A stretch of 64,000 nucleotides of DNA from Gemmatimonadales bacterium (GCA_025934955.1 JAICWE010000005.1:11558-75557), one strand, 5' to 3'. Numbered from the stretch's first letter, positions 1 through 64,000 are shown. Numbers and translations: made by a program. The notes: a model not told the origin generated them from the letters alone.

Positions 1-2
1 AT

Positions 3-536
3 CGGCTCGCGGCGGATGCGGGCGCGGCCCGGACGCCGAAGCCGTGGCGCGGCCTGGCCGCCGAGAGCCGAGGCGGCGTGCTGCTCGACCACGGCTCGCA
101 CCTGATCTACTCCCTGCTCGACGTCGCCGGTCCCCCCGCCGCACTCCGGAGCTGGCTCGGCCGTCTGCGCCACTCGGAGTACGACGTGGAGGACACGGCC
201 CACCTGCTGCTGGAGTATCCCGAGCGGCTCGCGCTGCTCTTCCTCACCTGGGCCGGCGGCCATCGCGAGAACCTGATTCGCTTCGTCGGCGAGCGCGGGA
301 GCGTCGAGTGGCGCGGCGGCATGCTCACCGTCACCGGTGACGGCCGCGAGAGCCACACCGATTTCTCGGCCCAGCTCGACAAGGCGGCGTATGCGGGCTG
401 GTTCGCCCAGCTGTTCGGCGACTTCGCGGCGGCGCTCGATGCGGGCGAACGGGAGCGGCCGCTCGCCGACATCGCGGGCGTCGCGGCCGTGCTGGAAGAC
501 GCCTACGAGACGGCCGGCGCACCCGCCGGTGCGTGA
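3..536 (+). CDS. Gfo/Idh/MocA-family oxidoreductase, C-terminal part (5' end outside window)
   Basis: Frame 3 is open from the window edge to the TGA at 534-536. The segment 'GGVLLDHGSHLIYSLLDVAG...AAVLEDAYETA' resembles the C-terminal domain of this family. Called by eye only. Confidence 0.55.
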   Translation, partial: RLAADAGAARTPKPWRGLAAESRGGVLLDHGSHLIYSLLDVAGPPAALRSWLGRLRHSEYDVEDTAHLLLEYPERLALLFLTWAGGHRENLIRFVGERGSVEWRGGMLTVTGDGRESHTDFSAQLDKAAYAGWFAQLFGDFAAALDAGERERPLADIAGVAAVLEDAYETAGAPAGA

Positions 537-549
537 TTCGCGGTACCCG

Positions 550-1563
550 ATGCGTCGCAAGCTCCCACTCCTCCTCTTCCTCCTCGGCTTCGCCGGCTTC
601 AGCTACCTGGTGTTCCGGATCGGGCCGGCGCGCCTGCTGGCCGACGCGCGCACGACCGGCTGGCTGTTCGTTCCGCTGATCCTGCTGTACGCGCTGGTCT
701 TCCTCTGCCATGCGATCACCTGGCGCTTCCTCCTGGCCGATGCGCCGGAGCGACCGCCGTTCGGGCGGTTGTACGCGATCACCGTCGCCGGCTTCGCGCT
801 CAATACCGTGACGCCGGTGGTGCAGGCCGGCGGGCACGCCTTCCGGATCGCGAGCTTCGCGCCGTGGGTCGGGCGGCGGCGCTCGGCGAGCGCGACGATC
901 TCGTTCGTGATGATCCACGCGCTGGGCTCGGTGAGCACGTGGATCACTGCGCTGATCGGCGCGATCGTGCTGCTGCGCGACCGGCCCTACGTGCTGCCGG
1001 TGGGGCTCCCGTTGCTCGCGGGGCTGCTGCTCTTCGCGTGGATGCTGATCGGCGGACACCGGCACGGCGTGCTGGAGCGCGCGCTGGCGATCGTGCGCCG
1101 CCTGCCGCTGCCGGCCCGGGTCGAGCGCGCCCTCGAAGCGCGGCGCGAAGCGACCATCGCGGTGGACCGCCACATCACCGGCTTCTATCACGACGACCCG
1201 CGCCGGTTCCTGCTCGCGCTTCTGTTCGATTACCTGGCGCGCTGCATCGGATTCGTGGAGTACTGGATCGCCTGCGTCAGCGTCGGCGCGCACATCGGCT
1301 ACGAGCGCGCGTTCATGATCGGCGCGCTGGCCGCGCTGGGCGGCAACCTGCTCTTCTTCATCCCGTTCGAGCTGGGCTGGAAGGAAGGCGTGATGTACGG
1401 CCTCTTCGGCGCGCTCGGCATGGACCCGGCGACCGGCGTGTACGTCAGCGTGCTGACCCGCGTGCGCGAGGTGGTGTGGATCGGCCTCGGCGTGCTGCTC
1501 ACCTGGCTCGCGCCGCTGGGGACGCCCCGGCTCACGCCGGGCGCGGCGGAGCACGGGTCATAG
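550..1563 (+). CDS. Flippase-like / UPF0104 (LPG-synthase TM-type) integral membrane protein
   Basis: ATG at 550, internal to track ORF 337..1563, gives 337 aa starting MRRKLPLLLFLLGFAGFSYLVFRIG. Multiple hydrophobic TM segments. The upstream part of the track ORF is Arg/Ser-rich and overlaps the previous gene. Confidence 0.7.
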   Translation: MRRKLPLLLFLLGFAGFSYLVFRIGPARLLADARTTGWLFVPLILLYALVFLCHAITWRFLLADAPERPPFGRLYAITVAGFALNTVTPVVQAGGHAFRIASFAPWVGRRRSASATISFVMIHALGSVSTWITALIGAIVLLRDRPYVLPVGLPLLAGLLLFAWMLIGGHRHGVLERALAIVRRLPLPARVERALEARREATIAVDRHITGFYHDDPRRFLLALLFDYLARCIGFVEYWIACVSVGAHIGYERAFMIGALAALGGNLLFFIPFELGWKEGVMYGLFGALGMDPATGVYVSVLTRVREVVWIGLGVLLTWLAPLGTPRLTPGAAEHGS

Positions 1564-1577
1564 CGGCGACCCGGATT

Positions 1578-1634
1578 CAGCCGGCAGGAACCGGCTGGAT
1601 AAAGGAATGGCGCCTCCCAGGGGAGAGAGGCGCC
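1578..1634. terminator. Two GC hairpins between convergent genes (possible bidirectional terminators)
   Basis: CAGCCGG-N6-CCGGCTG at 1578-1597 and GGCGCCTC-N10-GAGGCGCC at 1609-1634. No clear U-tract. Confidence 0.35.
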
Positions 1635-1687
1635 GGGCGCGGAGCGGAGGAAGGTAGCTGTTGGGCCCCGCGGCGAGCTGGGTTCCT

Positions 1688-2065
1688 TCAGAAGCGGCCG
1701 GTCAATCTTGCGGTGGTCTCGGGATCGAGTGCGCCGGTAACGGGAAGTCGATTCTGCTGCTGGTAACGCCGAAGCGCGTCGGCCAGTTCCCGGCTCATCC
1801 GGCCGGTCACCTTGCCGTGGTACAGCCCCGCCTCACCGAGGAGTCGCTGCGCCTCGCGGATATTCCCGCGGGCGCTCGGTGCGCGCGGCAGCGACCGGCC
1901 GGCCACCGCCGCCTCGGGTGCGGTCGCCTGCGCGCGTGCCGGCGCGCGGACGGCGGCTCCCTGGCGATGCGGGGCGGCGCGCGTCTGTGCCGCGGCGCCG
2001 TGAGCGAGCGTGACCGTGAGACCGAATGCGAAGACGAGCATGGAGACGCGCGGGGGCAACGACAT
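1688..2065 (-). CDS. Secreted peptidoglycan-binding domain protein
   Basis: 125 aa. Signal-like N-terminus MSLPPRVSMLVFAFGLTVTLAHGAAAQ. The C-terminal 'AQRLLGEAGLYHGKVTGRMSRELADALRRYQQQNRLPVTGALDPET' matches the PG_binding_1 type repeat. Confidence 0.7.
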   Translation of the reverse strand: MSLPPRVSMLVFAFGLTVTLAHGAAAQTRAAPHRQGAAVRAPARAQATAPEAAVAGRSLPRAPSARGNIREAQRLLGEAGLYHGKVTGRMSRELADALRRYQQQNRLPVTGALDPETTARLTGRF

Positions 2066-2168
2066 GAGACAGGCCCGGTGAGAGGTGCGCCGATGCTAGC
2101 GTCGCACCGTCAATCCGGGTTCCAGCGGGCCGCGCAGCATTTCCGCGCGGCGATGAGCGTTTCGCTGC

Positions 2169-2831
2169 CTAGCGTCCGCGCCGCCTGACTCCGCCGGCGA
2201 TCTCCTCCATCGTACGCCCGGTCGCGACTGACGTGGTCCACTCCGCCGTCACATCCGAGCCCGCCTCGGCGAACTCGTCGCGATGCTTGATGAGGAGCCA
2301 TTGCGGCCGGCCCGGCCGTCGCATCCGCACCAGGGCCCAGGAGCCGCGGAGCCGCTTGCCGTGGAGCGCGATCTTGAGGTCGCCCCCGGCATAGCCCTCT
2401 CGCAGCCCGGCCACCGGATCGGCCAGGGGCCCGTCGTAGCCGAAGGTGCCGCGATCCCAGAGCATCACGGTGCCGCCGCCGTACTGGCCGGCCGGGATGG
2501 TACCCTCGAACTTGTTGTACTCGATCGGATGATCCTCGACCTGCATGGCCAGCCGCTTGACCGCGGGATCGAGGCTCGGGCCCTTCGGCACCGCCCAGCT
2601 CTTCATCACGCCATCGAGCTCGAGGCGAAGGTCGTAATGCAGGTGACTCGCCGCGTGCTTCTGGATGACGAACGCCCAACGCACGCCGCGTTGGGCGCGG
2701 CCGCCCCGGGGCTCGGCGGTTTCGGCGAAGTCGCGCTTCCGCTGGTACTCGTCGAGCGGCGGCGCAGGCGGCGCAGGCGGCGCGGACTGCGCAGAGCGGG
2801 CGGTGCGCTTGGCGGACTTCTCCGTGGCCAT
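2169..2831 (-). CDS. Standalone DNA ligase D 3'-phosphoesterase (LigD PE) domain protein
   Basis: ATG at 2831, internal to the artefactual 651-aa track ORF, gives 220 aa. 'FVIQKHAASHLHYDLRLELDGVMKSWAVPKGPS...HPIEYNKFEGTIPAGQYGGGTVMLWD' is the LigD PE signature. Confidence 0.8.
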   Translation of the reverse strand: MATEKSAKRTARSAQSAPPAPPAPPLDEYQRKRDFAETAEPRGGRAQRGVRWAFVIQKHAASHLHYDLRLELDGVMKSWAVPKGPSLDPAVKRLAMQVEDHPIEYNKFEGTIPAGQYGGGTVMLWDRGTFGYDGPLADPVAGLREGYAGGDLKIALHGKRLRGSWALVRMRRPGRPQWLLIKHRDEFAEAGSDVTAEWTTSVATGRTMEEIAGGVRRRGR

Positions 2832-2836
2832 GACCG

Positions 2837-2842
2837 AAGCTA
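2837..2842 (-). promoter_or_regulatory. -10-like TAGCTT 5 nt upstream of the LigD-PE ATG (leaderless candidate)
   Basis: Minus strand reads GGATAGCTT-cggtc-ATG. No Shine-Dalgarno. Confidence 0.35.
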
Positions 2843-2887
2843 TCCCGCGCGCGGGCGGCGTTCTGTGAGGCAGCACCCTCCGGTCGC

Positions 2888-4183
2888 TCAGCGCGCCGGC
2901 GAGGCACCGCAGGCGGCCGCGCGCTCGAGCAGCAGCGTCCGCTCGCGGGCATTCCGGGCGAGTGACGCGGCGCGCTCCAGTTCGGCGCGGGCTTCGGCGC
3001 GGCGGCCGAGCTTCATGAGAAAGTCGGCCCGAACCGCCGGCAGCAGATGGTACTTCGTGAGCGACGGATCCGAGATCAACCGATCGGCGAGCTCGAGGCC
3101 CGCGGCCGGCCCGTGCGCCATTCCTTCCGCCACCGCGCGGTTCAGCTCCACCACCGGCGACGGCGTGGCCAGCGCGAGTGCGGCATAGAGCGACGCGATG
3201 CGCGCCCAGTCGGTTTCCGCCGCGGTGCGGGCGCGGGCGTGACAGGCGGCGATCGCCGCCTGGAGCGGGTAGCGTCCGTTCCCGCCGCCCAGCTGCTCGG
3301 CTCTCGCGAGCGCCACGAGCCCGCGGCGAATGAGGAGCTGATCCCAGCGCCCGCGGTCCTGATCCAGGAGCAGCACCGGCTCGCCCGACGGCCCGACCCG
3401 CGCGCGGAGCCGCGATGCCTGGATCTCCATCAGCGCGACGAGCCCGTGCACCTCCGCCTCCGCCGGCGCGAGTGAGGCCAGCACCCGGCCGAGTCGGAGC
3501 GCGTCCTCGCACAGCGCGGGGCGAACCCAGTCCTCGCCGGCGGTGGCCGAGTAGCCCTCGTTGAAGATCAGATAGATGACCTCGAGCACCGACGAGAGGC
3601 GCTCGCCAAGCTCGGCCGCGCGCGGCGCCTCGAAGCCGACCCTCGCCTCCGCCAGCGTCCGCTTTGCCCGCACGATCCGCTGCGCGATCGTCGGCTCGGG
3701 GACGAGGAAGGCGCGCGCGATCTCCGCCGTGGTGAGCCCGCCGAGGAGCCGGAGCGTGAGCGCGAGGCGCGCCTCGGTGGAGAGCACCGGGTGGCAGGTG
3801 GTGAAGATGAGCCTGAGAAGGTCGTCGCCCACCGGATCGTCCAGCGCGGCGTCGAGCGCGGCGGCACCGTCCTCCTGCCGCGCGTCGAGCTCGCGGCCCA
3901 ACTCCTGGTGCTTGCGGTCGAGCCGGGTGCGACGGCGGAGCAGGTCCATCGCCCGATGCTTCGCGGTGGCCATGAGCCAGGCGCCGGGATTCTCCGGCAC
4001 GCCCGACTCCGGCCACCGCTCGAGCGCCGCGACCAAGGCGTCCTGCGCCAAGTCCTCCGCGGCGCCTACGTCGCCCACCATCCGCGCGAGGCCGGCGATG
4101 AGCCGGGCCGATTCGATGCGCCACACGGCGTCGATCGCGCGATGAGTGTCGGATGTCCGGTCGGATGCCCTCACGGCATCCAA
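2888..4183 (-). CDS. ECF-type RNA polymerase sigma factor with long TPR-like C-terminal extension (ECF42-like)
   Basis: 431 aa. Sigma2 region 'AIDAVWRIESARLIAGLARMVGDVGAAEDLAQDALVAALERW'. Sigma4 region 'LRLLGGLTTAEIARAFLVPEPTIAQRIVRAKRTL'. About 200 aa of extra C-terminal helical region. The start is TTG 4183 or GTG 4174 (unresolved). Confidence 0.85.
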   Translation of the reverse strand: MDAVRASDRTSDTHRAIDAVWRIESARLIAGLARMVGDVGAAEDLAQDALVAALERWPESGVPENPGAWLMATAKHRAMDLLRRRTRLDRKHQELGRELDARQEDGAAALDAALDDPVGDDLLRLIFTTCHPVLSTEARLALTLRLLGGLTTAEIARAFLVPEPTIAQRIVRAKRTLAEARVGFEAPRAAELGERLSSVLEVIYLIFNEGYSATAGEDWVRPALCEDALRLGRVLASLAPAEAEVHGLVALMEIQASRLRARVGPSGEPVLLLDQDRGRWDQLLIRRGLVALARAEQLGGGNGRYPLQAAIAACHARARTAAETDWARIASLYAALALATPSPVVELNRAVAEGMAHGPAAGLELADRLISDPSLTKYHLLPAVRADFLMKLGRRAEARAELERAASLARNARERTLLLERAAACGASPAR

Positions 4184-4271
4184 TCAGACCCGATTCAGCC
4201 CCCGGTGCAACCCGGCCTGCCGCCGCGCGAGGCGGAGCTGTTGCGTGTGCGTCTATCGGGCGCGAACGGGA

Positions 4272-4697
4272 TTACTTGCGGCTCTCGACCTGAGCGCGCA
4301 GCCGGTTCTCCGCCTCGCGCAGCTCCGGCGTGAACTCGGGCCCGAAGTCCTCGGCCTCGAACACCTGACGGATTTCGAGCTCCGAATTACCCGGCATCGG
4401 GTTGGGGCACCGCTTGACCCACTCGATCGCCTCGTCCATCGAGCGCACCTGCCAGAGCCAGAAGCCGGCGACCAGCTCCTTCGTCTCGGCGAACGGCCCG
4501 TCCACGACGGTCCGCTGCGAACCGGAGAACTTGACGCGCGCGCCCTTCGAGCTCGGCTTGAGCCCCTCGCCGGCGAGCATCACACCGGCCTTCACCAGCT
4601 CCTCGTTGAACTTGCCCATCGCGGCCAGCAGCTCGGTGCTCGGCATGACGCCGGCCTCGGAGTCCTTCGTCGCCTTCACCATCACCATGACGCGCAT
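4272..4697 (-). CDS. YciI / DGPF-domain family protein
   Basis: ATG at 4697 preceded by AGGAG gives 141 aa: 'MRVMVMVKATKDSEAGVMPS...VVDGPFAETKELVAGFWLWQV'. This is the DGPF motif family, sitting immediately upstream of the ECF sigma gene. Confidence 0.85.
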   Translation of the reverse strand: MRVMVMVKATKDSEAGVMPSTELLAAMGKFNEELVKAGVMLAGEGLKPSSKGARVKFSGSQRTVVDGPFAETKELVAGFWLWQVRSMDEAIEWVKRCPNPMPGNSELEIRQVFEAEDFGPEFTPELREAENRLRAQVESRK

Positions 4698-4775
4698 CGT
4701 CGTCTCCTGTCGGATTCGGGTTCGAAGCCGGTGGCCGCGCCGTCGCGGCCTTGGGCCCGGGTGCCTCACTTACAC

Positions 4776-4802
4776 GTCGAACGAGCCCGGCCAAATTCGA
4801 CA
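4776..4802 (-). promoter_or_regulatory. Candidate ECF42-type promoter upstream of the YciI-sigma operon
   Basis: Minus strand reads TGTCGA-atttggccgggctcgt-TCGAC, about 75 nt upstream of ATG 4697. It resembles the TGTCGA / CG(A/T)C motif I recall being reported for ECF42 targets. Confidence 0.4.
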
Positions 4803-4874
4803 CGGGCTCCAAGTTGCAGGTTGGGACTGAGCGCGCTGGATCTGCGGGGCGATCGGAGGCGAGCGCGGTGCAGC

Positions 4875-6321
<1,447 letters not shown>

Positions 6322-6329
<8 letters not shown>

Positions 6330-7887
6330 GCGGTTCTCCCACCGGAAGCGTCAGCCGCCACACCGTCCCTCGCGCGCTCGGCACGTGCACCAGATCGCCG
6401 CCGGACGCGCGGGCCAGGCGCCGGCTCACCGCGAGGCCGAGCCCGGTGCCGGCGCCTTCCTTGGTCGTGGCGAACGGCTCGAACAGGTGCTGCCGCGCCT
6501 GGGCCGCGAGTCCGGGACCGGTGTCGGCCACCTCGAGCCACGCCTGCTCCGCGTCGGCACCGGTGCGAATGACGACGCGCCCGCCCGGCGTCAACGCTTC
6601 GATCGCGTTCTTGAGCAGGTTGAGCAGCACCTGCTCGACCAGCGCCGGGTCGCACGACGCGAGGGCGGGCACGGTTTCCTCGAGCGTCGCACTGAGCCCC
6701 GCCTGGCCGAGCGACGGATCGAGAAACTGGAGGATCCGCTGCGCCACCGCGGTCAGATCCGTCACGCGAAGCGCCGGCGCGGGCCAGGCGCGGGCCCCGA
6801 GCCGCGCGCGGACGATTGCCGCGACCCGGTCCACCTGTGCCAGCACCAGCTGCACCCGCTCGAGCTCCGGCTGGTCGCCGGCGGCGCGGAGGTCGTCGCG
6901 CAGGAGCTGGAGATGACCGCGCACGGTGTTGAGCGGCGTGCCGATCTCGTGGGCGAACTCGGTCGCCGTCTGCTCCGCGAGCGCGAGCCGGTCGTAGCCG
7001 CGGGCCCGCTCCTCCAGCGCGAGCAGCGCCGCGCGCGCGTCGCTCTCGCGCTCCCGCGCCACCAGCGCATCGCGCAGCTCGTTGTATCGCCGCGCCAGCC
7101 CGCGGAACTCCTCGGGGCCCATGAGCCGCGCCGACGGCGCGCTTTCGACGCCGCCGTGGGCCCGCGCCATCGTGCGGCCGAGCAGCGCCAGCGGCCGCGC
7201 GACCCAGCGGCTGGTGAGCACCCCGACGCCGGTCGCTACGAGTATCGCCGAGGCAAAGGCGAAGAGATAGGCGCGACGGCGCTCGCGCGACGTCCAGTCC
7301 TCCAGCCGGCGGGTCGAGACCGTCACCCGCAGGATGCCCCACGGATGGGGATCGCCCAGCACCGCCGCGACCTCCCACGGGACGCTGCGGCCGCTGCCGC
7401 GCCACACCGTCGTGTGCTCCGCCGCGAGGGCCGCCGAGTCGTTGGCGGTCGGTGTCACCGGATCGGCCCGCGGGCTCCGTCCGATGGCGATCAGGCCGGC
7501 TGGCGTGGTGGCGAACACGACTGCCTGGGTTCGCGCCAGCCGTTCCGCCGGCCAGCGCGCCAGCGCGGCCTGCACCGCGGCCGCGTCACCGGTGGGCGCG
7601 CCGTGCTCCAGCAGGGCCGCCCACGATTCGGCGAGCGCGATGGACTCGCCGCGGTAATCGTCGAGCCGTTCCTCTTCCGAGAGGTAGGTCGAGAGCTCCG
7701 TGGCCGCGAGCACCAGGAGCACCGCCATGACCGCTGTGAGCAGCGCCAGCCGCCGCGAGAGACCCATGCGATGCCGGGACGAAGTGATCGAGGCGCGCCG
7801 ACGCGCCTCCGGCCTTGAATCTGGCTCGGGGCCGGACGCGCGGCCAGCACGCGCCGCTTGGGCGGGATCGATGGTGGGCGTGGCCAT
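6322..7887 (-). CDS. Sensor histidine kinase (two TM segments, HisKA + HATPase)
   Basis: H-box 'FAHEIGTPLNTVRGHL'. G-boxes 'DTGPGL...GTGLGLAVSRRLA'. Overlaps the regulator gene by 8 nt. The start is ATG 7887, or ATG 7767 (MGLSRRLALLTAVMAVLLV); this is unresolved. Confidence 0.85.
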
Positions 7888-7926
7888 GGACGGGAAACCG
7901 GCTCGGGTCGAGAGCGGCGGCGCGGG

Positions 7927-7942
7927 TGCACGCCTTGTGCCG
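7927..7942 (-). promoter_or_regulatory. Sigma-54 (-24/-12) promoter candidate reading into the kinase/NtrC operon
   Basis: Minus strand reads cGGCAC-aaggc-gTGCA with exact GG-N10-GC spacing. It is intergenic and correctly oriented, about 40 nt upstream of ATG 7887. Confidence 0.5.
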
Positions 7943-8017
7943 ATCGGCGGGCCGAGTGCGGCCCCGCCGTCCGACCGGGCCTCGGCCGGCCGGCCGCCAT
8001 CTGCGGTCCCGCGAGCG

Positions 8018-8058
8018 GGACAGCTTGTCCGCAGGCCGCATCCGGGGACACATTGGCC
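8018..8058. promoter_or_regulatory. Two related dyad-like sites (possible enhancer/UAS for the NtrC-type activator)
   Basis: GGACAgcTTGTCC (8018-8030) and GGACAcaTTGGCC (8046-8058) share 10/13 positions. They lie about 105-135 nt upstream of the predicted sigma-54 start site. Confidence 0.3.
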
Positions 8059-8150
8059 GAGCCCGCGAATCTTCCGGTCGCCGCCGCCCGTCGGGAGTGC
8101 GGCCGACCGCAGTCGTCACCCATCCTGCCATTGCCTTCGAGGACCGTCGC

Positions 8151-9326
8151 ATGATCCGCCGACCCGTCGCGCTCGCCCTCGCCGTCGCGGCCATCGCGCC
8201 GCTCGCCCTTCCCGGTTCCGTCGCCGCGCAATCCACCGAGCACGCCGCCTTCGTCACCCGGCTCGGCGACGACACGCTCGCAATCGAGCGCTTCACCCGC
8301 ACCCACTCGCGGCTGGAGGCCGATCGCGTCATCCGGTCGCCCCGCACGGCGGTGCTGCACTACGTCGCGACCATCGGGCCCGACGGGCGGGTGACGCGGA
8401 TCGAGGGATCGAGCCGCCCCGGCAGCGCGCTCGATGCGCCGGCGACGCAGTCGAGCACCGTGGAGTTCGGCCGCGACACCGCGGTCGTCACGCTGCGCAT
8501 GGGCGACAGCACGCGCACGATGCGCGTCGCCGCGGCGGCCGGCGCGGTGCCGATGTTCAACATGACCTACGCGCTCTACGAGCAGGCCATCCGCCAGGCA
8601 CTGACGAGCAAGGCGGACAGCGTGCCGCTGTGGCTGGTCTTCCCCGGCGCGCCACAGGCGACCGAAACCTGGGTGGCCCGCGGGAAGAACCGGGACTCGG
8701 TCACCGTCGGCACCTTCGGTCTGCCGTCGCACGCGCGGGTGGACGCGCACGGACGCATGCTCGGCTTCGAGGGGCTGCAGACGACCGTGAAGGTGGTGGT
8801 CACCCGCATCCCCGACGCCGACATCACGGCGCTGGCCCGCGCCTTTGCCGCGAAGGAGGCGTCGGGCCGGCCGATGGGCCAGCTCAGCCCGCGCGACACG
8901 GCGCGCGCCGAGTTCGCCGGGGCGCACCTGCTGGTGGATTACGGCCGGCCGAGCCGGCGCGGCCGCACGATCCTCGGCGGCATCGTGCCGTGGGGCCAGG
9001 TCTGGCGCACCGGCGCCAACGCCGCGACGCAGTTCGAGACCGACCGCGACCTCGTCATCGGCGGCACGCCGATCAAGGCAGGCAAGTACACCCTCTGGAC
9101 CTTGCCCGCCGAGAGCGGCACGCAGCTCATCGTGAACGGCCAGACCGGCCAGTGGGGCACGGATTACGACGCGTCGCACGACCTCGCCCACATCCCGGTC
9201 CACACCGCCTCGCTCGGCGCGCCGGTGGAGCAGTTCACCATCGCGCTCGAGCCCACCGTCGCAGGCGGCACGCTGCGGATGCAGTGGGGCACGACGGAGT
9301 GGACGGTGCCGGTCGAGGTGAAGTAG
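8151..9326 (+). CDS. Secreted two-domain protein with C-terminal DUF2911-like domain
   Basis: ATG 8151 gives 391 aa with signal '[27 protein letters not shown]'. The C-terminal '[56 protein letters not shown]' resembles DUF2911. Confidence 0.7.
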
Positions 9327-9358
9327 CCGCGCGCCTCCCGCGGACCGGGGGCCGGCGC

Positions 9359-9364
9359 CATATT
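9359..9364 (+). promoter_or_regulatory. -10-like CATATT 8 nt upstream of the upp ATG (leaderless candidate)
   Basis: CATATT-caacgtcc-ATG. No SD. Confidence 0.3.
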
Positions 9365-9372
9365 CAACGTCC

Positions 9373-10014
9373 ATGGCGCCGGCCCTCCCCAACCTCACCG
9401 TTCTTGGCCACCCGCTCATCCGACACAAGCTCACTTTGCTGCGCGACCGGCGCACCTCCACGCGCGACTTCAAGCAGCTGGTGAGCGAGATCGCGATGCT
9501 GATGGCCTACGAGGTGACCAAGGACCTGCCGACCGAGCCGGTCGAGATCGACACGCCGCTCGAGCGCATGACAGGCGAGCAGGTCTCAGGCAAGAAGCTC
9601 ACGCTGGTACCGATCCTCCGCGCGGGGCTCGGGATGGTCGAAGGCATCGCGCAGCTGATCCCGTCGGCGCGGGTGGGGCACATCGGGCTCTACCGCGACC
9701 ACGACACGCTGCAGCCGGTGGACTACTACTTCAAGATTCCCGGCGCCGGCGAGGCCCGCGACTTCCTGGTGCTCGACCCGATGCTCGCGACCGGCGGCTC
9801 GGCGGTCGCGGCCCTCACCGCGCTCAAGGCCGCCGGCGTGCGGCGGCTCCGCTTCCTCTGTATCGTCGCGGCGCCCGAGGGCGTGCACCTCATGCTCGAC
9901 GCGCACCCCGACGTCCCGGTCTACGCCGCCGCGCTCGATCGCCGGCTCAACGAGCGCGGCTACATCCTCCCCGGCCTGGGCGACGCCGGCGACCGCCTCT
10001 TCGGAACCCACTGA
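9373..10014 (+). CDS. upp: Uracil phosphoribosyltransferase
   Basis: 213 aa. '[37 protein letters not shown]...[11 protein letters not shown]...[16 protein letters not shown]'. Confidence 0.9.
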
Positions 10015-11393
10015 TGATCCGGATCACGTTCCACGGCGCCGCCGGCCAGGTCACCGGCTCGATGCACCTGGTCGAAGCGGCCGGTGCCCGCATCCTGCTC
10101 GACTCCGGCCTGTTCCAGGGCCATCGCGCCAAGGCCCGGCGGCTCAACGCCGAGCTGCCGTTCGACGCGCGGCGGATCGACATGGCGGTGCTGAGCCATG
10201 CGCACATCGACCACACCGGGCGGCTGCCGCTGCTGGTGCGCGAGGGCTTCCACAGCCCGATCTACGCGACGCCCGCCACCCGTGACCTCTGCGCGGTCAT
10301 GCTCCCCGACTCGGCCCACGTGCAGGAGAAGGACGCCGAGTTCCTGGCGCGGCGGGGCCAGCCGGGGGGCGAGCCGCTCTACAACGTGGCCGACGCGATC
10401 GCGGTGCAGGACCTCATGGTCGGCGTGCCGTACCGCCGGCCGCTGCACCTGCGCAAGCACCTCACGGTCGAGTTCACCGACGCGGGCCACATTCTCGGTT
10501 CGGCGACGGTGGACCTCCGGCTCAACGAGGACCCGCCGCACCGGCTGGTCTACTCGGGCGACGTCGGCCGCCGCGGGCTGCCGATCATCCGCGACCCCCA
10601 GCCGCCCTCCGGCCCGATCGACACGCTGATCATCGAAAGCACCTATGCCGACCGCGACCACGAGTCCGTGCCCGACGCGGAGGAGCGGCTCGGCGCGGTG
10701 GTACGGGAGACGGCCGCGCGCGGCGGCAAGGTGCTGGTGCCGGCCTTTGCGCTGGGCCGGGCCCAGGAGGTGGTCTACGGACTGCACCAGCTCTGGCGCG
10801 CGGGGAAGATCCCCGAGATCCCCATCTTCCTCGACAGTCCGCTCGGCGTGGACGTGACGACCGTCTTCCGCATGCACCCGGAGATCTTCGATCGGAGCGA
10901 GCGGCTGGTCGAGTCCGGCGCGGCACTGTTCGATTTCCCGCTCGTCCACTACGTGCGCGAGGTGGCCGAGTCGAAGGCGCTGAACGGGCGCCACGGCCCG
11001 GCGGTGATCATCTCCGCCTCGGGCATGGCCGAGTCGGGGCGGATCCTCCATCACCTGGCCCACGGCATCGGCGACCACCGCAATACCGTGCTGTTCGTCG
11101 GCTATCAGGCGGAGGGCACGCTGGGTCGCCGGCTGCAGGATGGCGCCGAGACCGCGAAGATCTTCGGCGAGGAGCTGGCGCGCCGGGCCGAGATCGTCAC
11201 CATCGGCGGCTACTCGGCCCACGCCGACCGGCGGGAGCTGCGCGACTGGGTCCGTCGCCTCGGCGGGCCGATCCGGCGGGCGTTCGTGGTCCACGGGGAG
11301 ACACCGGCGCTCAAGGCGATGGCCGACCTGCTGCGGGAGGAGGGCGTGCCCGAGGTCCACGTCCCCGACCTCGGCGAAACGGTGGAGCTGTAG
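10014..11393 (+). CDS. MBL-fold metallo-hydrolase of the beta-CASP (RNA-metabolising) type
   Basis: 459 aa. '[21 protein letters not shown]...VLSHAHIDHTGRLPLL' carries the HxHxDH motif. C-terminal 'GYSAHADRRELRDWV'. The start overlaps the upp stop (TGATG). Confidence 0.85.
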   Translation: MIRITFHGAAGQVTGSMHLVEAAGARILLDSGLFQGHRAKARRLNAELPFDARRIDMAVLSHAHIDHTGRLPLLVREGFHSPIYATPATRDLCAVMLPDSAHVQEKDAEFLARRGQPGGEPLYNVADAIAVQDLMVGVPYRRPLHLRKHLTVEFTDAGHILGSATVDLRLNEDPPHRLVYSGDVGRRGLPIIRDPQPPSGPIDTLIIESTYADRDHESVPDAEERLGAVVRETAARGGKVLVPAFALGRAQEVVYGLHQLWRAGKIPEIPIFLDSPLGVDVTTVFRMHPEIFDRSERLVESGAALFDFPLVHYVREVAESKALNGRHGPAVIISASGMAESGRILHHLAHGIGDHRNTVLFVGYQAEGTLGRRLQDGAETAKIFGEELARRAEIVTIGGYSAHADRRELRDWVRRLGGPIRRAFVVHGETPALKAMADLLREEGVPEVHVPDLGETVEL

Positions 11394-11399
11394 AGCGGC

Positions 11400-12011
11400 G
11401 TGCGTCGCGTCGCCCGGCTTCTGGTTGCGTTAGGCATCGTGGCAGTGGCGGTGTTCGCCTCGGCGTTCGTGCTGGTGCTGGTGGTGTCGCAGCAGGACGA
11501 GCGGCGGCCGGTGGACGCGATCATCGTGCTGGGGGCGGCGCAGTACAACGGCCGGCCGTCGCCGGTGCTGCGGGCGCGGCTGAGCCACGCGCTCCGGCTG
11601 TACGACGATCGGCTGGCGCCGCGCATCATCGTCACCGGGGGCGTCGGCCGGGGCGATACGGCGAGCGAGGCGCGGGTGGGCCAGCGCTGGCTGCTGGCGC
11701 ACCACGTTCCCGACAGCGCGGTGATCGTGCAGCCGCAGGGCCGCTCGACCCAGGCCTCGATGACGGCGGCGGGCGAATGGCTCGCCGCGCGCGGCCTCGG
11801 CACCGTGCTCCTGGTGAGCGACCCGTTCCACATGGCGCGACTCCGCTTCGAGGCGCGCCGCACCCGGCTCACCGCCTACCTCTCACCGACCGAGACCAGC
11901 CCCATTTCCGACAACCCCGTGCTCGAGCTCGAGTACCTCGCCGCCGAGACGCTCAAGGTGCCGGTGGCGTGGGTGCGGAGCTGGCCGCTCTTCAGCCCGA
12001 GGAATCCGTGA
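11400..12011 (+). CDS. DUF218 / YdcF (ElyC/SanA-like) family protein
   Basis: GTG start, 203 aa, N-terminal TM segment. 'VDAIIVLGAAQYNGRPSPVLRARLSHALRLYDDRLAPRIIVTGG'. Confidence 0.8.
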   Translation: MRRVARLLVALGIVAVAVFASAFVLVLVVSQQDERRPVDAIIVLGAAQYNGRPSPVLRARLSHALRLYDDRLAPRIIVTGGVGRGDTASEARVGQRWLLAHHVPDSAVIVQPQGRSTQASMTAAGEWLAARGLGTVLLVSDPFHMARLRFEARRTRLTAYLSPTETSPISDNPVLELEYLAAETLKVPVAWVRSWPLFSPRNP

Positions 12012-13399
12012 TGCCCGCTCCACCGTGCCGCGCCGCCGCGGCACTGCTCGTCGTCATGCTGGCCACCGCCGCGCCGGCCGCCGCGCAGCGCGCGGAGACG
12101 CGCGCGCCGCTCGACGTCGCCTACACCAGCGACACGCTGCCTAACGGGATGATCCTGGTGGTGCACGAGGACCACTCCACGCCCATCGTGAGCGTGAGCA
12201 CGCTGCGCCGGGTCGGCTCCGCCGACGAGAAGCCGGGCCATACCGGCTTCGCCCACCTGTACGAGCACCTGATGTTCATGGGCTCGGAGCACGCGCCCTA
12301 CCCGCAGTTCGACCGCCTGCTCGAGGCGGCCGGCGCGGACAACAATGCGTACACCACCGAGGACCGGACGGTGTACTACGAGAAGGGTCCGAGCAGCGCG
12401 CTCCCGCTGATGCTCTGGCTCGAGGCCGACCGCACCGGCTGGTTCCTCCAGACGATGGACTCGGCCAAGGTGGACCTGCAGCGCAACGTGGTGAAGAACG
12501 AGCGGCGGCAGAGCTACGAGAACCAGCCCTACGGCCTCGCCAGCGAGACGATCCTCCGCATGCTCTATCCCGAGGGGCACCCGTACCACTGGCCGGTCAT
12601 CGGCTCGATGGCCGACCTGACCCGGGCGTCGGTGGAGGACGTGAAGGATTTCTTCCGCCGCTACTACGCCCCGGACAACACCACCATGGTCGTGGCGGGC
12701 GACGTGAAGGCCGATTCGGTGCGTCGCCTGGTGCGCGGCTGGTTCGCACGGATACCGCGCGGGCCCGAGATCACCCGGCCCGCGCCCGCACCGTTTGCGC
12801 TGTCGCGCGACACCGCCGCGGTGCTCCAGGACCGGGTGCAGCTCCCCCGGCTCTACTACACCTGGCACACGGTCAAGCGCGGCGCGCCCGACGATGCGCC
12901 GCTCCAGATCCTCGCCTACGTGCTGACCGGCGCCAAGAACGGTCGGCTCACCCAGCCGATGGTCTACGAGCAGGCGCTCGCGGCCGACGTGGACGCGAGC
13001 CCCGACCCCAAGCGGCTCGACGGCGACTTCACGATTCAGGCGACGGCGCGCCCCGGCAAGGCGCTGCCCGAGCTCCAGGCGTTCATCGACAAGGAGCTCG
13101 CCCGCCTCGCGGCCGACGGCCCGACCGCGCGCGAGCTGCAGCAGGCCCGGAACACCATCGAGGCGAGCTTCCTCCAGCGACTCGAGCGGGTGAGCGGCAA
13201 GGCGGAGGCGATGAACCAGTACCTCTTCTACTACAACGATGCCGACTACTTCCAGCACGATCTCGATCGCTACCTCGCCGTCACCGCCGACGACGTGAAA
13301 CGGGTCGCGGCGCAGTATCTCACCGCCCACAAGGTGATCCTGAGCGTGGTGCCCGAGGGCAAGCCCGAGCTCGCCGCGCACTCGGGGGTGAACCCGTGA
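12011..13399 (+). CDS. M16 (pitrilysin) family zinc peptidase, active-site subunit
   Basis: ATG 12011 overlaps the upstream stop. Signal peptide present. HxxEH motif in 'GFAHLYEHLMFMGS'. Confidence 0.85.
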   Translation: MPAPPCRAAAALLVVMLATAAPAAAQRAETRAPLDVAYTSDTLPNGMILVVHEDHSTPIVSVSTLRRVGSADEKPGHTGFAHLYEHLMFMGSEHAPYPQFDRLLEAAGADNNAYTTEDRTVYYEKGPSSALPLMLWLEADRTGWFLQTMDSAKVDLQRNVVKNERRQSYENQPYGLASETILRMLYPEGHPYHWPVIGSMADLTRASVEDVKDFFRRYYAPDNTTMVVAGDVKADSVRRLVRGWFARIPRGPEITRPAPAPFALSRDTAAVLQDRVQLPRLYYTWHTVKRGAPDDAPLQILAYVLTGAKNGRLTQPMVYEQALAADVDASPDPKRLDGDFTIQATARPGKALPELQAFIDKELARLAADGPTARELQQARNTIEASFLQRLERVSGKAEAMNQYLFYYNDADYFQHDLDRYLAVTADDVKRVAAQYLTAHKVILSVVPEGKPELAAHSGVNP

Positions 13400-14838
13400 C
13401 CCGCTGCCTCGTCGCCGCCATCGCGGTGCTTGCCGCATCCGTGCCGCAATCGGTTGCGGCACAGCAGCTCGACATCACCCACCGCCCGCCGCTGGCGGCA
13501 CCGGCGCCTCTCAGGATCCCCCGGGCCCAGCGGAGCGTCCTGCCTAACGGCGTCACGCTCTACGTCATCGAGCAGCACGAGGTCCCGCTGGTGGACGCGG
13601 TGCTCTCGGTCCGGGGCGGCGGCCGCGCCGACCAGGACCGGCCGGGGCTCGCCTCGTTCACCGCCGACATGCTCGACGAGGGTGCCGACACGCTCGATGC
13701 CTTCGGGATCGCCGCGCAAGCCGCCTATCTCGGCGCCGAGCTCGAGACCCGGGCCGACTGGGACCGGACGCTCGTGTCGCTCAAGGTGCCGAAGCATTCG
13801 CTGGCGGCGGCGCTGGACCTCATGGCGACGGTCTCGCTCGAGCCGAGCTTCCACTCGGCGGACGTCGCGCGCGAGCGCGAGCTGCGGCTGGCCGAGATCC
13901 TCCAGGAGCGCGACCAGCCGGAAGCCGTGGCATCGCACGCCTTCAGCGCCGTCGTCTTTCCCATCGGCCATCCCTACCACGAGCCGCTTGGCGGCGACTC
14001 GGCGGCGACCGCGGCGCTCGACTCCGCGGGCGTGCGCGCGTTCTACGCCGAGACCTTCCGGCCGGACCGCGCCAGCATCATCGTCTCCGGCGACATCACC
14101 CTCGCCGAGGCGACCGCCGCGATCACGCGGGCATTCGGCGGATGGCGTGCCGCGGCCGGCACAACCCCGGCCCCGACCGCGGCACCGGCGCCGGCCACCC
14201 GCGCCACCACCGTGTATCTGGTCGACAAGCCCAATGCGGCGCAGTCGGTCATCGCCATCGGCAACCCCGGCGTGGATCGACGCAGTCCGGACTATTACGC
14301 GCTCCAGGTGATGAACACGCTGCTCGGCGGCTCCTTCTCGTCGCGGCTCAATCAGAATCTGCGGGAGACGAAGGGCTACGCCTACGGCGCCGGCTCGTCG
14401 TTCCAGTACCGGCCCCTGCCCGGACCGTTCATCGCGAGCGCGGCCGTGCGCACCGACGTCACCGACAGCTCGCTGATCGAGTTCTTCAAGGAATTCAAGC
14501 GACTGCGCGACTCGGCGGTCACGCCGGTGGAGCTCACGCGCGCCAAGTCGTACATCGCGCTCGGTCTGCCGGGCGAGTTCGAGACGGCGGGCGATCTCGC
14601 GTCGCAGCTCAGCCGGCTGCTCGTCTTCGGCCTGCCGCTCGAGTACTACCGCACCTACGTGCCCCGCATCATGGCGGTCACCGCCGCCGACGTGCAGCGC
14701 GTGGCGCGGAAATACATCCGGCCCGACCGCGTGAGCGTCGTCGTGGTGGGCGACGCGGCGAAGATCCGCTCCGGCATCGAGGCGCTGCACCTCGGGCCGC
14801 TGCAGCAGGTGGACATGGAAGGAAGGCCGGCGCCATGA
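13396..14838 (+). CDS. M16 family peptidase, second (probably non-catalytic) subunit
   Basis: GTGA overlap with the previous gene. 480 aa with signal peptide. Paralogous M16 fold without an obvious HxxEH motif. Confidence 0.8.
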   Translation: MTRCLVAAIAVLAASVPQSVAAQQLDITHRPPLAAPAPLRIPRAQRSVLPNGVTLYVIEQHEVPLVDAVLSVRGGGRADQDRPGLASFTADMLDEGADTLDAFGIAAQAAYLGAELETRADWDRTLVSLKVPKHSLAAALDLMATVSLEPSFHSADVARERELRLAEILQERDQPEAVASHAFSAVVFPIGHPYHEPLGGDSAATAALDSAGVRAFYAETFRPDRASIIVSGDITLAEATAAITRAFGGWRAAAGTTPAPTAAPAPATRATTVYLVDKPNAAQSVIAIGNPGVDRRSPDYYALQVMNTLLGGSFSSRLNQNLRETKGYAYGAGSSFQYRPLPGPFIASAAVRTDVTDSSLIEFFKEFKRLRDSAVTPVELTRAKSYIALGLPGEFETAGDLASQLSRLLVFGLPLEYYRTYVPRIMAVTAADVQRVARKYIRPDRVSVVVVGDAAKIRSGIEALHLGPLQQVDMEGRPAP

Positions 14839-15377
14839 CGCTGCTCGCCACCGAGCGGATCTACGGCGGCCGCGTCGTCAACCTCGAGCGCGACACGGTG
14901 CGCTTCCCGGACGGCTCCGTCGGCACGCTCGAGATGCTGCGCCACCCCGGCGCGGCCGCGGTCCTGCCGTTCCTCGACGATCCCGCCGCCGCCGACCCGC
15001 GAGTCGTGCTGATCCGCCAGTTCCGCCACGCGGCGGACGGATTCATCTGGGAGGTTCCCGCCGGCCGCCTCGATCCCGGCGAGGCGCCCGATGCCTGCGC
15101 CCGCCGCGAGCTGGAGGAGGAGAGCGGCTACCGCGCCGGAGCGCTCCGGCCGCTCACCACGATCTACACCACGCCCGGCTTCACCGACGAGCGGATCCAC
15201 CTCTTCCTGGCGCACGACCTGGACGAACGCGAGCATCATCGCGAGCCGGACGAGTTCATGGAGGTCCACCGGGTGCGGTGGTCGGACGTGCTCGCCCGCG
15301 TCCGGAGTGGCGAGATCGACGACGGAAAGACCCTCGCGGCGATCCTCTACGTGCAGGCCTGCCTTCGCTCCGGCTGA
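14835..15377 (+). CDS. NUDIX hydrolase (ADP-ribose pyrophosphatase-like)
   Basis: ATGA overlap with the upstream gene. 180 aa. Nudix box 'GRLDPGEAPDACARRELEEESGY'. Confidence 0.85.
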   Translation: MTLLATERIYGGRVVNLERDTVRFPDGSVGTLEMLRHPGAAAVLPFLDDPAAADPRVVLIRQFRHAADGFIWEVPAGRLDPGEAPDACARRELEEESGYRAGALRPLTTIYTTPGFTDERIHLFLAHDLDEREHHREPDEFMEVHRVRWSDVLARVRSGEIDDGKTLAAILYVQACLRSG

Positions 15378-15402
15378 CACTCCTGCTTCGCGACACGGAG
15401 CC

Positions 15403-15432
15403 CTGACGGACGGCGCCTCACCGCCCTACAAT
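15403..15432 (+). promoter_or_regulatory. Sigma-70-like promoter CTGACG-N18-TACAAT, with the -10 ending 7 nt before the holA ATG (leaderless candidate)
   Basis: TACAAT at 15427-15432, then tcgtcgc, then ATG 15440. No SD. Confidence 0.45.
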
Positions 15433-15439
15433 TCGTCGC

Positions 15440-16495
15440 ATGGCCGTCCAGACCCACGATCAACTCACGCGGTCGCTCAACAAGGGCGAGCTCGCCCCGG
15501 TGTACTACCTGTTCGGCGCCGAAGACCTCCTCAAGGACGAGGCGGTCCGCCGGATCGGCGACATCGCGCTCGACGCCGCGCTGCGCGACTTCAACTACGA
15601 CGCCCGCTCCGCTACCGGCCTCGACCCCGAGGACGTCTACGCGCTCTGCAATACACTGCCGATGATGGCCGAGCGGCGGGTCGTGGTGCTGCGCGACGTC
15701 GAAGCGTGGCAGAAGCGAGCCCGCGGCCGCGCCGAGCTGATCCGCTACCTCGAGCGGCCGGCCGCGGAGACGGTGCTCATCCTCGTGCAGGGGAGCGGCG
15801 CTGCGGACGTCGACGCGGACCTCGCGAAGCATGCCTGTGCGGTGCGCTTCGATCAGCTCCCGCCCGATCGGGCGCTCCGTTGGATCGCGCATACGGGCTC
15901 GCAGCTCGGCTTGACCGTACCGCCCGGGGCGGCGGAGCACCTGCTCGCCTGCGTCGGCAACGACCTCGGGGTGCTCCGCTCCGAGCTGGAGAAGCTGGCG
16001 GCATTGCCGGACGGCACCGAGATCACCCGTGACCTCGTCGGCGACATCGTCGGCGTGCGATACGGCGAGACGACGCTCGACTGGCGCGACGCGCTGCTCG
16101 ACGGCGATGCCGGCCGCGCCGCCCTCCTGCTCGAGCCGCTGCTGGCGCAGAGCGGCGTCTCCGGCGTCAAGCTCCTCACGCTGCTCGGCAGCTCGCTGAT
16201 CGGCGTCGGCATCGCGCGGGCGCATCTTGATCGCGGCGTGAGCGGCCGGGCCCTCGAGAGCACGCTGCTCGAGACGATCAAGCGGGCGCGCGTGTTTGGT
16301 CTCGGCCCGTGGGGTCAGGAGGCCCGCCGCTGGAGCGAGTGGGCCGCGCGCTGGCCGGCGGCGCGGGTCAAGGCCGCACTGCGTGCCGCGCTCGAGGCCG
16401 ACCAGCGGCTCAAGAGCACCACGATCTCCGACGAGCGCGGTGTGCTGCTCGACCTCGTCATGCGCTGCACCATCCCGTGGCGAGAGGCGGCGTGA
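15440..16495 (+). CDS. holA: DNA polymerase III subunit delta
   Basis: 351 aa. 'LAPVYYLFGAEDLLKDEAVRRI' plus overall delta-subunit architecture. Confidence 0.8.
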   Translation: MAVQTHDQLTRSLNKGELAPVYYLFGAEDLLKDEAVRRIGDIALDAALRDFNYDARSATGLDPEDVYALCNTLPMMAERRVVVLRDVEAWQKRARGRAELIRYLERPAAETVLILVQGSGAADVDADLAKHACAVRFDQLPPDRALRWIAHTGSQLGLTVPPGAAEHLLACVGNDLGVLRSELEKLAALPDGTEITRDLVGDIVGVRYGETTLDWRDALLDGDAGRAALLLEPLLAQSGVSGVKLLTLLGSSLIGVGIARAHLDRGVSGRALESTLLETIKRARVFGLGPWGQEARRWSEWAARWPAARVKAALRAALEADQRLKSTTISDERGVLLDLVMRCTIPWREAA

Positions 16496-17418
16496 ACCGG
16501 CCGCTTCCCGCCGCCGTGGCGCTGCTCGGACTTGGCGCGGTGCTCGCTGCCGCGACGCCGGCGCGGTGCGCGGCGCAGACCGACAGCCGCCTGGCGGCCG
16601 CGGTCCGACTCGCGCAGGAGGGCGAGGGCGACTCGGCGCGGGCCGCCGTGCAGCGCATCCTGGCGGCGACCGCGCCGAGCGATCCGCTCTATCCGGAGGT
16701 GCTGCTCGCCGCGGCGACGACCGCCGGCAGCGCGGTGGACCGCCAGCGCGCGCTCCAGCGCATCGCGGTCGAGTACCCCAACTCCGCCTGGGCCGACGAC
16801 GCGCTGCTCGGCCTCGCGGAGCTGAGCTACGCCAGCGGCGATCTGCCCGGCGCGGCGAAGAATCTCGAGCGGCTGCGCCTCGATTATCCCGCGACACCGC
16901 TGCTCGGCACCGCGGCCGTCTGGGCCGCAAAGGTCTACACCGAGGCGAAGGATCCGGCGAGCGCCTGCCGCTGGGTGGCGGCCGGCACCGCCGCCGCCGG
17001 CGGCAACCTGGAGCTGCGCAATCAGCTCGCGTTCTACGGCGCGCGCTGCCAGGGCGTGGACACCAGCACCGCGGCCGCGACCACGGACTCCTCCCCGGCA
17101 GCGTCCCCCTCCGCGGCTCCGCCGCCGCCCCCGCCTGCAACGGCGCCGGCACCGGCACCGTCCGCGGCGGCTCGGAAGCCGGTGTTCCGGATTCAGGTCG
17201 TCGCCGCGCCGGACGAGGCAGGCGCCAGGCGCGCGGCGGCCCGGCTTCACGCCGCGGGTATCGCGCCGGTCGTCGCGCACGAAGGCGGCTTCTGGAAGGT
17301 GCGCGGCGGCAGCTATCCGACCCGCGCCGAGGCGCAGGCGGCGCTCGCGAAGATCCGCGCGCGCCTCGGCGGCGCGCCGTTCATCGTAAGCGACAGCACC
17401 AGTCCCATCGCCCCGTGA
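16492..17418 (+). CDS. Secreted TPR-like / SPOR-domain protein
   Basis: GTG 16492 (GTGA overlap with holA). Signal 'VNRPLPAAVALLGLGAVLAAATPARCAAQ'. Pro/Ala linker. C-terminal SPOR-like 'FRIQVVAAPDEAGARRAAARLHAAGIAPVVAHEGGFWKVRGGSYPTRAEAQAALAKI'. Confidence 0.7.
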   Translation: MNRPLPAAVALLGLGAVLAAATPARCAAQTDSRLAAAVRLAQEGEGDSARAAVQRILAATAPSDPLYPEVLLAAATTAGSAVDRQRALQRIAVEYPNSAWADDALLGLAELSYASGDLPGAAKNLERLRLDYPATPLLGTAAVWAAKVYTEAKDPASACRWVAAGTAAAGGNLELRNQLAFYGARCQGVDTSTAAATTDSSPAASPSAAPPPPPPATAPAPAPSAAARKPVFRIQVVAAPDEAGARRAAARLHAAGIAPVVAHEGGFWKVRGGSYPTRAEAQAALAKIRARLGGAPFIVSDSTSPIAP

Positions 17419-20400
17419 AGAGCTACCGGTCGGTCCGTCAGGGCATCGGCGCCGCCTTTGCCGTCGCGCTGCTGCTGCTCGCCGCGGTCATCATCCTGTC
17501 GTACTCGAGTACCGCGCGCTTCGGCCAGGTCAACCAGCGCGCGCTGACGGCGAATGCCCGGCTGCTGGAGCTGGAGCAGACGCTGTCGGCGATGCGCGAT
17601 GCCGAGACCGGGCAGCGCGGCTTCCTGCTGACCGGCGACTCCAGCTATCTCGCCCCCTACTTCGCGGCCGAGGCGGAAGCCGCCGGCCACCTCGAGCGGC
17701 TGCGCGCGCTCTACGGCCGGGCCGCCGCGAACGCCGGGACCGTGGACTCCATCGCGCGCCTGACGATGGCCAAGCAGGCCGAGCTCGATTCCAGCATCCG
17801 CGTCTACCGCATGAAGGGACAGACCGCGGCGCTCGGCTTCGTGGCGGCGGGCGCGGGCAAGGCGGTGATGGACACGCTGCGCGCGGTGGTGACCGGGGCC
17901 GAGCGGCAGGAGCGGGTGGCGCTCCAGCGCGACGTGGCCGCGCGCCGCGCCAGCGCCCGGCAGAGCTTCGCGGCGGTGGTGGCGCTGGCGCTGAGCAGCG
18001 TTCTGCTGCTCGGCGCGGCGCTGATCGCGGGGCTGAACGCGATCACCGAGCGGGTGCGCTCCGAGCGCGCCCTCGAGGCCGAGCGCGCGCTGCTGGAACA
18101 GCGGGTGGGGGACCGCACCGCGGAGCTCGAGGTCGAACGCACCCGCGCGGTGGATGCGGCGGAGCGGGCGGAACAGGCGGCGCTCGAGGCCGAGGAGTCG
18201 AGTGCCGAGGCGGAAATGGCGGCGGACGAGGCGGCCCAGTCGCTCGCCGCGCGGCTGGCCGCCGAGCAGGCGCAGAGCGCGGCCGACGTGCGCCACCGCG
18301 CGCTCGTCGCGCAGGTGCAGGACTACGCCATCTTCTCCCTCGACGTCGAAGGCCACCCGACCAGCTGGAACGAAGGCGTGGAGCGCACGCTCGGCTGGAC
18401 GGAGGCCGAGTTCATCGGCGGGAATGTGGACGCCATCTTCACGCCCGAGGACGTCGCCGACGGCGTGCCCGGGCGGGAGCTGGCGTACGCGGCGGCACAC
18501 GGCACGGCCAACAACGACCGCTGGATGCGCCGCAAGGGCGGTGAGCGCTTCTTCGCCAACGGCACCACGACCGCGGTGCGCGACGCGAGCGGCCAGCTGG
18601 TCGGATACACCAAGGTCATGCGCGACCGCACCGAGCAGAAGCTGGCCGACGAGGCGCTGCAGCGCAGCGAGGAACGTTTCCGCAGCGTCGCCCGCGCCAC
18701 CCGCGAGGCGATCTGGGATTGGGACCTGGCGAGCGGCGGGCTGGAGTGGAACGAGGGAATGGAGGCGCTCTTCGGCTATCGCCTGGCCACGATCACGCCG
18801 GCCATCGACTGGTGGGCCGAGCGGGTTCACCCCGAGGACCGCGACCGGGTCGTGTCGTCCATCGAGGGCGCCGTCCACGGCAGCAGCAAGTACTGGAGCG
18901 AGGACTATCGCTTCCAGCGCGTCGACGGGAGCTACGCGATCGTGACCGATCGCGGCGTCATCGAACGGGATGACGACGGCCGCGCCCGCCGCATGATCGG
19001 CACGATGGCCGACGTGAGCGAGCGCCGCGCCGCCGAGCGCGAGGCCCGCCTGTTCGTGCAGGTGGTGGAGGCGAGCACCGATTTCGTCGGCGTCAGCACC
19101 ATGGACGGGCGCGCGTTCTACGTGAATGAGGCCGGGCGCCGGCTGGTCGGGCTGCCCGACATGGCCGCAGTGCAGCGCACCCACGTCTTCGATTACTTCC
19201 CCGAGCGCGACCGCGAGCGCGTGGCCGAACGGATCTGGCCCATCGTGCTCGAGGCCGGCCACTGGGACGGCGACATCCGCTTCCGCCACTTCGAGACCGG
19301 CGAGGAAGTGCTGGTCCACTGGAACGTCTTCCTGGTGCGCGACAGCGACACCGGGCAGCCGATCGCGGTCGGCTGCGTGAGCCCGGACCTCACCGAGCGC
19401 CGGCGGGTCGAGGAGCAGCTGGCGCAGGCGCAGCGGATGGAGGCGATCGGCCGCCTCGCCGGCGGTGTCGCCCACGACCTCAACAACATGCTCACCGCGA
19501 TCGTGGGCCACGCGATGTTCCTGGAGCAGGGCTTCGAGGCCGGCGATCCACGGCTGCAGGACGTCGCCCAGATCAACACCGCCGCCGAGCGCTCCGCCAC
19601 GCTCACCCGCTCGCTGCTCGCCTTTGCGCGGCGCGAGCTGGTGCAGCCGCGCCAGCTCGACCTGAACACCCTGGTGCGCGACATGGAGCGCATGCTGCGG
19701 CCCGCGCTCGGCGAAGGCATCGACTTCGAGCTGCGGCTCGACCCGCGGCCGCAGACCGTGGTGGCCGACCGGAGTCGCATCGAGCAGGTGATCCTGAATC
19801 TCTGCCTCAACGCCCGCGACGCCATGCCGCAGGGCGGCCGGCTGACCCTGGAGACGACGCCCGCCCGGCTCGACGAGGCGTACGCCGATCGGCACCCCGG
19901 CACCGTCATCGGCGCCGGGCGGTACGTGCGGCTTGCCGTCATCGACACCGGCGTCGGCATGACGGCGGACACCCAGGCGCGCATCTTCGAGCCGTTCTTC
20001 ACGACCAAGGGCGTCGGCGAAGGCACCGGCCTCGGTCTCTCGACCGTCTACGGCTCGGTGAAGCAGGCCGAGGGTTTCGTCTGGGTGTACAGCGAGCCGG
20101 GGCATGGCACCGCTTTCCACGTTTATCTGCCGCAGGCCGCAGCGCCGGCGAGCGCCACCGCCACGCCGCCTCGCCCGACGCCGGTTCCCCGCGGCGCGGC
20201 GGAGACGGTGCTCATCGTGGAAGACGACGAGCTCGTGCGCGAGATCGCCTGCCGCGCGCTGCAGGAGAGCGGGTACAACTGTCTGTCGGCGCGAGACGGC
20301 CGCGAGGCGCTCGCCCTCGCGGCCAGCCACGCCGGTCGGCTCGATCTCGTCGTCACTGACGCCGTCATGCCGGGCATGACCGGCGGCGAGCTGGCGACGC

Positions 20401-20567
20401 GCCTCGCCGACCGCTACCCGGGCGTGCGGGTGCTGTTCATGTCCGGCTTCACCAACGACGAAGTCGTCCGCCGCGGCCTGGTGCGCGCCGACCAGCGATT
20501 CGTCCAGAAGCCGTGGACCCCCGGCGGCCTTGCCACCGCGGTACGCACCGCCCTCGACGGTCACTGA
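17415..20567 (+). CDS. Hybrid sensor histidine kinase (CHASE3 + coiled coil + PAS repeats + HisKA/HATPase + REC)
   Basis: GTG 17415 (GTGA overlap) gives 1050 aa. CHASE3-like 'LLELEQTLSAMRDAETGQRGFLLTGDSSYLAPY'. H-box 'GGVAHDLNNMLTAIVGH'. G-box 'GTGLGLSTVYG'. REC domain 'VLIVEDDELVREI...LVVTDAVMPGMTG'. Confidence 0.85.
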   Translation: MKSYRSVRQGIGAAFAVALLLLAAVIILSYSSTARFGQVNQRALTANARLLELEQTLSAMRDAETGQRGFLLTGDSSYLAPYFAAEAEAAGHLERLRALYGRAAANAGTVDSIARLTMAKQAELDSSIRVYRMKGQTAALGFVAAGAGKAVMDTLRAVVTGAERQERVALQRDVAARRASARQSFAAVVALALSSVLLLGAALIAGLNAITERVRSERALEAERALLEQRVGDRTAELEVERTRAVDAAERAEQAALEAEESSAEAEMAADEAAQSLAARLAAEQAQSAADVRHRALVAQVQDYAIFSLDVEGHPTSWNEGVERTLGWTEAEFIGGNVDAIFTPEDVADGVPGRELAYAAAHGTANNDRWMRRKGGERFFANGTTTAVRDASGQLVGYTKVMRDRTEQKLADEALQRSEERFRSVARATREAIWDWDLASGGLEWNEGMEALFGYRLATITPAIDWWAERVHPEDRDRVVSSIEGAVHGSSKYWSEDYRFQRVDGSYAIVTDRGVIERDDDGRARRMIGTMADVSERRAAEREARLFVQVVEASTDFVGVSTMDGRAFYVNEAGRRLVGLPDMAAVQRTHVFDYFPERDRERVAERIWPIVLEAGHWDGDIRFRHFETGEEVLVHWNVFLVRDSDTGQPIAVGCVSPDLTERRRVEEQLAQAQRMEAIGRLAGGVAHDLNNMLTAIVGHAMFLEQGFEAGDPRLQDVAQINTAAERSATLTRSLLAFARRELVQPRQLDLNTLVRDMERMLRPALGEGIDFELRLDPRPQTVVADRSRIEQVILNLCLNARDAMPQGGRLTLETTPARLDEAYADRHPGTVIGAGRYVRLAVIDTGVGMTADTQARIFEPFFTTKGVGEGTGLGLSTVYGSVKQAEGFVWVYSEPGHGTAFHVYLPQAAAPASATATPPRPTPVPRGAAETVLIVEDDELVREIACRALQESGYNCLSARDGREALALAASHAGRLDLVVTDAVMPGMTGGELATRLADRYPGVRVLFMSGFTNDEVVRRGLVRADQRFVQKPWTPGGLATAVRTALDGH

Positions 20568-20620
20568 CGCCCGAGCCGCGGCGCCGCGTCCCGGCGTATC
20601 TTTCGCCGATCCGACTCTTC

Positions 20621-20665
20621 GCCGGACGCTCGCGTCCGGCCTCCCTGCACGTGGGCGCACCCACG
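20621..20665 (+). terminator. Two tandem GC hairpins after the hybrid kinase gene
   Basis: GCCGGACGC-tc-GCGTCCGGC (20621-20640) and CGTGGG-cgca-CCCACG (20650-20665). No U-tract. Confidence 0.3.
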
Positions 20666-20679
20666 CGAGCGACGGCATC

Positions 20680-23283
20680 GTGACTTCCGGCACACCCACC
20701 AGCTCCCGGTCCCGTGCGGGCGGCGAGTCGTCGCCGCTGATGGCGCAGTGGGCCGAGATCAAGGCGCGCCATCCGCACGCGATCCTCTGGTATCGCTGCG
20801 GCGACTTCTACGAGATGTTCTACGGCGACGCCGAGCTCGGCGCGCGGGTGCTCGACATCACGCTCACCTCGCGCGGCGACGGCGTGCCGCTCGCCGGCGT
20901 GCCGGTGCGTGCCGCCGCGGATTACCTCCGGCAGCTCGTCGCCGCCGGCCACCGCGTCGCCATCTGCGAGCAGGTCGAAGATCCGAAGCTGGCGCGCGGC
21001 CTTGTGCGCCGCGAAGTGGTGGAGACCGTGACACCCGGCGCCCAGCTCGAGGATGGATGGCTCGCCGGCGCCGCCAACAACTGGCTGGTCGCCAGCAGCG
21101 GCGCGGGGCTCGCCGCGATCGATTTCTCCACCGGCGAATTCGTGCTGGAGACGCTCGCGCCCGGCGGGCTCGCCGAGGCGCTCGCACGACTCGCCCCGCG
21201 CGAAGTCGTCGTCACGGCCGATAGCGAGCTCACGCTGGACGACGGCGTGCTCCGCACCGAGCGTGAGCGCTGGGAGTTCGATCCCGAGCTCGCGCGCGAA
21301 GAGCTGGCGCGCCGCTTCGCGCTGGCGTCGCTCGACGGGCTCGGACTGGGCCCGGAGGACGGCGCCGCCGTCGGTGCCGCCGGCGCGCTGCTCCGCTACC
21401 TCGGCGAGCTTCAGCCCGGCGGCCTGCCCCACCTCACGCGCCCCGAAATTCGCCGCGGCAGCCGGTATCTCTGGCTCGACGAGATGACCCGCCGCAACCT
21501 CGAGCTGGTCGAGCCGCTCCGCGCCGGCGCGCGCGGCTGCACGCTGCTCGAGACGATCGACCGCACCGTGACGCCGATGGGCGCGCGGCTGCTCCGGCAG
21601 TGGACGCTGTCGCCGCTTCGCGATTGCGCCACGATCGAGCGGCGGCTCGACGCGGTGGAGACGCTGGTGCGGGACGGCACCGGCCGCGCCCGGCTGCGCG
21701 AGACGCTCGACGGGGTGCGCGACCTCGAGCGTCTCGCCGGCCGCGCCGCCGCCGGCCGCGCCACTCCGCGGGAGCTCGGCGTGATCCGCGACTCGCTGGG
21801 CCGACTGCCGGATGTCGTCACCGCGCTGCGCGCCATCGCCCCGGCCGCGGCCATCGGCACGGACGGCTGGGCCGAGCTGCCGCGCGCGGTCGCGACGCTC
21901 GATCCCCTCCCCGATCTGCGCGCCGAGCTCGCCGCCGCGCTGGTCGAGCGCCCGCCCGCGCTCCTCGCCGACGGCGGCGTCATCCGCCCCGGCTATGACG
22001 CGGAGCTCGACGAGCTCCGCTCGCTGCGCGACGGCGGCCGCCAGTACATCGCCGACCTGCAGCAGCGGGAGCGCGAGCGCACCGGGATCCCGTCGCTCAA
22101 GGTCGGCTACAACAAGGTGTTCGGATATTTCCTGGAGATCACCCACGCCCACAGCGCGCGGGTGCCCGCCGAGTACGAGCGGCGCCAGACGCTGGCGAAC
22201 GCCGAGCGCTACGTCACCCCCGAGCTCAAGGACTACGAGGCGAAAGTGCTTGGCGCCGAGGAGCGGATGGCGACGCGCGAAGCGGAGCTGTTCGGTGCGC
22301 TCCGCGGCGCGGTCGCGGCGGCGATCGTGCGGATCCAGCGCAGCAGCGGCGTGCTGGCGCGGCTCGACGGGTGGAGCGCGCTCGCCGAGATCGCGGTGAC
22401 CGGACGCTACGTGCGGCCCGCGATCACCGACGATTTCGAGCTGGAGCTGGTGCAGTGCCGCCATCCGGTGATCGAGCGGCTGATGCCGCGCGAGTCGTTC
22501 ATTCCCAACGACGTGCGCTTCGAGGAGTCGGCGCGGGTGCTGCTCGTCACCGGGCCCAATATGGCCGGCAAGAGCACCATCCTCCGGCAGATCGGCCTCT
22601 GCGTGGTGCTGGCGCAGCTCGGGAGCTTCGTGCCCGCCGAGCGCGCCACGATCGGCGTGGCCGACCGGCTCTTCACCCGTGTCGGCGCCAGCGACAACCT
22701 GGCCCGCGGCCAGAGCACGTTCATGGTGGAGATGAGCGAGACCAGCGCGATCCTGCACAACGCGACAGCGCGGAGTCTGGTGCTGCTGGACGAGATCGGC
22801 CGCGGCACCTCGACGTACGACGGCGTGGCGATCGCGTGGGCGGTGACCGAGCACCTGCACGACCGGGTCGGCTGCAAGACGATGTTCGCGACCCACTACC
22901 ACGAGCTGATGCAGCTCCCCGAGGAGCTCCAGCACGCGAGGAACCTCAACGTCGCCGTGCGCGAGACCGGCGATACCGTGGTCTTCCTCCACCGTTTGGA
23001 GCCGGGCGGCACCGATCGCTCCTACGGCATCCACGTCGCGCAGCTCGCCGGGCTGCCCGATCGCGTCGTCCGCCGCGCGAGGGAGGTGCTCCGCACGCTG
23101 GAAGGCGAGCACCGGGTCGTGCCCGGCACCCCGGTCCCCGCGCCCGATCCCGGCCAGCTCCCGCTGTTCGACGCGCCGCCGCACCCGGTCGTGTCCGAGC
23201 TCGAAGCCCTCGAGATCGACACGCTGACGCCGCTCGAAGCCCTGAATCGCCTTGCCGAATTCAAGCGCCGGCTGAGCGGCTGA
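20680..23283 (+). CDS. mutS: DNA mismatch repair protein MutS
   Basis: 'PLMAQWAEIKARHPHAILWYRCGDFYEMFYGDA'. Walker A 'GPNMAGKST'. 'STFMVEM'. I chose the in-frame GTG 20680; the track start at 20530 would overlap the upstream gene. Confidence 0.9.
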   Translation: MTSGTPTSSRSRAGGESSPLMAQWAEIKARHPHAILWYRCGDFYEMFYGDAELGARVLDITLTSRGDGVPLAGVPVRAAADYLRQLVAAGHRVAICEQVEDPKLARGLVRREVVETVTPGAQLEDGWLAGAANNWLVASSGAGLAAIDFSTGEFVLETLAPGGLAEALARLAPREVVVTADSELTLDDGVLRTERERWEFDPELAREELARRFALASLDGLGLGPEDGAAVGAAGALLRYLGELQPGGLPHLTRPEIRRGSRYLWLDEMTRRNLELVEPLRAGARGCTLLETIDRTVTPMGARLLRQWTLSPLRDCATIERRLDAVETLVRDGTGRARLRETLDGVRDLERLAGRAAAGRATPRELGVIRDSLGRLPDVVTALRAIAPAAAIGTDGWAELPRAVATLDPLPDLRAELAAALVERPPALLADGGVIRPGYDAELDELRSLRDGGRQYIADLQQRERERTGIPSLKVGYNKVFGYFLEITHAHSARVPAEYERRQTLANAERYVTPELKDYEAKVLGAEERMATREAELFGALRGAVAAAIVRIQRSSGVLARLDGWSALAEIAVTGRYVRPAITDDFELELVQCRHPVIERLMPRESFIPNDVRFEESARVLLVTGPNMAGKSTILRQIGLCVVLAQLGSFVPAERATIGVADRLFTRVGASDNLARGQSTFMVEMSETSAILHNATARSLVLLDEIGRGTSTYDGVAIAWAVTEHLHDRVGCKTMFATHYHELMQLPEELQHARNLNVAVRETGDTVVFLHRLEPGGTDRSYGIHVAQLAGLPDRVVRRAREVLRTLEGEHRVVPGTPVPAPDPGQLPLFDAPPHPVVSELEALEIDTLTPLEALNRLAEFKRRLSG

Positions 23284-23306
23284 ACCCGCCTTCGTTCGCT
23301 GAGCCC

Positions 23307-24887
23307 ATGACCGAGCGTCTCTACTATCGCGATGCCTGCCTCGCCGCGTTCGAAGCGCGGGTGGTGGAGCGCGCCGACGACGGGCGACGGATCTATCTGG
23401 ATCGGACCGCCTTCTACCCCACCAGCGGCGGCCAGCCGCACGATCTCGGCGAGATCTGCGGCGTCGCGATCCAGGATGTGGTAGACGAGGGCGAGCGCAT
23501 TGCACACCTGCTCGCGCGGCCGCTGCCCGCGGGGAGCGACATGGTGAGCGCCGTGATCGACTGGCCCCGTCGCCGCGATCTGATGCAGCAACACACCGCG
23601 CAGCACCTGCTCTCCGCCCTCTTCGAGGATCGCTTCGGCTACGCGACGGTGAGCGTGCACTTCGGCGCCGAGAGCTCGACGCTCGATCTCGGCACCGGCG
23701 GCATGACGCCGGAGCAGCTGCGCGAGGCGGAAGCACGCGCCAACACGCTGATCCGCGAGCACCGGCCGGTGACCGTCTCGTTCGAGGACGCCGCGATGGC
23801 AATCGGACTTCGGAAAGCGTCCGCGCGCGACGGCACGCTCCGCATCGTTTCCATCGACGGCGTGGACCGGAGCGCCTGCGGCGGGACCCACGTCTCCAAC
23901 ACCGCCGAGATCGCGCCGCTCCTCGTGCTGCGGACCGAGCGCGTGCGTCAGGCGACGCGGGTCGAGTTCCTCGCCGGCCACCGCGCGCTCCGCCGCGCCC
24001 GCGCCGACCACGAGGCGCTCGGCCGCATCGCCCGCGCGCTCACCGTGGCGCCGGATGAAGCGCCCGCTGCCGTGGCGGCGCTCGCAGAGCAGTTGAAGGA
24101 AGCGCAGTCCGCGCGGAAGCGGCTCGATGAGGAGGCGCTGCGCCAGCGCGCCGAGTCCCTCGCCGCGAACGCCGCCGCCGATCCGGACGGCGTCCGCCGG
24201 ATCATGGAGCCCGCGGCGACGTCGCCCGACGCGCTGCGTGCGCTGGCGCAGGCGTGCGCCGCGCTGCCGCGCTGCGTGTTCGTCGGCGCCGCGGCCGCGC
24301 CGCCGCTCGTCGTCGTCTCGGCGTCCGAGGATTCCGGCGTGGACGCGGGCCGCGCCATCAAGACGCTCCTCGGCGAAGTGGCCGGCCGCGGCGGCGGGTC
24401 GCCCCGGATGGCGCAGGCGAGTCTCACCGACCCCGCCGCGCGGGAGACTGCGATCGCGCGGCTGGCCCGACTGGTTGCTCCCGCGCTGCTGCTGCTCGCG
24501 CTCGCGGCGCCGTCGGCAGGCTGCCGCCGCGGGCGCGACGACACGACGGTCCGGCTCCCGAGCAACGCGCCGCCGCCGCGCTCCAGCGCGGAGAGCCCAC
24601 CGGTGCCGCTCAACCCGAACTCGCCGGTGGAATATCCCGCCGCGCTCGAGGCGCAGGGCATCGAGGGCACCGTGCTCCTTCGCCTCTACATCGACACCAG
24701 CGGCGCGGTGCGCCCCGATTCGATTCACGTCGCCGAGTCGAGCGGCTATCCCGCCCTCGATTCCGCGGCGATCGCCGGCGCGCGCCGGCTCCGCTACGCT
24801 CCGGCGCTCAAGGGCGGACAGCCCGTCGCGTCACTCTTCATGCAGCCCATTCAGTTCCGGCGCAGCCACGGCGCCGGGAGGACCTGA
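23307..24887 (+). CDS. AlaX-L-type alanyl-tRNA editing protein continuing in frame into TM/lipobox + Pro-rich linker + TonB C-terminal domain
   Basis: ATG 23307 gives 526 aa. Editing motifs 'HTAQHLLSA' and 'CGGTHV'. DHHA1-like 'GRGGGSPRMAQA'. Then 'LVAPALLLLALAAPSAGC', a Pro-rich stretch, and 'VEYPAALEAQGIEGTVLLRLYIDTSGAV...SGYPALDSAAIAGARRLRYAPA' (TonB_C-like). No stop codon lies between the parts. Confidence 0.7.
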   Translation: MTERLYYRDACLAAFEARVVERADDGRRIYLDRTAFYPTSGGQPHDLGEICGVAIQDVVDEGERIAHLLARPLPAGSDMVSAVIDWPRRRDLMQQHTAQHLLSALFEDRFGYATVSVHFGAESSTLDLGTGGMTPEQLREAEARANTLIREHRPVTVSFEDAAMAIGLRKASARDGTLRIVSIDGVDRSACGGTHVSNTAEIAPLLVLRTERVRQATRVEFLAGHRALRRARADHEALGRIARALTVAPDEAPAAVAALAEQLKEAQSARKRLDEEALRQRAESLAANAAADPDGVRRIMEPAATSPDALRALAQACAALPRCVFVGAAAAPPLVVVSASEDSGVDAGRAIKTLLGEVAGRGGGSPRMAQASLTDPAARETAIARLARLVAPALLLLALAAPSAGCRRGRDDTTVRLPSNAPPPRSSAESPPVPLNPNSPVEYPAALEAQGIEGTVLLRLYIDTSGAVRPDSIHVAESSGYPALDSAAIAGARRLRYAPALKGGQPVASLFMQPIQFRRSHGAGRT

Positions 24888-26299
24888 TGACCGCCAGCTC
24901 ACCGCGCGGCGCGACACCGCCGCACCTCGCGCCCTATGACTCCGTGCTCGACACCGTCGGCTGGACGCCGCTCATCCGTCTGGGCCGGGTCGGGGCCGGA
25001 CTGCGGACGCCGATCTACGGGAAGGCGGAGTACGCCAACCCCGGCGGCTCCGTGAAGGACCGCATCGGGCTCGCCATCATCGAGGACGCCGAGCGACGCG
25101 GCGAGCTCAAACCCGGCGGCACCGTCGTCGAGGGCACCAGCGGCAACACCGGCGTCGGCCTCGCCATGGCGGCGGCGCTCAAGGGCTACCGCTGCATCTT
25201 CACCATGCCTGACAAGATGTCGCAGGAAAAGGTGCGGCTGCTCAGGGCCTACGGCGCCGACGTCGTCATCACGCCCACCGCCGTACCGGCGGATCACCCG
25301 GACAACTACGTGATGAAGGCCAAGCAGATCGTGAAGGACACGCCGGGCGCGATCCTCGCCAACCAGTTCTACAATCAGGTGAACCCCGAGGCACACTACC
25401 GCACCACTGGTCCCGAGATCTGGGAGCAAACCGGCGGCCGGGTCAGCCATTTCGTGGCGGGCGCCGGCACCGGCGGCACGGTGAGCGGCGCGGGCAAGTA
25501 TCTCAAGGAACGGAACCCCGACATCCGCGTCATCGCCGGCGACCCGGTCGGCTCGCTCTACACCGGCTACGCCCGGAGCGGCACCTTGGGCAGCGGTCAC
25601 CCCTACAAGGTGGAAGGCATCGGCGGCGACAAGGCGCCGACCACGGTCTGGTGGGACCAGATCGATGAATGGCGCCAGGTGAGCGACCGGGTCTCGATGA
25701 TGACGGCCCGCCGGATCGCCCGGGAAGAGGGCATCCTGGTCGGCGGCTCTGCCGGGCTCAATGTGGCGGTGGCCCTGGAGCTGGCGCGCGAGCTCGACAG
25801 CCCCGACGCCTGCGTCGTCACCATTCTCTGCGACACCGGCGAGCGCTACCTCTCCAAGGTCTTCAGCGACGAGTGGATGCAGGAGAACCAGCTGCTCGAC
25901 CGGCCCCAGGCCACGGTGGAGCAGATCCTGGCACGGCGTTCGCCGGAGGCGCCGGCGCTGGTGAGCGTCGCCCCGGCCGCCGCGGTGCGGCAGGCGCTGA
26001 ACCTGATGAGCACCTGGGGCGTGAGCCAGATCCCCGTGGTAGACGAAGGCAAGTCGGTCGGCGGACTCGCCGAGGGCACCTTGATGACGCGGGCGCTCGC
26101 ACAGCCCGCCCTGCTGGACCGCCCGGTGCGCGAGGTGATGGACCCGCCGTTCCCGGTCGTGGACGCCGGCTTCGCCACCGACCGGCTCGGCGCCATGCTG
26201 ACGCGGGAAAGCCCCGCCGCACTGGTCCAGAAGGAGGGCGAACTGATCGGCATCGTGAGCCGCTACGACCTGCTCCAGCAGATGATCGGAAGCCGCTGA
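24887..26299 (+). CDS. Cystathionine beta-synthase (PLP cysteine-synthase fold + CBS domain pair)
   Basis: TGATG junction. 470 aa. 'NPGGSVKDRIGLAIIEDAERRG...EGTSGNTGVGLAMAAALKGY'. C-terminal tandem CBS-like domains. Confidence 0.85.
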   Translation: MTASSPRGATPPHLAPYDSVLDTVGWTPLIRLGRVGAGLRTPIYGKAEYANPGGSVKDRIGLAIIEDAERRGELKPGGTVVEGTSGNTGVGLAMAAALKGYRCIFTMPDKMSQEKVRLLRAYGADVVITPTAVPADHPDNYVMKAKQIVKDTPGAILANQFYNQVNPEAHYRTTGPEIWEQTGGRVSHFVAGAGTGGTVSGAGKYLKERNPDIRVIAGDPVGSLYTGYARSGTLGSGHPYKVEGIGGDKAPTTVWWDQIDEWRQVSDRVSMMTARRIAREEGILVGGSAGLNVAVALELARELDSPDACVVTILCDTGERYLSKVFSDEWMQENQLLDRPQATVEQILARRSPEAPALVSVAPAAAVRQALNLMSTWGVSQIPVVDEGKSVGGLAEGTLMTRALAQPALLDRPVREVMDPPFPVVDAGFATDRLGAMLTRESPAALVQKEGELIGIVSRYDLLQQMIGSR

Positions 26300-27324
26300 T
26301 GCGCGTCACTGTACTTACCGGCGGCACGTCGGCCGAGCGGGACGTGGCGATAGCCTCGGCGGTGCAGGTCATCGCGGCACTCCGGACGCGCAGGCACCAG
26401 GTCTCGGTGGTGGACACCGCCCGCGGGTACATCGCGGAACGGGACGAAGCCGTGCTGCTCTCCGGTGCGGTCGGCGCGGAGCCGCCGTCGCTCCCCGAGC
26501 TGCAGGCGCTCGAGCGGGGGCTGCTCCTTTCCGGCCTCGCCAATCTGGCCGCCGTGAAGGACGCCGAGGTCCTCTTCCTGGCGCTCCACGGCGGCCGGGG
26601 TGAAGACGGCACCATCCAGACCTTGCTGGAAATGATCGGCGTCCCCTATACCGGAAGTGGCCGCCTGGGGAGTGCGCTCGCGATGGACAAGGACGTCGCC
26701 AAGCGGCTCTTTCGTCAGACCGGGGTACCGACGCCCGATTGGGTGATGGCGCCCGCAGCGGCGGCCCGGATCGGGCAACAGCTTGGATGGCCGGCGGTGG
26801 TGAAGCCGTCGAAACAGGGCTCCACCGTCGGGCTGACGGTGGTGAAGCGACCCGAGGACTACGAGGCAGCGGTGACCTTGGCGCGACAGTACGACGATGA
26901 GGTGATGGTCGAGGCCTTCGTGCCGGGGCGCGAGCTGACGGTCGGGGTGCTCGACGGCCGCGCGCTGGCCGTGGGCGAGATCATCCCGCGGCACGAGGTC
27001 TTCGACTACGAGTGCAAGTACACGCCCGGCATGTCCCAGGAGATCTTCCCCGCCGACATCACCCCGGCCGTCGCGGCCGAATGCGGCCGCCTCTCGCTCC
27101 TCGCGCACCACGCGCTGAAGCTGGGTGGCTACTCGCGGGTGGACTTTCGCTTGACACCGGCGGGCGATCTGTCCTGTTTAGAAGTGAACACGCTGCCTGG
27201 CATGACGGCCACGAGCCTTCTGCCCCAGTCGGCGGCCGCGGTCGGCATCGATTTCGCCGAGTTGTGCGAGCGAATCTGCCGCTCCGCGGGCACGGTGCAC
27301 GCTCGCGTGAAGGAACCTGCCTGA
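26299..27324 (+). CDS. ddl: D-alanine--D-alanine ligase
   Basis: TGATG junction. 341 aa. 'VLTGGTSAERDVAIASA...FLALHGGRGEDGTIQTLLEMIGVPYTGSG...VNTLPGMT'. Confidence 0.9.
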   Translation: MRVTVLTGGTSAERDVAIASAVQVIAALRTRRHQVSVVDTARGYIAERDEAVLLSGAVGAEPPSLPELQALERGLLLSGLANLAAVKDAEVLFLALHGGRGEDGTIQTLLEMIGVPYTGSGRLGSALAMDKDVAKRLFRQTGVPTPDWVMAPAAAARIGQQLGWPAVVKPSKQGSTVGLTVVKRPEDYEAAVTLARQYDDEVMVEAFVPGRELTVGVLDGRALAVGEIIPRHEVFDYECKYTPGMSQEIFPADITPAVAAECGRLSLLAHHALKLGGYSRVDFRLTPAGDLSCLEVNTLPGMTATSLLPQSAAAVGIDFAELCERICRSAGTVHARVKEPA

Positions 27325-27325
27325 C

Positions 27326-28168
27326 GTGTCGCTGGTCCCCTACCCTCGCCTGACCCCCTGGGTCGTCCGCCTCAGCGCCATCAATGTCGTGGTGCTGCTG
27401 CTCATGATGACCGTGTTCACCTCCCCGTCGGTCGTGGCCACGCTGGCCTTCGATCCGCGGGTGGCGCTGGCGCGGCCATGGACGTTCCTGACCTACGCCT
27501 TCCTGCACGAGGGCGTGCTCCACGTGGCGCTGAACACCTTCGCGCTCGTGGTGTTCGGTCCGGCGGTCGAGGAGCGGATGGGCGGGCGGAGCTTCCTGCT
27601 GTACTATCTCTACTGCGCGCTCGGCGGCGCGCTGTTCACGATGGGGCTGTCGGGGCTGATCCCCACGGCGCCGGTGGTCGGCGCCTCGGCGGCGATCATG
27701 GGCGTGCTGGTGGCGTACGCCATCTGCTGGCCCGACGCCGAGCTGATCGCCTTCCCGCTGCCCATCCCGATCAAGGCGCGCACACTGGTGCTCGCGCTGG
27801 TCGGCATCAGCGTCGTGCTCGCCTTCCTGCCGCTCGGCAGCGGAATCGCCAACGGCGCGCACGTCGGCGGCGCGCTGTTCGGCTATCTGTTCTTCCGGCT
27901 CCAGGCCATCTCGCACCACGCGCCCACGGCGGCCGCGCGCACCGTGCCGCGGGTCGTGATGGTGCAGTCGGGCTCGGGCGAGCAGGCGCGCCATTCGGCC
28001 CCGGTCACCGCGCCGCAGCAGCGCCGCCGCGCCGCCGCCGATCCCGTCGCCGCCGAGATGGACCGCGTGCTCGACAAGATCAGTGCCGAGGGCATCGAGA
28101 GCCTCACCGCCGACGAGCGGCGTTTTCTGTTCGAGGTATCCAAGCGCAAGCAGGACGAGCTGCACTGA
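27326..28168 (+). CDS. Rhomboid family intramembrane serine protease
   Basis: GTG start 2 nt after the ddl stop. 280 aa. 'GASAAIMGVLVAY' contains the catalytic GxSxxxxG motif. 'GAHVGGALFGYLF' contains the catalytic His. Confidence 0.85.
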   Translation: MSLVPYPRLTPWVVRLSAINVVVLLLMMTVFTSPSVVATLAFDPRVALARPWTFLTYAFLHEGVLHVALNTFALVVFGPAVEERMGGRSFLLYYLYCALGGALFTMGLSGLIPTAPVVGASAAIMGVLVAYAICWPDAELIAFPLPIPIKARTLVLALVGISVVLAFLPLGSGIANGAHVGGALFGYLFFRLQAISHHAPTAAARTVPRVVMVQSGSGEQARHSAPVTAPQQRRRAAADPVAAEMDRVLDKISAEGIESLTADERRFLFEVSKRKQDELH

Positions 28169-28174
28169 TCGCGG

Positions 28175-29182
28175 ATGGCCCGCGCGAGCGCGCTGGTGAG
28201 CGCTTGCGATTCGGGCGTGGCTTCCGTATCGTGCCGCGTGCTCATCAACCTCGTTCCGGATTTTCTCGCCGTCCTCGACGCGCGGGACCGTGAAGCCGCC
28301 TACCAGCAGTACCGCGACGCCCACCGCCCCATCCTCGACGCCTACTGGCGTAACTACGTGCTCGACCCCGACACGCCGCACGCGGCGGAGGTCGTGCGCG
28401 CGGCGCTCAAGGCCGACCGCGCCGACCTTCGCGCGCTGCTGAAGCAGACCGATGTGGTGCAGCTGGTCGAGGACGCCGCCGGCCGCGCGCACGAGCTGCT
28501 CGGAATCGATCGGCCCACGGACACCTACCTCATGGTCGGCATGGGCGGCGCCAATGCCGGCGAGCTGGTGGTCGGCGGGCGCGGCATCGCGTTCATCTGC
28601 GTCGAGCACTTCACCGCCCGGGCCAACCCCGAGACCTTCGGCATGGGCCTCGAGCCCGAGCTGATTCCGCTCTGGGTGGCGCATGAGCTGGCCCACGCGG
28701 TGCGCTACACCTCGCCCGCCAGCGCGAGCGAGCTGCGCCGCTTGGTGGACGAGGCCGGCGGCTACTACGACTACTGGGTCACCGGCAGCCGCGCCACCCT
28801 GCGCGAGCTGCTGCTCAACGAAGGCCTCGCGGTGCACGCCGCGCAGCAGGCGGCCCCCGGCTTCGACCCAGCCGACTACTTCGGCTATCCGCGGCGCCAG
28901 TATCATCGGCTCCGCGAGCTCGAGGCGTTCCTCCGTCGCGTCGTGGATCCGGAGTTGGACCAGGCTGGGCTCGGGCTCCGGCTTCGCTACCTCTCCGGCG
29001 GCATGAGCCCGTCCGCGCGGCTGGTGGCCGGTCGCGTCATCCCGGAGCGCGCGGGCTATTATCTCGGTGCCCGGATGGCCGAAGCCCTCGTCAATCAGCG
29101 CGGCATCGCGGCGGCGCTGCGGGCGCCGGCGGGGGAGTTTCAGGACGCCGAGGAATCGGCCAGGGGAATTCAGACGGCGTAG
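28175..29182 (+). CDS. Putative zinc-dependent protease (DUF2268-like), HExxH motif
   Basis: 335 aa. 'LWVAHELAHAVRY'. Family assignment is tentative. Confidence 0.55.
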   Translation: MARASALVSACDSGVASVSCRVLINLVPDFLAVLDARDREAAYQQYRDAHRPILDAYWRNYVLDPDTPHAAEVVRAALKADRADLRALLKQTDVVQLVEDAAGRAHELLGIDRPTDTYLMVGMGGANAGELVVGGRGIAFICVEHFTARANPETFGMGLEPELIPLWVAHELAHAVRYTSPASASELRRLVDEAGGYYDYWVTGSRATLRELLLNEGLAVHAAQQAAPGFDPADYFGYPRRQYHRLRELEAFLRRVVDPELDQAGLGLRLRYLSGGMSPSARLVAGRVIPERAGYYLGARMAEALVNQRGIAAALRAPAGEFQDAEESARGIQTA

Positions 29183-29194
29183 CCGTCGCGGGTT

Positions 29195-29200
29195 TAGCTT
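29195..29200 (+). promoter_or_regulatory. -10-like TAGCTT 6 nt upstream of the CDGSH gene ATG (leaderless candidate)
   Basis: TAGCTT-tcgacc-ATG(29207). No SD. Confidence 0.35.
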
Positions 29201-29206
29201 TCGACC

Positions 29207-29413
29207 ATGTCCGACGACCCCACACCCGTCGCCCCGACCACCGTCACCTGGAAGCCCGCCGGCCCCCTCATCGTGCAGGGGCCGGCGACGTTCTTCGACA
29301 ACGAAGGCACCGCGCTGACGCCGCCGCCCGCCAAGATTCCCGGCCAGATCAAGCTCTGCGGCTGCGGACGCTCCCACACCAAGCCGTTCTGCGACGGCAG
29401 TCACAAGTGCTGA
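29207..29413 (+). CDS. CDGSH iron-sulfur domain protein
   Basis: 68 aa. 'CGCGRSHTKPFCDGSHK' is the CDGSH 2Fe-2S motif. Confidence 0.85.
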   Translation: MSDDPTPVAPTTVTWKPAGPLIVQGPATFFDNEGTALTPPPAKIPGQIKLCGCGRSHTKPFCDGSHKC

Positions 29414-29523
29414 CCGCCGGAGCGGTGTAGTCCCGCTCACCGCGCCGAATCCGCCAAAATTGTAGTCTGCCATCGCCTTAGGCGGTGGGATGCCCTTGAC
29501 CCGCCGCGGACCGCGCCGAGAGG

Positions 29524-30747
29524 GTGACCGTGAAGCGCATCGTCGAAGTTGCGCTCGGAATCGTGACCGGCATCGGCGGCTTCCTCGAGGTCGGGTCGCT
29601 CGCCACCGCGGTGCAGGCCGGCGCCGACTTCGGCTATCGGCTCGCCTGGAGCATCGCCTTGGGCTCCATCTGTCTCGCGTTCCTCTGCGAGATGTCGGGC
29701 CGCTTCACCGCCATCAGTAAGCACACCATCCCCGACGCACTGCGCGAGCGCTTCGGCTTCGGCTTCTTCGTGGTTCCGCTGGTCGGGATGATGCTCGTCA
29801 TGCTGCTCGTGCTCATGGCGGAGCTCGGCGGCGTCGCCATGGCCTTCCAGCTCGCCACCGGCGTGCGCTTCCCGTGGTGGATCCTGCCGGTCGGCCTGGC
29901 GACGTGGCTCCTGCTCTGGCGCGGCACCTTCGGCCTGATCGAGAAGGGCGTCTCGGTGCTCGGTCTCGTCACCCTGACGTTCGTGGTGGCCGCGGTGAAG
30001 GTGCACCCCGACTACGGCGCCCTGGCCCACGCGCTCCTCCCGAGCGGCCCGCCGCAGCAGCCGGCGCACTACGGATTCGTCGCCGTCAGCGTGCTCGGCG
30101 CGTCGGTGAGTCCGTACCTCTTCTTCTTCTACTCGGCGGGCGCGGTCGAGGATCGCTGGGACGTGAGCTACCTCGGCATCAACCGGATCACCGCCGGTGC
30201 CGGCATGGGCTTCGGCGGGATCGTCGCGATCGCCGCGCTCGTCGTCGCCGCGCACATCTTCCATCCGCAGCACGTGAAGGTCGAGCACTACGAGCAGATC
30301 GCCGGGCTCTTGCCGCCGGTGCTCGGGCGCGCCGGGTTCTGGCTCTTCGTCGCGTCGCTCGGCATCGCCTGCTTCGGCGCGGCGCTGGAGCTCGCGCTCA
30401 CGATCGCCTACACCGCGGCGCAGGGATTCGGCTGGACCTGGAGCGAGGACCAGCCGCCCGGCTCGGATGCGCGCTTCAGCCTCACCTACACCGCGGCGAT
30501 CGTCGTCGCGATGATCCCGATGCTCTTCGGCATCGACCTGCTCAAGCTCACCGTGTTCTCGATGGCGCTCACCGCGCTGGCGCTGCCGCTGGCGATCGTG
30601 CCGTTCCTCCTGCTCATGAACGACCCCGCCTACGTGCGCGAGTACCGCAATGGCTGGCTGGGCAACATCGCCGTCGCGCTCATCGTCGGACTGGCGTGCG
30701 TCGTCGCGATCGCCGCGATTCCGCTGCAACTGCTCGGAGGGAGCTAG
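29524..30747 (+). CDS. NRAMP (SLC11)-family transporter, divergent clade lacking the canonical DPGN / MPH motifs
   Basis: 407 aa, about 11 TM segments. 'GIGGFLEVGSLATAVQAGADFGYRLAWSIALGS' aligns to the NRAMP TM1 region. 'VLGASVSPYLFFFYS' aligns to TM6. The start is GTG 29524 or GTG 29530. Confidence 0.8.
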   Translation: MTVKRIVEVALGIVTGIGGFLEVGSLATAVQAGADFGYRLAWSIALGSICLAFLCEMSGRFTAISKHTIPDALRERFGFGFFVVPLVGMMLVMLLVLMAELGGVAMAFQLATGVRFPWWILPVGLATWLLLWRGTFGLIEKGVSVLGLVTLTFVVAAVKVHPDYGALAHALLPSGPPQQPAHYGFVAVSVLGASVSPYLFFFYSAGAVEDRWDVSYLGINRITAGAGMGFGGIVAIAALVVAAHIFHPQHVKVEHYEQIAGLLPPVLGRAGFWLFVASLGIACFGAALELALTIAYTAAQGFGWTWSEDQPPGSDARFSLTYTAAIVVAMIPMLFGIDLLKLTVFSMALTALALPLAIVPFLLLMNDPAYVREYRNGWLGNIAVALIVGLACVVAIAAIPLQLLGGS

Positions 30748-30748
30748 C

Positions 30749-31120
30749 GTGAACCTGGTGCACGAGGTACTCGACAAGCAGATGCTCGACTCCCGCCGGC
30801 GGAAGATGGGCAAGGTGGACGGCATCGTGCTGGAGCTGGTGGACGGCCGGCGGCCGCGGGTGATCGCGCTCGAGACCGGCGTGCCGACCCTGGCGCGCCG
30901 TCTCAGCCGCCGGCTCGGACGCGCGGTGGACGCCATGGTCCGGCGGCTCAGCCCCGAGCGCCCCGGCTCCTGTCGCATCCCGTGGCGCCGCGTCCGCCAG
31001 ATCGATCTCGACGTCTACGTCGACCTCGACGCGGAGGGCTCGCCGGTGTTCGCGCTGGAGCGCTGGCTGCACCAGCACATCGTCGCCCGGATCCCCGGCG
31101 GCGACCGGCGGCCGCGGTGA
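30749..31120 (+). CDS. PRC-barrel-like small protein
   Basis: GTG 30749, 2 nt after the transporter stop. 123 aa. 'VLDKQMLDSRRRKMGKVDGIVLELVDGRRPRVIALETG' resembles a PRC barrel. Domain call by eye. Confidence 0.5.
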   Translation: MNLVHEVLDKQMLDSRRRKMGKVDGIVLELVDGRRPRVIALETGVPTLARRLSRRLGRAVDAMVRRLSPERPGSCRIPWRRVRQIDLDVYVDLDAEGSPVFALERWLHQHIVARIPGGDRRPR

Positions 31121-31449
31121 GCACGTGGGAGGTGCGGCTGGAGCTGCTGGTGGGACGCGAAGTGCACGACCTGGACGGCCGCGCCGCCGGCCGGATCGAA
31201 GAGGTACGTGCCGACCGCGTGGCCGAGGAGTGCCACGTGCGCGAGTATCTGCTGGGACCGGCCGCGCTCGGCGCCCGTCTGCTCGGCAGCTTCCTCGGGC
31301 TGGGGTTCGTGCGGGCGCTCGGGGCCCGGCCGCGGCGGCCGCGCGCCGCGCCGTGGCACGTCATGGATCTGCGCGACCCGGAGCACCCGCGCCTGACCGT
31401 GCGTCACAGCGCGCTGCAGCACGCCGGCGACGACGCGCCGGGGGACTGA
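31117..31449 (+). CDS. PRC-barrel-like small protein (paralogue of the preceding ORF)
   Basis: GTGA overlap with the previous ORF. 110 aa. 'LLVGREVHDLDGRAAGRIEEVRADRVAEECHVREYLLG'. Confidence 0.45.
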   Translation: MSTWEVRLELLVGREVHDLDGRAAGRIEEVRADRVAEECHVREYLLGPAALGARLLGSFLGLGFVRALGARPRRPRAAPWHVMDLRDPEHPRLTVRHSALQHAGDDAPGD

Positions 31450-31454
31450 GCGGG

Positions 31455-33188
31455 CTAGCGGGTCTTCACCTCGGCGATGACGCGGGCGCCGCGCCGCATC
31501 CGCTCCTTGGCCAGGAGCCACTGCTGCGGGATGCTGGCGATGTTGCTCACCGCGTAATAGAGGTTGAGCCCCGCCGCGAAGTTGAGGAAGAGGAACGTCA
31601 TCACCACCGGCATCATGTAGGTGGTGACCTTCGTCTGCGGATTCGGTGGGATGCCGAGCTGGCCCACCTTGCTCAGCCCGAACATCGAGAGACCCATCAG
31701 CAGCGGAATGACGTAGAGCGGGTCCGGACGTGAGAGGTCCGGGATCCAGAGGAACGGCACGCCGCGCAGCTCGATCGTGTTCTGAAACACGAAGAAGAGC
31801 GCGAGTAGCACCGGCATCGGCAGCAGCATCGGCCAGCAGCCGCCGAGCGGGTTGACGTTGTGCTCCTTGTAGAGCCGAAACATCTCCTGCTGCTGCTGCT
31901 TCGGATCGTTCTTGTGCTTCTCCTGAAGCTCCTTGAGCTGTGGCTGGATCGCCTGCATCGCCATGCTGGAGCGCATCGCCTTCTGGTTGAGCGGCCAGAG
32001 CAGCAACCGCACCGCCAGTCCGAAGAAGACGAGGACCCAGCCATACGCGAGGCTCAGGTGGGTGTGCATCCACACCAGGAGCCAGCGCACGCCGCCGGCC
32101 ACCGGGCGGATGATCGTGCGGAAGCCCGGCCAGCCGTACGGGTTCACGTCATAGAACTCGTGGCCGAGTTGGGCGAGCCGGGTGTACTCCAGCGGGCCGC
32201 TGTAGATGGTGTAGCTGAAGCGGCCGCTCGCCGGCACCGTGAGGCTCGCGCGGACGTCGGCGCCGGTGGGATGCTTGCCGGCGGTGGCGGGCGCCAGCGC
32301 GCGCGCGCCGGCGATCGTGCTGCTGGTGCTGTCGGTCGCGAGCAGCGCCGCGACGAAGTACTTCGACTTGACCGCCACCCAGTCGAGTGGGCCGCTGACC
32401 GTCGTCGGCTCGCCGGCCGTGAGCCCGGAGAAGTCGGTGCGGTGCGCATCGGCGCGCTGCTGCTTGGTGACCACCGCGGCCGAGTGCGCGTTCTGGCCGG
32501 AGTCGGCCTCGGTGTTCCGGATGCCGTGGCCGAGCTGCACGAACAGCAGTCCGCCATTGGGCCCGAGCCCCGTCACCTGCCCGCTGACGCCGATGCGGTA
32601 TTCGTCCGGGAGGAACGTGTAGGTGAGGTCCACGGTGACCCCGCCCTCGGTCGCCGTGAAGTGCACCGGCGTCGGCCCGCTCACGTCGAGTGCGCGGGCG
32701 GCGGGGCTCGCGGTGAAGCTCCAGCGGTCGAGCGGCAGCGTATCGCGGCCGGCGACGAGGGTGAGACCGAGCATGCGGCCGCCCCTCGGCACCAGCTCCA
32801 CCGGCTGGCCCCGCTCGCCCGGCGCCATCGAGCGATACTGCGGCAGCGTGGCCGAGATGAGCTGCGCGCCGCGAGTGGAGATGGCGTAGGTATAGAGCGG
32901 CGAGCGGGCGATCAGCGTATCGGCCGGTCCGGTGGACGGGACCGTGGCCGTGGCGGCGGCGCCTGGTGTGGGGCTCGCCGATCCGGACGGAGTCGCGGCG
33001 GCACTCTCCGGGACTGTCGCCGCCGGCGCCGCTGCCGCTGCCGCGCGCGCCGAATCGGCGGTCGCGGCGGGGACGGCACTCGAATCCGCCACGGCCCGCG
33101 GCGGCGCCTTCGGCGGCTTGATGAGAAGGGTCGGAACGATGGCGATCACCATCATGAGGAGAATCGCCAGCACTACCTTGCGGTCCAT
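31455..33188 (-). CDS. yidC: Membrane protein insertase YidC
   Basis: 577 aa. C-terminal 'MRSSMAMQAIQPQLKELQEKHKNDPKQQQQEMFRLYKEHNVNPLGGCWPMLLPMPVLLALF'. Confidence 0.9.
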   Translation of the reverse strand: MDRKVVLAILLMMVIAIVPTLLIKPPKAPPRAVADSSAVPAATADSARAAAAAAPAATVPESAAATPSGSASPTPGAAATATVPSTGPADTLIARSPLYTYAISTRGAQLISATLPQYRSMAPGERGQPVELVPRGGRMLGLTLVAGRDTLPLDRWSFTASPAARALDVSGPTPVHFTATEGGVTVDLTYTFLPDEYRIGVSGQVTGLGPNGGLLFVQLGHGIRNTEADSGQNAHSAAVVTKQQRADAHRTDFSGLTAGEPTTVSGPLDWVAVKSKYFVAALLATDSTSSTIAGARALAPATAGKHPTGADVRASLTVPASGRFSYTIYSGPLEYTRLAQLGHEFYDVNPYGWPGFRTIIRPVAGGVRWLLVWMHTHLSLAYGWVLVFFGLAVRLLLWPLNQKAMRSSMAMQAIQPQLKELQEKHKNDPKQQQQEMFRLYKEHNVNPLGGCWPMLLPMPVLLALFFVFQNTIELRGVPFLWIPDLSRPDPLYVIPLLMGLSMFGLSKVGQLGIPPNPQTKVTTYMMPVVMTFLFLNFAAGLNLYYAVSNIASIPQQWLLAKERMRRGARVIAEVKTR

Positions 33189-33205
33189 GGGTCAGATCAC
33201 CGGGC

Positions 33206-33454
33206 TCACGGGACGGGGTCGTAGCCGCCGGGGTTGAACGGATGGCAGCGCACCAGGCGCCGCACGGCGAGCCAGCTGCCGCGCAAGGCACCGTGCCGCG
33301 CGACCGCTTCGAGCGCGTACGCCGAGCACGATGGATAGAAGCGGCACGCCGGCGGGAGCGCCGGGCTGATCCAGCGACGATAGCCCCGGATGAGCGCCAT
33401 CGCCGCGCGCGCCGGCAGCGAACGGCGCGGGTGCAGGTCGCCGGGCTCCGTCAT
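33206..33454 (-). CDS. yidD: Membrane protein insertion efficiency factor YidD
   Basis: '[35 protein letters not shown]...[13 protein letters not shown]'. The start could be the internal ATG (MALIRGY). Confidence 0.9.
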
Positions 33455-33457
33455 CGG

Positions 33458-33808
33458 TCACCGCTCCGCCAGCGCGCCGCGCCAGCCGAGCAGCTCGGCC
33501 CGCAGCGACGTGAACGGCGCGGCGTACGCTTCGCGCCGCGCCCGCACCACGAGGTCGAGCGCCGGCAGCGCCGGCGCCACGTCGCGCCGCCAGATTTCCT
33601 TCAGGCGCCGCCGCAAACGATTGCGGGCCACCGCGGTGGATCGGAACTTGGGAACGATCAGTCCGATCCGCGGGTGGCCCACCGTGTTGTCTGCCCAGAT
33701 CATCTCGAGGTGCTCGGTCCGACGGCGCCGGCCCTGCGTGAGGCACCGGCGAAGCTCGGAGGCCCGCGCGAGCCGCCAAGCCCGCGGAAGGCGCTCCGTC
33801 GGCGTCAG
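33458..33808 (-). CDS. rnpA: Ribonuclease P protein component
   Basis: '[27 protein letters not shown]...[28 protein letters not shown]'. No ATG/GTG/TTG at a sensible position; a CTG overlapping the rpmH stop (CTGA) is my best guess for the start. Confidence 0.7.
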
Positions 33809-33966
33809 CGGCTCCCGTGCTTCGACGGCAAGGAGACCGTGAGGCTCCTGCGACCCTTCTTCCGGCGGCGCGACAACACCGCCCGGCCCCAACGGGTGGC
33901 CATGCGGGCGCGGAATCCGTGCTTGGCGATGCGCTTCTTGTTGCGCGGGCGGTACGACGGCTTCAT
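33805..33966 (-). CDS. rpmH: 50S ribosomal protein L34
   Basis: Not in the ORF track (53 aa). My translation: [59 protein letters not shown] lies 8 nt upstream of the ATG. Confidence 0.9.
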
Positions 33967-33992
33967 CTCGAGACTCCTCCAGTGAGCCCGAG

Positions 33993-34021
33993 AAGCTAGT
34001 CAGCGGCAACGGCTTGGTCAA
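33993..34021 (-). promoter_or_regulatory. rpmH promoter candidate TTGACC-N17-TAGCTT
   Basis: Read on the minus strand. The -35 is at 34016-34021 and the -10 at 33993-33998. Confidence 0.45.
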
Positions 34022-34035
34022 CGCCTCGCGGCGCA

Positions 34036-34064
34036 TTGACTTTTCCACACGCGCGCCGTAAGAT
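34036..34064 (+). promoter_or_regulatory. dnaA promoter candidate TTGACT-N17-TAAGAT with an embedded DnaA-box-like TTTTCCACA
   Basis: -35 at 34036-34041, -10 at 34059-34064. TTTTCCACA at 34041-34049 matches TTATCCACA or TTGTCCACA at 8/9. Confidence 0.5.
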
Positions 34065-34110
34065 CGCCTGCCCTTGAAAAACCCTCCGGCGCCAACGAGT
34101 ACCAGAATAG

Positions 34111-35496
34111 ATGCAGCTGTCCGCGAAAGACGCGTGGAAGCGGATCCTCGACGAGGCCCAGCGTCACATCGAGCCCCACCATTTCGAAGCGTTTCTGCAG
34201 CCGACGGAGGCCATCGCCCTCGATGACGGGCGGCTGATCGTCGGCGCGCCGGATGGCTTCGCCGTGGAAACCAACGAGCAGCGCCACGGTGACCTGCTCA
34301 CCCGCATCGCCGGGGACGTGCTCGACCGCCCGACCGCTGTCGTGTTCCGCGTCCAGGAGGAGCGCCTGAAGCGCCCCCAGATGGACTTCTTCGTAGCGTC
34401 ACCGGCGCCGTCGGCGGTGCCGGTCGGCGGCGCCGCGCGCAATGCGCAGCCGCTCAACGACCGCTACACCTTCGAGACGTTCGTCATCGGCAAGTCGAAC
34501 GAGCTCGCGGCGGCGGCGGCGCACGCGGCCGCGGAGTCCCCCGGCAAGACCTACAACCCGCTCTTCATCTACGGCGCCACCGGGCTGGGCAAGACCCACC
34601 TGATGCAGGCGATCGCCCACAAGGTGTGCGAGCGTCACCCCGAAACCCGGGTGCTCTACGTCGGCGCCGAGCAGTTCATCAACGAGGTCATCGAGAGCAT
34701 TCACGGCCGCACCATGCCGGAGTTCCGCCGGCGCTACCGCGCGGACGTGGACCTTTTCCTGGTGGATGACGTGCATTTCCTCGAGGGCAAGGAGATGACC
34801 CAGGAAGAGTTCTTCCATACCTTCAACGCGCTCTACGAGAGCAACAAGCAGATCGTCCTCACCTCCGACCGGCCGCCCAAGGAAATCCCCGGGCTCGAGG
34901 CCCGGCTGGTGAGCCGCTTCGAGTGGGGCATGGTGGCCGACATCGGCCAGCCCGACTTGGAGCACCGCATCGCCATCCTCCAGAAGAAGCAGGAGCAGGA
35001 TCACCTCGAGCGCACCATTCCGGACGACGTGCTGCGGTTCATCGCCGAGCACGTCCGCTCCAGCGTGCGCGAGCTCGAGGGCTGCATCATCAAGCTGCTC
35101 CTGTTCGCCTCGCTCAAGCACAAGGAGATCTCGATCGAGCTCGCCCGCGAGGCGCTCTCGGACAAGATCCGGGCCGGCGAGGACGGCGACCAGCCCAGCC
35201 GGCCGCTGCCGACCATGGGCAAGATCCAGGAAGTCGTCGCCCGGCGCTGGGGCGTCACGGCGGAAGGGCTGCGCTCCAAGGCGCGGATCAAGACGCTGGT
35301 GGTGCCGCGGCAGATCGCGATGTACCTCGCGCGCGAGCTGCTGCAGCCCAATCTGGTGGACATCGGGCAGGCGTTCGGCGGGCGCGATCACTCCACCGTC
35401 ATCCACAGCGTGTCGAAGGTGGAGCGGCAGATGGCGCGCGATCGGAGCTTCCGTGAACGGGTGGAGCACGCGCGCTCGGAGTTGTCCGCACTATAA
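34111..35496 (+). CDS. dnaA: Chromosomal replication initiator protein DnaA
   Basis: 461 aa. 'NPLFIYGATGLGKTHLMQAIAH'. 'LLVDDVHFLEGKEMTQEEFFHTFNAL'. C-terminal 'GGRDHSTVIHSVSKV'. Confidence 0.95.
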   Translation: MQLSAKDAWKRILDEAQRHIEPHHFEAFLQPTEAIALDDGRLIVGAPDGFAVETNEQRHGDLLTRIAGDVLDRPTAVVFRVQEERLKRPQMDFFVASPAPSAVPVGGAARNAQPLNDRYTFETFVIGKSNELAAAAAHAAAESPGKTYNPLFIYGATGLGKTHLMQAIAHKVCERHPETRVLYVGAEQFINEVIESIHGRTMPEFRRRYRADVDLFLVDDVHFLEGKEMTQEEFFHTFNALYESNKQIVLTSDRPPKEIPGLEARLVSRFEWGMVADIGQPDLEHRIAILQKKQEQDHLERTIPDDVLRFIAEHVRSSVRELEGCIIKLLLFASLKHKEISIELAREALSDKIRAGEDGDQPSRPLPTMGKIQEVVARRWGVTAEGLRSKARIKTLVVPRQIAMYLARELLQPNLVDIGQAFGGRDHSTVIHSVSKVERQMARDRSFRERVEHARSELSAL

Positions 35497-35726
35497 TCCC
35501 CGCGCGTGCGCGGAAATTGTTGGCGCGCTGGATGACGCCGGAAAAGTCTTTCGATTCTCCGCGGCGCCAACACGGCGTCCACAGCACGAGGGCGGGCTAT
35601 CGGCCGGTGCGCGTGTCTGATGCGGCGCCGGTCCACATATCCAGAGCCTCTACTGCTACTGCTAGTATTCTTTTATTGGAACCGTAGTCTCTTCTCTTGG
35701 CGCCGCGAGGCGCGCGAAGGAGCGGC
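35497..35726. other. Candidate oriC (dnaA-dnaN spacer): DnaA-box-like motifs plus an AT-rich putative unwinding element
   Basis: Same-orientation box-like 9-mers: TCATCCACA (35399, in dnaA), TTGTCCGCA (35482), gcGTCCACA (35575), cgGTCCACA (35629). These are followed by the most AT-rich stretch of the window (35651-35700: tactgctactgctagtattcttttattgga...). Confidence 0.5.
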
Positions 35727-36842
35727 ATGAAGTTCACGATCACGCGGGAGCAGCTGCAGGAAGGTCTCTCCGCGGTCGCCGCGAGCGTGCCGTCGAAGAC
35801 CACGCTGCCGGTGCTGTCGAACATCCTGGTCGAGGCGACCCGCGATGGCATCCGGCTCTCCGGCACGGACCTCGACATCGCGGTGAGCACGACGGTGCCG
35901 GCGCAGGTCGATCAGGACGGCGCCATCACCCTGCCCGCACGCAAGCTGGTCGAAATCGTGCGTGAGCTGCCCACTGCCGCCATCCGGATCACCGGCAGCG
36001 GCGAGCAGCGCGTCACGATCGAGTGCGGCCGCTCCAAGTTCAAGCTCCTTGGTCTCCCGCGCGAGGAGTTTCCCGCGTTCCCCGCCGTGAAATTCGACGG
36101 CGCCTGGCGCACTCGCTCCAGCGATCTCCAGAAGCTCATCGGCCACGTCGCCTTCGCCGCGAGCACCGAGGAGAGCCGGCCGATCCTCAACGGCGTGCTG
36201 TGGGAACTCCGCCCCGATCGCATGCGCATGGTCGCCACCAACGGCCACAGGCTGGCGCGGATGGACGTGCCGACCGCGGCCGGCGGCAGCACCGCCCAGG
36301 CCGATCTCATCGTCCCACCCAAGGCCCTCGACCAGATCCGCCGCCTCTTCGACGCGGACGAAGAGGTCGAGATCGCCCGGAGCGAAAACCACCTCGGCTT
36401 CCGCTCGGCGACGACCCAGGTCTTCACCCGGCTCATCGAAGGGCCCTACCCCAATTACGAGCAGGTCATCCCGCGGGAGAACGACAAGACCGTCACCGCC
36501 GACAAGGGCGCGCTGACCTCGGCGCTCCGGCGGATGAGCATCGTCGCCAGCGACCAGACCCACCGGATCCGGCTCGCCTTTGCCGGCGGCGCCTGCAAGC
36601 TCAGCGTCCAGACGCCGGATCTGGGCGAGGCGCAGGAGGAGCTGACCGTCAGCTACGACGGCGATCCGCTCGAGATCGGCTTCAACGCGACCTACCTGCT
36701 CGAGATCATGAAGTTCATCCCCACCGACGAGGTCCGGATGACCTTCAAGGCGCCGGAGCGCGCCGCCACCTGCGAGCCGGTCGGGTGGAACGACCCGGCC
36801 AGCTTTCTCACCCTCGTCATGCCGCTCCGGCTGGTGGACTGA
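35727..36842 (+). CDS. dnaN: DNA polymerase III subunit beta (sliding clamp)
   Basis: ATG 35727 preceded by AAGGAG. 371 aa. 'MKFTITREQLQEGLSAVAASVPSKTTLPVLSNILVEA'. Confidence 0.95.
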   Translation: MKFTITREQLQEGLSAVAASVPSKTTLPVLSNILVEATRDGIRLSGTDLDIAVSTTVPAQVDQDGAITLPARKLVEIVRELPTAAIRITGSGEQRVTIECGRSKFKLLGLPREEFPAFPAVKFDGAWRTRSSDLQKLIGHVAFAASTEESRPILNGVLWELRPDRMRMVATNGHRLARMDVPTAAGGSTAQADLIVPPKALDQIRRLFDADEEVEIARSENHLGFRSATTQVFTRLIEGPYPNYEQVIPRENDKTVTADKGALTSALRRMSIVASDQTHRIRLAFAGGACKLSVQTPDLGEAQEELTVSYDGDPLEIGFNATYLLEIMKFIPTDEVRMTFKAPERAATCEPVGWNDPASFLTLVMPLRLVD

Positions 36843-36924
36843 TCGGGCAAGTGTGATCCAAGTCGCCGCGCCGGGGTGTCGCTCCGCGTTTCTTGGTTGG
36901 TTCACACCCGCCCCGGAGCCTTGC

Positions 36925-37539
36925 ATGATCACCCGACAGAGCGAACTCGACGATGTCGAGCTCGGCCACCCGCGCCGTGGCGCCGGTGCAGGCAGCATCC
37001 TCACCAGCACGCTGGTGGCCGCGGCCGTCGGCGCCGGCGTGGCACTGCTGCTCGCACCCGACAGCGGCAGCAACACCCGGAAGCGCATCCGCAAGCGCTT
37101 CGACGGATTGGAGCTCGGAAAGCAGGCCCGGGCGCTGCGCGACTCCATCAGCGACGAGGCGGGCGATCGCTTCGATGCGATCGCGGAGCGTTGGGAGGAC
37201 CTCCAGGACCGCCTCGAGGCCCAGGTCGGCATCAAGCGCCGCTCCGCCGGACGCGAGGCAGGTATCGGCGCTCTCAGCACCCTGCTCGGCGCCGGGATCG
37301 CGCTGCTGCTCGCGCCGGAGCGCGGCGAGGTGACCCGCGACAAGCTGTCGGAGTCGATCCGGAACTTCCGCGCGGACGCGAGCACCCGCTGGCGCCCGCA
37401 CCGCACCGGCGAGACGCGGCCCTCCGGCTCCGGCTCGGTCGAGGCGGGTGACGACGACTTCGGTGAGGGTGACCGCCGCTCGCCGGTGCGGTCGGTACAG
37501 GAGCTCGGGCGCGAGGACGAGGAGACGACCGGCTTCTAG
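36925..37539 (+). CDS. YtxH-like protein (two YtxH-type repeats)
   Basis: ATG 36925 gives 204 aa. Repeated 'GAGVALLLAPDSGSNTRKRI' and 'GAGIALLLAPERGEVTRDKL'. Confidence 0.6.
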   Translation: MITRQSELDDVELGHPRRGAGAGSILTSTLVAAAVGAGVALLLAPDSGSNTRKRIRKRFDGLELGKQARALRDSISDEAGDRFDAIAERWEDLQDRLEAQVGIKRRSAGREAGIGALSTLLGAGIALLLAPERGEVTRDKLSESIRNFRADASTRWRPHRTGETRPSGSGSVEAGDDDFGEGDRRSPVRSVQELGREDEETTGF

Positions 37540-37556
37540 CGGGCCGGCGTCCGTCA

Positions 37557-37577
37557 GCCCTCGTATCAGGCGAGGGC
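37557..37577. terminator. Hairpin between convergent genes
   Basis: GCCCTCG-tatcagg-CGAGGGC. The stop codon of the minus-strand gene lies in the loop. Confidence 0.35.
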
Positions 37578-38684
37578 CTGCTCCAGGTCGGCTATCAGGT
37601 CGTCCGCGTGCTCCAGCCCGATGGAGCAGCGCAGCAGCCCCTCGGGCGTGCGCGTCGCCGGCCCCTCCACCGACGCGCGGTGCTCGATCAGGCTCTCGGG
37701 TCCGCCGAGACTCGTGGCGCGGGTGAAGAGCCGGCAGCGCGCCGCGACCGACAGCGCGGGTCCGCGACCGCCGGCCACCTCGAACGACAGCATCCCACCG
37801 AACAGCTGCATCTGCCGCCGCGCGACGGCATGCCCCGGATCGCTCTCGAGTCCGGGATAATGCACCGCGCTCACCTTGGAATGTGCCTCGAGAAAGCCCG
37901 CGATCCGCTCGGCGTTCGCGGTGTGCGCCCGCATGCGATACGGCAGGGTGCGCACTCCCCGCAGCACCAGCCAGCACTCGAACGGCGATGGCACCGCGCC
38001 GCCGGTGCGCTGCACCGTCCGAACCCGCGCGAAAAAATCATCGTCGCTCCGCGCCACGACCGCGCCGCCCAGAATGTCGCTGTGTCCGCCCAGGTACTTG
38101 GTGGTCGCGTGCATCACCAGGTCGGCGCCGAGCGCGAACGGCCGCTGGCCCAGCGGTGTCGCCCAGGTGTTGTCGACCGCGACCTGCGCGCCCACCGTGT
38201 GGGCCACCTCGGCGACGGCGGCGATGTCGGTGATGCGGATCAGGGGATTGGATGGCGTCTCCAGCCACACCAGCCGCGTCGCGGGCCGGAGCGCCGCCCG
38301 CACGGCGGCGGGGTCGGTCGTGTCCACGAAGCTGGCCTCGAGCCGCCAGCGCTCGAACACCTCGCGCAGCAGCTTGGCGGTGCCGTAATAGGCGTCGAGC
38401 GGCGCGATGACGTGATCGCCCGCGGCGAGCGACTGGAATATGGCGGTCGCCGCCGCCATGCCCGATGCGAACGCCGCCGCGGCGGCGCCGCCCTCCAGCT
38501 CCATCAGGCAACGCTCGAGCGAGTGCCGCGTCGGGTTGTCATCGCGGCTGTAGATGAAGCTGCTGGGGAGCGTGCCGTCGGCGCGGCGCTCGAAGGTGGT
38601 GCTGAGGTGAATCGGCGGCGTCACGGCGCCGGTGGCTGGGTCGGGCGAGTGCCCGGCGTGCACGGCGAGCGTCTCGATCCGCAC
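37566..38684 (-). CDS. Cys/Met-metabolism PLP-dependent enzyme (cystathionine gamma-synthase / gamma-lyase / beta-lyase family)
   Basis: 372 aa. 'ETLAVHAGHSPDPATGAVTPPIHLSTTF...YSRDDNPTRHSLERCLMELEGG...HATTKYLGGHSD' contains the PLP lysine motif. Confidence 0.85.
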   Translation of the reverse strand: MRIETLAVHAGHSPDPATGAVTPPIHLSTTFERRADGTLPSSFIYSRDDNPTRHSLERCLMELEGGAAAAAFASGMAAATAIFQSLAAGDHVIAPLDAYYGTAKLLREVFERWRLEASFVDTTDPAAVRAALRPATRLVWLETPSNPLIRITDIAAVAEVAHTVGAQVAVDNTWATPLGQRPFALGADLVMHATTKYLGGHSDILGGAVVARSDDDFFARVRTVQRTGGAVPSPFECWLVLRGVRTLPYRMRAHTANAERIAGFLEAHSKVSAVHYPGLESDPGHAVARRQMQLFGGMLSFEVAGGRGPALSVAARCRLFTRATSLGGPESLIEHRASVEGPATRTPEGLLRCSIGLEHADDLIADLEQALA

Positions 38685-38694
38685 GGCCCGACTC

Positions 38695-39612
38695 CTATCG
38701 CGCGGTGTGGCCCAGCGCGGTCAACGTGAAGCTGCTGAATTGGTGCGCCGGCACCGACTGGCCGACGGCGGGCACCGAGATCGTCATCTCGCCCTCATCG
38801 CCGCCTTCGGCCGCGACCACCATGCCGTCGAGCGTCAGATGGTGGACGGCGTGCCGGGTGCCGGTGGACTTCATCTCCATCGGCTGGCCAAACGGCGATC
38901 CCGCGCCGTTCTGGGCGAACGTCCCGCTGCTCTCGATCCGAAGCGTCCGGACCGGACCTTCGGTTTCGATTCCGGTCGCGTGATACGTCAGCGTCGCGTC
39001 TTCGCTGCCGGCAAAGGCATTCACCCGGGTGCCCGTCGTGATCGTGTCGGTCCACGTCGCCCCCACCTTGGCGCCGCCGGGCGGGAGTCGCGGGAAGAGC
39101 AGTCGCAGCGAGCCGCGGAGCTGCTCGCCGATCGAGCTCGTGTCACTGCTGGTCACGTCGGTGAGCTGTCCATCCGGCGTGAGCGCCCCCGTCCAGCGCG
39201 TCCCCTGCGCCGCCCGGAGCGAGTCGAGCGGCACCGTCGCGGTGCCGCCGATCGCGACGATCGAGTCCACCACGAACGTGGCGCGCAGTGGTCCGTGCGG
39301 CGCCGACTCGGCGAGCGTGACCCGGAGGAACGCTGTGCGGTCGAACGTCTGCACCTGTGCGCCGCCGGGAAGCTCGAGCACCATGCTGTCGCGGCGCGCG
39401 AATGCATACGCGGTTGCCGGGGCGGCGCGATACACCACCGCCGCGCCGGACCCGCCGGTGGGATTGCCCGGGGGCGCGGGCGCAGGTGTGGGCGTGGCCG
39501 GCGTTCGGCTGTACGGCGGCGGGCTCGCGGCGGGCTCGCCACTGCGCCCGGCCGAGCAGCCGAGCGCAAAGGCGAGCGCTGTTGTGATCGCCGCGGAACC
39601 CGCCCTGGTCAC
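38695..39612 (-). CDS. Lipoprotein of unknown function (paralogue A)
   Basis: 305 aa. Lipobox 'TTALAFALGC'. Shares 'VVDS...LDSL' and 'FPR..PG.K.G..WTDT' blocks with the upstream ORF. Confidence 0.6.
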   Translation of the reverse strand: MTRAGSAAITTALAFALGCSAGRSGEPAASPPPYSRTPATPTPAPAPPGNPTGGSGAAVVYRAAPATAYAFARRDSMVLELPGGAQVQTFDRTAFLRVTLAESAPHGPLRATFVVDSIVAIGGTATVPLDSLRAAQGTRWTGALTPDGQLTDVTSSDTSSIGEQLRGSLRLLFPRLPPGGAKVGATWTDTITTGTRVNAFAGSEDATLTYHATGIETEGPVRTLRIESSGTFAQNGAGSPFGQPMEMKSTGTRHAVHHLTLDGMVVAAEGGDEGEMTISVPAVGQSVPAHQFSSFTLTALGHTAR

Positions 39613-40394
39613 TTCAGCACCGTCACCGTGGTCGTCTGCTTGATGTGGACCGGGATCGGCGCTGGCGCGAAGGCGCCGCTCACGGAGAGCTGCGACGTCT
39701 CCGAACTGGTCCCTCCGAGGTAACGGCCGTCCGGGGCGACGTACTGCGTCGCGGTGCCGGTGCCGGTGCCTTCGATCGTCGCGGTGCCGCCCGGCGTCTC
39801 CTGCGAGCCCGCCAGCGAGCTGCTGAACGCCGCGTCGATCCGCGTGGCCTTGGCGCCTTCCCGCGGCTCGCTCGCCCCCGCCTTGTAGTTGGTGACGGTG
39901 CGCTTGGTGAGCTGGCCGTTAGGCACGGGGTTGTTCACCTCGCTCGTGTCGGTCCACGCGTCGCCGCTCTTCACGCCCGGCTTCACCCGGGGGAAGAATC
40001 CGCTCAGCATTCCGGTGATCGGCGAGTTGGCGTCGCCGTCCTTCATCGGCTTGAACGCGCCGACCTTGCCATTGGCGCCCAGGAGCCCGTGATACGCGCT
40101 GCCCTTCAGGCTGTCGAGCATGGCCTGAGGAATGACCGAGCCGGTATCGGCGCGGACCGAGTCCACCACCACGTGCGCCGTGCGTCCGCCGGTCGTGTCG
40201 GTGAGCGTGACGGTGACGTAGGCGGCGAGATGCGTGCTGATCGTCTGCTTGGGACCGCCCGCCGCGGTGGCGTCGACTTCCTGGGAGGATGACTGGTCGA
40301 TCTTGTAATGAATCGTCTGCGGTGCGGTCGGGTTGACCGGTGTCGCGAGCGCGCCGGCGGCGAGCGCAAGGACGCTGAGCGAGAGGAGCTGCAT
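39609..40394 (-). CDS. Secreted protein of unknown function (paralogue B)
   Basis: 261 aa. Signal 'MQLLSLSVLALAAGALA'. 4-nt overlap with paralogue A. Confidence 0.6.
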   Translation of the reverse strand: MQLLSLSVLALAAGALATPVNPTAPQTIHYKIDQSSSQEVDATAAGGPKQTISTHLAAYVTVTLTDTTGGRTAHVVVDSVRADTGSVIPQAMLDSLKGSAYHGLLGANGKVGAFKPMKDGDANSPITGMLSGFFPRVKPGVKSGDAWTDTSEVNNPVPNGQLTKRTVTNYKAGASEPREGAKATRIDAAFSSSLAGSQETPGGTATIEGTGTGTATQYVAPDGRYLGGTSSETSQLSVSGAFAPAPIPVHIKQTTTVTVLK

Positions 40395-40443
40395 CTGGGC
40401 CTCGGGTTGGGGATCGGTCGCAAGCAGTTTAGCTGCGCGCCCC

Positions 40444-40493
40444 GCAAAAGGGAAAAGGCGACGGCCTCCCGGATCTCTCCCGAAGGCCGTCGC
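40444..40493 (-). terminator. Rho-independent terminator following rnpB
   Basis: Minus strand reads GCGACGGCCT-N16-AGGCCGTCGC followed by CTTTTCCCTTTTG. Confidence 0.6.
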
Positions 40494-40863
40494 GTGGCCG
40501 GATCGTAAGCCGAGTTCTGTTCCCCACGCGAACGCGGAGGATGGTCATCTGTCTGGGGTCGCCGTCGCCGGCGCCCTCGAGCAGCCTACCCGCGGCTCAG
40601 ACGGTGCGGGCCGCACCTCGCCGCATATTTGGCCTTGCTCCCGCTGGGGGTTGCCGTGCCACCGCTGTTGCCAGCGGCGCGGTGGGCTCTTACCCCACCG
40701 TTTCACCCTTACCCGGTTCCGGCCTTGCGACCGTTGCCGGGCGGTTTGTTTTCTGTTGCCCTGTCCGTCGCCTTGCGGCGCCCAGGCGTTACCTGGCAGC
40801 GTGCCCTGCGGAGCTCGGACTTTCCTCGGACGCCGAAGCGCCCGCGACCATCGCATCCGGCCG
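40494..40863 (-). ncRNA. rnpB: RNase P RNA, bacterial type A
   Basis: The minus strand contains GAGGAAAGTCCGAGCTCC, GCCAGGTAACGCCTGGG, GTAAGGGTGAAACGGTGGGGTAAGAGCCCACCG and ACAGAACTCGGCTTAC in the order found in E. coli M1 RNA. P1 pairing is GGCCGGAT (5') with ATCCGGCC (3'). Ends are accurate to about +/-5 nt. Confidence 0.88.
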
Positions 40864-40868
40864 CGACA

Positions 40869-40897
40869 AAGGTACTCTGCGGACCCGGCTTGCACAA
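40869..40897 (-). promoter_or_regulatory. rnpB promoter candidate TTGTGC-N17-TACCTT
   Basis: Read on the minus strand. The -10 ends about 6-7 nt before the inferred 5' end of P1. Confidence 0.45.
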
Positions 40898-40919
40898 ATA
40901 GCACGATCGTTCGTACTAT
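40890..40919 (+). promoter_or_regulatory. TetR-gene promoter candidate TTGCAC-N18-TACTAT, with the -10 ending 5 nt before GTG 40925 (leaderless candidate)
   Basis: Its -35 hexamer overlaps the -35 of the divergent rnpB promoter. Confidence 0.4.
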
Positions 40920-40924
40920 GGTTG

Positions 40925-41515
40925 GTGCCCACCTCAACCCCCACCCGCGACCGCATCCTCGCCCACGCCGAACGCGTCGCCAGCCGCGATGGGCTCGACC
41001 GACTCACCATCGGCCGCCTCGCCGCCGAGCTCGGGCTCTCCAAGAGCGGGCTCTTTGCCCACGTCGGCTCCAAGGACGCGCTCCAGCTCGAGGTGCTGCG
41101 CCGCGCCGCCGAGCGGTTCCGCGATGCCGTGGTCCGTCCCGCCGCCCGGACCGAACGGGGCGAGCCGCGGGTCCGTGCCTACTTCGACGGCTGGCTCCGC
41201 TGGGCTGCCGATCCCGCCATGCCGGGTGGCTGCCTCATCACCCCCGCATCCTTCGATCTCGACGATCGCCCCGGCCCCGCCCGGGATTTTCTCGCGACAG
41301 CGCAGCGGCAGTGGCTCGACACTCTCGCGCACGCCGCGCGCGTTGCCGCCGACGCCGGGCACTTTCGTGCCGACCTCGACGCCGCGCAGTTCGCCTTTGA
41401 TCTGAACGGGATATACCTCGGATGCGTCTTCGCCGAGCGGCTGCTCGGCGACTCTGACGCGGAGCCCCGCGCACGCCGGGCGTTCGAACGACTGCTGGGC
41501 GACAGCCGGCGCTAG
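40925..41515 (+). CDS. TetR/AcrR family transcriptional regulator
   Basis: GTG 40925 gives 196 aa. 'TRDRILAHAERVASRDGLDRLTIGRLAAELGLSKSGLFAHVGSKDALQLEVL'. The first 128 codons of track ORF 40541..41515 overlap rnpB and are rejected. Confidence 0.8.
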   Translation: MPTSTPTRDRILAHAERVASRDGLDRLTIGRLAAELGLSKSGLFAHVGSKDALQLEVLRRAAERFRDAVVRPAARTERGEPRVRAYFDGWLRWAADPAMPGGCLITPASFDLDDRPGPARDFLATAQRQWLDTLAHAARVAADAGHFRADLDAAQFAFDLNGIYLGCVFAERLLGDSDAEPRARRAFERLLGDSRR

Positions 41516-41526
41516 CCGGCCGCCGC

Positions 41527-44500
41527 TCACCCGGTTTGTTCGCCCAGCCGGGCCAGGCCGCGCACGGCCTGGCGGATGAACGGTTCCAGCGCGCTGTCGG
41601 CGTGCTTCCACTGCGCCAGTACCGCGCGGTACTCGTCACGCGCCTCGGCCGTATGGCCCAGCGCTTCGTGCAGCTCCGCCCGCAGCAGCCGCACTCGCCC
41701 CAGCACGCCCCAGCGGGCGTCGAAGTTCTGGGTCGAGAACACCTGCGTGTCGTATCCGTCGAGTATCCGAAGTGCGGCCTCGTAGTCGCCCACGAGGTAC
41801 AGCGCCTGAGCCGCGAGCGGCCGCTTGAAGTAGAGGTACCCCGTCGGCGACTGGAGCGAGTCGGGCTCCGCCAGCGCGCGGCGCGCGGCCGCGGTGTCGC
41901 TGCGCGTCATCGCCATGATCGCGCGCACCTCCTTCCCCGGGCGGTCGCCGGTGAGAGCCCGCAGCTCGCTCACCGCGGTCGAGTCGTTGTGCACCACCAG
42001 CAGCCCGATCGCCGCGTTGGCGCCGCTCTGCGCGATCTTCCGCCTCGCCTCCGGCGGCGCGCTCCGGCCCGCCTCCGCGGTGGACTGCCATACCCGTCGC
42101 AGCGCCGCCTCCGGCCCGCCTGCCGTGCCGTACAGATCGGCGAGGGAGCTGCGGCGGCGGTAATCGCTCATCGGGCCGCCGCCGTGAAGCTGGAGATCGG
42201 GATACGACTGCTGCTCCACCTGACTCACGAACTCGAGCGCCCGCGCGGCGTTCGACAAGTCGCCCTGATAGGCGAAGACGTTCGCCGCCGACGCCAGCTC
42301 GTCCAGCACCGTCGGCGTGCCGGCGTAGCGGCGGAAATCGCCCGGCGCCGTGGAGTCGAGCGCGATCCGCAGCGTCTGCGCCGCGCGGTCCACCTCGCCG
42401 CTGGCCAGCTGGATCTGCGCCTCGACGAACGGCTCTTCCGGGTGCTGCGGGTTGAGGGCGCGGAACCGGTTGACCTCGCTGTGCGCGCCGGCGAAGTCGC
42501 CGGCCACGATGTAGGCGTCCACCAGCGCGCCGTGGGCCCGCATGGTGGTCGGCTGCTCCGTCACCCAGCTCCGCGCGATCTCGATGTTCTCCTGCCGCGC
42601 ACGCCGGAGCGCCGCCGCGCGGACGCTCGAGTCGGCCGCGCCGCGCGCCTCGCCGACGCGGGTCACCGCGAAGCTGTCACGTGGCTGCAGCGCCAGGATC
42701 GTCCCCGGGCGCGACGTCACCGTCAGCATGAACCGGATGTGATCGTAGGCCAGCGCGTAGTCGGGATCGAGCACCAGCGTGTGCTTGAACGCCCGCAACG
42801 ACTGGGTCCACTGCCCCGCCCGGTTGGACGCGCTGTCGTGGAACCACGCTTCACCGAGGCCGTACCATGCCTCCACGTCGGTGGAGTCGCGCGCGAGGAG
42901 CTGCTGGTACAGTCCGCGGGCGTCGCGGTAGTTCTTCTTCAGGAACGCATCGTACGCGTTGATCAGCGTCCGCTCGTGCGGCGGCAGCCGCTCGGAGTTG
43001 CTGGTCGCCTTGATCATCGCGACGTCGGCGATCGAATCGTCCGGACCGACGATCCAGCCGCGCGTCACCGCCAGCTTGTAGTACGCCAGCCCGAAGCTGC
43101 TGTCGATCGCCGTCGCCCGCCGCAGCTCGTTTTCCGCCGAGACCAGATCCCAGCGGTTCAGGTCCTCGACGCCGGTGAGATAGCGCCGGAACGCCTCGAG
43201 CGACGACGTCGTCGCCTGCACCAGGTCGGTGCGCACTTCGCGCGGGGCGCCGGAGAGATCGAGCAGCTTGGCGGCGAGCTGGTCGAACATCGGCCGCACG
43301 TCGCCACTGGGCCGGCCGGCCACCTCGGCCTGGTCCACGCGCTTGCCGCTGGCCACGTCGAACACGCGCGCGGTGAGGCGCAGCGAATCGCCCGCGTGGT
43401 CGAACTCCCCGAGCACGACGGTCCAGACGCCGGCGTCGCGCGCCAGCGAGCGCGCCAGGTCGAGTCCGATCGCCGAGCTGTCGGTTACGTGCCGCTTGGC
43501 CAGGAGATCGTGCAGCCGCTCGTGGTCCACGACCTGGAGGTCGTTCCACTGCGAGAGGTTGAGCGCCAGCATGCTGACGCTACCCTCGCGCAGCCAGTCG
43601 ACGCTGCCGTCGCGGCGCAGGTTGTCGAACGGCAGCACCAGGATCGAGTGCCGCGGATTGACACCCGCGGGCGGGCCACCCCGGCGTCCCGCGAGCGTCA
43701 CTACCACGCCGGCGAGGAGCGCGGCCGCGATCCCGCCCGCCAGCGCCAGCCGGCGGAGTGGTGAGTGCCGGGCCGGGCGCACCGGCGTCGGCGCGCGGCC
43801 GACGAGCGCGTCGTGCAGCTCGCGGCCGGTCTGCCACCGCATCGCCGGATTCTTCTCCAGCGCGCGCTCGATCGCCGCGGCGAGCGCCGGCGGGCAGTCC
43901 GGCCGCACCCGTTCGATCGGCACCGGCGCCTCGGCGATGTGCTTGCTCACCACGACACGGTTGGGCCCCTGGAACGGCGGGTGGCCGGCCAGCATCTCGT
44001 AGCCGAGCACCCCGAGCGCGTAGAGGTCGCTCCGGCCGTCCACTTCTTCGCCGGCCGCCTGCTCCGGGCTCATGTACGCCGGCGTACCCACCGCGACGCC
44101 TTGGCCCGTCGCGGGCACCGCCGCGGCCGACGGATCCGCGGCCACCGCGCGCGCGATGCCGAAGTCGGCCAGCAGCGCTCGGCCCGACGCGCTGTCGAGC
44201 AGCACGTTTTCCGGCTTGAGGTCGCGATGCACGATTCCGGCACGCCCCGCGGCATCCAGCGCCGAGGCGAGGTCCGCGAGGATGCGCGTCGTCTCCTCGG
44301 GCGTGAGGCGGCGCTGGCGCTGGAGTCGCTGGCGCAGGCTCTCGCCCGGGACGAGGTCCATCGCGTAGTAGAGGAAGCCGCCGGCGTTTCCCCCGGCGTG
44401 CACGGCGACGATGTTCGGGTGGCGCAGCCGGGCGATCATGCGTGCTTCGGCGAGGAAGCGGCGCGCGATCGCGTCGTGGGCGGCGAGCTCGGGATGGATG

Positions 44501-44649
44501 ACTTTGACCGCGACGGAGCGGTCGAGGGCGGTGTCCACCGCGCGGAAGACCAGGCCCATGCCGCCGCGTCCCAGCTCGCCCTCGAGCCGGTACTGCGGCT
44601 CCAGCGCGGATTGCAATTGATCGGCGAGACTGGGTGACAGCTGGTCCAC
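41527..44649 (-). CDS. Ser/Thr protein kinase with TM segment and large periplasmic/TPR region
   Basis: GTG start, 1040 aa. 'GRGGMGLVFRA...VAVKVI...HRDLKPENVLL...DFGIARAV...GTPAYMSPEQ'. TM segment 'LALAGGIAAALLAGVVVTLAG'. TPR-like C-terminal half. Confidence 0.9.
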   Translation of the reverse strand: MDQLSPSLADQLQSALEPQYRLEGELGRGGMGLVFRAVDTALDRSVAVKVIHPELAAHDAIARRFLAEARMIARLRHPNIVAVHAGGNAGGFLYYAMDLVPGESLRQRLQRQRRLTPEETTRILADLASALDAAGRAGIVHRDLKPENVLLDSASGRALLADFGIARAVAADPSAAAVPATGQGVAVGTPAYMSPEQAAGEEVDGRSDLYALGVLGYEMLAGHPPFQGPNRVVVSKHIAEAPVPIERVRPDCPPALAAAIERALEKNPAMRWQTGRELHDALVGRAPTPVRPARHSPLRRLALAGGIAAALLAGVVVTLAGRRGGPPAGVNPRHSILVLPFDNLRRDGSVDWLREGSVSMLALNLSQWNDLQVVDHERLHDLLAKRHVTDSSAIGLDLARSLARDAGVWTVVLGEFDHAGDSLRLTARVFDVASGKRVDQAEVAGRPSGDVRPMFDQLAAKLLDLSGAPREVRTDLVQATTSSLEAFRRYLTGVEDLNRWDLVSAENELRRATAIDSSFGLAYYKLAVTRGWIVGPDDSIADVAMIKATSNSERLPPHERTLINAYDAFLKKNYRDARGLYQQLLARDSTDVEAWYGLGEAWFHDSASNRAGQWTQSLRAFKHTLVLDPDYALAYDHIRFMLTVTSRPGTILALQPRDSFAVTRVGEARGAADSSVRAAALRRARQENIEIARSWVTEQPTTMRAHGALVDAYIVAGDFAGAHSEVNRFRALNPQHPEEPFVEAQIQLASGEVDRAAQTLRIALDSTAPGDFRRYAGTPTVLDELASAANVFAYQGDLSNAARALEFVSQVEQQSYPDLQLHGGGPMSDYRRRSSLADLYGTAGGPEAALRRVWQSTAEAGRSAPPEARRKIAQSGANAAIGLLVVHNDSTAVSELRALTGDRPGKEVRAIMAMTRSDTAAARRALAEPDSLQSPTGYLYFKRPLAAQALYLVGDYEAALRILDGYDTQVFSTQNFDARWGVLGRVRLLRAELHEALGHTAEARDEYRAVLAQWKHADSALEPFIRQAVRGLARLGEQTG

Positions 44650-44693
44650 GTATGGCTCCGGCGGGCAGCGGCGGCCGGGAACGGCGCAAGCCC

Positions 44694-44708
44694 GGTATCC
44701 AAGATACC
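44694..44708. promoter_or_regulatory. AT-containing palindrome GGTATC-CAA-GATACC in the divergent kinase/AraC intergenic region
   Basis: Perfect 6-bp arms. Possible operator, but could also be chance. Confidence 0.2.
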
Positions 44709-44859
44709 AGTCGGGGACGTCGGGCGGCCAGATCTCCGCACTTGGATGCGCTGCCGGACGAAATGGTTGCCCGCCGCGCGATGCCGCTCGCCCGCCTTGG
44801 TTGACCGGCGGTTGAGCGGGGCCGCGTACGCTTGGTGCCGTCCACCAGGAGAGCGGCGC

Positions 44860-45705
44860 ATGGCATACGCGGTCGAGAGCGAACGATCACCCACCGTCGC
44901 GGCGGTGCTGCTGCCGGGTGAGCGGCTGCGGGTGGATGCCGCCGGCAACGGCTGCTTCGCGGTCGTCCATCGCGACAGCATCCCCGACGCGTTGCGGGTG
45001 GTGCGGGAGCGGGCGGTGGACGCGGTGATCCTCTCGGTTCACCGCTGCGCCCCGGAGCAGGTGGCGAGCATCGGCCACCTGGTGCGCGACTTCCCCGGCA
45101 TTCCCACCGTTGCGCTCATCTCGCAGCACGACGCCGATGCCACCGACATGCTGCTGCGCTTCGGCGCGTCGGGCGTGCGGCAGGTCGTGGACGTCACGGC
45201 GCCGGGCGGCTGGCACCGGCTGCGCCAGCTGGTCGGCGAGCCCGCGACCAGAAGCGTCGCGCGGATCCAGTTGCCGCTGCTCCAGGCCCTGCCCGATGCG
45301 CCGCCCGATGCGCGTCTGCTGCTCGAGGTGATGATCCGCCTGGCACCGGTGACGCCGACGGTGCGGCGCCTCGCGCTACGGCTGCATGTGCGGCCCAGCA
45401 CGCTCATGTCGCGCTTTGCGCGCGCGGGTCTGCCCAGCCCCAAGAACTACCTCGCCGCGGTGCGCCTGCTCCACGCGGCGCTGCTGTTCGAAGAGCCCGG
45501 GCTCTCCATCGCCGACGTAGCCTACCGGCTCGAGTACTCCTCGCCCCAGAGCTTCGGCCGCCACCTGCGCTCCATGCTCGGCATCACCTCCGGCGAGTTC
45601 CGCCGCCGCTTTCCCTTTCCCGCCGCCGTCGAGCGCTTCGTCGAGCTGATGCTCGCGCCCTATCGCGAGGCGTGGGGACTCTTCCACCCGCTCGCGGGAC
45701 GCTGA
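44860..45705 (+). CDS. AraC-type HTH regulator with degenerate receiver-like N-terminal domain
   Basis: ATG 44860 preceded by AGGAGA gives 281 aa. Receiver-like 'AAVLLPGER...AVDAVILSVHRC...PTVALISQ' has Ser where the phospho-Asp is expected. C-terminal 'ADVAYRLEYSSPQSFGRHLRSMLGITSGEFRRR' is an AraC HTH. Confidence 0.65.
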   Translation: MAYAVESERSPTVAAVLLPGERLRVDAAGNGCFAVVHRDSIPDALRVVRERAVDAVILSVHRCAPEQVASIGHLVRDFPGIPTVALISQHDADATDMLLRFGASGVRQVVDVTAPGGWHRLRQLVGEPATRSVARIQLPLLQALPDAPPDARLLLEVMIRLAPVTPTVRRLALRLHVRPSTLMSRFARAGLPSPKNYLAAVRLLHAALLFEEPGLSIADVAYRLEYSSPQSFGRHLRSMLGITSGEFRRRFPFPAAVERFVELMLAPYREAWGLFHPLAGR

Positions 45706-45709
45706 GGCG

Positions 45710-46438
45710 TCATGCCTCGAGCGCCAGCGGACCCGGCGTCAGCTGCCGCGGCGGGGCGCCTCCGTGGAAGAGCCGCGCGCGTCGCGAGCCCAGCAGCGTC
45801 ACCGCGCTTCCCCGCACCTCGAGCGCGCTGCCTTCGCGCAGGGCGATCACCGGCACCTCGGGGGAGAGCGTGCAGAACTCCTGGAGTCGCTCCGCGCGGC
45901 TCTCGCCGCGGTGGCGCGGCAGACGGGCGTCGGTGTAGTGAGCATTGACCTGGAATCGCACCAGCCCGAGTGCGTCGAAGCTCTCCGGCATCACGATCGG
46001 CATGTCGTTGGTGGTCCGGATGCTCGGGCACGCCACGTTGGAGCCGGCGCTCCAGCCGACGTACGACACGCCGGCCCGGACCCGCGCCCGGATCGGTGCC
46101 AGCAGGGCATGCTGCTGCAGCATCTGAAGCAGGCGGAAGCTGTTGCCGCCCCCGATCACGATCGCGCTTGCATCCATGGCCGTGTCCGCGATCGCGGCCG
46201 CCGGATCGGACGCGCGGTGGAGCGGAATGACGGTGTGGCCGTCGTCGCCTAACGCCTCCTGTACCGCGTCGGCGTACGCGTCGTAGCTCCACCGCACGCC
46301 GGCATACGGAATGAAGAGCAGCCGCGCCGGGCCGCCCAGAAACCGCAGCAGCTCCGGCCGCGCGTGGGCCAGATACGGCTCGCCCCAGTTGCTCGAGTTG
46401 CTGAAGAGAAGGAGGCGCGCGTCGGGTGGCGGGCTCAC
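45710..46438 (-). CDS. pepE: Dipeptidase E (peptidase S51)
   Basis: GTG 46438 gives 242 aa. 'RLLLFSNSS...LLFIPYAG...VIGGGNSFRLLQML...YVGWSAGSNVACPSIRTTNDMPIV' closely parallels E. coli PepE. Confidence 0.8.
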   Translation of the reverse strand: MSPPPDARLLLFSNSSNWGEPYLAHARPELLRFLGGPARLLFIPYAGVRWSYDAYADAVQEALGDDGHTVIPLHRASDPAAAIADTAMDASAIVIGGGNSFRLLQMLQQHALLAPIRARVRAGVSYVGWSAGSNVACPSIRTTNDMPIVMPESFDALGLVRFQVNAHYTDARLPRHRGESRAERLQEFCTLSPEVPVIALREGSALEVRGSAVTLLGSRRARLFHGGAPPRQLTPGPLALEA

Positions 46439-46725
46439 GCCTGTCGATTCGCGGCTGCGCGCAGATATCGCATGGCCAGCGTCTCCAGCCGGTCGTCGCC
46501 CGCCGCCTCCGCCTCCAGCCGGATCTGCTCGACGTGCGCCACCAGCGCCGGGTCGCCCCATGCGTAGCCGGTGGCTTCCTCGGCGCTGGCCGAGTCGCCC
46601 TGGTCGGCACCGCGCAGCAGCGCGCGGGCGGCGGCCGCGTCGTAGCCCGGATCGTCCCGCCGGGGAAGCGGAAAGCGGCCGAGGGGCTCGCCCCCGGCGT
46701 CTTCGTTCACGAACGCGCGCGACAT
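46435..46725 (-). CDS. Hypothetical acidic 96-aa protein
   Basis: ATG 46725, GTGA overlap with pepE. 'MSRAFVNEDAGGEPLGRFPLPRRDDPGYDAAAARALL...'. No family recognised. Confidence 0.45.
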   Translation of the reverse strand: MSRAFVNEDAGGEPLGRFPLPRRDDPGYDAAAARALLRGADQGDSASAEEATGYAWGDPALVAHVEQIRLEAEAAGDDRLETLAMRYLRAAANRQA

Positions 46726-46750
46726 GACCGGAAAATAGGCGCAGCGGAGC

Positions 46751-48817
46751 TCAGCTCGCGGTGAGCAGCGCCAGCAGGGCGTCGCCATAGGCGTCGAGCT
46801 TGGCCGGGCCGACGCCTTTCACCTGCGCCAGCCCGTCGCGGCTCGACGGCCGCGCCGCGGCGAGCTCGGCAAGCGTGCGGTCGTGGAAGACGACGTACGC
46901 CGGCACGCCCCGCTCGCGCGCGGTGGCCGTCCGCCAGCTCTTGAGGCGGGTGAGGAGGTCCGCATCCGCCGGCTGCGCCGTGGCGCCGAGCTCGCCCGAA
47001 GCGCCCCGCTGCTCGCGGCGTGATGCCGCCGCGCGAGGCGCTGACGGCAGCGGCAGCTCCGGCCGAACCTCGCCCTTGGCGACCGCGCGCCCCGCCGCGG
47101 TCAACGCCAGCACCGAGATCCCGACGCGTCCGCCCTCGAGACTCTGTCGCTCCAGCAGCCCGGCGTCGGCGAGCACGCCGAGCAGGTCCTTCACGCCGTC
47201 GAGCGAGAGGGTGCTGAGCCGCCCGTATGTCGGGATGCGATCGAGTCCGCGCGTCGTCACCTCCCGCGAGCTGCTGCCGGTGAGCACCTGCGCGATCCGC
47301 TCCACGCCGAACCTGCCCGACAGCCGGCCCACTGCGCTCAGCGCGATCCGCACCCGCTCGTACTCGCCGTCGTCCAGCGGCCGGAGGTCGCGCGCCAGCC
47401 AACCGAGGCAGACGTCGCACGTGCCACAGCGCGGCACGCTCCCGCCGCGGGTCCCGCCGGCGAAGTAGTCGTAGATGAATCGGGTCCGGCAGGTGCGCGC
47501 AAAGGCGTAGCGCACCATCGTGTTCAATCGCTCGCGATCGCGCTTTCCCTTCTCCGCCCGCGCGGCGAGATCCACCGGCAGCCCGCTCGAGTCCGTCGGC
47601 GGTTCCCCGCTCTCCCGCGCGCGGCGGAGCAGCCGCACGGCGGTGAGCGCCGCCATCTGGCCCGCCGGATCGTGCGCGATGCGAGCGGCGATGTCGTCGT
47701 CATCCACCGATTCGTCCAGCAGCCGCCACGCGGAGCGGAACACGTGGGGCGACGGATTGGCACCCGCGAGAAAGAACTCCTGGGTGCGCACGTCCGCCGG
47801 TGAGAACAGCAGAGTGCAGCGCGACGGCGCTCCATCACGGCCCGCCCGGCCGGCCTCCTGATAGTAGGACTCGACGCTGCCGGGCAGGTCCGCGTGGGCG
47901 ACGAACCGGATGTCCGCCTTGTCGATGCCCATGCCGAAGGCGTTGGTGGCGGCGATGACGTCGACCCGGCCGGCGAGGAAGTCGTCCTGCGTCCGGCTCC
48001 GTGCGTCCTCGGCCAGCCCCGCGTGGTATGCGCCGGTGCGGATTCCCAGTCCGCGCAACATGTCGACCCAGAGCTCCGCGTTCTTCCGGGTGGCGACGTA
48101 CACGATGCCCGGCGCGCCGACGTCCGCGAGCAGCCGGCGGATGGCGCGGGCCTTGTCCTCCCGCGTGCGGCAGCTCTCGACGGCGAGGGTGAGGTTGGGC
48201 CGCTCGAATCCGGTGACCAGCTCGAGCGGCGCGCGGAGGCCGAGCTGCACCGCGATATCGGCCCGCACGTCCGGTGTTGCGGTGGCGGTGAACGCGGCGG
48301 CGGGAACGCCGAGTCGGGCACGAAGCTCGGCGAGGCGCCGGTAGTCGGGCCGAAAGTCGTGCCCCCACTGGCTGATGCAATGGGCCTCGTCCACCACGAG
48401 CCGGGCGACACGCGCGCGGGCCAGAGCGCCGGCGAAGGCGCCGCTCGCGAGCCGCTCCGGTGCCACGTACACCAGGCGCAGCTCCCCCGCCGCGAGCGCC
48501 GACTCCGCAGTGCGCCGGTCGTCCGGCGCGAGCCCCGAGTGGATCGCCGCCGCCGCGATGCCGCGGCTCCGCAGCCGATCCACCTGGTCTTTCATCAGCG
48601 CGATGAGGGGAGACACCACGACGGTGGTGCCGTCGAGCAGGAGCGCCGGGAGCTGAAAGCAGAGCGATTTGCCGGCGCCGGTGGGCATGACCGCGACGAG
48701 GTCGCGCCCGGCGAGCACGGCGTCGATCGCCTCGCGCTGGCCGGGCCGGAACGCCTGGAGGCCGAAGTGGCGGTGCAGCGCGTCGTCGAGTGAACCGTCG
48801 AATGAACTCTGGATCAT
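46751..48817 (-). CDS. recQ: ATP-dependent DNA helicase RecQ
   Basis: 688 aa. 'FRPGQREAIDAVLAGRDLVAVMPTGAGKSLCFQLPA'. 'VVDEAHCISQWGHDFRPDY'. C-terminal HRDC 'VFHDRTLAELAAARPSSRDGLAQVKGVGPAKLDAYG'. Confidence 0.92.
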   Translation of the reverse strand: MIQSSFDGSLDDALHRHFGLQAFRPGQREAIDAVLAGRDLVAVMPTGAGKSLCFQLPALLLDGTTVVVSPLIALMKDQVDRLRSRGIAAAAIHSGLAPDDRRTAESALAAGELRLVYVAPERLASGAFAGALARARVARLVVDEAHCISQWGHDFRPDYRRLAELRARLGVPAAAFTATATPDVRADIAVQLGLRAPLELVTGFERPNLTLAVESCRTREDKARAIRRLLADVGAPGIVYVATRKNAELWVDMLRGLGIRTGAYHAGLAEDARSRTQDDFLAGRVDVIAATNAFGMGIDKADIRFVAHADLPGSVESYYQEAGRAGRDGAPSRCTLLFSPADVRTQEFFLAGANPSPHVFRSAWRLLDESVDDDDIAARIAHDPAGQMAALTAVRLLRRARESGEPPTDSSGLPVDLAARAEKGKRDRERLNTMVRYAFARTCRTRFIYDYFAGGTRGGSVPRCGTCDVCLGWLARDLRPLDDGEYERVRIALSAVGRLSGRFGVERIAQVLTGSSSREVTTRGLDRIPTYGRLSTLSLDGVKDLLGVLADAGLLERQSLEGGRVGISVLALTAAGRAVAKGEVRPELPLPSAPRAAASRREQRGASGELGATAQPADADLLTRLKSWRTATARERGVPAYVVFHDRTLAELAAARPSSRDGLAQVKGVGPAKLDAYGDALLALLTAS

Positions 48818-48824
48818 CCGCCGG

Positions 48825-48830
48825 AATGTA
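48825..48830 (-). promoter_or_regulatory. -10-like TACATT 7 nt upstream of the recQ ATG (leaderless candidate)
   Basis: Minus strand reads TACATT-ccggcgg-ATG(48817). No SD. Confidence 0.4.
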
Positions 48831-48893
48831 GCCGTCCGGCCCGGCGGCGCGGGATCGAAATGACGCCGGTCTAGCGCCGCTTCCCCGCCCCGC

Positions 48894-49244
48894 TCACCCG
48901 GTGTGCCCGCGGAAGACGAAATACACCGCGCCCAGGATGCAGAGCCCGGCCCAAAGGTAGTCGAGCCGAACCGGCTGGCGCATGTAGAAGTACGCGAACG
49001 GCACGAACACCACCAGCGTGATCACTTCCTGCAGGATTTTGAGCTGCGGGAGGGTGTACGCGGTGTAGCCGATCCGGTTCGCCGGCACCTGGAGCAGGTA
49101 CTCGAAGAGCGCCACGCCCCAGCTCAGGAGCGCCGCCACGTACCACGGCCTCTCCGAGAGATTCTTGAGGTGCGCGTACCAGGCGAACGTCATGAAGACG
49201 TTGGAGAGCACCAGCAGACCAGCGGTGCGCAGGATGACTGACAC
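48894..49244 (-). CDS. DMT-superfamily small membrane protein (DUF486-like)
   Basis: 116 aa, 4 TM segments. 'LLVLSNVFMTFAWYAHLK...LFEYLLQVPANRIGY...QLKILQEVITLVVFVPF'. Confidence 0.8.
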   Translation of the reverse strand: MSVILRTAGLLVLSNVFMTFAWYAHLKNLSERPWYVAALLSWGVALFEYLLQVPANRIGYTAYTLPQLKILQEVITLVVFVPFAYFYMRQPVRLDYLWAGLCILGAVYFVFRGHTG

Positions 49245-49246
49245 GC

Positions 49247-49480
49247 TCAGGCCTCGACCTCGTCATCGCTGCCGGGCTTGGGACGGAAATCGAGGTGCTC
49301 GGCCTTCACCGTGACGTGGTCGCGGCCGGTGAAGAGGCGGGTGAGACGGTCGCCGGCGAGGTTCACCGACCGGGTCGTGACGCCGGGGAAGAGCGGCGCG
49401 ACATCGTACCACGTCTCGCCGCGCAGACCGGGATACTGCGACTTGTGCTCCGGCTTGAGCTGCGCCTGGAGACGGGCCAT
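49247..49480 (-). CDS. Hypothetical 77-aa protein
   Basis: ATG 49480 preceded by GGGAGAG. 'MARLQAQLKPEHKSQYPGLRGETWYDVAPLFPGV...'. No family recognised. Confidence 0.4.
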   Translation of the reverse strand: MARLQAQLKPEHKSQYPGLRGETWYDVAPLFPGVTTRSVNLAGDRLTRLFTGRDHVTVKAEHLDFRPKPGSDDEVEA

Positions 49481-49565
49481 GGACGCTCTCCCTGACGGCT
49501 GAGACCGCCGGAACATCGTCAGCGCGGCGATCCGGGGCAAGCAGCCGCGGGCGGCCGGCCCTGTA

Positions 49566-50090
49566 CTACTCATCGACAGTCAGCGGGTACTCGCTCAGGA
49601 GAATGCCGTCGGCATCGGCGTAGAGCCACGCCCCCGGCCTCCAGGTGACGTCCGCAAAATGAAGCTCGACATCGTGTTCACCTCCCCCGCCCTTCCCGCT
49701 CCGGCGCGGGTTCGTCGCCAGCGCCCTCACGCCAAGCGATAGCTCGGCCAATGCGGCACTGTCGCGAATGCAGCCGTGGATCACGATGCCCCGCCAGCCG
49801 CTGGCCACCGCCAGCTCACCCAGGCGGTCGCCGACCAGTGCGCAAGCCAATGAACCCCCGCCGCCCACCACGAGCACCCTGCCCTCGCCGGCGGTCGAAA
49901 GACAGGCGCGCACCAAGGTGTTGTCACCGTGGACTCGTACCGTCGCGATTCGGCCGGAGAAGCGCCGCGCGCCGCCGAAGTCGCGCAGAACGGGCGCGGC
50001 GACCTGGGTTTCCGGGTTGGCGTCAGAGAGATCGGCGGTGGTCCAGATCGTCACGATAATGGCCGCGTTTGTGTTGGTGGAGCAACGCAT
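49566..50090 (-). CDS. rraA: RraA family protein (RNase E regulator / HMG-CHA aldolase fold)
   Basis: 'TTADLSDA...FGGARRFSGRIATVRVHGDNTLVR...GRVLVVGGGGSLACALVGDRLGELA...GIVIHGCIRD'. The start is ATG 50090 or GTG 50054. Confidence 0.8.
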   Translation of the reverse strand: MRCSTNTNAAIIVTIWTTADLSDANPETQVAAPVLRDFGGARRFSGRIATVRVHGDNTLVRACLSTAGEGRVLVVGGGGSLACALVGDRLGELAVASGWRGIVIHGCIRDSAALAELSLGVRALATNPRRSGKGGGGEHDVELHFADVTWRPGAWLYADADGILLSEYPLTVDE

Positions 50091-50113
50091 TATGTGAGTA
50101 GTTTGTATTGATG

Positions 50114-50665
50114 CTACGCAAGGCCCATGGCCGAGGAAGTCGTAAGCGCTACGACTCGGTGTCCCAGCGCCTCGATCTGCCCTCGCCCGCCCTGCTCCCG
50201 GTCCACGATCGCGAGCACCCCGAGCACCCGACCCCCGCCCGCGATCACCGCCTCGATCGCCTTCAGCGCCGACCCTCCGGAGGTGATCACGTCCTCGATC
50301 ACAACCACTGGATCGCCCGGCGCGAAGTTGCCCTCGATCGACCGGCCGGTGCCGTGATTCTTGGCTTCCTTCCGTACGCTGAAGGCGTCGATCACCGGCG
50401 GCTCAGCCGCGCTGGCGGCGGCGATCGCGTAGGCCACCGGGTCGGCGCCCATGGTGAGTCCGCCGACGCTCCGCGGTGACCAGCCGGCCAGCCGGATGGC
50501 CGCGAGGCCGGCTCGCCCGATCAGAACCTGACCCGCTGCCGACATCGTGGTGAGCCGGCAGTCTATGTAGTAGGTGGAGTGCTGTCCCGAGGCGAGCACG
50601 AACTCTCCGCGGCGGACCGAGCGCTGGAGAAGGAGCTGCTCCAGTGCAGCGCGGTCCGGCGGCAC
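50114..50665 (-). CDS. pyrE: Orotate phosphoribosyltransferase
   Basis: GTG 50665, 2 nt after the kinase stop. 183 aa. 'RGEFVLASGQHSTYYIDCR...VVVIEDVITSGGSAL' is the PRPP motif. Confidence 0.85.
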   Translation of the reverse strand: MPPDRAALEQLLLQRSVRRGEFVLASGQHSTYYIDCRLTTMSAAGQVLIGRAGLAAIRLAGWSPRSVGGLTMGADPVAYAIAAASAAEPPVIDAFSVRKEAKNHGTGRSIEGNFAPGDPVVVIEDVITSGGSALKAIEAVIAGGGRVLGVLAIVDREQGGRGQIEALGHRVVALTTSSAMGLA

Positions 50666-50667
50666 CG

Positions 50668-51564
50668 TTACGCGCCGCCTTTGCGGAAGAAGCTGGAGAG
50701 GAATCCGCCCTTCTTGCCGTCGCCCTGACTCACGGCCGTGCACACGCCCTGCGCGAACTCGTCTATGGTCTTGGACCGCCGCCCGAGATCCCGCTCCAGC
50801 CCGCTCATCACCGCGCTCTCGAGCGCATGGGAAAACCGCATCCCCTTGACGGCCTGGTTGAGCGGCACCGGCGATTGGGAGAGCAGCTGCTGAAACAGCT
50901 CGCGCGGGCTCTTGCCGGTGAAGGGCAGGGCGCCGGTCAGCAGATAATACGTGATCGTGGCGAGGCTGTAGACGTCGGCCTGCTCGCTCACCAGCTCGCC
51001 GGACAGCGCTTCCGGCGCGACGTACTGCAGCGTGCCCACGAAGAATCCGGCCCGCGTCAGCCGCTCCTCGGGACTGTCGGCGTCGCGCGCGATGCCGAAG
51101 TCCAGCAGCTTCACCTGCTGCGTCGCCGGATCGTACATGATGTTGGCCGGCTTGAGGTCGCGATGCACGATGCCGGCCTTGTGCACCGCCGAGAGCGCGC
51201 CGCCGAGCTGCTCGACGATGTTGGCGACGAGGGCGGGGGCGAGGAAGCCGGATCGATTGACGAAGTTGGCGAGTGGCTCGCCGTCTACCCACTCGAGCGC
51301 CAGGTAGTGCAGCCCGTCGGCTTCGCCGAAGTCGTAGGTGCGGACGATGTTCGGATGGCTCACGCGGGTCCCGAACTCGGCCTCGCGCAGAAAGCGCTTG
51401 ACCGCGACCGGATCCTGGCTCATGCGGGGACGCAGCACCTTGACGGCCGCCACCCCGCGCTCCGGGTGCTCGGCGCGATACACGGTCGCGGTGCCGCCCT
51501 CCCCGACGTACTTCACGAGGCGATAATCGGCTACCGTGCGGCCGACGAGAGTATCAGAGGTCAT
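50668..51564 (-). CDS. Ser/Thr protein kinase, catalytic domain only
   Basis: 'YVGEGGTATVYRA...AAVKVL...HRDLKPANIMY...DFGIARD...GTLQYVAPE'. ATG 51564 chosen; the track start at 51576 is a TTG. Confidence 0.8.
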   Translation of the reverse strand: MTSDTLVGRTVADYRLVKYVGEGGTATVYRAEHPERGVAAVKVLRPRMSQDPVAVKRFLREAEFGTRVSHPNIVRTYDFGEADGLHYLALEWVDGEPLANFVNRSGFLAPALVANIVEQLGGALSAVHKAGIVHRDLKPANIMYDPATQQVKLLDFGIARDADSPEERLTRAGFFVGTLQYVAPEALSGELVSEQADVYSLATITYYLLTGALPFTGKSPRELFQQLLSQSPVPLNQAVKGMRFSHALESAVMSGLERDLGRRSKTIDEFAQGVCTAVSQGDGKKGGFLSSFFRKGGA

Positions 51565-51746
51565 GGGCTTGGCCAAGCTACAGCATCACCGGACACCCGG
51601 CAAGCAGCAGCGACGCGCATGCGATCCGCTGCGCCGCGGCTGCTTGACCGCCCTTGGCGGTCGCCGCTAACCTTGGAAAGGACGGGGACATCGTGACACG
51701 GGCGCCGCTCGGGGGCAGGATGCACTCGGGAAGGGGGAGGGGGCTC

Positions 51747-53087
51747 ATGCGTCGTCTCGCACTGCCGCTCGCGGCGGTGGTCGCGTTGGCGGCCTGCGGC
51801 AACTGGAAACGGGTCGGCAGCACCGATCAGCCGAAGCCCGTCGAATCTCTCACCCAGATCTTCAACTCGCAGGCGTATTACCAGCGCCTCGGCCGCCTCG
51901 CCGCGGGCGATCCGCTGCCGTTCGTCGGCACCGTCGCTTTCACCGCCGCGCCCGCCGACACCGACCTCGCGACCGTCGGCCTCTCGCTCGCGAATCACTC
52001 GCTCTCGTTCCAGAAGGAAGGGCAGGGGTTCGCCGCGCATTACCGGGTGGACGTCTCCTTCCAGCGGACCGGCCAGCCGGCGATTGCCGGCGGCCAGGAC
52101 GAGGTGGTGCGAGTCGCCACCTTCGCCGAAACCCAGCGGGCCGACGAGAGCGTGCTGTTCCAGAAGGCGTTCCGCCTTCTGCCCGGCACGTATCACGTCG
52201 TCGTCACGCTGCGCGATGCCAACGGCACCGCGCCCTCGCACGCCGAAGCGGACTTCGACGCGCCCCGCTTCACGCCCGGCTCCACCACGCGGCCCATCCT
52301 CGCCTACCAGGCCACCGGCCGCGGCGAGCTGAGCGACCCGCTGCGCATCGTGCTGAACCCGCGCGGCGCCGTCGCGTACCGTACCGACACGCTGCTGGCG
52401 TACGTCGAGGGCTACCGCTTCGCCCGGCCGACCAAGGTGCCGTTCGAGGTCCGCACGCAGGAGGACAGTGTCGTCTACCGCGACTCGCTCGAGTTCCACG
52501 GCGACCGGCCGGTGGAGAGCCAGGTCATCCGCATGCGGCCCGACAGCATCTCGTTAGGCGAGTTCAAGGTGGAGGTGGGGCAGGGCGCCGAGCGGAAGAG
52601 CACCTCCGCGCTGGTGTCCTTCTCGTCGGCCTGGGTGGTGACCAACTTCGACGAGATGCTCAGCCTGCTGCGCTACTTCGGCCCCGACGCCAAGCTGAAC
52701 GAGCTGCGCAAGGCGGCGCCGTCGGAGCGCGGACGCCTCTGGAAGGAGTTCTGGGCCGAGACCGACCCCGATCCGTCCACGCCGGAAAACGAGGCGATCA
52801 ACCAGTACCTCGGCCGGGTCACCCTCGCCAACGCGCGCTACAAGGAGGAAGGCATTCCCGGCTGGCGCACCGACCGGGGCGAGGCGTTCATCCGCCTCGG
52901 CGATCCCGATGAGACCTACGACACCAGCCCGGGCACGGCCAACCGGGTGCTGGTCTGGACCTACGTGAACTACCGCATCGAGCTGTACTTCACCGACGAG
53001 ACCGGCTTCGGCCGCTTCCGCCTGACGCCGGCCAGCCGTGCCGCGCTGGAGGAGGCCGCGGCCCGTATCGGCCGACTCGGGAAGTGA
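51747..53087 (+). CDS. GWxTD-domain lipoprotein
   Basis: ATG 51747 preceded by GGGGGAGGGGG. Lipobox 'VVALAAC'. C-terminal 'EEGIPGWRTDRGEAFIRLGDPDE' is the GWxTD motif. Confidence 0.75.
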   Translation: MRRLALPLAAVVALAACGNWKRVGSTDQPKPVESLTQIFNSQAYYQRLGRLAAGDPLPFVGTVAFTAAPADTDLATVGLSLANHSLSFQKEGQGFAAHYRVDVSFQRTGQPAIAGGQDEVVRVATFAETQRADESVLFQKAFRLLPGTYHVVVTLRDANGTAPSHAEADFDAPRFTPGSTTRPILAYQATGRGELSDPLRIVLNPRGAVAYRTDTLLAYVEGYRFARPTKVPFEVRTQEDSVVYRDSLEFHGDRPVESQVIRMRPDSISLGEFKVEVGQGAERKSTSALVSFSSAWVVTNFDEMLSLLRYFGPDAKLNELRKAAPSERGRLWKEFWAETDPDPSTPENEAINQYLGRVTLANARYKEEGIPGWRTDRGEAFIRLGDPDETYDTSPGTANRVLVWTYVNYRIELYFTDETGFGRFRLTPASRAALEEAAARIGRLGK

Positions 53088-55927
53088 TGGCGGACCCGAC
53101 GCCGCGGCTCTTCCTTCTCGATGGCTATGCGCTGATCTATCGCGCATTCTTCGCGATGATCAGCCGTCCGCTCCGCACCTCGCGCGGCGAGAACACTTCC
53201 GCCGCGTGGGGCGTCGTCAACTTCCTTCTGCGGCTGCGGGAGAAGTACCGGCCCGACTACATCGTCTGGGTCAACGACGCCGGCACCTCCTTCCGCGATC
53301 AGCGCTATCCCGCGTACAAGAGCACCCGTGAGAAGCTGGGCGACGAGCTCCAGGCCGACTTCGACCGCTCGGTCGAGCGGATCTGCGACCTGCTCGACGC
53401 CTTCGGCATCCCGGTCGTCGCGGTGAAGGGCTACGAGGCCGACGACGTGATCGGCACGCTCGCCGCCGCCGCGCCCGCGCGCGGCCTCGAGGCGGTGATC
53501 GTGTCGGGCGACAAGGACTTCTACCAGCTCATCGGTCCCGGCGTGTCGCTGCTCAATCCGGGGCGCGGCGGGCCCGCCGCGGTGGACGAGGTGTGGGTGG
53601 ACGAGTCCAACGCCGCCGAGCGGCTCGGCGTGCCGCCGCGGCAGGTGGCGGACTTTCTCGCGCTGGTGGGCGACACGTCGGACAACGTGCCCGGCGTCAA
53701 AGGCATCGGCGAGAAAGGCGCGCAGAAGCTGCTCGCCGACTACGGCGATCTCGAGACCATCCTCGGGCACGCCGAGGAGGTGATCGCCAAGCGCACCCGC
53801 GAGGCGCTGCTGGCGCAGTCCGACTCGGCGCGGCTCTCGCGCGAGCTGGTGACGATCCGCTGCGATGTGCCGGTGTCGCTCGAGATCGAGCGGTTCGCCC
53901 GGCGCGAGCCGAACGTCGAGGCGCTCACCCGGATCCTGTCGGAGCTGGAGTTTTACTCGCTGGTGCGCCGGATCGGCGGCGCGCCGCCGGAATCTGCGCT
54001 CGGCCTGCCGGCCGCGCCCTCGGCGCTGCCGCTCGACGCGACCGCGCCGCCGCCCGCCGCCGACACCTGGCTCGTGCTCGAGGGCGGCGCCGAGCGCAGT
54101 GTCACCGTCCTCGACGACCCCGCGCTGCTGCCCGAGCTGATCGACCGCCTGCGCGCCGCGCCGATGGTGGCGCTCGACACCGAGACCAGCTCGCTCGAGC
54201 CGCACGACGCCGAGCTGATCGGCCTGTCGCTCGCGGCGAGTCCGACTGACGTGTGGTACCTGCCGTTCGGCCACACGCCGCGCGGCGGCGAGCTGGCGGC
54301 GCCCGCGCCGGTGCGGAACCTCCCGCCGATCCTCGGCCCCGAGTGCGCGGCGCTGGTGGCGCTGCTCCGCGATCCGACGGTGAAGAAGGCCGGCCACAAC
54401 ATCAAGTACGACTGGCAGGTGCTCCGTCGCGCCGGCATCGAGATCGCCGGCGTCGCGTACGATTCGATGCTCGCGAGCTTCGTCATCGATCCGGGCCGCC
54501 GCTCGCACGCGATCGACACGCTCTCGCTCGAGCACCTCGGCCGCGGGATGGAGAGCTACACCGATCTCACCGGCCGGGGAAAGGCGCAGATCCCGTTCGC
54601 CGAGGTGCCGGTGGCGCGCGCCGCGGCGTACTGCGGCGCCGATTCCGCGACGGTGCTGGCGCTGCGCGACTTCTTCGCGCCGACACTCGCCGCCGGCGCG
54701 CTGGAGCCGCTGCTGCACGACGTCGAGATGCCGCTGGTCCCGGTGCTGGTGGACATGGAATGGGCCGGCATCCGGGTGGACCGCGCGCTGCTCGCGCAGC
54801 TCTCCCTGCAGCTCGGCGCCGATCTCGACCGGCTGCAGGCGGAGATCGCCGCCGTCGCCGGCGAAGCGCTCAACCTCAACTCGCCGCGCCAGCTCGCCGC
54901 GGTGCTGTTCGAGAAGCAACAGCTTCAGGTGCTCAAGAAGACCAAGACCGGACCGTCCACCGACGCCGACGTGCTGGAGCAACTCGCCGCGATGGGCCAC
55001 GAGCTGCCCCGCCTGATTCTGGAGTACCGCGAGCTGGCCAAGCTGCGCTCCACCTACGTGGACACGCTGCCCGAGCGGATCAACCGCCACACCGGACGGA
55101 TCCACACCAGCTTCAACCAGGGCGGCGCCGCGACCGGCCGGCTCTCGTCGTCGGAGCCGAATCTCCAGAACATTCCGGTTCGCACGCCGCGCGGCGAGGC
55201 GATCCGCCGCGCGTTCATGCCGGCGCAGGGTTGCCGGTTCCTCGTCGCCGACTATTCGCAGATCGAGCTGCGGCTCATGGCGCATCTGTCGGAGGATCCG
55301 TCGTTCATCGCGGCGTTCCTCCAGGGCGGCGACATCCACCGGCAGACCGCCGCGCTGGTGTTCGACGTGCCGCTCGCCGAGGTGGCGCCGGCGATGCGCG
55401 CCCGCGCCAAGACGATCAACTTCGCCACCATCTACGGCCAGGGGCCGTTCGCGCTGTCGCGCCAGCTCGGCATCAGCCAGGACGACGCGAAGCTGTTCAT
55501 CGCCCGCTACTTCGAGCGCTTCAGCGGGGTGCGGCGCTTCCTCGACGCGCAGGTGCAGCTCGCCCGCGAGCAGGGCTACGTCGAGACGCTGTTCAAGCGG
55601 CGCCGCTACATCCCCGAGATCCGCGACAAGAACTTCAACATGCGGCAGTACGGCGAGCGCAACGCGCAGAACTCGCCGCTCCAGGGCTCGGCGGCGGATC
55701 TGATCAAGCTCGCCATGATCCGGATCCATGGCGCGCTCGGCGAGCGCGGCCTCGAAAGCCGCATGCTGCTCCAGGTGCACGACGAACTGGTCTTCGAGGT
55801 GCCGGAGCGGGAGATCGACCCGATGCGGGAGCTGGTGCGCGACTACATGGAGCACGTCATCGAGCTGCGGGTGCCGCTGGTGGTGGACATCGGGGTGGGT
55901 GATAACTGGCTCGACGCAAAGGCGTGA
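53087..55927 (+). CDS. polA: DNA polymerase I
   Basis: 5' nuclease 'LFLLDGYALIYRAFFA'. 3'-5' exonuclease 'VALDTETSSLEP'. Polymerase motifs 'LVADYSQIELRLMAHLS' and 'LQVHDELVFEV'. ATG 53087 (TGATG junction) or GTG 53084. Confidence 0.95.
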   Translation: MADPTPRLFLLDGYALIYRAFFAMISRPLRTSRGENTSAAWGVVNFLLRLREKYRPDYIVWVNDAGTSFRDQRYPAYKSTREKLGDELQADFDRSVERICDLLDAFGIPVVAVKGYEADDVIGTLAAAAPARGLEAVIVSGDKDFYQLIGPGVSLLNPGRGGPAAVDEVWVDESNAAERLGVPPRQVADFLALVGDTSDNVPGVKGIGEKGAQKLLADYGDLETILGHAEEVIAKRTREALLAQSDSARLSRELVTIRCDVPVSLEIERFARREPNVEALTRILSELEFYSLVRRIGGAPPESALGLPAAPSALPLDATAPPPAADTWLVLEGGAERSVTVLDDPALLPELIDRLRAAPMVALDTETSSLEPHDAELIGLSLAASPTDVWYLPFGHTPRGGELAAPAPVRNLPPILGPECAALVALLRDPTVKKAGHNIKYDWQVLRRAGIEIAGVAYDSMLASFVIDPGRRSHAIDTLSLEHLGRGMESYTDLTGRGKAQIPFAEVPVARAAAYCGADSATVLALRDFFAPTLAAGALEPLLHDVEMPLVPVLVDMEWAGIRVDRALLAQLSLQLGADLDRLQAEIAAVAGEALNLNSPRQLAAVLFEKQQLQVLKKTKTGPSTDADVLEQLAAMGHELPRLILEYRELAKLRSTYVDTLPERINRHTGRIHTSFNQGGAATGRLSSSEPNLQNIPVRTPRGEAIRRAFMPAQGCRFLVADYSQIELRLMAHLSEDPSFIAAFLQGGDIHRQTAALVFDVPLAEVAPAMRARAKTINFATIYGQGPFALSRQLGISQDDAKLFIARYFERFSGVRRFLDAQVQLAREQGYVETLFKRRRYIPEIRDKNFNMRQYGERNAQNSPLQGSAADLIKLAMIRIHGALGERGLESRMLLQVHDELVFEVPEREIDPMRELVRDYMEHVIELRVPLVVDIGVGDNWLDAKA

Positions 55928-55937
55928 CCGGCCGCTC

Positions 55938-55967
55938 TTGACGGCCTCCGGTCACGGGGTGCACTCT
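55938..55967 (+). promoter_or_regulatory. Promoter candidate TTGACG-N18-CACTCT, with the -10 ending 6 nt before ATG 55974 (leaderless candidate)
   Basis: Read directly from the sequence. The -10 is weak. Confidence 0.3.
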
Positions 55968-55973
55968 ACCCTC

Positions 55974-56549
55974 ATGCCCCTACGATTCCGCTGTGCCGAC
56001 GACTCCGGCGCGGAGTTCACCTGGGCCACCGTCGCCGAGGTGCTCGACGCGCTCGAGGCCGGCGTGCTCGATCCCCACGCGCACATCTTCGACGCCGTTC
56101 GCCAGTGCTGGCAGATCGCCGGCGCGCACCCCGAGGTACGTGCGGCGTGGGAGGAGCGGCTGCGCTTTCAGCCGGCCGGCGCCGCCGGTTTCACTCTTCC
56201 GCCGCTCCCCGAGCTCACGCCGGCGCCGGCCGCGGTCGCGGGCGACGGCCTCGATGATCTGGCCCGCCGCCGCCTCGCGCTCGCGCTGGTGCGCGAAGGC
56301 CGGGCCGCCGCCGCCGCCGCCCTGCTGCTCGGTGAGCCGGTGCCGCCCGCGCCGCCGGGACCGGCGCGCCCCGCGGTGCCGCCGGTGTCCGCCGGCCTGC
56401 TCGCGGCGGCGGTGATGCTGCTGGGTCTGGTCGCGTGGGGTGTGGCGGAGGTGGCGCGAGGCGTGGCCGACGTCGCGGCGATGCGGGGCTCGGCCCCGGT
56501 CGCCGCGCAGCTCACGGCGGCGGCGCCGGTGGAGGAGGTGAAGCGCTGA
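55974..56549 (+). CDS. Hypothetical membrane-anchored protein with GYF_2-like N-terminal domain
   Basis: 191 aa. 'FRCADDSGAEFTWATVAEVLDALEAGVLDPHAHIFDAVRQCWQIAGAHPEV'. Pro-rich linker. TM segment 'LLAAAVMLLGLVAWGV'. Confidence 0.5.
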   Translation: MPLRFRCADDSGAEFTWATVAEVLDALEAGVLDPHAHIFDAVRQCWQIAGAHPEVRAAWEERLRFQPAGAAGFTLPPLPELTPAPAAVAGDGLDDLARRRLALALVREGRAAAAAALLLGEPVPPAPPGPARPAVPPVSAGLLAAAVMLLGLVAWGVAEVARGVADVAAMRGSAPVAAQLTAAAPVEEVKR

Positions 56550-58782
56550 CGCCGGGCCACCAGTTCCACCGGCCGGCCAGGTGCATGAACGCCGGCACCA
56601 GCACCATCCGGATCACCGTCGCATCCAGCAGCACCGCGATCGCCAGGCCGAATCCCAGGAACTGCATCACCAGCACCCGCGCGAACGCAAAACTTCCGAA
56701 CACCAGGATCATGATCAGCGCGGCCGAGGTGATCACCGACGCCGTGGCGCTCACGCCTTCGCGGGTGGCGATGTCGTTGCGGCCGGTGCGGTCGAACGCC
56801 TCCTTGATCCGGCTCAGCAGGAACACCTCGTAGTCCATGCTCAGCCCGAACACCACCGCGAAGACCAGCACCGGCACCACGACGAAGATCGCCGCCGTCG
56901 GCCCGTCCAGCCCGAACAGCCGCGCGCCGTAGCCGTGCTGAAACACGAACACGATGAGCCCGAAGGTGGCGCTCACCGACAGCGTGTTGAGCACGATCGC
57001 CTTGATCGGAATCAGCACCGAACGGAAGGCGATCGCCAGCATCACCGCCGTCGTCGCCAGGATGATGCCCACCAGCAGCGGGAAGCGCTGCATCAGGTCC
57101 GCCTGGAAATCCAGCGCCGAGGCGACGTAGCCGGTGACCACGATGGCGGCGCCGCGGAGCTGCTTCGGCGGATGCGTCCGCTCCGCCCGTACCGCGCGGA
57201 CCAGGTCCATCTGGGTGGTGAGCGACGTCGTGTCGGACGGAATCAGGTCCAGCAGCGCGGTGCGGCCGTCGGCGCTCAGGTAGGCGTCTACCAGATCGGG
57301 ATAGCGCGCGCGCGCCGAATCGAGATCGCTGTACGCCAGCGACAGCTCCAGCAGCGACCGGCTGGGCCCGATGTCCACCAGGCTCCGCACCTCGCGCACC
57401 CGCGGATCGGCGCGGAGCGAATCGGAAAGGGTGCGGAGCCCGCGCAGGCCGGTGAGATCGGTCGCGCTGCGTCCCGGCGGGAAGGTGACGAGCACCCGCA
57501 CCGGCTGGATGTAGCCCACCACGCCCATCCGCTGCAGCACCTCCACGCCGCGCCCCGCCTCGGTGCTGCCCGGCCACCAGTTGCGCGCCGGCAGGCCGAT
57601 CCGGATCTGGAACAGCGGCGCGGTCAGCACCGCGATCGCGATGCCGCCCAGCACCAGTGCGCGCCACGGATGCCGGTGAAGACTCCGCGCCCACGTCTCC
57701 CAGATCTGCGGCGAGTGATACCACGCCAGCCGCCGTGCCAGCCAGCGCGGCCGGTCGATGTCGCGTCCGATCAGCGCGAGCAGGGCGGGGAGCAGCGTCA
57801 CCGAGAGCAGCACCGCCACCGCGACCACGATGAGCCCGCCGATCCCGACGCTGCGGGTCTCGATCAGCGGCGTGAGCAGGAGCGCGGCGAAGCCGACCAC
57901 CACCGTCAGGCCCGACGTGATCACCGCGATCCCCGCCGTGAGCATGGTGTTGACCGCCGCCTCGCGCCGCCGCACCCCCCGGCTCAGCTCCTCCCGGAAG
58001 CGGGTGACCACCAGCAGCGAGTAGTCGATGCCCACGCCGAGCCCGATCATCGTCGTCATGTTGAGCACGAAGATGGACATCGGGGTCACGTGGGTGAGCA
58101 GGCCGATGATCGTGAGCGAGACGGCGATCGCCAGGAAGCCGACGACCAGCGGCAGCAGCGCAGCGACCAGCGCGCCGAAGGCCAGCAGCAGGATCAGCAG
58201 CGTGAGCGGGAAGAGCCGCGCCTCGCCCCGCTTGCTGTCCTCCGCGCTCACCCGACGGACGTCGAGATCCAGCGGCGCGCGGCCGGTGACGAGGGCGGTG
58301 TACGCCTCGTGGCCCGGGACTCGCGCGAGCGCCTCCCGAACGGTCGAGCGGGTCGGCGTCACCAGCCGGCCCGCGCTGTCGCCCGAGACGATGTCCAGGT
58401 TGACGACGAGAAAGGTTGTGCGGCCGTCGGCGCTCAGGAACGTCGAATCATGCACCGTGCGGATGCTGAACACCCGGCGGACCCACGGCTGGCGCTCCAG
58501 CGCCGTGACGACGCTGTCCAGCGCCTCACGAGAGCGGCCCTGATCGAATCGATCGGGGCCGCTGAGTGTCACCGCAAAGAACTCGGCCACGGGCCGGCGA
58601 AACCGGGAGGCCAGGGCCTCCCCGGCCTCCGACGCCTCGGTGGGCGTGCTGCCGCCGCCGGTGATGTTGAGCGTTTCTTGCGTGTGGGGGGCACGGATCG
58701 CGGCGACGGCGCCGATCGCCGCCCAGACCACCACCACGAGCCAGCGCCAGCGGACCAGCGCCCGCGCGAAGGATTCCATCAC
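56512..58782 (-). CDS. MMPL / RND-superfamily transporter
   Basis: 756 aa. Two 6-TM bundles, each preceded by a large loop, with typical MMPL repeats. GTG 58782 or ATG 58779. Confidence 0.85.
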   Translation of the reverse strand: MMESFARALVRWRWLVVVVWAAIGAVAAIRAPHTQETLNITGGGSTPTEASEAGEALASRFRRPVAEFFAVTLSGPDRFDQGRSREALDSVVTALERQPWVRRVFSIRTVHDSTFLSADGRTTFLVVNLDIVSGDSAGRLVTPTRSTVREALARVPGHEAYTALVTGRAPLDLDVRRVSAEDSKRGEARLFPLTLLILLLAFGALVAALLPLVVGFLAIAVSLTIIGLLTHVTPMSIFVLNMTTMIGLGVGIDYSLLVVTRFREELSRGVRRREAAVNTMLTAGIAVITSGLTVVVGFAALLLTPLIETRSVGIGGLIVVAVAVLLSVTLLPALLALIGRDIDRPRWLARRLAWYHSPQIWETWARSLHRHPWRALVLGGIAIAVLTAPLFQIRIGLPARNWWPGSTEAGRGVEVLQRMGVVGYIQPVRVLVTFPPGRSATDLTGLRGLRTLSDSLRADPRVREVRSLVDIGPSRSLLELSLAYSDLDSARARYPDLVDAYLSADGRTALLDLIPSDTTSLTTQMDLVRAVRAERTHPPKQLRGAAIVVTGYVASALDFQADLMQRFPLLVGIILATTAVMLAIAFRSVLIPIKAIVLNTLSVSATFGLIVFVFQHGYGARLFGLDGPTAAIFVVVPVLVFAVVFGLSMDYEVFLLSRIKEAFDRTGRNDIATREGVSATASVITSAALIMILVFGSFAFARVLVMQFLGFGLAIAVLLDATVIRMVLVPAFMHLAGRWNWWPGVSASPPPPAPPP

Positions 58783-58789
58783 GGGCGCA

Positions 58790-58795
58790 ATGTTA
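58790..58795 (-). promoter_or_regulatory. -10-like TAACAT 7 nt upstream of the MMPL GTG (leaderless candidate)
   Basis: Minus strand reads TAACAT-tgcgccc-GTG(58782). Confidence 0.35.
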
Positions 58796-58877
58796 GACGC
58801 GGCATCGGGCCGGCGCCAGCGGGGCGCCGGCCCGGAACGGCGGCCGGTGCCGCTGGCGAAGGTCGCGAACCGTCTCG

Positions 58878-58883
58878 CATATT
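58878..58883 (+). promoter_or_regulatory. -10-like CATATT 9 nt upstream of the matrixin gene ATG
   Basis: CATATT-ccgagagtc-ATG(58893). Confidence 0.25.
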
Positions 58884-58892
58884 CCGAGAGTC

Positions 58893-59699
58893 ATGAACCG
58901 GCTACTGCCCGTCCTCACCGTCATCCTGCTGCTGCTGGTCGTGGTCGACCGGCTCGGCCACGTCGTCTCGGCCGCGCTGGTGACCACGACGTCGGCGCCC
59001 GCGTTGCACCCGGCGGTGCCGCATCCGTCGCGCAGCGTCGCGGCCGCGCCGCATGTCGCGGACAGCGCCGACGTCGAGGACACCAGCAGCGCCGGCGCCA
59101 CGCCGACCATCGACCGGCTGGCCCGCCTCGCCACCCGCCAGCAGCTCGCGCGGGAGGCGGGAGAGACCTACATCGATTCCCTGATTCTCAGCACCGATTC
59201 GGTGGTGCGGCGCTGGCCTGACCGGAGCGGCCCGCTCCGGATCGCGATCATCGAGGGTGGGCCGCGCGAGTGGACGCCGCAGATGGCCGACTACGTCCGC
59301 GACGCGATGTCGCGCTGGGAGGGCGCCGGCCTCGGCGTGCGCTTCGAGGAGGTGCACGACACCACCGATGCCGACATCACCGTGCACTGGATCGACCGCT
59401 TCGCCTTCGATCGCGCCGGCCAGACCGACCTCACCTGGGACCAGCTCGGCCGCGTGCGGCACGCGTCGGTCGCGCTCGCGGTCCACACCAGCGTCGGGCT
59501 CCCGATCCCGGAGTCGGCGCTCCTCGCCGTGGCGGTGCACGAGACCGGTCACGCACTCGGCCTCCCGCACTCCGCCGACTCGACCGACGTGATGTTTCCC
59601 GCCACCCGCACCGGCACCCTCTCCGACCGCGACCGCCGCACCGCGCTTCTGCTCTACCGGCTCGCCCCCGGCCCCATCCGCGACATCGGCGCCCGCTGA
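58893..59699 (+). CDS. Matrixin (M10) family zinc metalloprotease
   Basis: 268 aa, N-terminal TM or signal segment. 'AVHETGHALGLPHSADSTDVMF' is HExxHxxGxxH plus a Met-turn. Confidence 0.8.
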   Translation: MNRLLPVLTVILLLLVVVDRLGHVVSAALVTTTSAPALHPAVPHPSRSVAAAPHVADSADVEDTSSAGATPTIDRLARLATRQQLAREAGETYIDSLILSTDSVVRRWPDRSGPLRIAIIEGGPREWTPQMADYVRDAMSRWEGAGLGVRFEEVHDTTDADITVHWIDRFAFDRAGQTDLTWDQLGRVRHASVALAVHTSVGLPIPESALLAVAVHETGHALGLPHSADSTDVMFPATRTGTLSDRDRRTALLLYRLAPGPIRDIGAR

Positions 59700-59779
59700 G
59701 TCCTCGCAGTGCGCGGGCGGCGTTGCGTCCCGCGGCGGTATCACACCAATCCCTCAGCTCGATAGCCGCGCGACGAGCG

Positions 59780-59795
59780 TGGCACGGCACTCGCA
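59780..59795 (+). promoter_or_regulatory. Sigma-54 (-24/-12) promoter candidate upstream of the serine-hydrolase gene
   Basis: TGGCAC-ggcac-TCGCA. Exact spacing and correct orientation, about 50 nt upstream of the signal-peptide-like coding segment. Confidence 0.45.
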
Positions 59796-59842
59796 CGCGC
59801 GCGCCCCGCACACCACCCTCAGCCACCCCCGGGAGCGCGCGC

Positions 59843-61033
59843 ATCATCGTTTCGCTGGTCCTCTCGTCCGCCATCGGCGCTTCCGCCGGCCCGCCCGCAA
59901 AGCCGGCCGGTCCCCATCTCTCGTTCAAGACGATCGAGGCGACGGTGCGGCGCGGCATCAGGCGCGGCATCTATCCCGGCGCCGTCGTGGTCGTCGGCCG
60001 GCGCGACACGGTGCTCTACGCCCGCGGCTTCGGCCACCTGACCTGGAGCGTGCGCTCCCCGGTGCCGCGGGCCGACTCGACGCTCTGGGATCTCGCGTCG
60101 CTCACCAAGGTGGTGGCGACGACCAGCGCGGTGATGCGCCTGGTGGAGCAGGGGCGGATCGATCTCGACGCGCCGGTGCGCACCTACCTGCCGCGCTTCA
60201 GCGGCGGCGGCCGGGAGGCGGTGACCGTGCGCATGCTGCTGGATCACACCAGCGGACTCCGGAGCTATCTGCCGCTCTATCGCCTGGCGACGACCCGCGA
60301 ACAGGCGATGGACCTGATCTACGCCGAGCCGCTCTCGCGCGAGCCCGGCAGCGCCGCGGAGTACAGCGACCTCAATGCGCTGCTGGTCGGCTTCCTGATC
60401 GAGGCCGTGACCGGCGAGCCGCTGGATCACGTCGTCCGCCGCGAGGTGCTGGAGCCGCTGCACCTCGGCAGCACCACCTATCACCCGCCCGCGGCGTGGC
60501 TCCGGCGCACCGCGCCGTCGGGACTCGACCGCGGCCACAAGGTGCGGCGCGGCGCGGTGAACGACCTCAACGCCGCGCTCTTCGGCGGCGTCGCGGGACA
60601 CGCCGGCCTCTTCTCCACCGGGCGCGATCTCGCGCGCTACGCCCAGATGTGGCTCCGGCACGGGAAGGCGGGCGGCACGCAGTGGGTGAGCGACTCGGTG
60701 CTCGACCGCTTCCTCGTCCGCGGCGATCACAGCGGCACCCGCCTGCTCGGCTGGGACACGCCCGATACCACCGGCGAGGATCCCAGCGTTTTCGGCCGGC
60801 TGGCGAGTGACGCGGCGTACGGCCACACCGGCTGGACCGGCACCGAGCTGTGGATCGACCCGGCCAACAATCTCTTCCTCGTCTTCCTCACCAACCGGAG
60901 CTTCGAGCCGCGGAGCCGCCACAACTCCATCCGCGAGCTGCGGGTGGTGCGCGCCGATCTCTCCGACGCGGTGCAGCGGCTGGTGCCGCGGCCCTGTCTC
61001 GCCCAGCCGGTACCGATCGCGCGCCCCTGTTAG
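59843..61033 (+). CDS. Beta-lactamase-family serine hydrolase (class C / PBP4*-like); start codon unresolved
   Basis: 'GIYPGAVVVVGRRDTVLYARGFG...LWDLASLTKVVATTSAVMRLVEQG' carries the SxxK motif. 'GHTGWTGTELWIDP'. The in-frame signal-like 'IIVSLVLSSAIGASAG' has no ATG/GTG/TTG before it. Candidate starts are ATC 59843 after GGGAG, CTG 59855, GTG 59945 and TTG 59723. Confidence 0.7.
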   Translation: MIVSLVLSSAIGASAGPPAKPAGPHLSFKTIEATVRRGIRRGIYPGAVVVVGRRDTVLYARGFGHLTWSVRSPVPRADSTLWDLASLTKVVATTSAVMRLVEQGRIDLDAPVRTYLPRFSGGGREAVTVRMLLDHTSGLRSYLPLYRLATTREQAMDLIYAEPLSREPGSAAEYSDLNALLVGFLIEAVTGEPLDHVVRREVLEPLHLGSTTYHPPAAWLRRTAPSGLDRGHKVRRGAVNDLNAALFGGVAGHAGLFSTGRDLARYAQMWLRHGKAGGTQWVSDSVLDRFLVRGDHSGTRLLGWDTPDTTGEDPSVFGRLASDAAYGHTGWTGTELWIDPANNLFLVFLTNRSFEPRSRHNSIRELRVVRADLSDAVQRLVPRPCLAQPVPIARPC

Positions 61034-61062
61034 GTTGCAGCATCTTCAACCGGCAGCGCCGC

Positions 61063-61362
61063 ATGATCACCGCCGACACCGTTCGCAAGGCGATCCGGGC
61101 CGTGAAGGACCCGGAGCTCAACCTCAACATCATCGACATCGGCCTGGTGTATGACGTGACCGTCGGCGACGCCGGCGAGGTACACGTGAGCATGACGCTC
61201 ACCTCGCCCGGCTGCCCCGCGGGCGCCGAGATCATCCAGGACGTGAAGCAGGTGGTGGGAGACCTCGAGGGCGTGACGGCGGTGGACGTGGAGCTGGTGT
61301 GGGAGCCCTACTGGACGCCGGAGCGGATGGACCCGCGGGTCAAGGCGTTCCTGGGTTTCTGA
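61063..61362 (+). CDS. DUF59 / SufT-like Fe-S cluster assembly protein
   Basis: ATG 61063 gives 99 aa. 'VKDPELNLNIIDIGLVYDV...VHVSMTLTSPGCPAG'. Confidence 0.85.
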   Translation: MITADTVRKAIRAVKDPELNLNIIDIGLVYDVTVGDAGEVHVSMTLTSPGCPAGAEIIQDVKQVVGDLEGVTAVDVELVWEPYWTPERMDPRVKAFLGF

Positions 61363-62515
61363 CCGGAGGCGCCGCCGGCGCGGCACTCGCCCCGAGCAGC
61401 TCCGCTCCGATCGCATTCACCTGCCACTTCCGGATTCCGGCCACCTGCGCCAGATCCTCCGGACTCTGCGGGTTCGCCCGGGCGATCGCCTCCAGCGTGC
61501 CGTTGGGACAGAGCACGCCCGGCGGCAGCTCGAACCGCGGATCGGCGGCGAGCGCGTTGCGCGCCGCCTTGAGCCGCTCGATCCGCGCGTCCACTTCGAG
61601 ATCCGGCGGGCGGCGGGGCGGCCGCTCGATGCGGGGCAGCGCGCTCTCCGGCAGCGCGAGCGCCCGCTGCACCGCCGCCAGGATGTCGCGCCCGCGCCGC
61701 TCCACCAGGTCCGGCCCGATGCCGGGCAGCGCGCGGAGCGCGACGGTGTCGGTCGGGAGCGCCCGGGCGACGCCGAGCATCGGCTCGTTGTTCATGATCC
61801 GGAACGCCGCGCGATCCAGTCGCGACGCCAGCTCGTCGCGCCAGGTGAACAGCTCGCGCAGCGCGGCGAGCGGCCGGCCCTTGAGCAGCTTGGCGCCTTT
61901 CATCCTCAGGTAGGGCGGCTCGCCGTTCGGCTCGGCGTTCCAGCGGGTCTGCTCCAGCAGCACGAACTCCTCCCGCGCCCAGCTCAGCCGCCCGCGCCGC
62001 TCCAGCTCCGCTTCCAGGATGTCGCGGAGCGACGCGAGGTAGTGGGTGTCGCTCGCGGCGTACGCCAGCATCTCGGCCGAGAGCGGCCGCGCCGACCAGT
62101 CGGCCCGCTGGAACTTCTTGTCGAGCTTGACGCCGAGATACTTCTCCAGCAGCGCGGCGAGGCCGATGCCGGGCTCGTTGAGCAGCTGCGCGGCGATGCG
62201 GGTGTCGAAGAGATTGCGCGCCCGCAGCCCGTACTCGAGATCGAGCAGCCGCAGGTCGTAGTCGGCGTCGTGGAAGACGATCTCGACCGCCGGGTCGGCC
62301 AGCAGCGCGCCGAACGGCGCCATGTCGGCGACGGCGAGCGGGTCCACGATCGCCGTCTCGGTGCGGGAGGAGAGCTGCAGCAGGTACACCCGGTCGCGGT
62401 GGCGATGGAAGCTCGCCGCCTCGGTGTCCACCGCCACCAGCGGCTCACCCGCGAGCCGCTCCATCAGCGCGACGAACGCATCCTGCCCCTCGATCAGCTC
62501 GGCGGCGTCGCTCAC
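61340..62515 (-). CDS. rnd: Ribonuclease D (DEDD 3'-5' exonuclease + HRDC domains)
   Basis: GTG 62515 gives 391 aa. 'PLVAVDTEAASFHRHRDRVYLLQL...VFHDADYDLRLL...YAASDTHYL'. The upstream part of the track ORF is Arg-rich and rejected. Confidence 0.8.
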   Translation of the reverse strand: MSDAAELIEGQDAFVALMERLAGEPLVAVDTEAASFHRHRDRVYLLQLSSRTETAIVDPLAVADMAPFGALLADPAVEIVFHDADYDLRLLDLEYGLRARNLFDTRIAAQLLNEPGIGLAALLEKYLGVKLDKKFQRADWSARPLSAEMLAYAASDTHYLASLRDILEAELERRGRLSWAREEFVLLEQTRWNAEPNGEPPYLRMKGAKLLKGRPLAALRELFTWRDELASRLDRAAFRIMNNEPMLGVARALPTDTVALRALPGIGPDLVERRGRDILAAVQRALALPESALPRIERPPRRPPDLEVDARIERLKAARNALAADPRFELPPGVLCPNGTLEAIARANPQSPEDLAQVAGIRKWQVNAIGAELLGASAAPAAPPVRNPGTP

Positions 62516-62682
62516 TCGCTCTTGCTCACCAGCTCGAGGCCGGCCGCGATCTCGTCCAGCGCCTTTGCGAGCGCCTTGTAGAACTCCGCGTCCGCCTGGG
62601 GCGTGCCGCCCATCGCGGCGTCCATCTGGATCTTCCGGGCGAGACGCGCGGCGTGGCGGATGTAATCGGTGGCCGGCTTCAT
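62512..62682 (-). CDS. Small hypothetical protein (56 aa), translationally coupled to rnd
   Basis: Not in the ORF track. My translation: MKPATDYIRHAARLARKIQMDAAMGGTPQADAEFYKALAKALDEIAAGLELVSKSE. GGAGGGAG lies 5 nt upstream. GC-rich third codon positions. Its TGA overlaps the rnd GTG (GTGA). Confidence 0.5.
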   Translation of the reverse strand: MKPATDYIRHAARLARKIQMDAAMGGTPQADAEFYKALAKALDEIAAGLELVSKSE

Positions 62683-62704
62683 GGGCACTCCCTCCGTTTG
62701 CCTG

Positions 62705-62710
62705 TATCTT
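62705..62710 (+). promoter_or_regulatory. -10-like TATCTT 7 nt upstream of ATG 62718 (leaderless candidate)
   Basis: TATCTT-agtcgcc-ATG. Only 35 nt separate the two divergent start codons. Confidence 0.4.
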
Positions 62711-62717
62711 AGTCGCC

Positions 62718-63929
62718 ATGTCCATTCCCGAGATCGATCTCACGGTCTATCCGGACGAGTGCGACGCCTTCGGCCATCTCAACCAGGCGTCCTTCCTGAG
62801 TCTGTTCGAGCGGGCGCGGTGGGAGATGCTGGCGCGGGGACCGGGGATGGACGTCTTCACCCGCGCCGGCGCCTGGCCCGCGGTGCGGAAGACCACCATA
62901 GACTACCACGCCGCCGCCTTTCCCGGCGACGTGCTCCGCTTCCATCAGGCGCTGGTGCATCACGGGCGCACCAGCTTCACCATGCGCCAGACCGCGCGCC
63001 GGGTGCAGGACGACGCGCTGATCGCCACGGCCGAGTTCGTCTTCGTCTGCATCGGGCGCGACGGCCGGCCGATGCCGGTGCCGGCGGAGGTCGGCGGTTT
63101 CATGAACGCGCGCGCCGCCGCCGATCCGGCGGTGCGCCGGGTGACGGTGAACGGCGTCGGCCTCGCGGTCGAGGAGCGGGGCGAAGGGCGCGCCGTGCTG
63201 TTCATCCACGGCTATCCCTTCGACCACACCGTCTGGCGGCACCAGCTCGAGCGGCTGCCCGGCGTGCGCCGCATCGCGCCCGATCTCCGGGGGATGGGCC
63301 TCTCCGACGCCCCCGATCTCGGCTACAGCATGCGGACCTACGCCGACGATCTGGCCGCGCTGCTCGATACCCTCGGCGTGGAGGACGTGGTGCTGGTGGG
63401 ACTCTCGCTCGGCGGCTACGTCGCCTTCGAGTTTCTCCGCCACTGGCGCGAGCGGGTGCGCGGCCTCGTGCTGGTGGACACCCGCGCGGAGGCCGACAAC
63501 GCGGATGGGCGGCGCGCGCGCGACGCGACGGCGGCGCTGGCGCGGGACGGCGGTGCCAAGGCGATCGCCGATGCCATGCTGCCGAAGCTGCTCAGCTCGG
63601 CGACCGAGCGTGACGCGCCCAAAGTCGTCGCGCAGGTGCGGGCGATGATCGAGCGCACGCCGGTCGCCGGCATCGTCGGCGCGCTCGCCGCCATGCGCGA
63701 CCGCCCCGACAGCACGCCGCTGCTCGGCACCCTGGGCGCGGTCCCGACCGTCGTCATCGTCGGCGAGGACGACGAGATCACGCCGGCTCCCGGCGCCCGC
63801 GCCATGGCGGACGCGATCCCGCACGCGCGCCTCGTCACCATCCCCGGTGCCGGACACGTGACGCCGCTGGAGCAGCCCGACGTCCTGATCGGCACGCTCG
63901 CGGCGTTCCTCGAGTCGCTCGAGCGGTGA
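62718..63929 (+). CDS. Fusion protein: 4HBT/YbgC-like acyl-CoA thioesterase (hotdog) + alpha/beta hydrolase
   Basis: ATG 62718 gives 403 aa. N-terminal 'VYPDECDAFGHLNQASFLSLFERARWEML...'. C-terminal 'VLFIHGYPFDHTVW...LVGLSLGGYVAF' (GxSxG) '...GAGHVTPLEQP'. Confidence 0.8.
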   Translation: MSIPEIDLTVYPDECDAFGHLNQASFLSLFERARWEMLARGPGMDVFTRAGAWPAVRKTTIDYHAAAFPGDVLRFHQALVHHGRTSFTMRQTARRVQDDALIATAEFVFVCIGRDGRPMPVPAEVGGFMNARAAADPAVRRVTVNGVGLAVEERGEGRAVLFIHGYPFDHTVWRHQLERLPGVRRIAPDLRGMGLSDAPDLGYSMRTYADDLAALLDTLGVEDVVLVGLSLGGYVAFEFLRHWRERVRGLVLVDTRAEADNADGRRARDATAALARDGGAKAIADAMLPKLLSSATERDAPKVVAQVRAMIERTPVAGIVGALAAMRDRPDSTPLLGTLGAVPTVVIVGEDDEITPAPGARAMADAIPHARLVTIPGAGHVTPLEQPDVLIGTLAAFLESLER

Positions 63930-64000
63930 AACCATCCGGCGGGCTCGTGCGTCTAAGGATGTGCAGTTCCTCCTCTCTCGAGACCCCGGAATCGCGGCCA

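Follow-up and report, generated by a model that had tools for sequence, protein, structure and literature searches.

A single open reading frame in a Gemmatimonadales genome encodes a tRNA-editing protein of the AlaX-L type that runs on, in frame, through a hydrophobic segment with a lipobox and into a TonB_C domain. The fusion is almost certainly real, and its simplest history, as read from gene comparisons, is an evolutionarily recent joining of two neighboring genes through a small deletion. We propose that the product is a precursor whose C-terminal part would be exported, lipidated, and cut at Cys406, a route to which, taken as a whole, we assign a probability of about 0.55. The architecture, AlaX-L followed by an internal lipoprotein signal and TonB_C, is new, and both component families were already known. 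Throughout, the window is the whole stretch of DNA that was analyzed, 64,000 nucleotides in length, and its genome is referred to as G000.

An uninterrupted frame across two known families

The original prediction held that one frame without an internal stop codon joins AlaX and TonB_C modules at this locus, and both parts of that claim stand. Translation of 23307–24887(+) gives 526 residues and one stop, at the end, and a Pfam and NCBIfam domain scan found all three domains: tRNA_SAD (residues 178–215), DHHA1 (335–390), and TonB_C (441–518), each above its Pfam cut-off. The NCBIfam models for AlaX-M and for the C-terminal half of AlaRS match residues 1–388, and tonB_Cterm matches residues 442–518. 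From its N terminus the product comprises AlaX-L (1–390), the hydrophobic segment up to Cys406, a Pro-rich linker of 34 residues, and TonB_C (Table 1). The motifs quoted in the prediction are likewise present, HTAQH at residues 96–100, CGGTH at 191–195, and GGGS at 362–365, and the Cys codon is where it had been placed, at 24522–24524. GC3 of the fused frame stays at 85–97% throughout the junction and is similar in mutS and in the downstream gene, and the frame is therefore continuous. Between the Gly-rich motif and Cys406, ATG 24408 is the sole in-frame ATG, GTG, or TTG, and stops are absent in all frames. The sources annotate the fused protein as 'alanyl-tRNA synthetase'.

Table 1. Features of the fused gene and its neighbors in the window (coordinates counted from the first nucleotide of the window).
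Feature	Position	Strand	Basis or remark
mutS	20530..23283	+	Pfam MutS domains I–V; ancestral upstream neighbor of the lipoprotein gene by synteny
Fused ORF, 526 codons and TGA	23307..24887	+	translation: 526 residues, one stop, terminal
AlaX-L part, residues 1–390: N-terminal barrel, editing domain, helical linker, C-Ala/DHHA1-like	23307..24476	+	Pfam, NCBIfam, alignment, AF2
Zn-binding motif HTAQH (H96, H100)	23592..23606	+	both His invariant in 52 aligned sequences
Zn-binding motif CGGTH (C191, H195)	23877..23891	+	invariant in 52 aligned sequences
Gly-rich motif GGGS of C-Ala, residues 362–365	24390..24401	+	alignment
ATG (M368), only canonical in-frame internal start candidate for the lipoprotein part	24408..24410	+	frame scan
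Approximate fusion junction, residues 386–388	24462..24470	+	where AlaX and lipoprotein homologies meet
Hydrophobic h-region, residues 389–405, to lipobox SAGC (Cys406, 24522–24524)	24471..24524	+	hydrophobicity, alignment
Mature N terminus and Pro-rich linker, residues 407–440	24525..24626	+	post-Cys pattern R/x-x-DD-x-T-x-R-L common to stand-alone lipoproteins
TonB_C domain, residues 441–518	24627..24860	+	Pfam, AF2, Foldseek
TGATG	24885..24889	+	fusion stop and next gene's ATG share 1 nt; GGGAGGA 5 nt upstream
PALP and CBS-domain enzyme (cystathionine beta-synthase-like)	24887..26299	+	Pfam; conserved downstream neighbor, 72–94% identity in relatives

The trans-editing proteins of the AlaX-L type are free-standing counterparts of the editing and C-Ala domains of AlaRS. 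The AlaX-L subfamily is defined, and the Gly-rich motif of C-Ala described, in PMC11260482; by that definition residues 1–390 are assigned, from their sequence, to the AlaX-L architecture. They align end to end with stand-alone Gemmatimonadota AlaX-L proteins of ~390 aa at 54–61% identity. The AlaX-M model is matched over profile positions 1–231 of 234 with 165.9 bits, below its equivalog cut-off of 300, and the Pfam match to DHHA1 scores 30.8 bits against a cut-off of 25.9. Within the Gly-rich motif, all 52 aligned sequences have G362, G363, and G364, and at least 90% have S365. AF2 modeling gave a pLDDT of ~90 or more over residues 1–390 with the last helix at 376–389, and in this model the AlaX fold is complete up to that helix. 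Unfused AlaX-L proteins end 23–24 residues past position 368, which corresponds to residue 390 or 391 of the fused protein. Like AlaX-L, the fused protein keeps the HxxxH and CxxxH Zn motifs, the Gly-rich C-Ala motif, and a fold predicted with high confidence. Unlike AlaX-L, whose free-standing form measures ~390–410 aa, its chain has 526 aa with no stop behind C-Ala and runs 136 residues further, into a putative export signal and a domain predicted to be periplasmic.

Homology places the second half in a large, widespread, and uncharacterized family of TonB_C lipoproteins. TonB_C (PF03544) is matched with 60.8 bits against a cut-off of 24.6 (E-value 1.8e-16) and TIGR01352 with 52.6 against 27.1; the full-length TonB models of NCBIfam score far under their cut-offs. 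AF2 modeling of residues 368–526 on alignment A3 gave a pLDDT of 92–96 in the TonB_C domain, and on alignment A5, in which only five rows cover residues 394–526, confidence for that part was low. The best Foldseek match was 6i97_D (E 3e-6, target-normalized TM-score 0.76); this entry, 1u07, and 1xx3 were all matched with probability 1.00, and target-normalized TM-scores to TonB C-terminal domains were 0.67–0.76. At the level of the predicted structure, the TonB_C fold is confirmed.

Stand-alone relatives of this half are numerous: it matches 1739 proteins shorter than 289 aa, those listed being 130–177 aa and mostly 134–157 aa long, which their sources annotate as 'TonB family protein' or 'energy transducer TonB'. 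In 23 family members that we aligned to residues 368–526, a short signal peptide at the N terminus leads to a lipobox whose invariant Cys aligns with Cys406, and a conserved mature N terminus, a Pro-rich linker, and a TonB_C domain follow. Stand-alone lipoprotein genes in the DNA of relatives have their own ATG and signal peptides of 14–24 residues, and their products are 52–66% identical to residues 389–526. With these small Gemmatimonadota lipoproteins the fusion shares the lipobox Cys, the mature N terminus, the Pro-rich linker, TonB_C, and the downstream CBS-like gene and ddl; it differs from them in that its own start codon and the beginning of the n-region are gone and the signal is internal.

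Occurrence and history of the fusion

Five distinct sequences, drawn from assemblies of NCBI, Logan, and JGI and 80–100% identical, share this read-through. A search of 5.8 billion protein clusters returned two diverged forms of the same architecture, both from JGI. One, P0002, has 526 aa and 90% identity; the other, P0003, has 80% identity and a one-codon deletion immediately after the Cys, and is listed at 541 aa, the additional 16 residues coming from an upstream start call. The window's own cluster adds two further distinct fused sequences, P0121 and P0122, from Logan and NCBI and at 99–100% identity. Identity between P0003 and the window is 78% in the editing part, 67% in the h-region and lipobox, 85% in the linker, and 91% in TonB_C, with the hydrophobicity of the h-region and the Cys preserved. 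Both halves of the fused frame bear the mark of purifying selection.

An assembly or sequencing error that removed a stop or shifted the frame had been offered as an alternative in the original prediction, and the window does come from a draft genome of 110 contigs that is 88% complete. However, five distinct sequences from three independent sources have the same open frame, and such an error is therefore very unlikely, close to negligible. The forms at 90% and 80% identity differ by many substitutions and by the one-codon deletion after the Cys, neither a spacer nor a start codon is left for an error to have hidden, and GC3 is unbroken over the junction.

The fusion is also rare. Beyond the forms described above, the 5.8 billion protein clusters yielded no fused cluster, the other matches listed being AlaX-L proteins of ~385–406 aa without TonB_C. 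When residues 400–526 were used as query against proteins of 289–921 aa, the matches were the three fused clusters, P0243 (MutS_V and TonB_C, 315 aa), and P0244 (a distant BlaR1-type protein) only. In an exhaustive phmmer search of 1.84 billion representatives, none of the other AlaX relatives among the best 150 matches exceeded 430 aa, and among all representatives searched the fusion is confined to one 50%-identity cluster. Searches with the product and with its second half, of the kind suggested at the outset, gave three fused clusters, and relatives encode the two halves separately. Across 120 genomes of the family, a match spanning residues 1–526 was found in G000 only, and the genus-level genome search gave G000 only as well; a metagenome scan contained, among the matches listed, stand-alone lipoprotein loci (L013 and L014) and no fused contig. 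The combination had been predicted to be undescribed, and three database-wide searches and the 120 family genomes indeed held no other fused form. In G000, at 88% completeness, the fused gene is the sole AlaX-L and the sole ortholog of this lipoprotein that we found.

Gene order connects the fusion to its likely origin. The window reads mutS, fusion, PALP and CBS-domain enzyme, ddl, and about a dozen relatives have mutS, the lipoprotein gene, the CBS-like gene and, where the fetched stretch extends that far, ddl. This synteny set includes locus L027 of the unpublished genome G013; G083, also unpublished, enters only the family tally. AlaX-L was found with strong E-values in only ~36 of the 120 family genomes, and where relatives have it, it is a separate ~390-aa gene, mostly on another contig. 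In genus g24 (loci L015 and L032), AlaX and the lipoprotein have separate genes, with AlaX on the upstream side. One genome of this genus, G110, has the order AlaX, M1-peptidase-like gene, lipoprotein, CBS-like gene; in another, G023, AlaX ends in its own TGA, the lipoprotein's own ATG follows ~380 nt on, and the spacer between the two is flanked by an inverted repeat. Genus g24 likely shows the precursor state of the fusion.

In the window, AlaX is placed between mutS and the lipoprotein part, with no AlaX stop, no spacer, and no lipoprotein start codon left. With two genes in the relatives and these elements gone here, a lost stop, another of the alternatives raised in the original prediction, is essentially right as history. 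We propose an ancestor in which a small TonB_C lipoprotein gene was immediately preceded by an AlaX-L gene. A short deletion would then have removed the final few codons of AlaX together with its stop, any spacer between the genes, and the opening codons of the lipoprotein gene including its start, and would have joined both genes in frame at about residue 386. The fusion is probably a tolerated accident rather than novel machinery.

The same lipoprotein gene is entered from another neighbor elsewhere. At locus L023 of genome G015, mutS truly reads through, in frame, into it, and P0243 apparently does likewise, which fits read-through into this gene being tolerated. As in the AlaX fusion, a stopless upstream gene enters the lipoprotein gene in frame; in contrast to it, G015 retains the spacer and the lipoprotein ATG, and each mutS case is a single sequence, whereas the AlaX fusion is seamless and common to three diverged lineages. 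Long open frames near the lipoprotein gene of relatives were also considered as widespread mutS fusions and rejected, most being chance alternative frames of mutS, or containing a stop (L026); L023 is the only true read-through among them.

The internal signal and its proposed processing

Homology to AlaX can be followed to about L386, and homology to the lipoproteins sets in at residues 385–395. The hydrophobic segment at this boundary holds the Kyte-Doolittle maximum of the protein in a 19-residue window (1.96 at residues 383–401) and in a 15-residue window ties with a core strand of DHHA1 (323–337); a helix is predicted to be unbroken over residues 376–399. Cys406 is kept without exception, by 24 of 24 family members and by every fused form. 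The lipobox reads SAGC in the window, LAGC in P0002, and LGAC in P0003. Compared with the pattern [LVI][ASTVI][GAS]C, the window has Ser, not Leu, Val, or Ile, at position −3, and small residues at −1 and −2 together with the Cys are retained in all fused forms. Three Lys or Arg residues precede the hydrophobic segment and four follow it, and with Arg-rich stretches on both sides the positive-inside rule therefore leaves the orientation unfixed. In the fused product the signal lies ~388 residues from ATG 23307, and thus away from the N-terminal position of lipoprotein signals.

The original prediction had described this region as a TM anchor leading into a TonB C-terminal domain. The hydrophobic segment is there, but its identity as an anchor did not hold: its orthologs are lipoprotein signal peptides with an invariant Cys, and by this orthology the supposed anchor is a lipoprotein signal peptide turned internal, not a TonB-type anchor. 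The second half has the same C-terminal domain fold as canonical TonB of E. coli and P. aeruginosa. It differs in that segment 389–405 has no His, hence no His-bearing anchor, and ends in a lipobox, and in that its 34-residue linker is not a periplasm-spanning rod and its relatives are lipoproteins. On the strength of the missing His anchor, the short linker, and the lipoprotein relatives, we read it as a TonB_C-domain protein and not as a TonB.

No termination is possible before 24885, and the 526-residue chain should therefore be made whenever AlaX is made. Our best explanation for its fate starts with translation from ATG 23307, which would give a single 526-residue precursor with the lipoprotein signal (389–405, Cys406) internal. 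The folded AlaX part would remain cytoplasmic, and the internal signal would insert N-in and direct Sec-dependent export of the C-terminal part. Lgt would lipidate Cys406, and LspA would cut in front of it. This cut would release a mature lipoprotein identical to that of the relatives and leave AlaX(1–405) attached to the membrane through what remains of the signal peptide; an S2P-type protease clearing this remnant would free AlaX. The fusion would then be nearly neutral, an 'accidental polyprotein', with no new coupling of tRNA editing with TonB.

We infer export, lipidation, and cleavage from the lipobox (SAGC, LAGC, or LGAC) and the mature N terminus that the fused forms have kept. G000 encodes LspA (123.8 bits), Lgt (171.3 bits), and S2P-family proteases. 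Bitopic proteins of bacteria commonly have a large cytoplasmic domain at the N terminus, for example PknB-type kinases and ToxR-type regulators. In E. coli, RseP-type clearance of signal peptides is established (PMC8144685). Our literature search returned no documented action of Lgt or LspA on a lipobox ~400 residues from the N terminus, and the titles and abstracts on AlaX and membranes describe no membrane-bound AlaX. More tentatively, and at somewhat short of even odds, enzyme and lipoprotein may be made as one polypeptide that signal peptidase II splits at the internal lipobox, with AlaX becoming a tail-anchored, membrane-bound editing factor. Along with the missing precedent for a lipobox so far from the N terminus, three observations run against our best explanation: the Ser at lipobox position −3 in the window, an orientation left unfixed by the flanking charges, and the residues M, M, and V at position 368, which would fit selection for an internal start.

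Such an internal start would yield two products from one frame, with the lipoprotein made mainly from ATG 24408 behind an unusually long, 38-residue signal peptide, while the AlaX read-through would be a side effect of losing the stop that is tolerated. Bacteria are known to use in-frame internal starts, as in IF2, ClpB, and CheA, and ATG 24408 is the sole canonical start from the AlaX core up to Cys406. Position 368 is M, M, and V in the fused forms and M or V in 16 of 117 unfused AlaX proteins (14%; L 71, I 28, M 14, V 2, F 1, T 1), and GTG, the Val codon one step away from ATG, is likewise a start codon. However, the three fused lineages are kin, so that M/M/V amounts to one or two events. 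The 40 nt before ATG 24408 contain no GGAGG-like Shine-Dalgarno sequence, whereas the next gene (24887) has GGGAGGA, and the n-region would have 21 residues with a net charge of ~+1, against 3–10 residues in stand-alone relatives. A scan of 22800–25200 for promoters, covering sigma-70 consensus sites only, and for terminators found nothing. The AlaX start and some of the relatives' lipoprotein starts also lack a Shine-Dalgarno sequence, whose absence is for this reason weak evidence. Even if the internal start were used, the full-length fusion would still be translated, and we consider a lipoprotein supplied mainly from ATG 24408 unlikely.

The chain might otherwise persist as a stable, uncleaved bitopic protein of new function, with AlaX anchored in the inner membrane through a single TM helix and physically linked to TonB_C in the periplasm, the topology put forward in the original prediction. 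This would agree with the 17-residue hydrophobic stretch (389–405) behind a helix predicted to be continuous over 376–399, with retention of the fusion over 20% protein divergence, and with the imperfect lipobox of the window. In contrast, the orthologs of this segment are lipoprotein signal peptides of the cleavable kind, and its Cys and small residues at positions −1 and −2 persist in all fused forms. The signal is of a cleavable type and the lipobox is kept in all fused forms, and a cut precursor is therefore likelier than a stable bitopic protein. It also counts against a lasting tether that the fusion occupies only that one 50%-identity cluster, that the partners are encoded independently and without linkage in nearly all relatives, with AlaX-L in just the ~36 family genomes noted above, and that no functional logic is apparent between Ser-tRNA(Ala) hydrolysis and a TonB_C domain. 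We regard a stable bitopic protein as quite improbable, and a precursor cut at Cys406 remains our preferred reading.

Meaning for Gemmatimonadota and the lipoprotein family

The fusion is confined to one narrow Gemmatimonadota lineage, known from metagenome assemblies only, and with both halves belonging to known families and the fusion apparently accidental, no new system is revealed. It does provide a clean, dated natural example of the seamless fusion of neighboring genes in a high-GC genome with few stop codons, and a natural test case for whether the Lgt/LspA lipoprotein pathway accepts an internal signal preceded by a folded domain of 390 residues. The locus is also an annotation trap, as the label 'alanyl-tRNA synthetase' hides a conserved envelope lipoprotein, and it draws attention to the uncharacterized TonB_C lipoprotein family encoded between mutS and the CBS-like gene in the family genomes examined. 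If the chain is indeed split at its internal lipobox, the lipoprotein pathway would here be processing a natural 'polyprotein'.

Gene order around the lipoprotein gene

Across the family, mutS is followed by a small TonB_C lipoprotein of ~135 aa, a PALP+CBS-domain enzyme and ddl, an order drawn from window positions 20530-27324 and from the relatives' loci L013, L015-L019 and L022-L033, with ddl included only where the fetched stretch extends to it. The stop codon of the lipoprotein gene abuts or overlaps the start of the next gene, as in the TGATG of the window, and the TonB_C lipoprotein family is large. What lies directly 5' of the lipoprotein gene varies: in L014 this place is taken by an HrpB-type helicase gene.

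Features of the window and of related loci
Feature	Location	Strand	Remark
1117-aa ORF	window 20449-23802	-	overlaps mutS and the 5' part of AlaX in antisense
mutS frame without stop codon	L023 (G015:C6:296600-300900), about 3062-3830		reaches the lipoprotein gene
mutS frame change	L023:989-1037 (near)		in the same mutS
HrpB-type helicase gene	L014 1392-3893	-	between mutS and the lipoprotein gene; one metagenome contig
AlaX-to-lipoprotein spacer	L015 (G023:C142) 300-660		inverted repeat on both flanks

Read-through of mutS and long open frames

In L023, a locus from the relative G015, the mutS frame continues for ~90 codons across the spacer and enters the TonB_C lipoprotein gene, which retains its own ATG and signal peptide. 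The same mutS also carries a frame change near L023:989-1037, pointing to a frameshift or a fault in the assembly. P0243, a 315-aa called protein from ENA containing MutS_V and TonB_C, is 61% identical to fusion residues 400-526 and is probably another mutS read-through into this lipoprotein gene, or else a gene truncated where its contig stops.

The 1117-aa antisense ORF of the window returned no match in a Pfam search, and we rejected it as a gene: it is a frame left open by chance, as is usual in a genome of such high GC. Long "open frames" seen in relatives call for equal caution.

Spacer and start region of the lipoprotein gene

The inverted repeat flanking the L015 spacer reads catcctgagcgtagcgaaggatct at one side and its complement agatccttcgcttcgctcaggatg at the other; together with short direct repeats inside the spacer, it gives this segment the look of a MITE or REP element. 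At L015:681-701 and L016:1597-1617, TAGCTT or TAACTT lies 6-7 nt 5' of the ATG of the stand-alone lipoprotein gene and no Shine-Dalgarno sequence precedes that ATG. These hexamers may act as -10 boxes for a leaderless mRNA.

Distribution of AlaX-L

At strong E-values, AlaX-L was found in only ~36 of the 120 genomes searched in the host's family, and its genomic location varies among those that carry it. AlaX-L behaves as an accessory gene in this family.
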